Shown: piece by piece, positions 1-40,000 of the stretch
How positions within the stretch are numbered: the stretch's first letter is position 1
Layout: every line of letters begins with the position of its first letter
From: Buttiauxella massiliensis
GTDB taxonomy: Bacteria > Pseudomonadota > Gammaproteobacteria > Enterobacterales > Enterobacteriaceae
Assembly (NCBI RefSeq): GCF_902500225.1
Contig: NZ_LR722653.1
Coordinates: 151,909 to 191,908, forward strand
Length of the DNA: 40,000 nt
Direction of reading: 5' to 3'
Made by a program: the position numbers and the translations under genes
Notes under the pieces: generated by a model
What the model was told of the DNA's origin: nothing
The model's input: the letters and a program-made list of their open reading frames with translations, nothing else
The model's database searches: none

Positions 1-38
1 TATGTTGCAGTGATTATTGAAATCTTGGCACAGTCCAT
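1..38 (-). CDS. 5' end of a further glycosyltransferase (GT2-like), truncated by the window edge
   Basis: The minus strand reads ATG(38..36) GAC TGT GCC AAG ATT TCA ATA ATC ACT GCA ACA = MDCAKISIITAT. The ISIITAT(YN) start is typical of GT2 N-termini. It begins 27 nt downstream of the preceding stop. Only 12 codons are visible. Confidence 0.35.
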   Translation of the reverse strand, partial: MDCAKISIITAT

Positions 39-65
39 TGATGACCTTCCATTAATAAATTTGAA

Positions 66-833
66 TTAACCACACCAAACCCCTTTAAAAAGTAGAACCA
101 AACCTTTAAAATAACCTTCGGGAATTTTAAATAATTTTGAGCGTCTGATGAAAAAAATCAACGCAAAAAAATAAGCCTTATTCCCGAAGATTCTTTTAAG
201 GGTCACTCCTCGTGCAATTACGCTATTAGCTGTAGAGATAACCCCAGTGGATTCTAGTGGATGACTGGCGATAGTATGCGGTGTATAAGTTATTCCACCT
301 CGAGCCAGAAGAACTTTAGAAAGGAAAACCGCTTCATCCCCAATAGGTAAACAGGTGCCGGCTCCCATATCCTCAGGGAACAATGGGACATTTTTATTTT
401 TCATAGAAATCTCTATAGTCCCTACTGATAATATATTAAATCTATTTTTATTAGTGACAACTTTAGGATACTTCTTCCTTAATACGCCATGCTCATCAGT
501 AATATTAAACAAAACAACACTACCACCATACTCTTTATGCTTACCCACTATCAAATTATAAATATCAGGATTAAGAGTAATATCATCATCACAAAAGTAG
601 ATGAGGTCTCCCTGAGACATTTTTATTAAAACATTTCGACTTCTAGTAACGCCGACTTCATGAGACCTAATGTAGGTAACATCATTTCTTTTTATAAAAG
701 CAATATCACTATTTAATTCTATATCACCCTGATGACATATATAGTAATGCACATATTTTCTATAAGGAAGCAATATGTTATCGATATTATAAATACGCTC
801 CCCAAAAGTAGAAATGAGAATATCAAGTTTCAT
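66..833 (-). CDS. O-antigen glycosyltransferase (GT2-like, DxD motif)
   Basis: 255-aa ORF. The N-terminal MKLDILISTFGER and a CDDDI (DxD) motif fit a GT-A fold. It is AT-rich and overlaps the wzy stop by 4 nt, suggesting translational coupling. Confidence 0.7.
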   Translation of the reverse strand: MKLDILISTFGERIYNIDNILLPYRKYVHYYICHQGDIELNSDIAFIKRNDVTYIRSHEVGVTRSRNVLIKMSQGDLIYFCDDDITLNPDIYNLIVGKHKEYGGSVVLFNITDEHGVLRKKYPKVVTNKNRFNILSVGTIEISMKNKNVPLFPEDMGAGTCLPIGDEAVFLSKVLLARGGITYTPHTIASHPLESTGVISTANSVIARGVTLKRIFGNKAYFFALIFFIRRSKLFKIPEGYFKGLVLLFKGVWCG

Positions 834-1975
834 TTATGTCTCGCATACAAAATTGAAAGAATTGTTAACCTTGTTAGCAATAGAGTCATTATTGCAAGCG
901 GTCCAAAAGCATAACCACTGAACAATGAAAGAACGAATAAAAACGACAAGCTTAGGAATATATTTTTTAATGTGATCTTCAAAAAAGAAATAAAAACGAT
1001 TATATACAGAATGAATCCCATGAGTCCCGTCGAAATAAAAACATTACTAATAAGGTTATTGGCTTGGGTTATATCAGGAATATTAAAATTACTAAAATAA
1101 TAATTCTGAACCCAAGCTGTAATATTTCCAAAACCCTCACCACTTACGAGTAAATAATAGTGTGAATTATTTATCGCATCAACAATATAATATTTCCATA
1201 AAATCATAGAGTTAAACCTTAATAATGCACTACTTGCAGTCGTTGCGCCTTGAAATAAAAAGAATACAGAATCTATTTTACTAACAATCCAAAAATCACT
1301 ACCCGAAAGAAAGAAAACCCAAATAACAATAAGAAGCAAAAGAGAAATTAAACAATATAAAACCGCCTTAAAAATATTTCTCGAATAGAAGTAACTCAAA
1401 AAATAGCCCAATCCAAAAAGCATGAACCCGGACAGTGACCATGTTAAAAGTAATCCAATTGCCAAAACCACCACAACCTTCATTTTACTCTTTGAGATAA
1501 TGGCCATAAGAAGAGAAAGTGACAAAATAATGGCATAGTGCGATGGTTCAGCAAACAAAAAAGTCAATCGCATCAAGCCAAGGACTTCATTACTTCTATA
1601 CTCCCAGAGAGAAATTCCAAAAGTTCGTAATATTGATATAACTATTGAAAATGGAACAGAATAAGCAATTATATTAATAATTGTATTTCGAGACTGGATC
1701 AGTGATTCATTACTTATGAGGACATACAAAGAAACTGTTAAAAGGGCCAAGACCAAAGCAGGGATTTCAAGCACACCGGAATAAGCATATGCAATAATTG
1801 TTATAAGCGTAAAAAGACAGAAAATAATGACTGTCAGTATGACCTTACGTAATTCAACCCCTCTATAAAAAACGTTAAAAATAAAAAAAGGAAGAGCGAA
1901 AAAAGATCCCCATCCGCTTACACACGAAAATAACACACCTAATAATAGTGCTTTATCACCTGAATTACCCTTCAC
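830..1975 (-). CDS. wzy: O-antigen polymerase Wzy (polytopic membrane protein)
   Basis: 381 aa, extremely hydrophobic with about 10 or more predicted TM segments and a large loop region. It sits among GTs in a Wzx/Wzy-type locus. The start codon is GTG (cac at 1973-1975). Called from topology and context, not from sequence identity. Confidence 0.65.
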   Translation of the reverse strand: MKGNSGDKALLLGVLFSCVSGWGSFFALPFFIFNVFYRGVELRKVILTVIIFCLFTLITIIAYAYSGVLEIPALVLALLTVSLYVLISNESLIQSRNTIINIIAYSVPFSIVISILRTFGISLWEYRSNEVLGLMRLTFLFAEPSHYAIILSLSLLMAIISKSKMKVVVVLAIGLLLTWSLSGFMLFGLGYFLSYFYSRNIFKAVLYCLISLLLLIVIWVFFLSGSDFWIVSKIDSVFFLFQGATTASSALLRFNSMILWKYYIVDAINNSHYYLLVSGEGFGNITAWVQNYYFSNFNIPDITQANNLISNVFISTGLMGFILYIIVFISFLKITLKNIFLSLSFLFVLSLFSGYAFGPLAIMTLLLTRLTILSILYARHK

Positions 1976-3155
1976 TTATCTCACATCCATTATCCAGTAT
2001 AAAAATTGGTTTTGGCAAAAAATCATTCATTAAGTTAACAGCTTGAGAAATATTCATAACATCTTCTGACATATACACATCTTGCATTTTACTGTAGCCA
2101 AATTTCGTTTTAATTTTAGGTATCAGGCTATCAAAGCGAAGCTTCCAAATTGAAACATAGTAACAAACAAACTTAAACCAAGAAAAACCCTCATAATTAC
2201 TGGTTCTAATTAACTGTACTAACTCCTGAAATCTTTCAGGGAAAAACACAAAACATCTTGCATATAAATATGTATAGTTTAAACAAAAATCATCTTTGCA
2301 ATGAAATTCATTTATTGAAGATGATGCACTTTGAGCCCAAATAGTTGGCCCGGACCAAAATTTTGGAATTAAACTATCCCATTTAGACGACGTATCTTTT
2401 GGGAGATGCGAGATTTCTTCAATATTACCTATATGTGTACGTTTGAGACCCATTCCAGCAGTGCTCTTAACAGAACTACCCGCAATAAACACAGGCCATT
2501 CAACACTAAAAAATGATTGCACAACCAGCCCCAAACTCACAGCATTTGCCATATCTGGACTAGGTCCCGGTAGATAGCATCCGGTACGGATTTTAACTTC
2601 ATCTAAACATTTACGTTGAACTAACCCATAATAGATCCTTGGCAACCCTCCTATTATTGTAGCCCCTAAACTCAGTACTTTATTTAACTCTTTCATAGCG
2701 TCACGTCGACGAAGTACTTCAGATATACTTTTTGAGTATCTAAGTTTGCTATTATTAAATGTAGAATTATATTTACTGATTAAATCAGGCCAAGTGTAAT
2801 CGGCTTTCATTGGTAATAATGCATCTATATTTTCATCAATCATTAAGGTGGATAAAAGCAAAATACAAGGTAAAACGCCATCATCATCACCAATAGCAGT
2901 TATAATTTGACCAGAACTATTGGTGATAGCCAATTCAAAATTATCAACTACAGATAGCCACTCAGACTCATAAAAATATTTTAGCCGATGGTCAGAAAGA
3001 TACTCCTCGATTGCAAGATAAGTGGCATTATCGTCGCTATTATCTTGTACAACAATTTCAAAATCCTGAGAATCCCAAGACAATATTGACGAAAGAACAT
3101 CCCTAAGGTATTCATGTCTATTTTTTGTTGGGATTAAGATACTTAAAGACGTCAT
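1965..3155 (-). CDS. Family 2 glycosyltransferase with a long C-terminal extension
   Basis: 396 aa. The N-terminus LSILIPTKNRHEYL...EIVVQDNSDD...GDDDG carries classic GT2 motifs. It overlaps the wzy start by 11 nt. Confidence 0.8.
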   Translation of the reverse strand: MTSLSILIPTKNRHEYLRDVLSSILSWDSQDFEIVVQDNSDDNATYLAIEEYLSDHRLKYFYESEWLSVVDNFELAITNSSGQIITAIGDDDGVLPCILLLSTLMIDENIDALLPMKADYTWPDLISKYNSTFNNSKLRYSKSISEVLRRRDAMKELNKVLSLGATIIGGLPRIYYGLVQRKCLDEVKIRTGCYLPGPSPDMANAVSLGLVVQSFFSVEWPVFIAGSSVKSTAGMGLKRTHIGNIEEISHLPKDTSSKWDSLIPKFWSGPTIWAQSASSSINEFHCKDDFCLNYTYLYARCFVFFPERFQELVQLIRTSNYEGFSWFKFVCYYVSIWKLRFDSLIPKIKTKFGYSKMQDVYMSEDVMNISQAVNLMNDFLPKPIFILDNGCEISEG

Positions 3156-3229
3156 TATTCATCCAATTTAAAATTCATTGAAACTCATACAGATAATAAA
3201 TTAAATATGAGTTTCAAATATTATCAAAA

Positions 3230-4243
3230 TTATTCCATACCTAGTTCTTTACGAACATATTTGAGAGTCAGCAATAGCTCCATCACTTGCTCAACATTTA
3301 AACGCTCAGTGTTATGAGATGTATAATCATCGAGTTCATTTAAATCAACCTGCCCAGTAGTAATGTATTTATCATAATTTAAATCACGATTATCCGCAGG
3401 TATTCTATAATAACGCCCCATATCTTCTGCTTTAACCATTTCCTCTCTGGAGACTAACGACTCATATAACTTTTCACCATGACGTGTCCCAATAATTTTG
3501 GCCTCAGTATCACTTTTACATAACTGCTTAATTGCTTCTGTGAGGTCGTTAATTGTGCATGCAGGAGCTTTCTGAACAAAAATGTCGCCCTGTTGTCCAT
3601 TTTCAAAAGCATGTAAAACCAGATCTACTGAGTCTTCTAAAGACATAAGGAAACGTGTCATATGTGGATCAGTAATGGTCAATGGTTTATTATTTTTTAT
3701 TTTTTCCAAAAATAAAGGAATAACTGATCCACGTGAAGCCATTACATTTCCATAGCGCGTGGCACACATAATCGTACCATTCGGTTTTTGACGTCGAGCT
3801 TTGGCAATAAGCACCTTTTCAGCCATAGCTTTGGATATACCCATTGCATTGATAGGATAAACAGCTTTGTCAGTACTTAGTAAAACAAGCCTTTTTACAT
3901 TTCGATCAATGGCAGCATTTAAAACATTTTCAGTACCGTAAACATTTGTCTTAACCGCCTCCATAGGATAAAACTCGCAGGATGGTACTTGTTTCAAAGC
4001 TGCAGCATGGAACACATAATCTACACCATCCATTGCACGATAAAGAGTTTCATAATCTCTTGTATCTCCGATTACAAATTTAAGCTTAGGATTAGCAAGA
4101 GCAATACGCATATCTTCTTGCTTCTTCTCATCTCGGCTAAATACTATAATCTCTTTTACATTTGTATTCAAAAAACGTTTCAGGACGGTATTACCAAATG
4201 AACCTGTTCCACCAGTAATCATTAACACTTTATCTTTAAACAT
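3230..4243 (-). CDS. fnlA: UDP-N-acetylglucosamine 4,6-dehydratase/5(3)-epimerase, FnlA/CapE/WbjB subfamily
   Basis: 337 aa. It has the Rossmann motif ITGGTGSFGN. STDKAVYPINAMGISKAM carries the MxxxK catalytic signature, with Met in place of the SDR Tyr, that distinguishes CapE/FnlA from PseB/PglF. It aligns end to end with my recollection of WbjB/Cap5E. Confidence 0.88.
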   Translation of the reverse strand: MFKDKVLMITGGTGSFGNTVLKRFLNTNVKEIIVFSRDEKKQEDMRIALANPKLKFVIGDTRDYETLYRAMDGVDYVFHAAALKQVPSCEFYPMEAVKTNVYGTENVLNAAIDRNVKRLVLLSTDKAVYPINAMGISKAMAEKVLIAKARRQKPNGTIMCATRYGNVMASRGSVIPLFLEKIKNNKPLTITDPHMTRFLMSLEDSVDLVLHAFENGQQGDIFVQKAPACTINDLTEAIKQLCKSDTEAKIIGTRHGEKLYESLVSREEMVKAEDMGRYYRIPADNRDLNYDKYITTGQVDLNELDDYTSHNTERLNVEQVMELLLTLKYVRKELGME

Positions 4244-4319
4244 AAAAAACCCTATAATCTCTATAGTACATTACTTATAATTAAGTATATTTAAATTATA
4301 AGTTACGTTATTTATCATT

Positions 4320-5684
4320 CTAAAAAAACAAATAATGACTTATAATCACCCCGCACCAATAAACAACAACTGCAGGAACGAAAGCAGGTATAATATACTT
4401 CAAGATATCTTTTATGCAAAACTGCACCTTTGATAAATAAAGACATCTAATCCCGCACAATACAATCACCAAACTGTAGTATACGCAAAAAACCCATGCA
4501 ATATAAGTGGAGTACCCAGTAACCCCCATAAAAAACACTGAAATAGCAAAAAGCAGTGATGATATTACTGAAAACTTAGCCTGAAACTTATAATCCTCCG
4601 CCACCGTCATCAGTACTGAGGGAATATAGCTTAATGCACCTATAACGAAAGCTGGTAATAACACCTTAGAAAACGTTAACACATCAGGTAATAGTGGATT
4701 ACGTCCAAGCCACAAACTTAAAACGTTTTCTAAAAACGGATACACAAATAAAACCGGGAGCACAACCATTATATAAATGGTCAAGCAAAATAGTAAGCTG
4801 TATTTTCGGTAATTTGCATCATTCTTAGTTATATTACTAACGATAAATGGTTGATAATACTGTTTTATTGGACCAGCGATAGCCAGAATTGGTGTGGTAC
4901 TAAATGTAAATGCGAGATAATATGCTGCTAAAAAACTAGCACCTTCGAATTTACTTAACACTATTTTGTCTAATTGCATAACTAGTGCTGCAGAAAATCC
5001 AAATAGTAGTAATGGGAAACCTTTTTTTACCAAAGGCAATACCCCAAAAAATATTTTTTTTATATCTAATGAAGATATTGGCCCAACCTTTAAATAGGTT
5101 GGTAAAAATACAAATATCATTGCAAATACAATTGACACAATAGTTTGTGACAAAATAAACACAAAAATATCATTTGAGATGTATTTTATAGCGACCAATG
5201 TCACAACACCTCTTAAAACGACAGAAAAGAACAGCAAACCACCACTGACTTTAAACTCTTTAAGCCCATTCAGATATGAAACTGATACATTCTGTATAAG
5301 AAGTGATAATATTAATAACAATGTTGACAGCATTGTCAATTCATCGAAATCACCCCAGCCATATACAAATGAAAGAGGAAAATAAATTACGTATGTACAA
5401 CTATAAAATATTATCAATAATAATATTGCACTTAAATATTGTTCATATCCTTTACGTTGACTGACTTCACTATCTGCTGCATCCCTACCAATTATGGTGG
5501 TAGTACCAAAATCAAGAGTTAGTGCCGCACTAACTAACGATAACAATAAGGCTACTTGTCCAAAGCTTTCGGGCCCCAAAACCTTGCTGTATATTGGCAT
5601 GAAAAAAAAGCCAACCATTAAGGCTCCCATTTTCCCAAAATACAGCATGCCTAAATCAAATATTTTTTTACTCATTAACGTCAC
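4320..5684 (-). CDS. wzx: O-antigen flippase Wzx (MOP/PST family)
   Basis: 454 aa with about 12 or more hydrophobic segments. The N-terminal region ...GKMGALMVGFFFMPIYSKVLGPESFG is typical of polysaccharide-biosynthesis (Wzx) proteins. The start is either GTG at 5684 or ATG at 5675. Confidence 0.8.
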   Translation of the reverse strand: MTLMSKKIFDLGMLYFGKMGALMVGFFFMPIYSKVLGPESFGQVALLLSLVSAALTLDFGTTTIIGRDAADSEVSQRKGYEQYLSAILLLIIFYSCTYVIYFPLSFVYGWGDFDELTMLSTLLLILSLLIQNVSVSYLNGLKEFKVSGGLLFFSVVLRGVVTLVAIKYISNDIFVFILSQTIVSIVFAMIFVFLPTYLKVGPISSLDIKKIFFGVLPLVKKGFPLLLFGFSAALVMQLDKIVLSKFEGASFLAAYYLAFTFSTTPILAIAGPIKQYYQPFIVSNITKNDANYRKYSLLFCLTIYIMVVLPVLFVYPFLENVLSLWLGRNPLLPDVLTFSKVLLPAFVIGALSYIPSVLMTVAEDYKFQAKFSVISSLLFAISVFFMGVTGYSTYIAWVFCVYYSLVIVLCGIRCLYLSKVQFCIKDILKYIIPAFVPAVVVYWCGVIISHYLFF

Positions 5685-5686
5685 AA

Positions 5687-6805
5687 CTATTTAATTTCAG
5701 TCATAATTAAAGTGATAATTTTCTCAATTTCTTTCATAGAAAGCCACCAACCGCAAGGTATTGCAACAAGACTAGTCTCAATTTTATCAATGCCGGGTAA
5801 TATTCTTTTAGAAGAATTAAAACAGCTGTAACGATCATTCCGCATGTGTAAGGAGGAAACACTCACACCATGCATTTTCATATTAGCTATAAATTCCTCT
5901 TTTCTATCTACATGAATAAAAAGAACCCATCCATTCACAATTGCTCCACTAATTGGTGAAACCACTGACCCACAACCCTTTTCAAAAGAATGGGATAAGC
6001 TATCTAGCATTCTTTTGAAATTTTCTATAGTTTGAATTGTACGCTGCTCAAAATTGCTTTTTAATTTATAATAAGCAATAGCAGCACTTATATTATTGAT
6101 ATTATATGAATAACCATAAGTTTCAACATCTTTGCTTTCATTAATCTCTCCATTGTTTTTTCTAAAACCCATAAAATCGACACCAAAACGCCTTCTTTTA
6201 CGAGCAACAACCGCATGTTCAAACGAAGAAAATGCTATACAGCCACCATCAATTGAACCTATTTGCCTATTAGGATAGAAGGAAAAAATAGCTGCATCCC
6301 CCCAACTTCCAAGCAAGGTATTATCAAGCCTACTACCGAATGCAGAATTACAGTCTTCGATTAAATACAAAGAATTTTTTGTACAGAAGTCTTTAATTTC
6401 TCTGACATCGGCGGGATAACCAGCGACATGATAAACAAGTATAGCTTTCGTTTTTGATGTCACTAGTTTAGCTATTTCATCAACTCTAACACTGAGTGTT
6501 GTCGGATCAAGGTCAGCCCATACAGGTATAATACCTTTAGTTGCTAAAGGAGACGTTGTTGCAAGGCAGCTAAATGGCGATACAATAACTTCATCCCCCT
6601 CCACTACACCTAATACATCAAGTACTATAGACAGACCGTTAGTCATATCATTAACTGATACAGCATGTTTTCCATTTAATAAATCTGAGATTGAATTCTC
6701 AAGCAACGAGACATACTCACCATTGGCTACCATTCCAGAATCGAAAATATCACAGGTTATTTTTTTTATTTCATCATCATAATCTACATTAAATAAGTTA
6801 ATCAT
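5687..6805 (-). CDS. DegT/DnrJ/EryC1-family paralog lacking the PLP Schiff-base lysine (K to R); function uncertain
   Basis: 372 aa, collinear with the adjacent aminotransferase. Shared motifs are IEDC..., FSF......DGG, GY.YN.NN and IPCGWW.S. It reads FSFYPNRQIGSIDGG where the neighbour reads FSFQAIKHMTTVDGG. SSGTAAL is also replaced by NDMTNGL, and DCAHALG by DCNSAFG. Confidence 0.8.
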   Translation of the reverse strand: MINLFNVDYDDEIKKITCDIFDSGMVANGEYVSLLENSISDLLNGKHAVSVNDMTNGLSIVLDVLGVVEGDEVIVSPFSCLATTSPLATKGIIPVWADLDPTTLSVRVDEIAKLVTSKTKAILVYHVAGYPADVREIKDFCTKNSLYLIEDCNSAFGSRLDNTLLGSWGDAAIFSFYPNRQIGSIDGGCIAFSSFEHAVVARKRRRFGVDFMGFRKNNGEINESKDVETYGYSYNINNISAAIAYYKLKSNFEQRTIQTIENFKRMLDSLSHSFEKGCGSVVSPISGAIVNGWVLFIHVDRKEEFIANMKMHGVSVSSLHMRNDRYSCFNSSKRILPGIDKIETSLVAIPCGWWLSMKEIEKIITLIMTEIK

Positions 6806-6808
6806 AAA

Positions 6809-7903
6809 TCAACCTTTCTTAATTTCGTCAACAATCGTTTCACGTATCGTTTCGCTAACCCACCATCCACATGGAATGTGCACTAGCCTTGAATAAAAGT
6901 AATCGAGATTATTCATATCAGCTGATTTAAATTTACTAAACATGGTATGATAGTGATTTGGTCGGTGTAATTTTGATGCCATTACATCAACAGATTTCAA
7001 CTTCTTAATAAGATTATCTGAATCATCACTAAGCAACGTATATAACCAATAACTAGGTTCACAAAGTGAGGATGACTGAACAACTTGGACGCCAGATACA
7101 TTTTCTAAATTTTCATCAAAGAATTGACCGTTATTTTTATGCTTATTAATATTATCAATAGCAAAATCAAGTTGTATATTCCCTATAGCACCAGTAAGAT
7201 TATTCATGTTGTATTTATATCCTAAACTGGAAACATCCATCAATGTTCTATCAATCCCTTTTTCCATCCCAAACCATCGGATTTTTTTCGCTTCACTTAA
7301 TAAAGAATGATTCTTAAATGAAAGAAATCCACCATCAACCGTAGTCATATGCTTTATAGCTTGGAATGAAAATATACCAAAATCACCAATAGTACCAACC
7401 GGTTGGTTATCATATTTTGCCCCAAGAGCATGGGCGCAATCTTCTATAACACTAATATCACTATTAATCGCTTTAATTTTTTCCATCAACTCTTTCATTT
7501 CGACCAAATAACCAGCATAGTGCACAACGACAATAGCTTTGGTTTTGGATGAAACCATTGAAATAATAGATTGAGGATCAAGACAACCAGTTATTGGATG
7601 AACATCCGCAAATACAGGAATACCTCCAGTTTGTACTATAGTGGTATTTGTTGGCTCTGCAGTCATACTAGTTGTTATTACTTCATCTCCCGCTTTTACT
7701 CCTGCAAGTATTAGCGCTGTATGAAGTGCAGCCGTACCGCTACTCATGGCGACTCCTGTAGGAACATCGAATATTTCACGAAATTTATTTTCGAACGTGT
7801 AAACATGCTCCCCTTCACCGATCATACCACTATAAAGAACATCTTCTATTTCTTTCATCAAAATATCTTTTGGCGGCATGAATACTTTTACGATTGGAGT
7901 CAT
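6809..7903 (-). CDS. DegT/DnrJ/EryC1-family PLP-dependent nucleotide-sugar aminotransferase
   Basis: All canonical motifs are present: MSSGTAALHTAL, IEDCAHALG, and FSFQAIKHMTTVDGG with the catalytic Lys. The ORF track starts at 7918. ATG at 7903 has the better SD (GAGAGG about 8 nt upstream) and sits 1 nt after the upstream TGA. Confidence 0.85.
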   Translation of the reverse strand: MTPIVKVFMPPKDILMKEIEDVLYSGMIGEGEHVYTFENKFREIFDVPTGVAMSSGTAALHTALILAGVKAGDEVITTSMTAEPTNTTIVQTGGIPVFADVHPITGCLDPQSIISMVSSKTKAIVVVHYAGYLVEMKELMEKIKAINSDISVIEDCAHALGAKYDNQPVGTIGDFGIFSFQAIKHMTTVDGGFLSFKNHSLLSEAKKIRWFGMEKGIDRTLMDVSSLGYKYNMNNLTGAIGNIQLDFAIDNINKHKNNGQFFDENLENVSGVQVVQSSSLCEPSYWLYTLLSDDSDNLIKKLKSVDVMASKLHRPNHYHTMFSKFKSADMNNLDYFYSRLVHIPCGWWVSETIRETIVDEIKKG

Positions 7904-7904
7904 T

Positions 7905-8705
7905 TCATATCCTCTCATTTAGTTTAAAGTCTACAGAATTATAATTTTCTTCTGTATTATCGTTTGCGAATATCTTGATCATTCTTATATTTTGATCTTT
8001 ACTTTTTATTTCCAAAAGCGCTCTTAAGCTATAAAAAAAAGACAGTTGGTCAATAGTTGTATTTATATAAAACCCATTAGGTGAAAGTTTGTCCATTACA
8101 CTACACATGTCATTTATTGCACATTCATAGTCAATAACATAAAACTCTTTTTCGCTGGCGCAATATACTATATAGCTATTATCCCATTCTAATCTTTCTT
8201 GATATATTGCAAATGGTGGTAGAGATTTATCATTTAATGTATAATGCTTGATTTCTATTTTTTTTTCAGCATTATTTATGATGATATTTTTTTTTCTAAT
8301 ATAGATGAGAACATTATGATCTATTAATTTATAACCATGTTTTTTGTACAGATGATGCTGCCCCGACCATAATATTGCTAACTGTATATTTTCACATTGC
8401 ATTAACTCATCAGCTTTATTCATGAGCAAACTGAAATATCCAAGACCGCGATAATCTTCATCTATACATACCAATCCTATAATTGCTGTTCGAATATTAT
8501 TTTTTATTTCTATCTTTAGTGTCATCCCACCAATAAGTTTAATTCCGCTATGTATTTCAATTGTATAAAAAAATGCATCTGCATTGAAAAACCAAGGGAA
8601 ATGTAGTTCAAATTTAATCCCTCGTTTTTTCTGGGTGAAAAATGTTTTCCAGCATAATTCTTTATATTCACTGGATAGTTGTTTACGTATCTCTATTCGA
8701 CTCAC
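7905..8705 (-). CDS. GNAT-family N-acyltransferase with an unassigned ~120-aa C-terminal domain
   Basis: 266 aa. The acetyl-CoA motif A, IGLVCIDEDYRGLGYFSLLMNKA (R-x-x-G-x-G), lies in the N-terminal half. It is the first gene after the JUMPstart. The only available start is GTG (cac at 8703-8705). Confidence 0.65.
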   Translation of the reverse strand: MSRIEIRKQLSSEYKELCWKTFFTQKKRGIKFELHFPWFFNADAFFYTIEIHSGIKLIGGMTLKIEIKNNIRTAIIGLVCIDEDYRGLGYFSLLMNKADELMQCENIQLAILWSGQHHLYKKHGYKLIDHNVLIYIRKKNIIINNAEKKIEIKHYTLNDKSLPPFAIYQERLEWDNSYIVYCASEKEFYVIDYECAINDMCSVMDKLSPNGFYINTTIDQLSFFYSLRALLEIKSKDQNIRMIKIFANDNTEENYNSVDFKLNERI

Positions 8706-8754
8706 GGCCCCTCCGATGAATGAAAAAAGTGTGCACAGGATTCTTTTAAATAGC

Positions 8755-8793
8755 CATGCTACCGCCCCAGGCTTAACAGCTACCAGTGGACTG
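8755..8793 (-). promoter_or_regulatory. JUMPstart element with ops site (RfaH recruitment) in the O-antigen operon leader
   Basis: The minus strand reads CAGTCCACTGGTAGCTGTTAAGCCTGGGGCGGTAGCATG. This closely matches the 39-bp JUMPstart consensus and contains ops GGCGGTAGnnTG (8766..8755). It lies about 50 nt upstream of the first O-antigen gene. Confidence 0.85.
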
Positions 8794-9066
8794 AAATCTC
8801 AAACACTTGCCAATCTCTCAGGCTCGCATTTGGCTAAATTTTGAGAAACATTCGAATGAACAAGTAGTTAGTTAGAGTAACTATTTAGATAACAAGCATT
8901 TTCTAGTTCATTCAGAAATGCAGATGACAATTATTTTATTCACACTTTGTAACACGCAACTCAAAAAAAACGGCAACCAGTCTCAATGAGGTTTCAACTA
9001 AGAAATCTCACCGCCACATTGATCGCCGTTCTGCATCAAATGCTCACCACCATTGTTCTAAAACGC

Positions 9067-9963
9067 TTAGCGCGCCAGCAGCTTCTGAATGCTGTCCCTG
9101 AACTTCTGACCTTCTTTATGGTTACGCAGACCGTATTGTACAAATGCCTGCATATAGCCCATTTTCTTACCGCAGTCATAACTTTCGCCAGTCATCAATG
9201 CAACTTCTACCGCTTGCTTTTTATTAAGTGCAGCGATGGCATCGGTAAGCTGAATACGTCCCCAGGCACCCGGCTCGGTTTTCTCGAGTTCAGCCCAGAT
9301 ATCAGCTGACAGAACATAGCGCCCTACCGCGGCCAGATCGGAATCCAGTGTTTGTGGTTCATCCGGTTTTTCCACAAACTCGACAATGCGGCCAATCTGC
9401 CCATCATTATCTAGTGGTTCTTCCGTTGTGATAACTGAGTACTCAGACAAATCAACGTTAGGCATGTGTTTTGCCAGAACCTGGCTGCGCCCTGTCTCTC
9501 TGAAACGCTCAACAATCGCCGCTAAATTATAACGCAGTGGGTCAGCACTTGCGCCATCAAGGATAACGTCAGGCAATACCACAACAAATGGGTTGTCACC
9601 AACAATCGGACGGGCGCACAAAATGGAGTGACCAAGGCCTAGCGGTTGAGCTTGACGTACGTTCATAATCGTCACGCCCGGAGGGCAGATTGACTGAACC
9701 TCAGCGAGCAACTGGCGCTTAACACGCTGCTCAAGCAGAGCTTCAAGTTCATAAGATGTGTCGAAGTGGTTTTCAACAGCATTCTTGGATGAATGCGTTA
9801 CCAGCACGATTTCCTTGATACCAGCAGCTACAATCTCATCGACGATATATTGGATCATCGGCTTATCGACGATCGGTAACATCTCTTTTGGGATAGCTTT
9901 TGTTGCGGGCAACATATGCATGCCCAAGCCTGCTACCGGAATAACTGCTTTCAAATTAATCAT
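9067..9963 (-). CDS. galF: GalF, UTP-glucose-1-phosphate uridylyltransferase-like subunit
   Basis: Near-identical to my recollection of E. coli GalF ([52 protein letters not shown]...). The ORF track starts at GTG 9975. ATG at 9963 reproduces the K-12 N-terminus and has a GAGGTG SD about 9 nt upstream. Confidence 0.95.
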
Positions 9964-9992
9964 ATTCAAGCCCACCTCAAAATGGTTGGGGG

Positions 9993-10021
9993 ATTATAGT
10001 CTTTTCGTGCGCTGATGCCAG
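9993..10021 (-). promoter_or_regulatory. Candidate sigma70 promoter for galF
   Basis: On the minus strand there is a perfect TATAAT (9998..9993), a 17-nt spacer and CTGGCA (10021..10016, 4/6 to TTGACA). The predicted TSS is about 22 nt upstream of the galF ATG. Sequence pattern only. Confidence 0.35.
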
Positions 10022-10139
10022 CATGAATTGATCCCCAGAATTAGTACTTCATCTTAACGTTCTCAATAAAGTACGCAAAACCAAAACCTTGATTTATACA
10101 TTGCAAAAGGTCGGAAAACTCGCAATGTGATTTGACAAT

Positions 10140-11567
10140 CTACTTAGCCGCTATAGGCAGCACAAAATTCAACCCGCTTGTGTTCACATGCTGATGGTCA
10201 ACCCGGTCGATGTCCACCGAACTCTGCCCCTTCTCATTCACGGCACGCACATTCGCAAGTGAAAGCAGCGTATCCCCCTTAGCCATAAAGCGGCCTCGCA
10301 CGTCTTTGCGCAGGTCGAAGTTAAGCTTCAGCGCAGGTCCAGTGGCAGCGTACTGCATGACGTCAACGTTGCGTAGAAACAAGTGCTGCGGTTTATTATG
10401 CAGCTCAAGCGTTGCGCGCTTTAGCGCCACATTGGTGATGGCAACGAACGACGTAGCGTTACCCGAAGAAATCTGTATTCCACGGCTTTTATACTGCATA
10501 TGCGTATTATCAAGCACTATATCGTTTAGTTTAAAATTTTGCGGAATAGATAAATACTTTCCCTTGATCACACCATAACCAATAAGAAATCCCGCACTCT
10601 CTTTCATCTCGATATTATCAATCACGAAATTATCACAGCCATAAATTGCTATTGTAGCGTTATCAATTCCCGCTTTCTGGCTGAAAGTATGATTAATGTT
10701 GCGGGCCTTAATATTACGAATAACAAAGTGTTTACCATTTTCAACATGTATTAACTGCCTACAGTTACTACCTGTGATATTTGCCACCACAAAATTCTTC
10801 ACCGCCTGGTCTTCAGGGTACTCGTTGTCGTAAGTACTACCCGCAAGCCCAATCCCAATGCCCCAGTTGATCTTTCCATTGGTGCAATCAATGTTTTCAA
10901 TCACATGGTCTGAGATAAGAAGGTTTTGGTCGTTGATAGCCACATTCCATTCGATAGCATCCCCTTGCAGGCGGCTAAAATGCCCGTTGGTGATCTTCAC
11001 GTTCTCCATACGATTATGGAAACCCTGGCGCAAAATCGCGTAGTTCGCATCGTGCACAGTAATCTGGTCAATCACCAGGTTGCGCATGGTGCGCTGCTCT
11101 TTTCCACCAATGTAGATCTGCGTGACCGGCACAAAACCGCTCATATCAATGCCTTTGATAGTGCAGTCAGAACCACGCACATCGAGGGTGATATTATTAA
11201 ACCGCCCCTCCTTGTCTCCCAATACCTGGCAGCCATCCTGCAGTACAAAACGCCCTTTGCCATTACCCTTTAAGCCGCCAGCGACGTGCAAGGTTTTGCC
11301 TTCAGGCATAAAAATGGTGGTATTGATGTTGTCGCAGACCAAATCGGCCGGAACGGTCACGATATCAGCGGCTGAGAATGCTTGTTTGAAGGCGGCAATC
11401 CAGTCACCGCTATAGAATTTTTGCACGTTGACCTCGCTTTTGAGGCCTGTGGCAAACACGCTGCGAGGTAAAATGAATGGCACCGCAGCCAGTACTGAAC
11501 TGGCTTTAAGTAATTTGCGGCGGGAGGAGGAAAACGAAGGGTGAGTCGATTCAAATCTTTTGCGCAT
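10140..11567 (-). CDS. wcaM: WcaM, colanic acid biosynthesis protein of unknown role (Tat-signal, beta-helix-like)
   Basis: 475 aa. Long collinear blocks match K-12 WcaM ([13 protein letters not shown], [50 protein letters not shown]). The N-terminus has the twin-arginine motif SRRKLLK followed by a hydrophobic stretch. Confidence 0.9.
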
Positions 11568-11596
11568 ACATCCTCGTGAAGTTTCACTCGGTGGGT

Positions 11597-12817
11597 TTAC
11601 AGCGTTTGTAGCTGACGGGCTAATTCTCGGTAGATAACTTTCTGGTTAAATTCAGTTTCAACTTTCGCTCGCGCCAGGTTAAGCATGGGATTCAGTTCGC
11701 TTTCATCGATATTCCCGAAAGCCTGTAAGCAATCTGCGAGGGCTGGCGCATCTTTTTCTGGCACCAGCCAACCGGAACGACCCGCGTCTATGAGTTCAGG
11801 AATACCGCTATGTACGGTGGAAATAACCGGAATACCCACCGCCATCGCCTCCATTAGCGCCACCGGAATACCTTCCATATCGCCATCTTCACCGGTTATC
11901 GACGGCAGTAAGAACACATCAGCTTCATCGAGCATCGCTTTCACTTCATGGTTCGGCTTAAAGCCCGGCATAAATACCACGCCATCAAGCTGATTTTGTT
12001 CGATAAGCGTACGCAGGCGCGTTTCCCACGGGCCAATACCGAGGATGTTGTAACGGAACTTCACGCCGCGTTCTTTGAGCAGCAGGCAGGCTTCAATTGC
12101 AACATGCAGACCTTTCTTCTCGGTCAATCGTGCTACCGAAATAATCTCCAGTGTTTTGGCCGGAGCTTTCACGCTACGCTGCGAAAACCGCTCCATATCC
12201 ACACCCATACGCGAAACGGTAATCTTGTTGGCCGGGCAGCCCATTTTTTGCAAACGCCCCGCCCATAAATTGCTTATCGGCAGCATCAAATCACCACGCG
12301 TAAAGAGTTTCTGATATTCCGGTGTGTAGTGCGCAAGTGCCTCGCGCCCTGAAATATCAATGCCGTGGAACACCGTGGCAATTTTGCCTTTAATCAGCCC
12401 CAGTTCGCGCAGTTTGGCCGCCGTCACACCCGCCGGGCCGAAGTGGGCGATAAATACATCTGCCTTTACGGTTTGCGGGTTACGGCCACAAATAGAGGAG
12501 AGGATCAGATTGCGCGCCTCCTCGCCATAGCGTTTGGAATTTAGCGCGCGCCAGGTCTGCGGGCGAAGTGCGCCACGCAGAGTATTCAGGGCACGGGATT
12601 GCAGTTTTGCTGCCTTCCCCGAAGGCTCGTCCATCAGCCAGGTGGTTTTCGCCGCCAGATCGTACTCTTTGAATGCCGAGTGCGTGTTGGTCAAATCCCC
12701 CTTCTGGATGGCGACAATTTCCACCTCATAACCCATATCGATAAATGCGGTTATCTGGTTGAGCACAAAGGTTTCCGATGCCACAGGGAATTTCAGCAGG
12801 AAGAAGCCAACTTTCAT
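11597..12817 (-). CDS. wcaL: WcaL, colanic acid glycosyltransferase (GT4)
   Basis: 406 aa, [22 protein letters not shown]..., with the GT4 E-x7-E region [19 protein letters not shown]. Position and length match K-12. It overlaps wcaK by 4 nt. Confidence 0.92.
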
Positions 12818-14094
12818 TTTTCCCCCTTAACACGCTTGACTACCGATTCCACCATACGCAGGCCATCTTCACGTTCTGCGCGCACCGCATGAGCCAGGCG
12901 TTCTTTGATTGCTGGTAATTGCCCCAGCACATCCGCCACCACGCTCTGTAGCGAGCCATTCAGCAACTGGCGGATTTCAATCGCCATTTCCGGCATGCCG
13001 AGCTGCTTCATGATGCCTGCGGATTTGTGTTCATAGTTGATGGCAATCGCAGGTGTGCCGAAGTTCATGGAGATGATGGCAGAATGCAGGCGCGTGCCAA
13101 CCGTCAGTTCGCATTCGCCGAGAATCTTGCCCATCTCCAGATCGTTAAGCTCATCCATAACCACATGGTATTGCTCAGGGTCATTCACATACTGGCGCAG
13201 GTTGAGCGCCACCATGCGGTCGTCTTTGTTGTAGCTGTCGATACCGGTACAAGTCGACAACGCCAGCACCTGGTAACCTTGCTCAATGACACGATTCACG
13301 ACTGAGGCGAATGCTTGTTCATAGGCCTGCTGCGTGGTGCCGAGGCGTTTGTCGAAAGGTGCCAGTTCACGCAGCGTAATAGCGACCGTCTTCTTGCGCT
13401 TGATGGTGTGCAGCCAATGCTGCACCGCATAGCTCGGCACAAAGCTGTCATTGTGATGATCGACAAGCCAGGCGGTATCGACGCCCTGCTCCACTTTGCT
13501 GCTATCAATATTGCTTTGCTTCATCAAATCAAGGCTGACGGACTCACGCAAAATCAGCGACTCGGCATTACCGAAAACATAACTCGCCAGGTGGTTAAAC
13601 TGCGGGTCCTGGAACGGCCCAACGCTGTGGCCAATCATGTACACCGGCTTTTTGGCCATAAAGCTACACAGCGCATGCTCAAACTGAGAAACGCCGTATA
13701 AATCGACAAAGAAAGAGCCGCCGACCTGAATAATCGCGTCATATTTTTGCAGCGATTTCACAAAATCAATAAAGCCCTGTGGGATGGAGATATTGCGCAG
13801 GCGCCCGTTGTCAGTGGCTTTCGCCAGCAAAACCTGGTGTTGATATTTGCGACGCAGCACTTTCTTTACCCGCCCCATCAGCCCAACCGCGTTGTTGTGC
13901 TGCTTCATCTGCTTATACAAGCCGTCACCCATAACCGGGCGGCCCAGCAACCAGGCGGAACTCACCGGATAACGGCTCATCACATCAACCTGCACGGTGT
14001 CATCAATGGTGGTAATCGCATCGATCAGTCCGCGCAAAATGGCGCTGTCACCACGGTTGCCGCAAGTGTGGTTGCCAAGAATCAATAATTTCAT
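12814..14094 (-). CDS. wcaK: WcaK, colanic acid pyruvyl transferase
   Basis: 426 aa, MKLLILGNHTCGNRGDSAILRGL... Very close to my recollection of K-12 WcaK and in the syntenic position. Confidence 0.93.
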   Translation of the reverse strand: MKLLILGNHTCGNRGDSAILRGLIDAITTIDDTVQVDVMSRYPVSSAWLLGRPVMGDGLYKQMKQHNNAVGLMGRVKKVLRRKYQHQVLLAKATDNGRLRNISIPQGFIDFVKSLQKYDAIIQVGGSFFVDLYGVSQFEHALCSFMAKKPVYMIGHSVGPFQDPQFNHLASYVFGNAESLILRESVSLDLMKQSNIDSSKVEQGVDTAWLVDHHNDSFVPSYAVQHWLHTIKRKKTVAITLRELAPFDKRLGTTQQAYEQAFASVVNRVIEQGYQVLALSTCTGIDSYNKDDRMVALNLRQYVNDPEQYHVVMDELNDLEMGKILGECELTVGTRLHSAIISMNFGTPAIAINYEHKSAGIMKQLGMPEMAIEIRQLLNGSLQSVVADVLGQLPAIKERLAHAVRAEREDGLRMVESVVKRVKGEK

Positions 14095-14121
14095 ATAAAT
14101 CAGACCTCTTATTAAGGGGTT

Positions 14122-15600
14122 TTAGCTTGCGCGAAGCAGTGTTTTTAAACGGTCGTTACGGCAGAACTGGCGCTTCATCTCAACCACAAGCGCATTGCGG
14201 GAAAGCACCAGCATGACGATAAAGGCCAATGCGCCTGCCACAATTTGTACGCCCACCAGCAAGCCGAGCGCGAGATGCCCTTTCAGGGCAATTCCCAGCG
14301 CACTACTCACCACAATGGTTGGAATCGAAAGGTAAAACGGTAGCCAGATGCTCTGAATGTACTGGCGATAACTGGACCCCAGCACCGGTTTAATCATGAT
14401 GAAATAGCTCAGAACGGTGTTCACCACCTGCACGAACAGGAAGCCGAGCGTCACGCCCAGTGCGCCAGCAAGATGGCTGCCGACAATAATCGCCGGGATA
14501 AACAGGCAGGTTTTGAAAACGTTGAACTTAAAGCTGATATCCACTCGCGCTTTTGCCATCAGTAATGACCCAATCGGGTTACCGATGGAGCGCAGTAGCC
14601 CCACCACGCACAGCAATTGCAGAATTGGGGTAATAAACTGCCACTTTTCACCAAATACCAGTGGCACAAAATTGTTCGATACCACCAGCAGACCGAGCAG
14701 CGCGGGGAAGTTGATAATTCCGACAATCGACAGCAACTTGTAGAAATTGAGGCGTAACTTGTCGGTATCGTCCTGAATCTTGGCAAATGCCGGGAACAGC
14801 ACGCGGGTGATAATCGGGTTCAGCTTCATGGGCGGCACCACCGCCACGTTATAAGCGAGGTTGTATCCCCCGGCGATGCTCGCCCCCAGAATACGCGCCA
14901 GCACCAGCGTTGAAAGGTTGGTATTCACGTAATTGATAATGCTGTCTGCAGTCAGCCACGCGCCAAACTTGAGGTTCGAGCCAACGGACTTGAGTGAAAA
15001 ATGCAGGCCGGGGCGGTAAATCTTGCGGCCGAAGAAGCCAAACAGAGAGGTACGCACCACGGTGTTGACCAGGTAGCCGACGATGGCGGTCATGGCGAAC
15101 GGGTAATACATCGCCGCACCCACGGTGACGGTAAAGCCCGCCATCACGGAGACTGTTTCAATTGAGCCAATTTTTGAAAACTCGAGTTCCTTTTGCATGA
15201 GTGCGCGGAACTGCTGGCCGTGGGGAATGACAATAAAAGCAAATGACAGCGTTTTAATCAGTGGCCCGAGCTTCGGTGCATGCAGCACCGAGGCAATCAC
15301 ATCGCTGAGCAAAAACACCAGCGCAAACACCACTAATCCCAGGCCGACGTTCAACCAGTACAACGTGGTGAGTTCAAGATGGCTGATCTCTTTGCGCTGG
15401 ATAATCGAGTTGGCAATACCAAAATCCGACAGCGTATCGGCCAGCGCGATAATCACCAGCGAGATGGTCAGCAGGCCAAACTCATGGTTGTCGACAATGC
15501 GTGCCAGCACCGTCATTTGCACCAGGCCCAGGCTAATAATAATCACCGTAGCGATGGCGGACCATTTCGCGCCGCTGATGGTTTTTTCTCTCAGGCTCAT
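14122..15600 (-). CDS. wzxC: WzxC, colanic acid repeat-unit flippase
   Basis: 492 aa, MSLREKTISGAKWSAIATVIII..., polytopic and highly similar to K-12 WzxC. Confidence 0.93.
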   Translation of the reverse strand: MSLREKTISGAKWSAIATVIIISLGLVQMTVLARIVDNHEFGLLTISLVIIALADTLSDFGIANSIIQRKEISHLELTTLYWLNVGLGLVVFALVFLLSDVIASVLHAPKLGPLIKTLSFAFIVIPHGQQFRALMQKELEFSKIGSIETVSVMAGFTVTVGAAMYYPFAMTAIVGYLVNTVVRTSLFGFFGRKIYRPGLHFSLKSVGSNLKFGAWLTADSIINYVNTNLSTLVLARILGASIAGGYNLAYNVAVVPPMKLNPIITRVLFPAFAKIQDDTDKLRLNFYKLLSIVGIINFPALLGLLVVSNNFVPLVFGEKWQFITPILQLLCVVGLLRSIGNPIGSLLMAKARVDISFKFNVFKTCLFIPAIIVGSHLAGALGVTLGFLFVQVVNTVLSYFIMIKPVLGSSYRQYIQSIWLPFYLSIPTIVVSSALGIALKGHLALGLLVGVQIVAGALAFIVMLVLSRNALVVEMKRQFCRNDRLKTLLRAS

Positions 15601-15611
15601 TAAAGACTCAC

Positions 15612-17006
15612 TTAATACGCAGCTTTATTAACAAAGCCTTTGAAGATGGTCAGAAAGACGATTTTGATGTCAAACCACAGGCTCCATTCGCGGATATATT
15701 CCAGGTCAAACTCAACACGCTTTTCCATTTTTTCCAGCGTGTCAGTTTCGCCGCGCCAGCCGTTGATTTGTGCCCAGCCGGTAATGCCGGGTTTCACTTT
15801 GTGGCGCAGCATGTAGCCTTCAATCAGCAAGCGATATTGTTCGTTATGCGCAACCGCATGGGGGCGAGGACCGACAATCGACATTTCTCCCATCAGCACA
15901 TTAATAAACTGCGGCAGTTCATCCAGCGACGTGCGGCGCAGGAAATTCCCCACCGGCGTAATACGCTTGTCGCCTTTGGTGGCCTGAGTCACGACGGCAT
16001 CGTTTTCCATCACTTTCATGGAGCGGAATTTCCATACTTTGATTGGCTTTCCATCCATGCCGTAACGCGTCTGGCGGAAGATAACCGGGCCCGGCGAGGT
16101 CAGTTTTACCGCAGCACTAATGCACAGCAGTACCGGGGAAATAAACAGCAAGATCATCGCTGACAACACGATATCTTCGAGGCGTTTCAGAATCCGGTTA
16201 ATGCCGTTTAGTGGGGTAGCAAACAGCGGTACAACCGGCACACCGTTAACTTCTTCAGTGCGGGAGTTAAGAATATTGAAGGTGAAGACATCGGGGATTA
16301 GCATCACCGAACAGGTGGTGTCCGTGAGTTCGCGGACCAGAGTTTTAATCTGCACTTCTTCACTCATCGCCATGGCGATATAGATATTGTCGATTTGCCC
16401 TGCACGCGCTTGTTCAACCAGGTCGGAAAATGAGCCGGCATAATCACCGTGTGGGGATTCAGGCTGCTGATCGTCATAAACCCCGGTGACATCAAAGCCT
16501 AACCACGGTTCGTTACGGAAACTTTCGGCAAGCGTGTAACCCACCGGCAGTGAACCCGCGATAGCAATACGACGAGTGTTATAGCCCATATTGCGCAACC
16601 AACCGGCACCGAAGCGAATAAACGAACGGCACATCACCATGCCAAAACTGGTCAACACATACCAGGCCAGATACACCCAGAAAGAGCCATCAAAGTCAGG
16701 GTTAAACGCCAGTAATCCGGCACTAAAAATCAGACTTAGCGTCCAGTTTTGCAACAGCAGCATCAGTTCGCTGGAAATTCTCACTCCACGCCAGGATCGA
16801 TAAAAATCGGTCATTCCACCAATCATCTGGAAGACCACGAGGGCGAGTAACGCCATCAGCAAATGCATATACAAAAACGGTAACGCGTTAACCTGACACA
16901 CCACCCATAACCCAACAAACATAATGGTTATGTCAGAAAAACGTTGCACCATAGAGATTAACGATGCGTTCGTTTTTGGCAGCTCGCGCTTTTTTAGGTT
17001 TGTCAT
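15612..17006 (-). CDS. wcaJ: WcaJ, UDP-glucose:undecaprenyl-phosphate glucose-1-phosphate transferase (initiating enzyme)
   Basis: 464 aa with N-terminal TM segments and a C-terminal sugar-transferase domain (PGPVIFRQTRYGMDGKPIKVWKFRSM...DELPQFINVL.GEMSIVGPRP). Syntenic. Confidence 0.95.
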   Translation of the reverse strand: MTNLKKRELPKTNASLISMVQRFSDITIMFVGLWVVCQVNALPFLYMHLLMALLALVVFQMIGGMTDFYRSWRGVRISSELMLLLQNWTLSLIFSAGLLAFNPDFDGSFWVYLAWYVLTSFGMVMCRSFIRFGAGWLRNMGYNTRRIAIAGSLPVGYTLAESFRNEPWLGFDVTGVYDDQQPESPHGDYAGSFSDLVEQARAGQIDNIYIAMAMSEEVQIKTLVRELTDTTCSVMLIPDVFTFNILNSRTEEVNGVPVVPLFATPLNGINRILKRLEDIVLSAMILLFISPVLLCISAAVKLTSPGPVIFRQTRYGMDGKPIKVWKFRSMKVMENDAVVTQATKGDKRITPVGNFLRRTSLDELPQFINVLMGEMSIVGPRPHAVAHNEQYRLLIEGYMLRHKVKPGITGWAQINGWRGETDTLEKMEKRVEFDLEYIREWSLWFDIKIVFLTIFKGFVNKAAY

Positions 17007-17073
17007 CGTTTTACCTTTATTAAAAGGGTGACGGATCCCCTTTCCTGCCTCAGGAGATTTCCGTCCCCACAGA

Positions 17074-18444
17074 TCACTGATTCAACAGTTCCATAATTTC
17101 CTGCGTTCGCGCCTGCATCAGCTGCTCGTTGCTACGCGACTCCACATTCAGGCGCACCACCGGCTCGGTATTTGAGCTGCGCAGGTTAAAGCGCCAGTCG
17201 GCAAACGCCATGCTCACGCCGTCGGTGTGGTCCACTTCCTCAGCGTGTGGCGCAAAGTGCTGCTGCACACGCGCAATCGCGACTTTCGGGTCCGCCAGCT
17301 TGCTGTTGATTTCCCCGCTCGCCGGCCACGCCGCCATACGGTCGTGCACCAGTTCACCCAGGGTTTTACCTTTCAGGCACAGCAGTTCCGTCACCAGCAG
17401 CCACGGGATCATCCCGCTGTCGCAGTAAGCAAAATCACGGAAATAGTGGTGGGCGCTCATTTCGCCGCCGTAAATGGCGTCTTCCTGGCGCATACGCTCT
17501 TTGATAAATGCATGGCCGGTTTTCGACATCACCGGCGTGCCACCTGCGCGCTCCACGATATCCACCGTGTTCCACAACAGACGCGGGTCGTGAATAATCT
17601 TCGCCCCTGGTTGTTTTTCGAGGAAAGCCGCCGCCAGCAGACCAACGATGTAATAGCCCTCGATGAACAGCCCTTTCTCGTCAAACAGGAAGCAGCGGTC
17701 AAAATCGCCGTCAAAGGCGATGCCCATATCCGCGCCGTGTTCAATCACCGCGTTGCGGGTGTCGTCGCGGCACTCCGGCAGCAGCGGGTTCGGGATACCG
17801 TTCGGGAAATTGCCGTCAGGCTGGTTGTGCACTTTGATAAATGTCAACGGGACATTGAGTGCCTTAAAGCGGGCTTCGATAGCGTCCACAATCGGGCCTG
17901 CCGCACCGTTACCGGAGTTAATCACCAGCTTCAGGGGTTTGATATTTGCCACGTTGATGTACGAGAACAGGTGGTCGATGTACGCCTCAACCACCGATAT
18001 TTTCTGGTAGCTACCGCGTTTTTTCGCGTCGACCGGCGGGAAGTCGTTGGCTTCTGCCAGGCGCTGCACATCACGCAGGCCAGTGTCGCCGCTAATCGGG
18101 CGAGCCCCTTCGCGCACCAGTTTCATACCGTTGTAGTCCATCGGGTTATGGCTGGCGGTCACTTCAATGCCGCCGTCCACATCCAGATGCCAGGTGGCAA
18201 AATAGATTTCTTCGGTACCGGACAGGCCGATATCCAGCACGTCCACACCCGCATCCTGCAACCCTTTTGCCAGCGCCAGCTTGAGCGCTTCGCTGGTCAG
18301 GCGCACATCGCCGCCAAGTACGATGGTTTTCGGTTTCAGGTACTCGCCATAAGCGCGGCCAATACGTTCAGCGATCTCTTCGTTCAACTCTTCGCCCAGC
18401 TTGCCGCGAATGTCATAGGCTTTAAAACAGGTCAATTCAGTCAT
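17074..18444 (-). CDS. cpsG: Phosphomannomutase CpsG/ManB
   Basis: 456 aa, with the active-site TASHNP motif ([15 protein letters not shown]) and the Mg-binding FDGDFDRC motif. Syntenic. Confidence 0.95.
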
Positions 18445-18504
18445 GTTTTACCTCTTTTCAGGCAACAGTCAGCCCTCTCCAGTACGGAGATAACTTTTTC
18501 TAAA

Positions 18505-18629
18505 ATGTATAACCATTAGATTTCGCGTTGCAGGAAGGCGGCAACTGCGTGCATCGCCGGGAGCTTAGTTAACTAAGTGACCGGTGTGCGCAAAGGAAGC
18601 CAACGCATCTGCAGCGTGAAATATGATGG
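18505..18629. repeat. ERIC/IRU (enterobacterial repetitive intergenic consensus) element, diverged copy
   Basis: ...TTTCGCGTTGCAGGAAGGCGGCAA...CCGGGAGCTTAGTTAACTAAGTGACCGGTGTGCGCAAAGGAAGCCAACGCATCTGCAGCGTGAAATATGATGG follows the ERIC core GTGAATCCCCAGGAGCTTACATAAGTAAGTGACTGGGGTGAGCG and its flanks. The central imperfect palindrome is retained. It fills the manC-manB intergenic gap. The ends are approximate. Confidence 0.7.
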
Positions 18630-20075
18630 TTAGATGCGTCCGTAGCGATCCTCGAAGCGCACAATGTCGTCTTCTTCGAGGTAAGTGCCGGAACGCACTT
18701 CAATCAGGTCGAGCGGGATCTTTCCGGGGTTTTCCAGGCAGTGGGTGACGCCCAGGGGAATGTAGATGGACTCGTTTTCGCCGAGCAGTTTCACTTCTTC
18801 ACCCAACGTCACTTTTGCGGTGCCCGCTACCACAATCCAGTGTTCGGCGCGGTGATGGTGCATCTGCAAAGACAGACCCTCGCCAGGTTTCACGGTGATG
18901 CGTTTCACCTGGTAGCGTTCGCCTTCGTCGATGGAGTCGTACTTGCCCCACGGGCGATACACTTCGCGGTGGTTGTGGTGTTCGTGGCGGCCATCGAATT
19001 TGATCTGCTCAACCACTTTCTTCACGCTTTGCACGTGGTCGCGGTCGGCAATCAGCACCGCATCTTTGGTCTGCACAACAATCAGATCTTTCACGCCAAC
19101 GGTGGTGACCAGGCCAGATTCAGCATAGATGTAACTGTTCTCGGTAGAGTGGCTGATCACATCGCCGTGATGCACATTGCCCTGCTGGTTTTTGGTGCTG
19201 ATTTCCCAAAGAGAAGACCATGAACCGACGTCGCTCCAGCCCGCATCCATCGGCACAACTACCGCATCAGCAGTTTTTTCCATCACCGCGTAGTCAATAG
19301 ACTCGTCAGGACATGCCAGGAATGCAGCTTCATCAACGCGCACAAAATCGAGATCCGGGTCGATGTTCGCCATCGCCTTTTCGCAGGCGCTGAGAATATC
19401 CGGGCGGAATTTTTTTAACTCTTCGAGGTAGCGCCCGGCGCGGAACAGGAACATACCGCTGTTCCAGTAGTATTCGCCACTGGCGACGTATGCCTGCGCG
19501 GTGGCGATATCCGGTTTTTCGACAAACTGCGCCACACCAAACGCAATCGCATCCACATCAGTTGCATTCGGGTTTATCACTTCGCCACGGCGAATGTAGC
19601 CGTAGCCGGTTTCAGGCAAGTCAGGAACGATGCCAAAGGTGACCAGTTTCCCGGCTTCGGCATACGGCAGCGCATTACGTACTGCGTTTCGGAATGCATC
19701 TTCGTCCTGGATAACGTGGTCGGCGGCGAGGATCAGCATCAGCGGATCGGTATCCGACTGGTTGCGAATCGCGGCCAATGCCGCCAGCGCGATCGCCGGT
19801 GCGGTATTGCGCCCGGCAGGCTCCAGCACAATATTTTCCGTCAGCTTGTTCAGCTCACGCAGTTGTTCGGCAACGATAAAACGGTGTTCTTCATTGCAAA
19901 TTACCACCGGGCTTTCGCACTCGACGCCGTTTAAACGGCTAACGGTAGTTTGCAGCATCGTCAGTTCGCCTTTCAGGCACAGGAACTGTTTCGGGTAAAG
20001 CACGCGGGACAACGGCCACAAGCGGCTACCGTTTCCTCCAGCCATGATGACCGGATAGAGTCTGGAATTAGTCAT
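18630..20075 (-). CDS. cpsB: Mannose-1-phosphate guanylyltransferase CpsB/ManC
   Basis: 481 aa. It has an N-terminal nucleotidyltransferase motif ([17 protein letters not shown]) and a C-terminal cupin/PMI-like domain ([15 protein letters not shown]). Syntenic. Confidence 0.95.
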
Positions 20076-20077
20076 AA

Positions 20078-21298
20078 TTAACCCTGAATGTCCGCAATAA
20101 ATTGATTCAACACGCTGTTTTTCTCGAGCGTGCGCTCGGCATATTCACATGCCACGATGTTATGTTCCGGCAGTTGCAGGCAGCGCTGAATGCCATCAGC
20201 CAGAGCATCAACCGACTCCGGCTCAACACACACCGCGATACCGGAAAATGCGTCGCAAAGCTGGCCTAGCTCGGTGTTCGCTTCTGCGGTAATCACCGCA
20301 TTGCCGCCCACCGCAAGAATGTTGGTCAGTTTTGATGGCAAAACGGCATCAGCCGCCCCACGGCGCTGAATCACCAAATGGCAATCAGCAAGCTTAAGCA
20401 ACGCTGGCAGCACGTCGTAAGGCTGTAACGGATGGAACACCACGTTGTGCAGCCCTTTGTCCTGCGCCAGTTTTTGCAGCCGAGCTTTGCCGCCGCCCTG
20501 GCCGACAATCACGAATACATACGGTTGGAGGGCAAAACGCTCCGCCACCTCAATTACCGTTTCCAGCCCCTGTTTTTCGCCGATATTGCCGGAATAGAGG
20601 ATGATTTTTTTATCAGCAGGCAATTGCAGGCGGTCACGAACCGCAAGGATTTCTTCACGGGAAATACCGCGAAAACGCTCCACTTCCGACCAGTTCGGGA
20701 AGAAGATCACTTTCTTCGGATCCACACCCTTTTCAGCCGCTTTGTTCATCATCGAACGCGAAATGGTCGAAACGTTGTCAACGTTATGCAGGCCACTTTG
20801 TTCAAAACGGCTGGCCAGGCGGGCCACTTTTCCCTGTTTTTTGCCCGCCATTCCGAGGCCGAGCATGGCGTCGACTTCATAATCTTGAATGTGAAGCAAC
20901 GTGCGCGCGCCGCTCAATTTTGCGAGCAGGCGCATACCCGGCACGCAAAATAGCGTCGGCACCACACCGATAATGCGGTCCGGCTTCCAGCGGCGTTGCG
21001 CCAGCAGCGGGAATAAAGAACTCAGTGCAAAGCTGCCCAAATGAATCAGGCGCTTTATCGTTGAGGGCTGCTTTGGTACATACAGCGGGCAACGCCAGAC
21101 AGTGGCGGCCCCCACTTCCTTCTTGTACTTCCAGGCGGAATAATCGGGATGCACTTCCCAAACCGGATAGTAAGGTGGTGCGGTAATAACACGCACCTCA
21201 TGGCCCTGGCGCGTCATCCATTCAACCATCTCGCCGGTATATTTGCCGATGCCTGTGAGTTCAGGAGAATAGTTAATGCCGTACACTAAAATTTTCAC
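20078..21298 (-). CDS. wcaI: WcaI, colanic acid glycosyltransferase (GT4)
   Basis: 406 aa, [24 protein letters not shown]... Syntenic, with a 4-nt overlap with gmm. Confidence 0.93.
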
Positions 21299-21774
21299 AG
21301 GCCGGGTGCCTCCGCGCGTTTCTCATCGAGGAAATAAGCGCGGCTGTTGTCGTGCACATCGTCGCGGACCAACAATTCTTCAGGCGTTAACCACTGATAA
21401 TCACTATGCTGCGCGTCCGGCAGTTGCAGCGCATCAGCATCGACGCGCAGGCGGAATCCCAGCACGATGTAGTGCGTGGAAAATTCAGGACCTGAGAAAT
21501 TGTCGTCATAGAAGTGCTGCCACACGCCGTAGAACTCACCGTCCTGCAATGTGAACGCCGTGCCTAATTCAGCTTCGGTTAAGCGTGCAAAAGCCCGCTC
21601 CAGCGTTTCGCCCTTCTGTACCCGGCCTCCCGGCACGAACCAAAAGTTCTGCGCCGGGCGCTGAGTACGCTGCCCCAACAGGAACTCTCCTGCCTGATTT
21701 TCAACGATCAGATCGATTGAGATCAGCGGTGTGGAGCGGACAACGGTTGAGAAGTCTTCAGCACTCAGAAACAT
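21295..21774 (-). CDS. gmm: GDP-mannose mannosyl hydrolase Gmm (WcaH/NudD), Nudix family
   Basis: The ORF-track start (21813) would overlap fcl. ATG at 21774 gives [26 protein letters not shown]..., matching the K-12 Gmm N-terminus, 2 nt after the fcl stop. 159 aa. Confidence 0.9.
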
Positions 21775-21776
21775 AT

Positions 21777-22742
21777 TTACCCCCGGAACCGTTGCTGGTT
21801 TTCGAGGAACCACTGGTAGGTGCTGGCGAGGCCAGGCTCCAGGGTGATTTCCGGATACCAGCCCAGGCGGCGCAGGCGGGTAACGTCCAGCAGTTTGCGC
21901 GGTGTGCCATCAGGTTTAGTGGCATCAAACACCACGCGTCCACGGTAGCCCGTGACTTTGGCGATGGTTTGCGCCAGTTCGCGAATTGTGCAATCCACAC
22001 CCGTGCCGACGTTGATATGGGAAAGCATCGGCTGGGTATGTTCCTGCCACACTTCGCTGGCCATTTCCATAATGTGAATGCTGGCTGCCGCCATATCGTC
22101 AACATGCAGGAACTCACGCATTGGAGTACCGCTGCCCCACACAACCACATCCGGCGAGTTTTGCTGCGTCGCTTCATGGAAACGGCGCAGTAACGCAGGG
22201 ATCACATGCGAATTGCTTGGATGGAAGTTATCGTTCGGGCCATACAAATTGGTCGGCATGACCGAACGATAATCGCGACCGTACTGACGGTTGTACGACT
22301 CGCACAGTTTGATTCCGGCGATTTTGGCAATCGCATACGGCTCGTTAGTCGCTTCAAGCGTGCCTTGCAGCAGCTCGCTTTCCGCCATCGGCTGGTTCGC
22401 CATTTTCGGGTAAATGCACGATGAGCCGAGGAACAGCAATTTGTTCACATTGTGCGTGTGCGCGCTGTGAATAATGTTGCTCTCAATAATCAGGTTTTCG
22501 TAGATGAAGTCGGCTGGATAGGTGTTGTTGGCAACAATTCCGCCCACTTTCGCCGCGGCCAGGTAAACCTGGTCAATGCGCTCCTCGGCAAAGAAGGCAT
22601 TCACCGCTGCACCATCTAACAGGTTCAGTTCGTCGCGGCTACGCAGCACCAGTTCGACATCAGCGCGTTGTTCAAGCTGACGGACGATGGCCGAACCGAC
22701 CATCCCCCGATGGCCGGCAACAAAGATACGATGTTTATTCAT
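21777..22742 (-). CDS. fcl: GDP-L-fucose synthase Fcl (WcaG)
   Basis: 321 aa, with the SDR motif [12 protein letters not shown] and catalytic YxxxK (PYAIAKIAG). Syntenic after gmd. Confidence 0.95.
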
Positions 22743-22744
22743 GC

Positions 22745-23866
22745 TCAGGACTCCAGCGCGATGGCAACCTCGTAACCGTGGGACTTAAGCAACGAGTGTT
22801 TTTTCGCCGCTTCCAGATCTTTAGCGACCATTTCGCCAACCATCTCTTTAAGCGTGATCTCTGGTTTCCAGCCCAGTTTTTCGTGTGCTTTGGTTGGGTC
22901 GCCCAACAGGGTTTCCACTTCAGCAGGACGGAAGTAACGTGGGTCAACAGAGACAATCACATCGCCTGGTTTCACGCCCGGCGCGTCGTGGCCCGTGACA
23001 GAAACAACAATGCCCTTCTCTTCCACACCTGTGCCTTCAAAGCGCAGCTTGATACCCAGCTGTGCCGCTGACATTTCCACGAACTGACGCACGGAATACT
23101 GCACACCGGTCGCAATCACGAAATCTTCTGGCGTCTCTTGTTGCAGCATCATCCACTGCATTTTGACGTAGTCTTTGGCATGTCCCCAGTCACGCAGAGA
23201 ATCCATGTTGCCCAGATACAGGCATTTTTCCAGGCCCTGAGAAATGTTGGCGATAGCGCGGGTGATTTTACGGGTCACGAAGGTTTCGCCACGGCGTGGG
23301 GATTCGTGGTTAAACAAAATCCCGTTACAGGCATACATACCGTAGGATTCGCGGTAGTTGACGGTGATCCAGTAGGCGTAAAGTTTGGCAACGGCATACG
23401 GAGAGCGCGGATAGAAAGGTGTGGTTTCTTTCTGCGGGGTTTCTTGCACCAGGCCGTACAGCTCGGAGGTCGATGCCTGGTAGAAACGGGTTTTCTTCTC
23501 AAGGCCTAAGAAACGAATCGCTTCGAGCAATCGCAATGTACCCATTGCATCAACATCAGCGGTGTATTCCGGCGATTCGAAAGAAACCGCGACATGGCTC
23601 ATCGCGCCCAGGTTATACACTTCATCCGGCTGCACTTCGGAAAGAATACGGGTCAGGTTAGAGCTGTCCGTCAGATCACCGTAGTGCAGATGGAATTTCG
23701 GGTTGCTGGTGTGCGGATCCTGATAAATATGATCAACACGTTCGGTGTTGAAGGAAGATGCACGGCGCTTAATACCATGAACTTCATAACCTTTTTCCAG
23801 CAGCAGTTCCGCCAGATAGGAGCCGTCTTGCCCGGTTACACCCGTGATGAGAGCTACTTTAGTCAT
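22745..23866 (-). CDS. gmd: GDP-mannose 4,6-dehydratase Gmd
   Basis: 373 aa, about 95% identical to my recollection of K-12 Gmd ([43 protein letters not shown]...). Confidence 0.97.
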
Positions 23867-23919
23867 AATAATTCCTATGATTGAAGATTAAATTAAGAGC
23901 TTTGCTTTAAATAAAGCGC

Positions 23920-24459
23920 TCACGCTCGATCGCGTATTTTTACTGCTGGGTTACCCCGGCAAACGGCATTCGCCGGTAATGATTTATAAATGCTGCTGCG
24001 CGCACCCACGACGGTGCCATTTCCAATATTCACGCCTGGTGAAACAAATACATCGGTTGCCAGCCAGCATTTCTCACCGATAACAATTGGCGAGGCGGTA
24101 ATATCAAAATGCTTACTCATATAATCGTGGCTACCGGTGCACAAATAACACTTTTGTGACACCACAGAATTCGCCCCTATCGTGATATCACCCAGCGTAT
24201 ACAACACTGCGTCATCACCTACCCAGGCATAATCGCCTAACGTTAATTTCCATGGGTAAGTAATTTTGACCGATGGACGAATCACAACACCTTTACCAAT
24301 TCGTGCGCCAAACAGGCGTAATAAAAAGGCACGCCAGCGATAAAATATTTGTGGCGACCAGGCAAATAATGTTGATTGTACCGCCCACCACAGTTGAACC
24401 TTAATAGGGTGCCCACCCCGGAAACCTTTCGGTACCGAGAAGCCATTTAATTCCTGCAT
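23920..24459 (-). CDS. wcaF: WcaF, colanic acid O-acetyltransferase (hexapeptide/LbH family)
   Basis: The ORF track starts at 24585. ATG at 24459 gives MQELNGFSVPKGFRGG..., matching the K-12 N-terminus, with an AGGAAA SD upstream. The upstream extension would overlap wcaE. Confidence 0.9.
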   Translation of the reverse strand: MQELNGFSVPKGFRGGHPIKVQLWWAVQSTLFAWSPQIFYRWRAFLLRLFGARIGKGVVIRPSVKITYPWKLTLGDYAWVGDDAVLYTLGDITIGANSVVSQKCYLCTGSHDYMSKHFDITASPIVIGEKCWLATDVFVSPGVNIGNGTVVGARSSIYKSLPANAVCRGNPAVKIRDRA

Positions 24460-24514
24460 TATATTTCCTACGTTTTTTTTTCGGATGTAGCTTTCGCTAA
24501 TCCGACCTACAGAA

Positions 24515-25267
24515 TCAGGCTTTGTTATAAAGTGCTTTTGCTTTTCCGGTAGTACGCAGACGGAGCTTATAAGATAATTCCGCAATAAAGCCCGGTACGC
24601 CTAATATTTTCCGCTGAACATTTTTTGCATCCCGACACAATTCAATATTATTTGATGTCGATACGCCGCCCATGGAAAATTCAGACACCAATCCCTTGAC
24701 GCGTTTAAATGCATAACCTTTTTTATACATCCGTGCGGCAAGCGCATAATCCGATGAGACTTTATATTGCAGATCGTAAGAGTATTTACGCAACCCTGAC
24801 ACCGGGAAAAATATCGCCTGATGGCTGGCAGGTAAACTGTGGTAGATATACCAGCCCTGCTTTGCGCGGCGTTCTATTTTTGTACCGTCGCCAAAATCTA
24901 ATAACGCATCGCCAATCACCATCGCATTATCAGTTAACGGCATAGCAGCCAACTGGTGCGCGACGGTTGCGATATCCTGGTGGAAAATATCACCAGAATT
25001 GAGGAACAAAGCAAAGCGGCCCTTGGCCATCTCAATACCTTTGTTCATTGCATCATAAATGCCGTTATCTTTCTCGCTAACATAACGTAACTGGTACTGA
25101 CCATTGAGGTTTTCCAGAAATTCCGCCGTGCCGTCATTTGAGGCACCATCTACTACAATCCACTCAAATGTGATGCCCGGTGCCTTCGCTAAGTGAGCCA
25201 GCGACTGCCAGGTTTTTTCTATTCCGGCAAGATTCTTATAAGCAACAGTAATGACACTTAATAGCAT
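24515..25267 (-). CDS. wcaE: WcaE, colanic acid glycosyltransferase (GT2)
   Basis: 250 aa, [12 protein letters not shown]... with GT2 N-terminal motifs and SGD. Syntenic. Confidence 0.9.
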
Positions 25268-25275
25268 GATGGACC

Positions 25276-26496
25276 TCAGCGCTGTGTAATATTAAGTGCC
25301 TTACGCAAAATAAACGGGCACACAATCAAGAACGCATATTCAGGGCTAAAAATTGAACCGGTAAAAAACAGAGATACAGGAGTAAACAGCCATAATTGCA
25401 CACGGTAATTTTCATTATTACCAAAGGCCGTGCGCATCATTTTAATGACTTTCCACATATACCAAATAGTCAGTAATACCGCGAACCATGAAAAATAAAT
25501 AATTAACAGATACAAACCATTGTCTACTGTTTTACCGACATCCGCACCGTTAAAGATTCCGAATGATGCGACATATTCATATAAAGATCCGAAACGTACT
25601 ACCCCATCGATATTGGTTAATGAATACCCAACCATCGCTAATGGGCCAATAATTCGATAATAAGATGACGAACCTTCGGTTCCCAAATCGCCAAGACGGG
25701 TCGCGATATAAGGAAATGCGAATATTAACCCTACTAAAAACACGGAAAGAGAAATAATTGCTAATGGCAACTTCTTCTTTATGGCACTTTTATTAAGGTA
25801 CTGGAATGCCCATTCAAGAAGATAGAACAGGATAAAAGTCATTACCCCTGAAAACGAACCTGAAAGCACTATCCCTAAAAGAATCATACCATCTGTTTTC
25901 GGTGTTTTGATACCAAACTGTTTGATACTGAGCCAAATTGAGATTAACGCCAGAGCGAAGAACGCCGGTTCAAAATAGAGTGCCGTGGTACGCTTACCGC
26001 CGAAGCTAATAAAGTTCAGAACATAGCTATTACTGTATATAAGAAACTTCGAAATTTTCTCAATCAGGCTACTTCCACCAGTCAGAATAATCTGAGCCAT
26101 CTCCGCCGCCGCAAGCATTACAATAATGCCCACCACGCCATAAAATAACCGCAGAATTTTATGGTGATTACGCTGTGAAATAGTTTTGAATCGACAGCTC
26201 CATGTCATCGCCATAATCAGCACGATATAGACGAACAATAATGTCGAGGTGACGTATTTGCTGGCATCAAGCGATTGGCCAAAGATGTAGTTAAACGCAG
26301 TGAGTCCAGCACCAATACCGAGCGCAATCATCAATTTTTTGACGCTGATGCGTTCAATGTACAAAAAGAGGATTGCGGGCAAAAAGGTGACTATCGTTAT
26401 CGGGAAGCTTTCCCCCAATGAGGCCAACTTGACGTTGACCACCAGATAGATAAACGGTAACAGCAGATAACTACAGATTCTGATAGAACGAGACAT
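25276..26496 (-). CDS. wcaD: WcaD, colanic acid polymerase
   Basis: ATG at 26496 gives [18 protein letters not shown]..., equal to the K-12 N-terminus, for 406 aa (K-12 WcaD is about 405). The ORF-track start at 26568 adds 24 non-conserved residues. It overlaps the wcaC 3' end by 26 nt. Confidence 0.88.
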
Positions 26497-27688
26497 ACTC
26501 CTCCAGCATCTGTTGCCCACTAAACGCCTGGCGGCTTGCAGCTTTAAACACCTGCAACTCTTTGCCAAACACCTGTTGCGCTAACTGCTCTTTTGGCATT
26601 TTCACCAGTTCGAGCACCCGAGCATCACTAAAGGTTTTTCCGCCAACTTTACGCAACACTTCATCCGCTGCATCACTTTGCGTGGCAATAGCCGGCACGC
26701 CAATCGATAGTGCTTCACACAGAATCAACGGGTAGTTGTCGACCTGCGAGCTGAATACCAGCGAGTCCATTTCGTTAAGCTCGCTCATCAACGCTTTTTT
26801 ATCGGTCATGTAACCGTGATTCACCACGTTCGGGCCGTTAAACGGCGATAACTTACCGAAGGTGTGCAACTCGACTTCATCGCCCAGCGCCATAATGGCC
26901 TGCACCAGTTGCTGATTGGTTTTGCCGTCGTAACGCAAATCATGGGCTACCACCGCTACTTTTGGCTTAACGCCCGCGGCTTGCGTGAGCGGTAATTCAG
27001 CCAGAATCGCTTCGGTTGCCACATCAATACCGTTATTGATGATTTTGCAGCGCCCTGCTCCGTAAATCAGGTTAAAGGCATCGGCCACATGCTGGCTTGG
27101 CGAAATAAATTTGCAGCCTAGCGCTAACATTTCGCGGAACAACTGGCGTTTGGTGTGCACCAGAAGATGTGCACGATCCTTTTTCACGGGCGGGTAGTTG
27201 TTTAGCGTCGGGCATTTCTGGCAGCCCGTTTTCCAGCCGTCGCAGCCATCAAGAAACGCACAGCGCCCGGTGATGCTCCAGTGGTCGTGGAGCGTCCAGA
27301 CAAAAGTGACATCCGGTTTATGCGCTTTTACACGCTGGCAAAACGTCACCATCTCTTCGAGATTCAGCCAGTAGCTGTGTACCACATGAAAATGCAGCAC
27401 CACCGGGCCTTGGGCACGAGTCACTTTGCGATACAGGTTATTCAGGTTGCCGAATGGGTCGCGGTTGAAAAAGCGAAACAGGATAATGTTGGCGATAGAC
27501 GTCAGGCGTGGGGTGTGTTTTTCCACCCCCTGGAACTTGTCATGGCTGGCACTTTTCTTGCCGCCTTTACCGTAACCGTAAATAAATCGCGAGCTTAAAC
27601 CTGCGGCATTGGCACGCTGATGAAGATCCAGCGCCACGCCCGCTGCGCCGCCTTCGGCGAGTCGCACATTGAATTGCATGATATTCAT
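26471..27688 (-). CDS. wcaC: WcaC, colanic acid glycosyltransferase (GT4)
   Basis: 405 aa, MNIMQFNVRLAEGGAAGVALDLHQRA..., collinear with K-12 WcaC. Confidence 0.92.
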   Translation of the reverse strand: MNIMQFNVRLAEGGAAGVALDLHQRANAAGLSSRFIYGYGKGGKKSASHDKFQGVEKHTPRLTSIANIILFRFFNRDPFGNLNNLYRKVTRAQGPVVLHFHVVHSYWLNLEEMVTFCQRVKAHKPDVTFVWTLHDHWSITGRCAFLDGCDGWKTGCQKCPTLNNYPPVKKDRAHLLVHTKRQLFREMLALGCKFISPSQHVADAFNLIYGAGRCKIINNGIDVATEAILAELPLTQAAGVKPKVAVVAHDLRYDGKTNQQLVQAIMALGDEVELHTFGKLSPFNGPNVVNHGYMTDKKALMSELNEMDSLVFSSQVDNYPLILCEALSIGVPAIATQSDAADEVLRKVGGKTFSDARVLELVKMPKEQLAQQVFGKELQVFKAASRQAFSGQQMLEEYVSFYQNL

Positions 27689-28170
27689 TTGATTATTTTT
27701 ACCTGTGCTTTTTCGCCAACCACCAGCGCATTGTCTGGCACGCTATCGAGCACCACGCTCCCCGCGCCAACAATGACGTTATTCCCAAGCGTGATATCGC
27801 CAATAATCACCACGTTGGCACCCAGTTCGACACCGTTGCCAATCACCGGGCAGGCGTTGCTTTTGCCGCGATTACCGATGGTGACGCCATGACGAATAGT
27901 GAAATCATCCCCGGCGACCACGAATTTATTAATCACAACGGCATAACCGTGGTGAATGGTAAAACGACGCCCGATGGTGGCACCCGCCTGGATTTCATAG
28001 CCAAACAGGCATTCGGTCACAAAGCGATAAAGCAGGATTATCGGAGCTGCCCAAAGATTGTTGATGACGCTTTTTTTGCGCCATACCGAGCAAAAGTGAG
28101 CGATGCGATAAGCCATCACCATGCAGCAAGGGCGAAGGCTCCAGGAGTTTGCGCGTAGGTCTTCAAGCAC
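27685..28170 (-). CDS. wcaB: WcaB, colanic acid O-acetyltransferase (hexapeptide family)
   Basis: 161 aa, MLEDLRANSWSLRPCCMV.AYR.AHFCSVWRKK... Near-identical N-terminus to K-12 WcaB. Confidence 0.92.
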   Translation of the reverse strand: MLEDLRANSWSLRPCCMVMAYRIAHFCSVWRKKSVINNLWAAPIILLYRFVTECLFGYEIQAGATIGRRFTIHHGYAVVINKFVVAGDDFTIRHGVTIGNRGKSNACPVIGNGVELGANVVIIGDITLGNNVIVGAGSVVLDSVPDNALVVGEKAQVKIIK

Positions 28171-28172
28171 CG

Positions 28173-29009
28173 TTATTTCCCCCGCAATCCGTCAGCCAGA
28201 CGCTTAGTATTGCGCACGCTCAAGAGCGCTAATAATGTACGTAAAGACATACGCTTGTTACGGATCTGGTAAAGGGTAAATAGCTGATACTTCTTGCTGG
28301 CACGGTCGAATTTGTCTTTGTGCTTTTGATAGAAGTGGAAATACCCGGCAAATTTTTTCGGCGATTTAGTTATCTGCATTTCGCCATGATTGATATGCAA
28401 AATTTGCGTGGCTTCTTCCACTTTCCACGGCTGACCATACTCCACAACCATACGCAGGAAAATATCGTAATCCTGAGCCGCCGCGAGAGTGGTATCGAAC
28501 AGACATGCTTTGAAGCGGTCGGCATAGGTAAATACCTGGTTGCCTATAATATTGCGCTTATAAAACAGCTTTAAGGAAAAGGGTGATTTCGGGTAGAGCG
28601 GCAGGCTGGCAGGCTGGGAATAAACCTGCCCCTCGCAAACGTAGTCGTTGGCATACAAGAAGGCGTGCGTCACCAGCTGCTGTTTATGCTCCAGGAACGC
28701 TGACAAACGATTGGGGGTCCACTCATCATCGTCATCAATACCAGTAATCAACTCACCCGAAGCCTGGCTAATAGCCTGGTTGCGTACCGAGCACGCGCCA
28801 GAGTTGAAATCATTGCGGGTGTAACGCACGCGCGAGTCACCCAGCTCGTCAACAAAGCGCTGAAGCTGTTCAAAAGATGAAGAGCAGTCATCAACGATTA
28901 ACATTTCCCAGTGTTCATAATCCTGGCGCAGCACCGATTTGATGGCGCGGATCGCCAGCTGCTGGCGGTTCCATGTCGGCATATAAATAGAGATAAGTGG
29001 GCGTTTCAT
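28173..29009 (-). CDS. wcaA: WcaA, colanic acid glycosyltransferase (GT2)
   Basis: 278 aa, with PLISIYMPTWNRQQLAIRAIKSVL.Q and the DDDD motif. Syntenic. Confidence 0.92.
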   Translation of the reverse strand: MKRPLISIYMPTWNRQQLAIRAIKSVLRQDYEHWEMLIVDDCSSSFEQLQRFVDELGDSRVRYTRNDFNSGACSVRNQAISQASGELITGIDDDDEWTPNRLSAFLEHKQQLVTHAFLYANDYVCEGQVYSQPASLPLYPKSPFSLKLFYKRNIIGNQVFTYADRFKACLFDTTLAAAQDYDIFLRMVVEYGQPWKVEEATQILHINHGEMQITKSPKKFAGYFHFYQKHKDKFDRASKKYQLFTLYQIRNKRMSLRTLLALLSVRNTKRLADGLRGK

Positions 29010-29044
29010 GGCGCTCCCCCTGAAATCGTTATTATTTATTGGTA

Positions 29045-29111
29045 GATGGCGCTATCGCTTATCCACCCTACGGCGAGATTTGTAGGGCAGATAAGCAAAG
29101 CGTCATCCGCC
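29045..29111. repeat. REP pair (BIME-like imperfect palindrome) between wzc and wcaA
   Basis: GATGGCGCTATCGCTTATCCACCCTAC ... GTAGGGCAGATAAGCAAAGCGTCATCCGCC. The two arms resemble the REP consensus (...GCGTCTTATCCGGCCTAC) in inverted orientation, 10 nt apart. Confidence 0.6.
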
Positions 29112-29124
29112 AGTTGATGCCTGA

Positions 29125-31293
29125 TTACTTCGCATCAGATTTATATTCGTACTCGTAGTAACCGTAATCCTCGTACCCTGCCGCGCGGCGGAAGATGGAG
29201 TTGAGGATCACACCACGTACGGTGACGCCATTTTGTTCAAAGCGGCTAAGACTGGTTTCGACCTCTTTGAGCGTATTCACCGCGTAGCGCGCCACCATCA
29301 GCGTGGTGCCCGCATGGCGGCCCACAACGGCTGCGTCAGTAACGGCGAGAATCGGCGGGGTATCAATCAACACCAGGTCATAGCTTTTGCTTGCCCAGGC
29401 GATTAACTCCGCAAAGCGCTCACTCATCAGCAATTCAGAAGGGTTGGACGGCACTACACCGCGCGGCACAAGATCAAAATTTGGTACGGAGGTTTTTTGC
29501 GCACATCCGGTAATTTCCGCCTGGCCTGAAAGTACTTCAGCAAGACCGTTGTTGTTGGTGGTGCCCAGTAGTTCGTGGGTATAACCTTTGCGCATATCGC
29601 AGTCGATGAGCAGAACACGCTTATTGGTCTGGCTAATTACTGCAGCCAGGTTGGCACAAACAAACGTTTTACCAATCGATGGGCTAACTCCGGTCAGCAT
29701 CAGGACGTTATTGGATGCCTGCATCATGGCGAAATGAAGGCTGGTACGCAGGCTGCGAATCGCTTCGATGGCCAGATCCGTCGGGTTCCCCACCGCCAAC
29801 AGTTGGCTTTGCTTATTGCGCTTCGCCGCTTTGACGCTGCGCACAGTGGCGTTGTCGCGGGATTTCTGCCATTCAGAGAGCGGGATGCTGGCGTACACAC
29901 CAATCCCGGCCTCTTCGAGTACCGCTGGGCTTTCGATGCCACGGTTGAACAAGGAGCGTAACAGCACACCCATAACGGACAACATTAGGCCAAGAATAAT
30001 GCTGCCGAGAATAATCAGTGCACGCTGCGGTTTCACCATACCTGGTTGGGCAATTGCCGCATCGACGATACGTACATCACCAACGGTGCTGGCCTCAGTG
30101 ATTTTCAACTCTTGCTGCTTGTTCAACAGCTGCATGTATACCTGTTGACCAGACTCGACATCGCGCGTTAAACGAACGATTTCTTGCTGCGTTTTCGGCA
30201 TCGCGGTAACACGCCCGTTCAGGCGCGCTTTTTCATCAAGCAACGTCTGACGTTTTTCCAGCAAGGTGCGATAAGCCGGGTGAACTTTGGTATAGAGTTT
30301 GGAAATTTCAGCCTCTTTGAAGGTCAGTTCATTGAGCTGCGCATCAATGTTCACCATGGTGTCGAGCACGGATTTGGCTTCCAGTGACAGGTCAACCGAG
30401 TCTTGCTGTTGGCGATAAGCATTCAGTTTATTTTCGGCAGCATCGAGGCGGCTGCGTACCTCTGGCAACTGCTGCGCTAAGAATTGCAGGCTTTTAGCCG
30501 CTTCTTCCGACTTGCGTTGCACGTTCTGCGCCAGATAATTACGCGTGATGCTGTCGAGGATGGCGCGGATTTGGTCCTTGTCTTCACCGGTATAAGAGAG
30601 GCTTAACACGCCGGTATCTTTGCCGTTTTCAGCTACGGTCAGGCTGCCCTGAAGCTGATTTATCATGCCAAGCGTTGAGTATTTATTGACGGTAAAGGTA
30701 TCGCCCACTTGCGCTTTAATCGCACTGACAAGCATCGTGACGCCGCCTTGATTGAGCGTTTGCCCGACCTGCCCTTTGGCGCTAAAACCGTTGTCGTTAG
30801 TCAGCAAATACTGCGTTGGGCTAACCACTTCCACGGTAAATACATTTTTGGCCTGCCCTGCCGGGAGGTTAAAGGTATCAACAACGACGGTATCGTTCTG
30901 GCGGCCTTGCAGCCTGTCCCAGCCCGCGCCTAATAACCAGAAACTGTTTTTTTCGACTGAAATATCCAGGTTAAGATCGTCGACCGTTTTACCCAATACC
31001 AGGCGCGACTGAATCAGCTGCATCTCGGCGGCTGAAGCCGGCGGCTTGTTAGATAGCGCGGAACTGATGTCGTTGACCAGCGAGTTACCGGCGTTTTGTT
31101 CGATTTGCACCAGCGCATCGGCTTTATAGATTGGCGTGGCAAACATCGCGTAGACGGTCGCCAGAATCGCGAAAATTGCGGTGATCCCCAAAACCCACCA
31201 GCGGGCTTCAAGAACCGTTCCGAACAATCGGCCAATATCAATTTCGTCATTGCCCTCAGTCGGGGCGCTCGAACGGCGTGCTTTTTCTGTCAT
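29125..31293 (-). CDS. wzc: Wzc, tyrosine autokinase / polysaccharide co-polymerase (PCP-2a)
   Basis: 722 aa with two TM segments flanking a periplasmic domain. It has Walker A GVSPSIGKTF and a C-terminal Tyr cluster YEDYGYYEYEYKSD. Confidence 0.96.
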   Translation of the reverse strand: MTEKARRSSAPTEGNDEIDIGRLFGTVLEARWWVLGITAIFAILATVYAMFATPIYKADALVQIEQNAGNSLVNDISSALSNKPPASAAEMQLIQSRLVLGKTVDDLNLDISVEKNSFWLLGAGWDRLQGRQNDTVVVDTFNLPAGQAKNVFTVEVVSPTQYLLTNDNGFSAKGQVGQTLNQGGVTMLVSAIKAQVGDTFTVNKYSTLGMINQLQGSLTVAENGKDTGVLSLSYTGEDKDQIRAILDSITRNYLAQNVQRKSEEAAKSLQFLAQQLPEVRSRLDAAENKLNAYRQQQDSVDLSLEAKSVLDTMVNIDAQLNELTFKEAEISKLYTKVHPAYRTLLEKRQTLLDEKARLNGRVTAMPKTQQEIVRLTRDVESGQQVYMQLLNKQQELKITEASTVGDVRIVDAAIAQPGMVKPQRALIILGSIILGLMLSVMGVLLRSLFNRGIESPAVLEEAGIGVYASIPLSEWQKSRDNATVRSVKAAKRNKQSQLLAVGNPTDLAIEAIRSLRTSLHFAMMQASNNVLMLTGVSPSIGKTFVCANLAAVISQTNKRVLLIDCDMRKGYTHELLGTTNNNGLAEVLSGQAEITGCAQKTSVPNFDLVPRGVVPSNPSELLMSERFAELIAWASKSYDLVLIDTPPILAVTDAAVVGRHAGTTLMVARYAVNTLKEVETSLSRFEQNGVTVRGVILNSIFRRAAGYEDYGYYEYEYKSDAK

Positions 31294-31295
31294 TG

Positions 31296-31739
31296 TTATC
31301 CCTGATGAGCGTTGAGTGCGTTAGCCCATTTTTGGGCGTTCTGATCCAGAAGACCGTAAACCGCTTCAAAAGCGTCGTGGCTTTTGCGATACGGGTCGGG
31401 AATTTCCCGTTCCGCATCCCAGTGACCAAACAGCATCACTTTGCCGCGCATCTCTGGAGCCATTTCGCAAAGTGCGGAGATATGGCGTTTTTCCATGGCA
31501 AGAATCAGGTCGTATTCACGGCACATTTTGCCGGAAACCTGTTTTGCACAGTGCCCTTCAAGGGAAAGGTTATGCTGCTCGGCGACGCGAACAGCGCCAG
31601 CATCGGCCCCTTTCCCGACCAACGCCCCCAGCCCCGCTGATGTCACGGTGAGCTCCGGGTGATAGCTTTTGAGTAACCGTTCAGCGGTTGGGGAGCGGCA
31701 AATATTCCCCACACAGACAACCAATATTTTGTTGAACAT
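31296..31739 (-). CDS. wzb: Wzb, low-molecular-weight protein-tyrosine phosphatase
   Basis: 147 aa, with the LMW-PTP P-loop CVGNICRS near the N-terminus and a DP motif. Confidence 0.95.
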   Translation of the reverse strand: MFNKILVVCVGNICRSPTAERLLKSYHPELTVTSAGLGALVGKGADAGAVRVAEQHNLSLEGHCAKQVSGKMCREYDLILAMEKRHISALCEMAPEMRGKVMLFGHWDAEREIPDPYRKSHDAFEAVYGLLDQNAQKWANALNAHQG

Positions 31740-31745
31740 AAGGCG

Positions 31746-32879
31746 TTACCAGGTGTGGATGTCTTTGGCGGTATCCGTCATATAACGAACGCCACTGATC
31801 GTCGGCAGCAGTTGGTTAATCAGACGATTCCAACGCGTGACAGGTGCTGTGGTCACATACACCACATCGTAAGGTTGCAACTGGAATTCGGTACCCATCA
31901 CCAGCGAGGTCGCATCGGACATATCAAGCTGATAAATGTTGGCGATTTTACCGCCCTGCTTCTCTTTGATTGGGCGAATAACGAAGATGCCGCTAGCATT
32001 GGAAGCGGTCATATCCAAACCTTCTGCCTGGCCGAGCGCTTCGGTCAGCGTCATGCCGCTGAAGTCCATTTTCAGGGTGGTTTGTTTCTTCACTTCACCC
32101 ATCACGAACACTTTCAGATCGTCATTGCGCGGCACGAATAAAATGTCGCCGGGATAAAGCAGATGGTTCTGGCTCAGGTCGCCGTTTTGCATCAACGCTT
32201 GCAGGGAAATCCGTTTTTCCTGGCCGTTGTGCGTCAGCACCACATTGCGCCAGTCGGCCGCATCAGTCAGGCCGCCTGCGGCATTGATAGCGTCAAGAAT
32301 AGTGAGCGGTACGTTGGTAATTGGCTGCTGGCCGGATTTATTCACCTGGCCTGAGACATAGGCTTTTTGGGAGCGGAAGCCAGCGATATTAACGTCCACC
32401 TGCGGGTCAGCGATGTACGTCGCAAGGCGGCCGGTAATATCACTGCGGATTTCAGACAAGGTTTTACCCGCGACTTTTACTTTGCCGACATACGGATAGA
32501 ACATGGTGCCGTCTGACTGTACCCAGTTACCCGCATCGCTTGAGCTGCGGTATTGGCCCGCTGGAGTGGTGAGTTCTGGGTGATCCCAGACCGTGACATT
32601 CAGAACATCTCCTGGCCCCACACGGTATTGGTAAGCAGAGATCTCCTGGTCGAGAGACATATTTGGCTGCGCGACCGCTGGACGTACGCGTAATTGCTCA
32701 ACCAGACGCGGCGTCAACGGATACACGTTTACCATGCGGTCCAGATCAAAATCTGAATCCTGCTGCTTGATAACATCTTTCCCCATCGTAGACATATTGC
32801 TACCGGGGAGCACTGTGCAACCACTCATCAGGGTTACCGACACCAATAAAGGCATCAATTTAAGTTTGTATTTAATCAT
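31746..32879 (-). CDS. wza: Wza, outer-membrane polysaccharide export lipoprotein (OPX)
   Basis: 377 aa, with lipobox LMSGC and a PES motif region ([19 protein letters not shown]). Collinear with K-12 Wza. Confidence 0.95.
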
Positions 32880-33067
32880 TGAGTATTTATCACTATGGCA
32901 GAGTAATTATCCTGATCGAATAAAATAAGTGGCTCGTTAGGCTTATCAGTGAGATATAAAATTGGCCCCAAATGTAGATCTAACTAAATGGCATAATTCC
33001 TAAAAAGCACTTATTTAGACATCATGATGGCGACAGAATAACCGAGGCTTATTCTCTGGCCTTCGGG

Positions 33068-33105
33068 CATGCTACCGCCCCTGGCTTACAGTCACCAACC
33101 TACTG
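33068..33105 (-). promoter_or_regulatory. JUMPstart/ops element in the colanic acid (wza) leader
   Basis: The minus strand reads CAGTAGGTTGGTGACTGTAAGCCAGGGGCGGTAGCATG. ops GGCGGTAGCATG lies at 33079..33068, 189 nt upstream of the wza ATG. The 3' 14 nt are identical to the O-antigen copy at 8755-8768. Confidence 0.8.
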
Positions 33106-33304
33106 AAAAAAGACAATTTATAAGAAGTAACGATTCCAGGAAGTAAACCCAAAGAATAATTCTCTGGAGATAAGCCCTATGGCACCAGGTTAAATATCAC
33201 AGCTTCAGCGAATATAAAAAATACATCTAATATCAGACACCGATATCGATTGTTACAGCTAACCCTATATCAGGCAAGGTTCCACAGAACCAGACAGGGA
33301 CTTT

Positions 33305-33318
33305 TAAGAATAATATTA
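33305..33318. promoter_or_regulatory. Candidate RcsAB box upstream of the cps promoter (weak call)
   Basis: TAAGAATAATATTA matches about 11/14 positions of the RcsAB-box consensus TaAGaatatTCctA as I recall it. It lies about 200 nt upstream of the JUMPstart. A second weaker candidate, AAAGAATAATTCTC, is at 33151-33164. The AT-rich background makes chance matches likely. Confidence 0.25.
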
Positions 33319-33614
33319 ACGGCACATTTACACATGTTTAGGAATTTCTTTATATTGACAGAAAATTAATAAGTGATAAGTCGCAATGTGATATACAGAT
33401 ATATCTCATGTGAATTTCATTATAATAAGAGCCACTGAACTATTATTAAAAAATAATTAATCATTTACCTTAGTGATTAAATGGAATTAACCAGGCAATA
33501 TTTAACATTTAAAGGGCAACATGATTTATCCCACCCTGTGGCATTGCAATTTCCCGCGCGGTTAACCATCCTTTAAGTGTGACGTTTGTCATCTAACAAG
33601 AGGTGCATTAAGGC

Positions 33615-35195
33615 ATGGAATGGATTGCCGACCCCTCAATCTGGGCCGGATTGATAACGTTAGTCGTTATTGAACTGGTCCTCGGCATCGATAACCTGGT
33701 GTTTATCGCTATCCTTGCCGAAAAACTTCCCCCGAGCCAACGCGACAAAGCGCGCGTCACAGGCCTTATTCTTGCCATGTTGATGCGTTTGCTGTTGCTG
33801 GCTTCCATTTCGTGGCTGGTCACGTTAACCCGCCCGCTGTTCAGGTTTGGTGAGCTTGGTTTTAGCGCCCGGGATCTGATCATGCTCTTTGGTGGGCTAT
33901 TCCTTCTATTTAAAGCGACCGTTGAGCTCAACGAACGGCTTGAGGGTAAAGATAGCGAAAACCATACGCAGCGACGGGGAGCAAGGTTCTGGCCGGTAGT
34001 CGCGCAAATCGTCATTCTGGATGCGGTGTTTTCTCTCGATTCGGTGATAACCGCCGTGGGCATGGTCGACCATCTACCCGTGATGATGGCGGCGGTGATT
34101 ATCGCGATTTGCCTGATGCTGCTTGCCAGTAAAGCACTCACACGCTTCGTGAATAACCATCCTACTATTGTGATTCTGTGCCTGAGTTTCCTGCTGATGA
34201 TAGGCTTTAGCCTGGTCGCAGACGGCTTTGGCTACCATATCCCGAAAGGCTATTTATACGCTGCTATCGGCTTCTCGGTGATGATTGAGAGTTTAAACCA
34301 GCTGGCGATATTCAACCGCCGCCGCTTCTTGTCTGCCGATCAATCGTTGCGCCAACGCACCGCTGAAGCCGTGCTGCGTTTATTAAACGGTAAGAAAGAA
34401 GAAGCTGAACTGGATGCGCAAACCGCATCGCTGATCGCTGACCACGCCAGGCAAGATGAGATATTTGAACCACAAGAGCGGCTGATGATTGAACGCGTGC
34501 TTAATCTCAACCAGCGCACGGTGAGCAGCATCATGACCTCACGTCACGATGTCGAGCACATTAAACTGGCCGACCCGGAAGAACAAATACGAGCCTTGCT
34601 TGATAAGAACCAGCATACCCGCGTGGTAATAACTGGCGAAAGCGATGAGATTCTGGGCGTAGTACACGTCATTGATTTGCTCCAGCAATCACTCAAAGGC
34701 GAACCGCTCAACCTCGAAGTGTTAATTCGCCAACCACTTATCTTCCCGGAGACACTGCCTTTATTAGCGGCACTAGAGCAGTTCCGCAATGCCAGAACTC
34801 ACTTTGCCTTTGTGGTAGATGAGTTTGGTTCGGTAGAAGGTGTGGTGACATTGAGTGATGTGATGGAAACCATTGCCGGTAACTTGCCGAACGAAGCTGA
34901 AGAGATAGACGCGCGCCATGATATTCAGAAAAACCCTGATGGAACATGGACCGCAAACGGTCATATGCCGCTCGAAGACTTAGTGCAGTATGTGCCGATA
35001 CCACTGGATGACAAACGCAACTATCACACGATTGCAGGGCTGCTGATGGAGGCGTTACAACATATTCCGGTAACAGGAGAAGCTGTTCAGGTAGGGGATT
35101 TTCTGTTGCGGACATTGCAGGTGGAAAGCCATCGCGTACAGAAGGTACAAATTGTGCCGAAGACCCGCGACGACGAGATGGATTTTGAGGTGTGA
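33615..35195 (+). CDS. yegH: YegH, TerC-family inner membrane protein with CBS pair and CorC/HlyC C-terminal domain
   Basis: 526 aa, [39 protein letters not shown]... Roughly 85% identical to my recollection of K-12 YegH. It is divergent from wza as in K-12. Confidence 0.93.
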
Positions 35196-35208
35196 TTTAA
35201 ATAAAAAA

Positions 35209-35282
35209 GTCGGATGTCGCTGCGCTAATACGACCTACGAAATACAGTATTTGTAGGAGAGATTAGCGCAGCAACATCCGAC
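35209..35282. terminator. REP-like 30-nt-arm imperfect palindrome between convergent yegH and asmA (probable bidirectional terminator / mRNA stabiliser)
   Basis: GTCGGATGTCGCTGCGCTAATACGACCTAC (35209-35238) pairs with GTAGGAGAGATTAGCGCAGCAACATCCGAC (35253-35282), with about 25/30 positions complementary. The arms resemble the REP consensus. An A-run lies on the yegH side. Confidence 0.55.
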
Positions 35283-35293
35283 ATATGAAGTGA

Positions 35294-37138
35294 CTAAAGC
35301 TTATCTAGCAAATCTTTAACGTCTTTCGCTTTGCTGCTGTCTTTATGCTTGCCCAGCCAGTCATTCAGGCGACGTTTTGCTTCACTTTGCAACTGCTTAC
35401 GCAGTACCTGGTCCACTTGCAAAGAGTAATTCAGCTTCTGCCATGGCCCATAAACTCGCAGCGGGATTGGCGTGGTTTTCAGCACCTCAATCAACTTACT
35501 ATCCCCTTTCCAACCGTCAACTACGGTGACATCAAAGCGGGTATCGCACTGCTGCTTAACAAGATCAAGAGTCCCGACGCCTGTTAGCGCCAACATAGAA
35601 GATTCGCCAACCATTTTCTTAAGCGATAACTCACCATTATCGAGACTTGCATGCGCAGAGAAATTATCCAACATTGTGACATTGTCATAATTTCCCTGGG
35701 CCTGAACATCATCATTGCTGCGGGTTACTGCTTGCTGTATTAGCTGTTGGAAGTTCATACCCTGCATTGTGGTATGTAGCATCGTTATGCTCGCATCCCC
35801 TTGCCAGCTACGACGGAAAGCTTCGGCATTGAGTCTGTCACCGCTAAACTCCCCTTCCATTGATAGCAATCCAGACAACGCGATTGGGTAGTTAAACGCA
35901 GTCAGAATCGGCCCAATTTCTATGGCTTCCACTTTTGGGTTAAATGATAGTCGCGGCTGACTCTGGCGTGCATCAAGCTCGCCCGGGAATGACATACTCC
36001 CTTTGCCAAATTTCCCCATCAGTTCAGAAACCGTCAGCAAGCCATAATTGTTGGTTATTGCCGCTTGAACATCGGTGAAATCCAGTCCTCGCCACACCAC
36101 ACTGGACGCGGCAATGTTAACCTGGGCAGTAAAATCGCGCAGACTCTGGTAGTTGGTTTCTTCGACGCCGGAAGCAATGATCGGACGTGGTAGCGCATTT
36201 TGTTGCTGTGCCTGTTGCTGCACGTTGACATTCGTCACTGAGTTGCCAGCAACCAGACCATCCAGATTCAATTTACCTGAGCGTAAATCGATTACCCACT
36301 GCGTTTTGTCTTCCAGCACAGCACTGGCGTTACCTTGCAAGTCGCTATCATTGGCAGTCAATTGCAATTGATTAAGTTCAAGACGGCGCTGTGGCTCAAG
36401 CCAGCGTGCCGCAAAGGTTCCACTGCCCGTAACCCCTTTAGCGGGAAGGTCGGCACCTTGAAGCTGGTAATCGAGTTTGGAGATATTGGCACTGAGTTGC
36501 TGCGGATAATTGCTGGCATCAAGATCGGCCACCAATGACAAGGTCAGATCACGTTGGTCACGATTGATGCGGCTGCTCAGTTCAATGTGCGCTTGTTTTC
36601 GCTCATTCTGCTCCATTTGCACATTGATATTGCGCACCGTAATTTGTTCGTCATCAGCATGCTGGAAAACCAGCACACTGTCGGCAACTTTTAGTTTAGC
36701 TATGTCAAAAGACCAACCGCTGTCTTCATCAGGTGGAGGCGTTGGGGCCGACGGCCCGACAGGGGCATCTTTCGCACGGCGCTCTTCTGTCTGCGGAGTG
36801 AGTTGAATTACTGCACCTTTCAACATCACCTGGTGAACCTTAAGCTGATGAGAAAGCAGAGGTAATAAGGCAACATCCAGCCGCATATTGTCGGCACGCA
36901 CCAAGGGTTGGCTGGCACCTGGCGCGGTCAGAGACATACGCCCTGATAAAATACTAAGTTGTGGCCAGACGTGCCAACGCAGCGGCCCGTCTAAATCCAG
37001 TTGATAGCCACTGCGAGCTTCAACCTGGCCTACCATATATGCACGAAAATCATTGGGGTTAACCAATAACACCAACACAGAAAGGCCGGCAACCAGCACA
37101 ACCAGCAAAATCATCAGCGTGGTAAGTAATCGTCTCAT
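35294..37138 (-). CDS. asmA: AsmA, outer-membrane assembly / AsmA-like lipid transport protein
   Basis: ATG at 37138 gives MRRLLTTLMILLVVLVAGLS.LVLLVNPNDFR.YM..., equal to the K-12 AsmA N-terminus. The ORF-track start at 37153 adds 5 residues. The C-terminus ...LNYSLQVDQ.LRK.LQ.EAKRRLNDW is conserved. Confidence 0.93.
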   Translation of the reverse strand: MRRLLTTLMILLVVLVAGLSVLVLLVNPNDFRAYMVGQVEARSGYQLDLDGPLRWHVWPQLSILSGRMSLTAPGASQPLVRADNMRLDVALLPLLSHQLKVHQVMLKGAVIQLTPQTEERRAKDAPVGPSAPTPPPDEDSGWSFDIAKLKVADSVLVFQHADDEQITVRNINVQMEQNERKQAHIELSSRINRDQRDLTLSLVADLDASNYPQQLSANISKLDYQLQGADLPAKGVTGSGTFAARWLEPQRRLELNQLQLTANDSDLQGNASAVLEDKTQWVIDLRSGKLNLDGLVAGNSVTNVNVQQQAQQQNALPRPIIASGVEETNYQSLRDFTAQVNIAASSVVWRGLDFTDVQAAITNNYGLLTVSELMGKFGKGSMSFPGELDARQSQPRLSFNPKVEAIEIGPILTAFNYPIALSGLLSMEGEFSGDRLNAEAFRRSWQGDASITMLHTTMQGMNFQQLIQQAVTRSNDDVQAQGNYDNVTMLDNFSAHASLDNGELSLKKMVGESSMLALTGVGTLDLVKQQCDTRFDVTVVDGWKGDSKLIEVLKTTPIPLRVYGPWQKLNYSLQVDQVLRKQLQSEAKRRLNDWLGKHKDSSKAKDVKDLLDKL

Positions 37139-37161
37139 ACAATCCCCATACAAATGGCAAC

Positions 37162-37743
37162 TCAGTCCTTATCAATACGACTCGCCACAGCACCTTGCTG
37201 ATCGCGATATTTCGCGTCCTGACGACTGTTGTAAGGGCGTGCAGCAGGGCCTGAAAGCGGTTCAAAACTCAAAGCACCAATCATCATACCAGGACGCAGG
37301 GCTAAAGGCAGCTTACCGGAATTATAGAACTCCAGAACGATGCAGCCATGCCAGCCTGGATCGATACGGTGTGCGGTTACATGGACCATCAGACCCAAAC
37401 GCGCCAAAGATGAACGTCCGTCTAACCAACCGACTAAATCAGCGGGGATCGTTACGGACTCAAGCGTTACCGCTAAAGCCAGTTCGCCTGGGTGCAAATA
37501 GAATGCTTCGCCTTCATTGAGGACGATTTCGTCGCTCATGACCCGTTCCAGCGCTTCAGTCACTTCGTCTTTAGGACCGCTCAAATCTATAAACGGTGCC
37601 GTATGGCCGCTGAAAGTACGGAATTTGTTCCCCAAACGCACATCGACAGTAGCACCGCTAATGCGTTCAACTGGCGGACGAGGGGTAATCGTTAAGCGCC
37701 CGTCATCGAGCCAGGCTTCTATATCGCGGTCACACAAACGCAT
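37162..37743 (-). CDS. dcd: dCTP deaminase
   Basis: 193 aa, [21 protein letters not shown]... Highly conserved Dcd sequence and syntenic. Confidence 0.97.
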
Positions 37744-37895
37744 TAGTGATGCTCCTTATCTCAAGCTCAGTTTTGTTTACCCTGCCACAGCGGGGCTAAG
37801 ATAGCCACGCTACGAAGGGTAAATACCGGGATTACATTACGTTTTTGCGAGCGAATAAGTAGAACTCGTTCGCGAAAGGCTGTTAAGCCTGAAGA

Positions 37896-38537
37896 TTATT
37901 CAAAGAACTGACTGATTTTTGCCTTGAGGATATCAATGGCGATACGGTTTTTACCCCCGCGCGGCACGATAATATCGGCATACTGCTTGGAAGGTTCGAT
38001 GAATTGTAAAAACATAGGACGAACGGTTTTCTGATACTGGGCCATCACAGAGTCCATTGAACGGCCACGTTCGTTAACATCGCGTTTCATACGGCGCATC
38101 AGGCAAATATCCAGCGGCGTATCAACAAAAATGGAGAAGTTCATCTCTTCGCGCAGACGGGCATCCGTCAGCAACAAAATCCCTTCCAGAATGATGACTT
38201 TCTTTGGCATTAAGTGAACAGTGTTACCGGTACGGGTATGTTCAACATAGCTGTAGACAGGCAGTTCGATAGGGTTACCTGATTTGAGCATTTGTAAATG
38301 CTGAAACAGCAAGTTGTGATCCATCGCGTTTGGATGGTCGTAGTTGGTCTTAACTCGTTCTTCCATCGAAAGATGGCTTTGGTCTTTGTAGTAACTGTCT
38401 TCTGGAATGACACCAATGTGTTCATCACCAACTTGATCGCGCAGTTCGCGATACAGTGTGCTGGCAATAAGACTTTTTCCTGAAGCCGACGCACCGGCTA
38501 TCCCGATGATGACGCATTGATGGGACTTGTCAGTCAT
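37896..38537 (-). CDS. udk: Uridine/cytidine kinase
   Basis: 213 aa, with P-loop [11 protein letters not shown]. Highly conserved Udk and syntenic. Confidence 0.97.
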
Positions 38538-38892
38538 GTTGTAACGAGCCTTGTTGACTTAAATGTTGAGGAAGGGCGACGCAAAAGACGTCAAACGCGG
38601 CAATTATAGGGAGATCCGCCCGCTGATACCAGAGTAATGCACACGCAAGGGTGATTTTAACTGACAGGTATCAGGTAGGTGGAAGTCAATGAGTAACGAC
38701 TGTAAAAACATGGTTATTACTTGATGGTAAAAATAAGTATGTCAAATAACACTTTTTATTACTTCTTGGTGTTAAATTATGACCGGCCTGCATAGGAATT
38801 GTAAATTGTTTGTACTAGCATAAACCGAAACTTATCTTTTTATTTGCATCCGGGCATGGCACCTGGCGGCACGCCTTAACGGATTTGCGGTA

Positions 38893-40000
38893 ATGATCAA
38901 ACAAAGCACAAAAGAGTTAATCGCAATGCCTTCCTTCATTTTGCCTGCGGGGTTGGGGTTCTTAAGTTTCATATTCACTTTGTACTCCCTGGAACTGTCT
39001 CTGGTCGGTACTGTTTTAGCACCGCTTTGGTTCCCAACATCCATCATGATGGTGGCCTTATTCCGTAATCCAGTCCGTCAATGGCCAATGATCATTGTGG
39101 TATGCGCTCTCGGAAGTTTATGCGCTTCTGCTATTTTGCAGCCCATACATGAGATTAATCTCGGCTACACCGCTATAAATGTTATCGAGGCATTGTTTGG
39201 CGCATCGTTAATGCGGCGTTTCCTCACGCAAATTAACCCATTGCAAAACCTCAATAATTGGGTTCGTCTGGTTTTCTGCAGTGCCATAGTTCCCCCTCTT
39301 ATTGGCGGCGTGCTGGCAGTTTGGCTCGCGGGCCCTGATGGCGGAAACATTGCTAAAACTTTTTTCGTTTGGGTTTTATCCGAAACCATCGGTACTTTGG
39401 CGTTAGTCCCAACAGCATTATTGTTTAAACCAAGCTATTTATTACGCCATAAAAATCCGAAACTATTATTAGAAACAATATTCACTTTTGTTATCACCCT
39501 GACACTTAGCTACCTTGCTCTGCGTTATATGCCGTGGCCATTTACCTTTATTATTGTCTTTCTAATGTGGAGTGCTATTCGCCTGCCGCGTCTGGAAGCT
39601 TTTGTTATTTTCCTGGCTACATTAATGGTTGTCTCTTTAATGATGGCAACCAATAGCACGATCGACATGCAACCGCACACGGACATCATGAATAATGCCC
39701 CCTGGCTGCCGTTCCTGATGATTTTATTGCCAGCAAATGTAATGACAATGGTGATGTATTCGTTTCGCGAGGAGCGTAAACACATCACCGAAAGCGAAGC
39801 GCGTTTCCGTAACGCGATGGAGTATTCAGCCATCGGTATGGCGTTGGTATCAACCGATGGCCAGTGGTTGCAGGTCAATAAATCGCTTTGCAAATTCCTC
39901 GGGTATAGCGCCGAACAACTACGCTCACTGACATTCCAGCAAATCACGCATCCGGAAGATTTACACGCTGACTTACAGCAACTCAATATGCTGGTGAGTG
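38893..40000 (+). CDS. dgcE: DgcE (YegE) diguanylate cyclase, 5' part only: MASE1 membrane domain and start of the first PAS domain (continues beyond the window)
   Basis: Not in the supplied ORF track because there is no in-window stop. ATG at 38893 opens a frame that stays uninterrupted for 369 codons to the window end: MIKQSTKELIAMPSFILPAGLGFLSFIFTLYSLELSLVGTVLAPLWFPTSIMMVA...FREERKHITESEARFRNAMEYSAIGMALVSTDGQWLQVNKSLCKFLGYS...HPEDL. This is collinear with my recollection of K-12 YegE (…FTLFSLELSQFGTQLAPLWFPTSIMMVAF…). Confidence 0.9.
   Translation, partial: MIKQSTKELIAMPSFILPAGLGFLSFIFTLYSLELSLVGTVLAPLWFPTSIMMVALFRNPVRQWPMIIVVCALGSLCASAILQPIHEINLGYTAINVIEALFGASLMRRFLTQINPLQNLNNWVRLVFCSAIVPPLIGGVLAVWLAGPDGGNIAKTFFVWVLSETIGTLALVPTALLFKPSYLLRHKNPKLLLETIFTFVITLTLSYLALRYMPWPFTFIIVFLMWSAIRLPRLEAFVIFLATLMVVSLMMATNSTIDMQPHTDIMNNAPWLPFLMILLPANVMTMVMYSFREERKHITESEARFRNAMEYSAIGMALVSTDGQWLQVNKSLCKFLGYSAEQLRSLTFQQITHPEDLHADLQQLNMLVS

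Follow-up and report, generated by a model that had tools for sequence, protein, structure and literature searches.

Which nucleotide sugar does the AT-rich O-antigen locus of Buttiauxella massiliensis produce? The window analysed here, a stretch of 40,000 nucleotides (GCF_902500225.1 NZ_LR722653.1:151909-191908), carries at its start a gene for an FnlA/CapE-type dehydratase, two DegT genes and a GNAT gene, and an earlier note, made from the sequence alone, had proposed from them a new 4-amino L-sugar. In this study, the four sugar genes matched a cassette that is already known and that, by analogy with its relatives, would be credited with a 2,3-diamino L-rhamnose sugar rather than the 4-amino sugar.

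The GC content is 33.4% at positions 1-8705, 40.2% in the leader (8706-9066) and 50.3% at positions 9067-40000, which bears out the abrupt change in composition described before; the switch lies between galF and the first O-antigen gene. Reading on the minus strand from galF, the order is GNAT, DegT, DegT-like, wzx, FnlA-like, GT2, wzy and GT2 (Table 1), and extension of the contig past the window edge adds GT2c, ugd2, gnd, ugd, rmlB, rmlA, wzz and his. The AT-rich segment represents the galF-proximal end of a predicted Wzx/Wzy-dependent O-antigen gene cluster of Buttiauxella, and the proposal of a laterally exchanged cassette between galF and gnd is supported. The suspicion of a rare serogroup also stands: in a set of 15 billion proteins, most products of the cluster have no companion at 90% identity, and the DegT-like gene occurs in none of the 15 other Buttiauxella species representatives. 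A second copy of the ops core is located at 33069-33079, preceding the colanic acid operon.

Table 1. Features of the O-antigen locus within the window
Feature	Position	Strand	Description	Evidence
GT2c, 5' end	1..38	-	TuaG-like, 252 aa; remainder outside the window (L002 11280-12038)	
GT2b	66..833	-	glycosyltransferase family 2, 255 aa	PF00535
wzy	830..1975	-	O-antigen polymerase, Wzy-like multi-pass membrane protein of 381 aa with numerous hydrophobic segments, without Pfam match	
GT2a	1965..3155	-	glycosyltransferase family 2, 396 aa	PF00535
FnlA-like dehydratase	3230..4243	-	FnlA/CapE-type UDP-GlcNAc 4,6-dehydratase/5-epimerase, 'WeiS/RhnA' clade, 337 aa	homology
wzx	4320..5684	-	flippase inside the sugar module, 454 aa	PF13440/PF01943
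DegT(Arg)	5687..6805	-	DegT-fold paralogue, Arg for Schiff-base Lys (SFYPNRQ), 372 aa, WeiQ/WekF/RhnC type	PF01041, 5e-59
DegT(Lys)	6809..7918	-	DegT/DnrJ/EryC1 sugar aminotransferase, catalytic Lys (SFQAIKH), 369 aa, WeiP/WekE/RhnB type	PF01041, 2e-78
GNAT	7905..8705	-	two-domain GNAT N-acyltransferase, 266 aa, WeiO slot	GNAT Pfam matches, residues 19-127
ops core GGCGGTAG	8756..8766	-	part of the JUMPstart element, operon leader	
galF	9067..9975	-	upstream boundary of the O-antigen locus	NF007516, 627 bits

Judged by gene order and protein similarity, the cluster corresponds gene for gene to that of E. coli O182, from which it has diverged. Both occupy the galF-gnd locus and share nine genes whose order and orientation are conserved (GNAT, DegT, DegT(Arg), wzx, FnlA-like, GT2, wzy, GT2, GT2). 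O182-type clusters occur in E. coli, E. albertii and Lelliottia sp., and each Buttiauxella gene has its counterpart there at 31-90% protein identity. In contrast to O182, the Buttiauxella cluster has an extra gene, a second ugd (ugd2) before gnd, and lies in a genus with rmlBA by wzz. Because the identities to O182 range only from 31% (GNAT) to 89% (FnlA-like), the cluster is not the O182 serogroup itself; wzx and wzy, at 50% and 48% protein identity, fall short of near-identity. It took a search for protein homologues of the DegT-like gene to reveal the relationship; a megablast search with positions 1-8900 against 5,426 complete E. coli genomes returned only an O26-type fnlA (74%) and no cluster match. 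This collinear relative, homologous rather than near-identical, counters in spirit the 4-amino L-sugar proposed earlier. Senchenkova et al. 2016 reportedly found L-RhaNAc3NAc in the O182 O antigen; our search of the open literature found no text giving the O182 structure.

The GNAT-DegT-DegT-wzx-FnlA-like block is also present in E. coli O109, and E. coli O119 carries formyltransferase-DegT-DegT-FnlA-like, with the formyltransferase in the place of GNAT. These enzymes are named WeiO/WeiP/WeiQ/WeiS in O109, WekD/WekE/WekF/WekG in O119 and RhnABC in A. baumannii KL166/KL224. Similar to the Wei and Wek sets, the Buttiauxella module contains all four enzyme types in unchanged order and shows the common Lys-to-Arg signature, and its wzx is embedded as in O109 (31% protein identity). 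In contrast, the glycosyltransferases, wzy and other sugar genes of the O109, O119 and A. baumannii clusters are unrelated. WeiS/P/Q are the predicted makers of L-RhaNAc3NAc in O109 (PMC9676051), and a review that lists WeiP/WekE, WeiQ/WekF, WeiS/WekG, WeiO and WekD puts the routes to UDP-L-RhaNAc3NAc and UDP-L-RhaNAc3NFo in the class 'not based on experimental data' (PMC7685785). The exchange of the O109 GNAT for the O119 formyltransferase tracks the published acetyl-versus-formyl difference. Three marks of an L-RhaNAc3N module are found in Buttiauxella, namely, a module-clade FnlA-type dehydratase without FnlB/FnlC, a Lys/Arg DegT pair and an upstream N-acyltransferase.

We compared 42 loci from Beta- and Gammaproteobacteria, Flavobacteriales, Prochlorococcus, Treponemataceae and others. 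DegT(Lys) stands directly upstream of DegT(Arg) in all 42 (with a gap of 3 nt here). The retrieved flanks contain an FnlA homologue at about 37 loci, and nearly every locus long enough to reveal one has it. These counts sustain the proposed coupling of the FnlA-like enzyme to DegT and GNAT rather than to an FnlB/FnlC branch. The slot upstream of the DegT pair holds a GNAT, a formyltransferase, an LbH acyltransferase or nothing. Additionally, a wzx-sized gene fills the same slot as here in the Pseudomonas, Cupriavidus and Shewanella loci; among these three, Pfam confirms a Wzx-type flippase only in Pseudomonas, and the Shewanella reading frame has no Pfam match.

The dehydratase matches the solved structures of FnlA (4j2o, 1.6e-148) and CapE (4.5e-141), and the FnlA equivalog TIGR04130 scores it at 538 bits, below the cut-off of 730. 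Its protein identity is 89% to O182, 80% to O109 and 78% to O119. The module-type dehydratases form one 34-member clade (support 100/98) that takes in the window, O182, O109 and O119 and stands apart from the FnlA genes with FnlB/C alongside. We considered a neofunctionalised dehydratase, an idea weakened by the catalytic block STDKAVYPINAMGxSKA, which is the same as in true FnlA, and by the clade-specific substitutions, which number five and are all conservative. Furthermore, a true fnlABC set stands in for the module dehydratase at about six loci, which indicates that the product of FnlA is the module's substrate. The lack of fnlB and fnlC, noted previously in the window, holds genome-wide and beyond the window edge: no WbjC/FnlB-type reductase scored above 35 bits in the whole genome, whose sole wecB-type 2-epimerase is that of the ECA cluster.

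DegT(Lys) shares 64%, 56% and 55% protein identity with its counterparts in O182, O109 and O119, and DegT(Arg) shares 55%, 37% and 36%. For both, the nearest solved structures by sequence are C4-aminotransferases (4xau/4zwv, CalS13, perosamine synthase, ArnB and PseC-type), with C3-aminotransferases such as QdtB scoring lower, and the best NCBIfam matches are of the PseC/LegC type. These matches would fit a route in which DegT(Lys), in the manner of PseC, transfers an amino group to C4 of the FnlA product, GNAT acylates N4 and the sugar enters the O unit directly. Such a route needs no ketoisomerase or reductase gene, and its sugar would be an end product, as the genome has no nonulosonate synthase. 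We nevertheless regard it as improbable, because every PseC/LegC score is far under its cut-off (203 vs 423 bits), the universally co-inherited DegT(Arg) would be left without a role, and the orthologous O109/O119 module is tied to 3-amino L-rhamnose derivatives. O182, too, is reportedly tied to such a derivative. By this analogy, C3 rather than C4 is the most likely final position of the amino group. The 2-acetamido-4-acylamino-2,4,6-trideoxy-L-hexose of the earlier note is at odds with the L-RhaNAc3NAc and L-RhaNAc3NFo assigned to O109 and O119, both 3-amino sugars with a 4-hydroxyl. As the GNAT and DegT identities to the characterised clusters are only 31-64%, specificity could have drifted.

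The earlier statement that rml genes are missing is true of the window, but rmlB-rmlA lie in the locus, 5-7 kb past its edge. The argument that no dTDP route was available was thus a window-edge artefact, although the two genes are apparently unrelated to the module. It is conceivable that the DegT pair and GNAT act on dTDP-4-keto-6-deoxy-D-glucose from rmlB-rmlA to yield, for example, Qui4N-acyl or Fuc4N-acyl, the FnlA-like gene being an unrelated orphan. The proximity of rmlBA is consistent with this, as are the closest solved structures, 4xau and 4zwv, which we take to be TDP-sugar aminotransferases of the CalS13/AtmS13 type (both were labelled just 'putative aminotransferase' in the structure search). 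We consider this reading very improbable, since the O182-type clusters of E. coli, E. albertii and Lelliottia carry the module without in-cluster rml genes, and rmlAB occur in only about 5 of the 42 module loci, compared with an FnlA homologue in nearly all. Moreover, rmlBA adjoin wzz here and also in three congeners without the module, and they are the genome's only copies, while the ECA cluster lacks rffG/rffH and has no room for them. Probably, rmlB-rmlA stand outside the module route and supply dTDP-4-keto-6-deoxyglucose for ECA.

Collectively, the comparisons make it probable that the four-gene module produces UDP-2-acetamido-3-acylamino-2,3,6-trideoxy-L-mannose in an O182-like cluster for a WecA-primed tetrasaccharide, with rmlBA apart. 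In the proposed route, the FnlA-type enzyme would convert UDP-GlcNAc into UDP-2-acetamido-2,6-dideoxy-beta-L-hex-4-ulose, as suggested by its close homology to the solved FnlA and CapE. The keto group would then shift from C4 to C3, most likely through DegT(Arg) as a 3,4-ketoisomerase or an obligatory transaminase partner; DegT(Lys) would aminate C3 to give UDP-L-RhaNAc3N, and the Eis-like GNAT would acylate the new amino group. Three GT2 enzymes would build the product into the WecA-primed tetrasaccharide; Wzx, whose gene lies inside the module, would flip this unit and Wzy would polymerise it. The second step is without precedent, because the module encodes no cupin-type 3,4-ketoisomerase and no 4-reductase, and our literature search found no paper connecting FnlA with a ketoisomerase.

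The Schiff-base Lys in the SFxxxK motif, the hallmark of a canonical DegT/DnrJ/EryC1 aminotransferase, is absent from DegT(Arg). Arg180 aligns with the Lys of PDB chains 4zwv, 4lc3 and 7b0d, and Arg occupies this column in 123/123 homologues examined, including those of O109, O119 and O182. The invariant signature of the active-site region comprises SFYPNR, the Asp of IEDC, His320 and Tyr326. Tentatively, and with more doubt than confidence, we propose that DegT(Arg), whose homologues number more than 120 across many phyla, may be a previously unrecognised enzyme type, either an aminotransferase-fold nucleotide-sugar 3,4-ketoisomerase or another Lys-independent PLP/PMP catalyst. If so, such an enzyme would supply its neighbour DegT(Lys) with a 3-keto substrate made from the 4-keto product of FnlA, explaining how 2,3-diamino L-rhamnose sugars arise from a cassette without a cupin isomerase or reductase. 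Enzymes of the DegT family generally act as obligate dimers whose active sites are shared, and DegT(Arg) could instead be a non-catalytic heterodimer partner of DegT(Lys), the keto shift being due to FnlA-type enediol chemistry or to the single active site of the heterodimer. This variant, which agrees with the constant adjacency and order of the two genes and with the faster divergence of DegT(Arg) (36-55% identity, against 55-64% for DegT(Lys)), seems rather unlikely to us: the invariant signature would argue that DegT(Arg) binds a ligand or is catalytic, the dehydratase has few clade-specific changes, and true FnlA can replace it.

The GNAT gene overlaps the start of DegT(Lys) by 14 nt, which places the acyltransferase directly upstream of the DegT pair. 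Its product shares 31% identity with the GNAT of O182 and, over 118 aa, 34% with that of O109. The family is rare, with 210 matches among 1.8 billion representatives in an exhaustive HMMER search; a word-indexed protein search found no match except the query itself, and a sequence search of solved structures found none. The AF2 model (pLDDT 91.7) resembles Eis-type tandem-GNAT amine acetyltransferases with a TM of about 0.6. The low identity to WeiO leaves the acyl group insecure. For an enzyme so diverged, acetyl is our guess by default; as a lesser possibility, the Eis-like GNAT may attach a non-acetyl group, which would create a new sugar derivative.

For the assembly genes, wzy is 40-50% identical to a gene annotated 'O182 family O-antigen polymerase' in RefSeq. 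GT2a is 54% identical to its O182 counterpart and 33% to an O109 GT2, GT2b is 47-52% identical to its O182-type counterpart, and GT2c matches the final GT2 in the clusters of E. coli O182, E. albertii and Lelliottia at 64-65% identity. The earlier count of at least three GT2 genes is right for the locus, but the window holds two complete ones, the third starting at base 38. WecA, found in the ECA cluster, makes the suggested WecA priming plausible, and together with three glycosyltransferases it implies a tetrasaccharide, in line with the expected unit of four or more sugars. Additionally, the in-cluster second ugd suggests that the O unit also includes a uronic acid.

The Buttiauxella cluster would thereby join the O182/O109/O119 family of L-RhaN3N-containing O antigens, which is relevant to serotyping and glycobiology. 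The module emerges as a widely travelling cassette: its core consists of the dehydratase and the DegT pair, the acyltransferase slot is interchangeable, and a flippase of its own is often included. Since the pathway has no obvious keto-moving enzyme, the invariant Lys-less DegT is a well-defined candidate for new sugar-nucleotide chemistry.

Among other known systems, the UDP-L-FucNAc pathway (FnlA/FnlB/FnlC, WbjB/C/D, CapE/F/G) begins with the same kind of enzyme, its catalytic block kept. In contrast to that pathway and to the L-QuiNAc/L-RhaNAc branches, the Buttiauxella genome has no reductase or 2-epimerase partner, and the dehydratase belongs to a separate clade under the FnlA equivalog cut-off. 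The pseudaminic acid pathway (PseB, PseC and PseH, followed by PseG/I/F) is superficially similar, in that an inverting 4,6-dehydratase is combined with a DegT aminotransferase and a GNAT, but the scores here stay under the equivalog cut-offs (PseB 331 vs 408, PseC 203 vs 423). PseH is a single-domain protein of about 180 aa, whereas the 266-aa GNAT is predicted by its model to adopt an Eis-like tandem fold. These scores and the lack of NeuB led us to discard a truncated route of the pseudaminic or legionaminic type: the absence of pseI, remarked on before, extends to the whole genome, which is 100% complete and has no NeuB-family (PF03102) match. The closest parallel in logic is with the dTDP-3-amino-3,6-dideoxyhexose pathways (RmlB, FdtA/QdtA, FdtB/QdtB, FdtC/QdtC), which are redox-neutral as proposed here and proceed from a 4-keto to a 3-keto sugar, C3 transamination and N-acylation. 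The Buttiauxella route would differ from them in its UDP carrier, its L-series 2-acetamido sugar and the Lys-less DegT paralogue that stands where they have a cupin isomerase.

The left part of the window has a GC content of 33.4% (positions 1–8705) versus 50.3% in the rest, and the transition falls within the leader (360 nt) that separates galF from the first O-antigen gene. The O-antigen genes are closely spaced, with overlaps or gaps of at most 76 nt. Base composition and gene calls thus agree with the AT-rich gene set described in the earlier note.

Coordinates of the O-antigen locus and neighboring features (window positions unless L002, the 12 kb of contig left of the window edge, is named)
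Feature	Position	Strand	Remark
GT2	66–833	minus	
Multi-pass membrane protein	830–1975	minus	no Pfam match
GT2	1965–3155	minus	
FnlA/CapE-like SDR	3230–4243	minus	
wzx	4320–5684	minus	
Second DegT-family gene	5687–6805	minus	
DegT	6809–7918	minus	
GNAT	7905–8705	minus	
ops/JUMPstart core (GGCGGTAGCAT)	8756–8766		in the O-antigen operon leader
galF	9067–9975	minus	
ugd2, second UDP-glucose dehydrogenase	L002 10070–11242		390 aa, 38.5% GC

An identical ops core (GGCGGTAGCAT) lies at 33069–33079, ahead of the colanic acid operon. Past the window edge, the gene order is third GT2, ugd2, gnd, ugd, rmlB, rmlA, wzz, and the his genes; the third GT2 is TuaG-like and has its first 38 nt inside the window. 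The lack of fnlB/fnlC, qnl, and nonulosonate genes noted earlier within the window extends through these 12 kb. Across the genome, no WbjC/FnlB reductase was found (the best score, 35 bits, belongs to the FnlA-like gene itself), nor any member of the NeuB/PseI family, and the sole WecB-type 2-epimerase sits in the ECA cluster. WecA is encoded in the genome. A second WecA-like gene (G000:C21:170492-171505) reaches 426 bits with the ECA_wecA model, exceeding the cut-off, and is located outside the ECA cluster. Strong DegT-family genes are limited to wecE and the two of the window, and no ArnB-type aminotransferase was found in the genome; therefore, the operon for L-Ara4N modification of lipid A may be absent.

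The two DegT proteins of the window share 32% identity. The motif of the first, FSFQAIKH, includes the Schiff-base lysine; that of the second is FSFYPNRQ, and its arginine falls in the alignment column of the lysine in three aminotransferases of known structure. Arginine occupies this catalytic position in 123 of 123 homologues examined, including those of E. coli O109, O119, and O182. Moreover, the Arg-type family retains the aspartate of IEDC and several invariant polar residues, and this pattern of conservation argues against the product of a decayed pseudogene.

A profile of the Arg-type protein, searched against one genome per species, returned 43 loci, one of which is a 273-bp fragment. 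They occur in Oxalobacteraceae, Burkholderiaceae, Comamonadaceae, Pseudomonas, Shewanella, and Sphingomonadaceae, as well as in Flavobacteriales, Prochlorococcus, Treponemataceae, Bdellovibrionota, Myxococcales, and others. With the fragment excluded, an orthologue of the Lys-bearing DegT (49–60% identity) lies directly upstream of the Arg-type gene in 42 of 42 loci. An FnlA homologue is present in approximately 37 of these, including nearly all with sufficient flank, and rmlA and/or rmlB homologues in approximately five. The slot preceding the DegT pair, approximately 1 kb upstream of the match, holds a GNAT of the window's family in approximately half of the loci; elsewhere, it holds a formyltransferase (L024, L029), an LbH acyltransferase (L031, L035), a 3-hydroxyacyl-CoA dehydrogenase (L052), or unrelated genes. 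This interchangeable gene points to one sugar that occurs as a family of N3-acyl variants. Additionally, in Buttiauxella, Pseudomonas, Cupriavidus, Shewanella, and the O109 and O182 clusters of E. coli, a wzx-sized gene separates the DegT pair from the dehydratase. The Pseudomonas gene (L037 10137–11498) encodes a Wzx-type flippase by Pfam, and the Shewanella ORF (L044 10130–11488) has no Pfam match; the flippase appears to move together with the sugar module. Collectively, this comparative evidence strongly supports the earlier proposal that the FnlA product undergoes transamination and N-acylation instead of reduction and epimerization.

The FnlA-like dehydratase reaches 538 bits with the FnlA equivalog model, whose cut-off is 730, and 331 bits with the PseB model, whose cut-off is 408. 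Maximum-likelihood phylogeny places the 34 dehydratases whose loci have a DegT pair but no FnlB/C in a single clade (support 100/98), apart from the FnlA proteins with adjoining FnlB/C, namely those of E. coli O26, several of the 42 loci, and a Buttiauxella congener. The module clade and true FnlA have an identical catalytic STDKAVYPINAMGxSKA block, only five positions, all conservative, distinguish the two, and approximately six loci have a DegT pair with only a true fnlABC set nearby. Ordinary FnlA chemistry is thus the most likely first step, as was originally assumed.

A distant blastn search with both DegT genes led to two further E. coli groups, O109 and O119; the primary paper for the module genes is that of Perepelov et al. 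2011 (FEMS Immunol Med Microbiol 61:47). The gene order in O109 is GNAT, DegT, DegT, wzx, and "polysaccharide biosynthesis protein", and that in O119 is formyltransferase, DegT, DegT, and "polysaccharide biosynthesis protein". Relative to these groups, the dehydratase of the window shows 78–80% identity, the first DegT 55–56%, and the second DegT 36–37%, while the GNAT is 34% identical to that of O109 across 118 residues. In a review of E. coli O antigens, WeiO is listed as an acetyltransferase, WekD as a formyltransferase, WeiP/WekE and WeiQ/WekF as aminotransferases, and WeiS/WekG as a dehydratase/epimerase (PMC7685785). The L-RhaNAc3NAc of O109 has been described as the predicted product of WeiS, WeiP, and WeiQ, whose Acinetobacter baumannii homologues were renamed rhnABC (PMC9676051); a beta-L-RhapNAc3NAc derivative is known from Edwardsiella tarda too. 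The swap of a GNAT in O109 for a formyltransferase in O119 parallels acetyl versus formyl in the published sugars, and by this analogy, the strongest argument available, the module would end in an N-acylated amino group on an L-RhaNAc3N-type sugar. The module is an already described, predicted route for 2,3-diamino L-rhamnose derivatives, and the 4-amino sugar put forward in the earlier note is not supported.

L-RhaNAc3N has the C2 configuration of GlcNAc, a C5 inverted by FnlA, nitrogen on C3, and a hydroxyl on C4. To our knowledge, the sole redox-neutral way to reach it from the 4-keto intermediate is to shift the keto group from C4 to C3 and then transaminate C3. In the dTDP-Fuc3NAc and dTDP-Qui3NAc pathways, a cupin isomerase performs the shift before C3 transamination. 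Because the gene calls contain no cupin or reductase ORF within the module, we propose that the Arg paralogue might supply or enable the keto shift; the Lys-bearing DegT would then aminate C3, and the GNAT would acylate the aminated sugar. In sequence, both DegT proteins resemble solved C4-aminotransferases more closely than they resemble C3 enzymes, which counts against the C3 assignment. The continuing interest of this locus lies in the predicted enzymology of the lysine-less partner.

The GNAT belongs to a rare family of approximately 265-residue proteins. Its AlphaFold model, for which 19 module-linked homologues were aligned, is confident (pLDDT 91.7), and its best structural matches over the whole length are Eis-type tandem-GNAT acetyltransferases (TM ~0.6), which acetylate amines of aminoglycosides. 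Owing to this resemblance, the C-terminal domain probably represents a second GNAT lobe that has degenerated, and a function as an amino-sugar N-acyltransferase is plausible; identity to the O182 and O109 enzymes, at 31–34%, is too low to assign the acyl donor.

The rmlB–rmlA pair between ugd and wzz (L002 4981–6946; G000:C25:144889-146854) represents the genome's only copies above the family cut-offs. The ECA cluster (G000:C7:53480-59910) has the order wecB-wecC-wecD-wecE and contains no rffG/rffH; wecC abuts wecD, leaving no space for them. Contiguous rmlB-rmlA-wzz also occurs in three other Buttiauxella species representatives (74–83% DNA identity), while the Arg-type DegT gene was found in 0 of 15 congeners and an FnlA homologue in one, there as a true fnlABC set. 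Based on these findings, rmlBA is most likely a lineage feature serving ECA (dTDP-Fuc4NAc) and not the O antigen of the window; in Buttiauxella, the dTDP-glucose genes required for ECA seem to have been relocated to the O-antigen locus, on its wzz side.

The flanking WcaM, Wzz, and RmlB cluster at a minimum of 90% identity with Buttiauxella proteins, including those of B. gaviniae and B. noackiae, and the colanic acid genes show 74% DNA identity to E. coli. Among approximately 15 billion sequences clustered at 90%, six of the seven cluster proteins matched by exact look-up (a set without DegT1, wzx, and ugd2) are singletons; the exception, the FnlA-like protein, clusters with E. coli and Lelliottia proteins. 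In many E. coli drafts, the O182-type FnlA-like protein is present only in partial copies (275–313 aa, on contigs of 0.8–1.8 kb), and assemblies seem to break often inside this gene.

Homologues of the DegT-like protein (52–55% identity) led to contigs of E. albertii, E. coli, and Lelliottia sp., in which nine genes of the galF–gnd interval match those of Buttiauxella in both content and order. Protein identities between the window and these O182-type clusters are 29–32% (GNAT), 64–65% (DegT), 53–55% (DegT-like), 49–50% (wzx), 89–90% (FnlA-like), 54% (GT2a), 40–50% (wzy), 47–52% (GT2b), and 64–65% (GT2c). In contrast, ugd2, 77% identical to the ugd across gnd, lies within the Buttiauxella O-antigen cluster and is missing from the O182-type clusters, and its presence suggests that the O unit might contain a uronic acid. 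The E. coli version occurs in seven complete genomes at 99.4% identity or more, with wzx and wzy labeled "O182 family" in RefSeq. Senchenkova et al. 2016 (Carbohydr Res 435:58) reportedly describe 2,3-diacetamido-2,3-dideoxy-L-rhamnose in O182. Collectively, the Buttiauxella cluster is a new, rare member of an O182-like family.

Follow-up and report, generated by a model that had tools for sequence, protein, structure and literature searches.

An invariant arginine replaces the Schiff-base lysine in one member of a conserved DegT gene pair in a putative L-RhaNAc3NAc cassette of Buttiauxella massiliensis

PLP enzymes are held to be defined by their Schiff-base lysine, and among the sugar-modifying members the His of the 3-dehydratases is, to our knowledge, the sole recognised exception. 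The substrates of these 3-dehydratases (ColD, E1 and SpnQ) are 4-keto-6-deoxy nucleotide sugars, and a true aminotransferase often works alongside them. In the dTDP-Qui3NAc and dTDP-Fuc3NAc pathways, a 3,4-ketoisomerase (QdtA or FdtA) is required before the C3 aminotransferase, and we know of no DegT-fold protein that serves as a ketoisomerase. Senchenkova et al. are said to have described L-RhaNAc3NAc in E. coli O182 in 2016, and the O109/O119 product, to go by the title of a 2011 paper by Perepelov, is reportedly an L-RhaNAc3N derivative with a substituent at C3 and an OH group at C4. The question at stake is how a 4-keto UDP-L-sugar becomes a 3-amino sugar where there is no ketoisomerase gene.

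The review of Liu et al. lists the WeiP/WeiQ- and WekE/WekF-type genes as aminotransferases of the UDP-L-RhaNAc3NAc/3NFo pathway, an assignment that by the review's own account has no experimental basis (PMC7685785). In A. baumannii, rhnABC encode homologs of WeiS, WeiP and WeiQ, and RhnC (KL166/KL224) is a putative aminotransferase of the L-RhaN3N pathway (PMC9676051). A lysine-less member of a tandem gene pair has been described in SerTA of Serratia sp. ATCC 39006, where Ser4 is without the catalytic lysine and is needed for activity through residues that it gives to a shared active site (PMC11726168). Our search of the literature for a DegT-fold ketoisomerase or for the biochemistry of WekE/WekF/rhnB/rhnC returned nothing relevant beyond these three papers. 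WeiP/WeiQ, WekE/WekF and RhnB/C are names already in use for the type of gene pair described here, and we found no mention in the searchable literature of the Arg-for-Lys change in WeiQ, WekF and RhnC. An earlier note on this DNA, made from the sequence alone, had known of no characterised member with Arg, and our searches of the Protein Data Bank and the searchable literature likewise found none.

The window, that is, the whole 40,000-nt stretch of B. massiliensis DNA that was analysed, contains the pair, here called DegT-R and DegT-K, within an O-antigen cluster with the following features:

1965..3155, minus strand, GT2 glycosyltransferase of about 390 aa (Pfam Glycos_transf_2, residues 5-115)
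3230..4243, minus strand, FnlA-like UDP-GlcNAc 4,6-dehydratase/5-epimerase of the WeiS/WekG type (PF02719, 358 bits, and PF08485)
4320..5684, minus strand, Wzx flippase (Pfam Polysacc_synt_3/Polysacc_synt)
5687..6805, minus strand, DegT-R, 372-aa DegT-fold protein with ATG start and motif SFYPNRQ
6143..6166, minus strand, FRKNNGEI loop of DegT-R (F214-R215-x3-G219-E220-I221), an insertion and motif co-occurring with Arg180
6266..6268, minus strand, Arg180 codon AGG of DegT-R, at the position of the internal-aldimine lysine
6809..7903, minus strand, DegT-K, canonical aminotransferase partner with motif SFQAIKH, predicted WeiP/WekE ortholog
7352-7354, minus strand, Schiff-base Lys codon AAG of DegT-K
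7905..8705, minus strand, GNAT N-acetyltransferase, WeiO-like (Pfam Acetyltransf_9/7/1, residues 19-127)
8759..8766, minus strand, ops/JUMPStart core GGCGGTAG, upstream of the O-antigen operon

In its genes the cluster corresponds one to one to the O-antigen cluster of E. coli O182, and E. albertii and E. coli O182 have the same gene order. The ops/JUMPStart core lies 54 nt upstream of the GNAT start, and an alternative upstream ATG of DegT-K is listed at 7918. Between the two DegT genes lie 3 nt (TGA-TTT-ATG); both this spacing and the intact 372-aa frame had been pointed out in the earlier note and were borne out, as was its FnlA/UDP-GlcNAc context, an FnlA-like gene being present in the cluster. 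Read-through of the stop codon, which would join DegT-K and DegT-R in frame here, was rejected because the spacing differs between loci. Neither a spare ORF nor a reductase was found in the cluster, in the ORF list and by Pfam.

A protein with 100% identity to DegT-R is on record from B. massiliensis, and its nearest relatives were proteins of E. coli O182 and E. albertii (54%). Megablast of the pair against complete E. coli genomes gave no match; the link to O182, O109 and O119 was made solely through the E. albertii homolog and distant blastn. Over its full length, DegT-R was 37% identical to WeiQ of O109 (277 bits) and 36% to WekF of O119 (254 bits), versus 30% to both WeiP (164 bits) and WekE (174 bits), and DegT-K was 56% identical to WeiP and 55% to WekE. 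Judged by these similarities, DegT-R is an ortholog of WeiQ/WekF and DegT-K of WeiP/WekE, which identifies DegT-R as the Lys-less second member of an obligate WeiP/WeiQ-type DegT pair. The synteny of this type was found as well: acyl- or formyltransferase, Lys-type DegT, Arg-type DegT, (wzx) and FnlA-like gene. The FnlA-like protein, an ortholog of WeiS (80% identity) and WekG (78%), scored 538 bits with the FnlA model TIGR04130, below its cut-off of 730, and is predicted to supply the 4-keto-6-deoxy-L-HexNAc substrate. The GNAT, 34% identical to WeiO over 118 residues, presumably acetylates the 3-amino group, and the GT2 protein is presumed to be the transferase for the RhaNAc3N residue.

Homologous gene sets occur in E. 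albertii, Vibrio vulnificus and predicted Acinetobacter capsule loci. Nearly every related locus whose flanks were long enough had the FnlA-like gene, as did 30 of the 35 metagenome loci for which 5 kb or more of downstream sequence was available. An acyl- or formyltransferase usually lay near the pair, with a homologous GNAT upstream of DegT-K in 25 loci and hexapeptide-type acyltransferases or formyltransferases elsewhere. A Wzx homolog followed DegT-R in most loci, and a GT2 homolog was found in nearly all (that of E. coli O109 at 33% identity). The minimal cassette, that of O119, consists of the two DegT genes (Lys-type and Arg-type), the FnlA-like gene and a formyltransferase, and nothing else. 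We also considered whether the C-terminal half of the GNAT, which has no annotation, might conceal an isomerase, and rejected this as a general explanation because the formyltransferase and hexapeptide variants have no such region and the O119 cassette leaves only four candidate genes.

Both proteins matched PF01041 (DegT_DnrJ_EryC1; cut-off 19.8 bits), DegT-K with 264.5 bits and DegT-R with 200.7 bits over residues 10-366. An AF2 model of DegT-R (pLDDT 90.7) gave Foldseek TM scores of 0.85-0.91 to TlmJ, ArnB, AtmS13, WbpE and perosamine synthase, and phmmer aligned the full-length 372-aa protein end to end with AtmS13; the model thus predicts a fold-type I aminotransferase architecture. The SF..K Schiff-base lysine of the PF01041 family is absent from DegT-R, where Arg180 takes its place. 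This replacement, first proposed in the earlier note, was recovered in four independent alignments, whose agreement confirms the register. BLASTP of the pair aligned FSFYPNRQIGSIDGG with FSFQAIKHMTTVDGG, phmmer against solved AtmS13 and an ArnB-like structure placed fsfqalkhl and fsfhankn opposite fsfypnrq, and the same register was reproduced by MAFFT (122 sequences) and L-INS-i (88 sequences). The BLASTP alignment of the pair also contained the other differences listed in that note, NDMTNGL versus SSGTAAL and DCNSAFG versus DCAHALG, and the blocks it had described as shared (IEDC, GY.YN.NN and IPCGWW.S) are present in both proteins.

That Arg might be conserved among orthologs, a check the earlier note had suggested, proved true of every close homolog examined: Arg occupied the Schiff-base column in 120 of 120 best database homologs (MAFFT), at 45 of 45 genome loci and at 63 of 63 informative metagenome loci, an invariance far beyond chance. 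WeiQ and WekF likewise have Arg at this position. At greater distance, Arg was found in about 49 of the 111 best full-length clusters at 50% identity, and residue enrichment between 49 Arg and 61 Lys cluster representatives revealed E220 (0.88 versus 0.07), F214 (0.90 versus 0.13) and G219 (0.92 versus 0.25). Across these representatives, the FRxxxGEI loop, Y125, Y177 and N179 were associated with Arg; the loop was missing or gapped in Lys-bearing relatives, whereas F214, R215, E220 and I221 were invariant in the close-homolog alignment. Cys80 and Tyr326 were rejected as new catalytic residues because they are also common in Lys-bearing relatives.

Arg is joined by about 35 further positions that do not vary between alpha-, beta- and gammaproteobacteria and further phyla, the additional taxa being Treponemataceae, Flavobacteriales, Puniceicoccaceae, Myxococcales and a Pseudobdellovibrio, and metagenomes contain the Arg-type family in abundance. 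Between E. albertii and E. coli O182, dN/dS was 0.19 for the DegT-R gene and 0.055 for the DegT-K gene, in keeping with the earlier view that the gene is not decaying. DegT-R is therefore neither a local oddity nor a decaying copy. A large clade that spans phyla with an invariant Arg is a clear departure from the lysine rule, and a site that is remodelled yet fixed is easier to reconcile with a changed function than with a dead protein.

Overall, DegT-R is very probably a non-classical protein that is kept by selection and is essential to the L-RhaNAc3N cassette. As to its specific mechanism, we tentatively favour a role as a non-transaminating partner that performs or enables the 4-keto to 3-keto shift, a step given to DegT-R because no other gene of the cassette is available for it. 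The pair, the FnlA-like dehydratase and the N-acyltransferase would together make UDP-2-acetamido-3-acylamino-2,3,6-trideoxy-L-mannose (L-RhaNAc3NAc and relatives) for the O-antigen. The FnlA-like enzyme would convert UDP-GlcNAc to UDP-4-keto-6-deoxy-L-HexNAc, the keto group would move from C4 to C3 by or with the help of DegT-R, DegT-K would transaminate C3 and the GNAT would acetylate the new amine. The shift could proceed by acid/base chemistry in the remodelled site, with Arg180, Tyr177, Tyr125 and the FRxxxGEI loop with its Glu220, and DegT-R would probably be complexed with DegT-K, an arrangement that would allow direct transfer of the labile 3-keto sugar. Which sugar Buttiauxella makes, that DegT-R acts as an isomerase and that it forms a complex are all inferred.

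Some observations speak against an isomerase role of DegT-R. The K-to-R exchange is a classic means of inactivation, evolution is faster in the Arg family than in the partner family, and a few deep relatives at the same gene position have Lys. FnlA-type enzymes already deprotonate C3, and the WeiS type, a distinct subfamily by its score of 538 versus 730 bits, could therefore do the isomerisation itself. The spacing after the lysine of DegT-K (K+7/8 = GG) is presumably associated with C4 aminotransferases, and its best solved relatives, AtmS13 (3.5e-61) and CalS13 (3.9e-56), we take to be of the C4 type; this C4-like look and the Ser4 precedent both count against the isomerase reading.

A purely structural subunit is nearly as likely as a keto-shift partner. 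DegT-R would then be a non-catalytic pseudoenzyme in a hetero-oligomer with DegT-K, completing or reshaping the partner's site in trans, for example with its FRxxxGEI loop, while the keto shift would fall to the FnlA-like enzyme or to the DegT-K site; we regard this as possible though doubtful. A non-catalytic heterodimer partner was, like a new activity, already among the options of the earlier note. As does the keto-shift reading, it accords with the strict adjacency, fixed gene order and short gaps seen in both search directions. A Lys-type DegT lay directly upstream of the DegT-R type in 44 of 44 genome loci with upstream sequence, and an Arg-type directly downstream of the Lys-type in all 63 metagenome loci that were retrieved with the Lys-type family and had at least 700 nt downstream, with intergenic gaps mostly of -4 to +15 nt. 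The divergence of the two families is also correlated: pairwise distances gave r = 0.77 between them and about 0.5 with the FnlA-like gene. The two proteins are indeed paralogous, as the earlier note had stated (32% identity over 358 residues, E = 8e-53, BLASTP), but the Arg and Lys families are reciprocally monophyletic, which points to an ancient gene pair and not to a local tandem duplication. The Arg family evolves faster, with a mean identity of 47% versus 61% for the Lys partner family (L-INS-i), and K-to-R preserves size and charge while it removes Schiff-base chemistry. The tightest links to Arg are found among residues of the 205-226 loop, a region that, as we understand DegT structures, extends into the adjacent subunit. 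A precedent exists in SerTA, which consists of Ser4 and Ser5 (PMC11726168). Against a pseudoenzyme, the residues of DegT-R's own site (D151, S175, Y177, P178, N179, R180 and Q181) are invariant and not degenerate, and DegT-K keeps every canonical residue, its own trans-loop K230-Y231-N232-M233 included, and so looks self-sufficient as a homodimer. DegT-R is full length whereas Ser4 is truncated, the isomerisation step would be left without a dedicated gene, and no Lys-type/Arg-type fusion that would attest an interaction was found, the long matches in the fusion search being DegT domains split by ~350-aa insertions or tandems of two Lys-type domains.

That DegT-R is instead a PMP-dependent enzyme of the ColD/E1/SpnQ kind, with non-covalently bound PMP and catalysing an elimination or replacement at C3 of a 4-keto sugar, such as 3-dehydration or the replacement of 3-OH by 3-NH2, is unlikely. 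The known Lys-less DegT proteins are PMP-dependent 3-dehydratases, and ColD, E1 and a putative 3-dehydratase were among the Protein Data Bank matches of DegT-R. Its cofactor pocket may persist, as neither D151 (the Asp of the cofactor pyridine N) nor S175 (the SF-motif Ser) varies among the Arg-type proteins or the Lys-bearing relatives, and T/S55 is usually kept in the Arg family. In the phosphate-binding motif, however, Asp53 and Met54 replace Ser-Gly (L-INS-i alignment), and the NCBIfam RfbH/E1 equivalog model gave only 110.7 bits against a cut-off of 423, matching residues 26-211. The O109/O119 product, as the title of that paper has it, reportedly carries a C3 substituent and a C4 OH, and a sugar with 4-OH and nitrogen at C3 argues against a ColD/E1-type 3-dehydratase, an option raised in the earlier note. 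The cassettes also have no reductase for the leftover 4-keto group, and the hallmark of the dehydratases is His, not Arg (bioRxiv 10.1101/2021.09.04.459008).

A genuine aminotransferase with another residue as catalytic base is improbable. Fold-type I aminotransferases with a K-to-R mutation are essentially inactive, and DegT-R lies in tandem with a complete aminotransferase, itself being without the lysine. One new amino group suffices, a canonical aminotransferase adjoins, and no second acylated amine is reported. DegT-R exceeded no NCBIfam equivalog cut-off (PseC, ArnB, WecE, DesI, LegC), all scores being far below, the best with PseC (137.9 versus 423.5). In its favour, the few deep relatives at the same gene position retain Lys (P0177, SFYPNK; P0164, SFHAVK; P0172, SFHAAK), and both PGAP and the literature name the protein an aminotransferase (PMC7685785), an annotation that is probably wrong for one gene of the pair. 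Finally, an inactive relic on its way to a pseudogene, another option of the earlier note to which the lost lysine and the faster evolution might have pointed, has next to no probability and is refuted by the frame that is intact here and at all loci examined, the dN/dS of 0.19, the positions invariant across phyla and the retention beside the partner in every locus with enough sequence to judge.

The Arg clade always adjoins a normal aminotransferase, where one biosynthetic step has no assigned gene. If the keto-shift reading is true, the Arg-type DegT would be the first non-cupin nucleotide-sugar ketoisomerase, and the missing step of L-RhaNAc3NAc biosynthesis would be closed. More tentatively still, Arg-type DegT proteins might form a third class of the sugar-aminotransferase fold, either as 3,4-ketoisomerases that work without a Schiff base or as the isomerising part of a hetero-oligomeric isomerase/aminotransferase, and would channel the 3-keto sugar to the adjoining Lys subunit.

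Among known systems, WeiQ, WekF and RhnC are the most similar, sharing with DegT-R the SFYPNR motif and the position after a Lys-type DegT and near both an FnlA-like gene and one for an acyl- or formyltransferase, although the similarity to WeiQ and WekF is only moderate (36-37% over the full length). AtmS13 and CalS13, the best Protein Data Bank sequence matches for both DegT-R and DegT-K, share the C-terminal PxGWW motif with the window proteins and reach a Foldseek TM of about 0.9, but they have the canonical Lys and share only about 27% identity with DegT-R. ColD, E1 (RfbH/DdhC) and SpnQ resemble DegT-R in combining a DegT fold with the absence of the Schiff-base lysine. Their reaction takes the oxygen off C3, whereas the sugar assigned to the DegT-R cassette bears nitrogen there and an OH group at C4, and they carry His at the lysine position (bioRxiv 10.1101/2021.09.04.459008) where DegT-R has Arg180. 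Ser4/Ser5 and DegT-R/DegT-K are both tandem pairs annotated as sugar aminotransferases in which one member is without the lysine. Ser4 is truncated at its N- and C-terminal regions (PMC11726168), whereas DegT-R is full length and lies in a nucleotide-sugar cassette; SerTA is a hetero-oligomer, while for DegT-R and DegT-K a complex is proposed. The cupin 3,4-ketoisomerases FdtA, QdtA and Tyl1a fill the 4-keto to 3-keto slot that is vacant in the DegT-R cassette. They act on dTDP-D-sugars and DegT-R, which has the DegT fold and not that of a cupin, would act on a UDP-L-sugar, so that the likeness between them would be one of functional analogy only.

DegT-R, the Arg180 protein, and its Lys-type neighbour DegT-K both strongly match PF01041 and align with 32% identity (BLASTP, E = 8e-53). 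The earlier note had claimed that arginine replaces the catalytic lysine of DegT-R, and this was borne out, as BLASTP, two multiple alignments and phmmer comparisons with solved AtmS13 and an ArnB-like protein all gave the same Lys/Arg register. The arginine is encoded by AGG (6266-6268) and the DegT-K lysine by AAG (7352-7354). The 3-nt spacer between the two genes and the remaining motif differences were also as described there. The AF2 model of DegT-R is confident (pLDDT 90.7) and superposes on sugar aminotransferases with a TM of ~0.9 at ≤27% identity. In transcription direction, the genes are:

9067-9975, minus strand: galF
7905-8705, minus strand: GNAT acetyltransferase, 266 aa, GNAT domain at residues 19-127
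6809-7903, minus strand: DegT-K, canonical DegT aminotransferase, motif FSFQAIKH
5687-6805, minus strand: DegT-R, 372 aa, motif FSFYPNRQ
4320-5684, minus strand: wzx
3230-4243, minus strand: FnlA-like UDP-GlcNAc 4,6-dehydratase/5-epimerase
1965-3155, minus strand: GT2 glycosyltransferase, 396 aa
after the 396-aa GT2 gene, minus strand: Wzy-like membrane protein, no Pfam match
after the Wzy-like gene, minus strand: second GT2

Colanic-acid genes lie upstream of the O-antigen cluster in the window, and G+C content breaks sharply at ~9 kb, with 32-35% in the O-antigen genes (1-9000) versus ~50-55% in most galF/colanic-acid genes (dips to ~41-45%). Such a shift near 9000 is typical for a laterally acquired O-antigen cluster, and the window cluster is laterally acquired. 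It continues past the left window end, where E. coli O182 carries one further GT2 gene and gnd. Two ops/JUMPStart cores (GGCGGTAG) are present, both on the minus strand, a number not beyond chance by itself (at least two in 13 of 100 shuffles): one (8759-8766) precedes the O-antigen operon, 54 nt before the GNAT gene, and the other (33072-33079) precedes the wza-like start of the colanic-acid cluster. A Buttiauxella massiliensis protein is 100% identical to DegT-R.

Among the 120 best database homologs (35-55% identity), arginine is present in an SFYPNRQ-like motif without exception; their sources include Pseudomonas, Vibrio, Shewanella, Ralstonia, Deefgea, E. albertii, E. coli and Lelliottia. 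When one genome per species was scanned, arginine was likewise found in 45/45 loci, from beta-, gamma- and alphaproteobacteria, Treponemataceae, Flavobacteriales, Puniceicoccaceae, Myxococcales and one Pseudobdellovibrio. About 35 positions are invariant in the Arg family, among them S175 and D151, an Asp of the type that binds the cofactor ring nitrogen in the DegT fold. The E. albertii/E. coli O182 comparison gave dN/dS values of 0.19 for DegT-R, 0.23 for GNAT, 0.055 for DegT-K and 0.039 for the FnlA-like gene. The Arg family evolves faster than the DegT-K partner family (mean identity 47% versus 61%). The ortholog check proposed in the earlier note thus found arginine in all homologs and loci scanned, and its option of an inactive relic, which we give next to no chance, is refuted by the conserved arginine, the invariant positions and the dN/dS value.

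Several differences between the Arg and partner families are fixed: D53-M54 for S-G, Y125 for V, N/S154 for the His that usually contacts cofactor O3', and Y177-P178-N179-R180-Q181 for Q-A-I-K-H. When 49 Arg-bearing and 61 Lys-bearing cluster representatives were compared, the feature most strongly linked to Arg was an inserted loop, F214-R215-x3-G219-E220-I221, followed by Y125, Y177 and N179. Cys80 and Tyr326 were rejected as signs of new chemistry because Lys-bearing relatives often have them too. The cofactor-anchoring Asp and Ser are retained. Because the site was remodelled and then fixed with these residues kept, the sequence pattern is easier to reconcile with an altered function than with a dead pocket.

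In 44/44 genome loci having upstream sequence, the Arg-type gene is immediately preceded by a Lys-type DegT gene (motif S[FL]QAIK), usually with a gap of -4 to +15 nt. In the reverse test, an alignment of the Lys-type partners was searched against metagenome contigs, and in each of the 63 loci extending ≥700 nt downstream the Arg-type gene came immediately after the Lys-type gene, the lone apparent exception having been resolved. The two families are reciprocally monophyletic, and their pairwise distances correlate with r = 0.77, compared with ~0.5 for either against the FnlA-like gene. The DegT-K/DegT-R pair is obligate. No Lys-type/Arg-type fusion was found in the sequences examined. In V. 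vulnificus (L003/L004, 7572-8000) and on one metagenome contig (L137, 4029-4523), the DegT genes are 430-500 nt apart rather than a few bases; the L137 gap holds no evident ORF. In several Lys-type relatives of 650-880 aa (P0154, P0201, P0229, P0250, P0171, P0244, P0242), the DegT domain is interrupted by ~250-380 aa, perhaps an intein or an additional domain, at sites that differ between proteins; matches cover the N-terminal 80-220 residues as well as the C-terminal remainder.

The usual companions of the pair are the FnlA-like gene, Wzx and a GT2 of ~390 aa, and the sugar-synthesis genes, flippase and transferase seem to travel as a single cassette. The window GT2 (1965-3155) and Wzx (4320-5684) are co-conserved with both DegT genes across phyla (L006-L049). 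DegT-K is preceded by a GNAT gene in 25 loci, a hexapeptide-type acyltransferase gene in 5 and a formyltransferase gene in others. The GNAT homologs are of similar length (mostly 266-308 aa); the C-terminal ~140 residues of the window protein have no Pfam or NCBIfam match and do not resemble the C-terminal parts of the hexapeptide and formyl variants. A 3-hydroxyacyl-CoA dehydrogenase gene sits beside the cassette in V. vulnificus (L003/L004, 4746-6460), adjoining a hexapeptide-type acyltransferase gene, and in a metagenome-assembled Treponemataceae genome (L037, 8032-8871), which hints at 3-hydroxybutyryl rather than acetyl on the 3-amino group in these loci.

More divergent Arg lineages (e.g. 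SFQTVR, SFNPVR) are also found in the second position: an SFQAIK DegT precedes them, and an FnlA-like gene and an acyltransferase are their neighbours. In the SFQTVR lineage, a 159-aa ORF without Pfam hit lies between the Arg-type gene and wzx (L133, 8080-8559; L134, 3003-3482). A few deep second-position relatives keep lysine: P0177 (SFYPNK; L137, 4524-5645; codon AAA), with an FnlA-like gene and GNAT nearby, P0164 (SFHAVK; L139, 1770-2897) and P0172 (SFHAAK). P0172 has a pyridoxamine-phosphate-oxidase-like gene in its surroundings and no FnlA-like gene within 7 kb. Because these relatives carry lysine, the tandem DegT-DegT-GNAT arrangement predates lysine loss; the second protein's role tolerated, and later fixed, arginine.

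The window cluster shares its gene order with an E. albertii cluster that is 91% DNA-identical to the E. coli O182 O-antigen cluster, and O182 reportedly contains 2,3-diacetamido-2,3-dideoxy-L-rhamnose. Distant blastn matches were to the E. coli O109 cluster and that of strain 2009C-3133, which we take to be O119 from its WekD-G gene content and the strain's reported serotype. DegT-K is 56% identical to WeiP (O109) and 55% to WekE (O119), DegT-R 37% to WeiQ and 36% to WekF, and the FnlA-like protein 80% to WeiS and 78% to WekG; WeiQ (SFYPNRL) and WekF (SFYPNRI) both have the arginine. In a review by Liu et al. (PMC7685785), the aminotransferases are given as WeiP/WekE and WeiQ/WekF, the dehydratase/epimerase as WeiS/WekG, the acetyltransferase as WeiO and the formyltransferase as WekD; the review assigns these genes to UDP-L-RhaNAc3NAc and UDP-L-RhaNAc3NFo, in a pathway that by its own account does not derive from experiment. 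Acinetobacter rhnABC are homologous to WeiS, WeiP and WeiQ (PMC9676051). From these orthologies and the review's assignment, DegT-R therefore belongs to a named, uncharacterised family; no mention of the Arg-for-Lys change in WeiQ/WekF-type proteins was found in the literature searched.

The attributed sugar requires a single new amino group, at C3, and the hydroxyl stays at C4. The FnlA-like enzyme would yield a 4-keto product, for which the redox-neutral route onward would be isomerisation to the 3-keto form, then C3 transamination and N-acylation. Neither a cupin nor a reductase gene was found in the window cluster or in the minimal O119 cassette (formyltransferase, Lys-type DegT, Arg-type DegT, FnlA-like gene), and DegT-R is the sole conserved cassette protein without an assigned job. 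Tentatively, we favour the view that DegT-R does not transaminate but, as a partner, carries out or enables the 4-to-3 keto shift, probably complexed with DegT-K, to which the labile 3-keto sugar would be handed over. The main rival, nearly as likely, is that DegT-R serves a hetero-oligomeric aminotransferase as a purely structural pseudo-subunit, with isomerisation by the FnlA-like enzyme; it has a precedent in SerTA, according to its authors the first heterooligomeric aminotransferase studied (PMC11726168). ColD/E1-like PMP chemistry agrees with the history of the fold but is at odds with the product and with the arginine, and is improbable; that DegT-R is a true aminotransferase is more improbable still.

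DegT-R, a Lys-less DegT-fold protein of the Arg class, is very probably a non-classical member of the L-RhaNAc3N cassette that is essential and under selection. The DegT fold, the cassette and the gene names are already known; in the literature searched, we found no earlier description of the invariant arginine, of the loop coupled to it, of the strict pairing or of the vacant isomerase slot. The finding would be surprising to a sugar enzymologist and is directly testable, but DegT-R may still prove a scaffold subunit. The dTDP-Qui3NAc and dTDP-Fuc3NAc pathways follow the same logic as the route outlined here; whereas the window cluster has no cupin, in those pathways the isomerase is a cupin, QdtA or FdtA.
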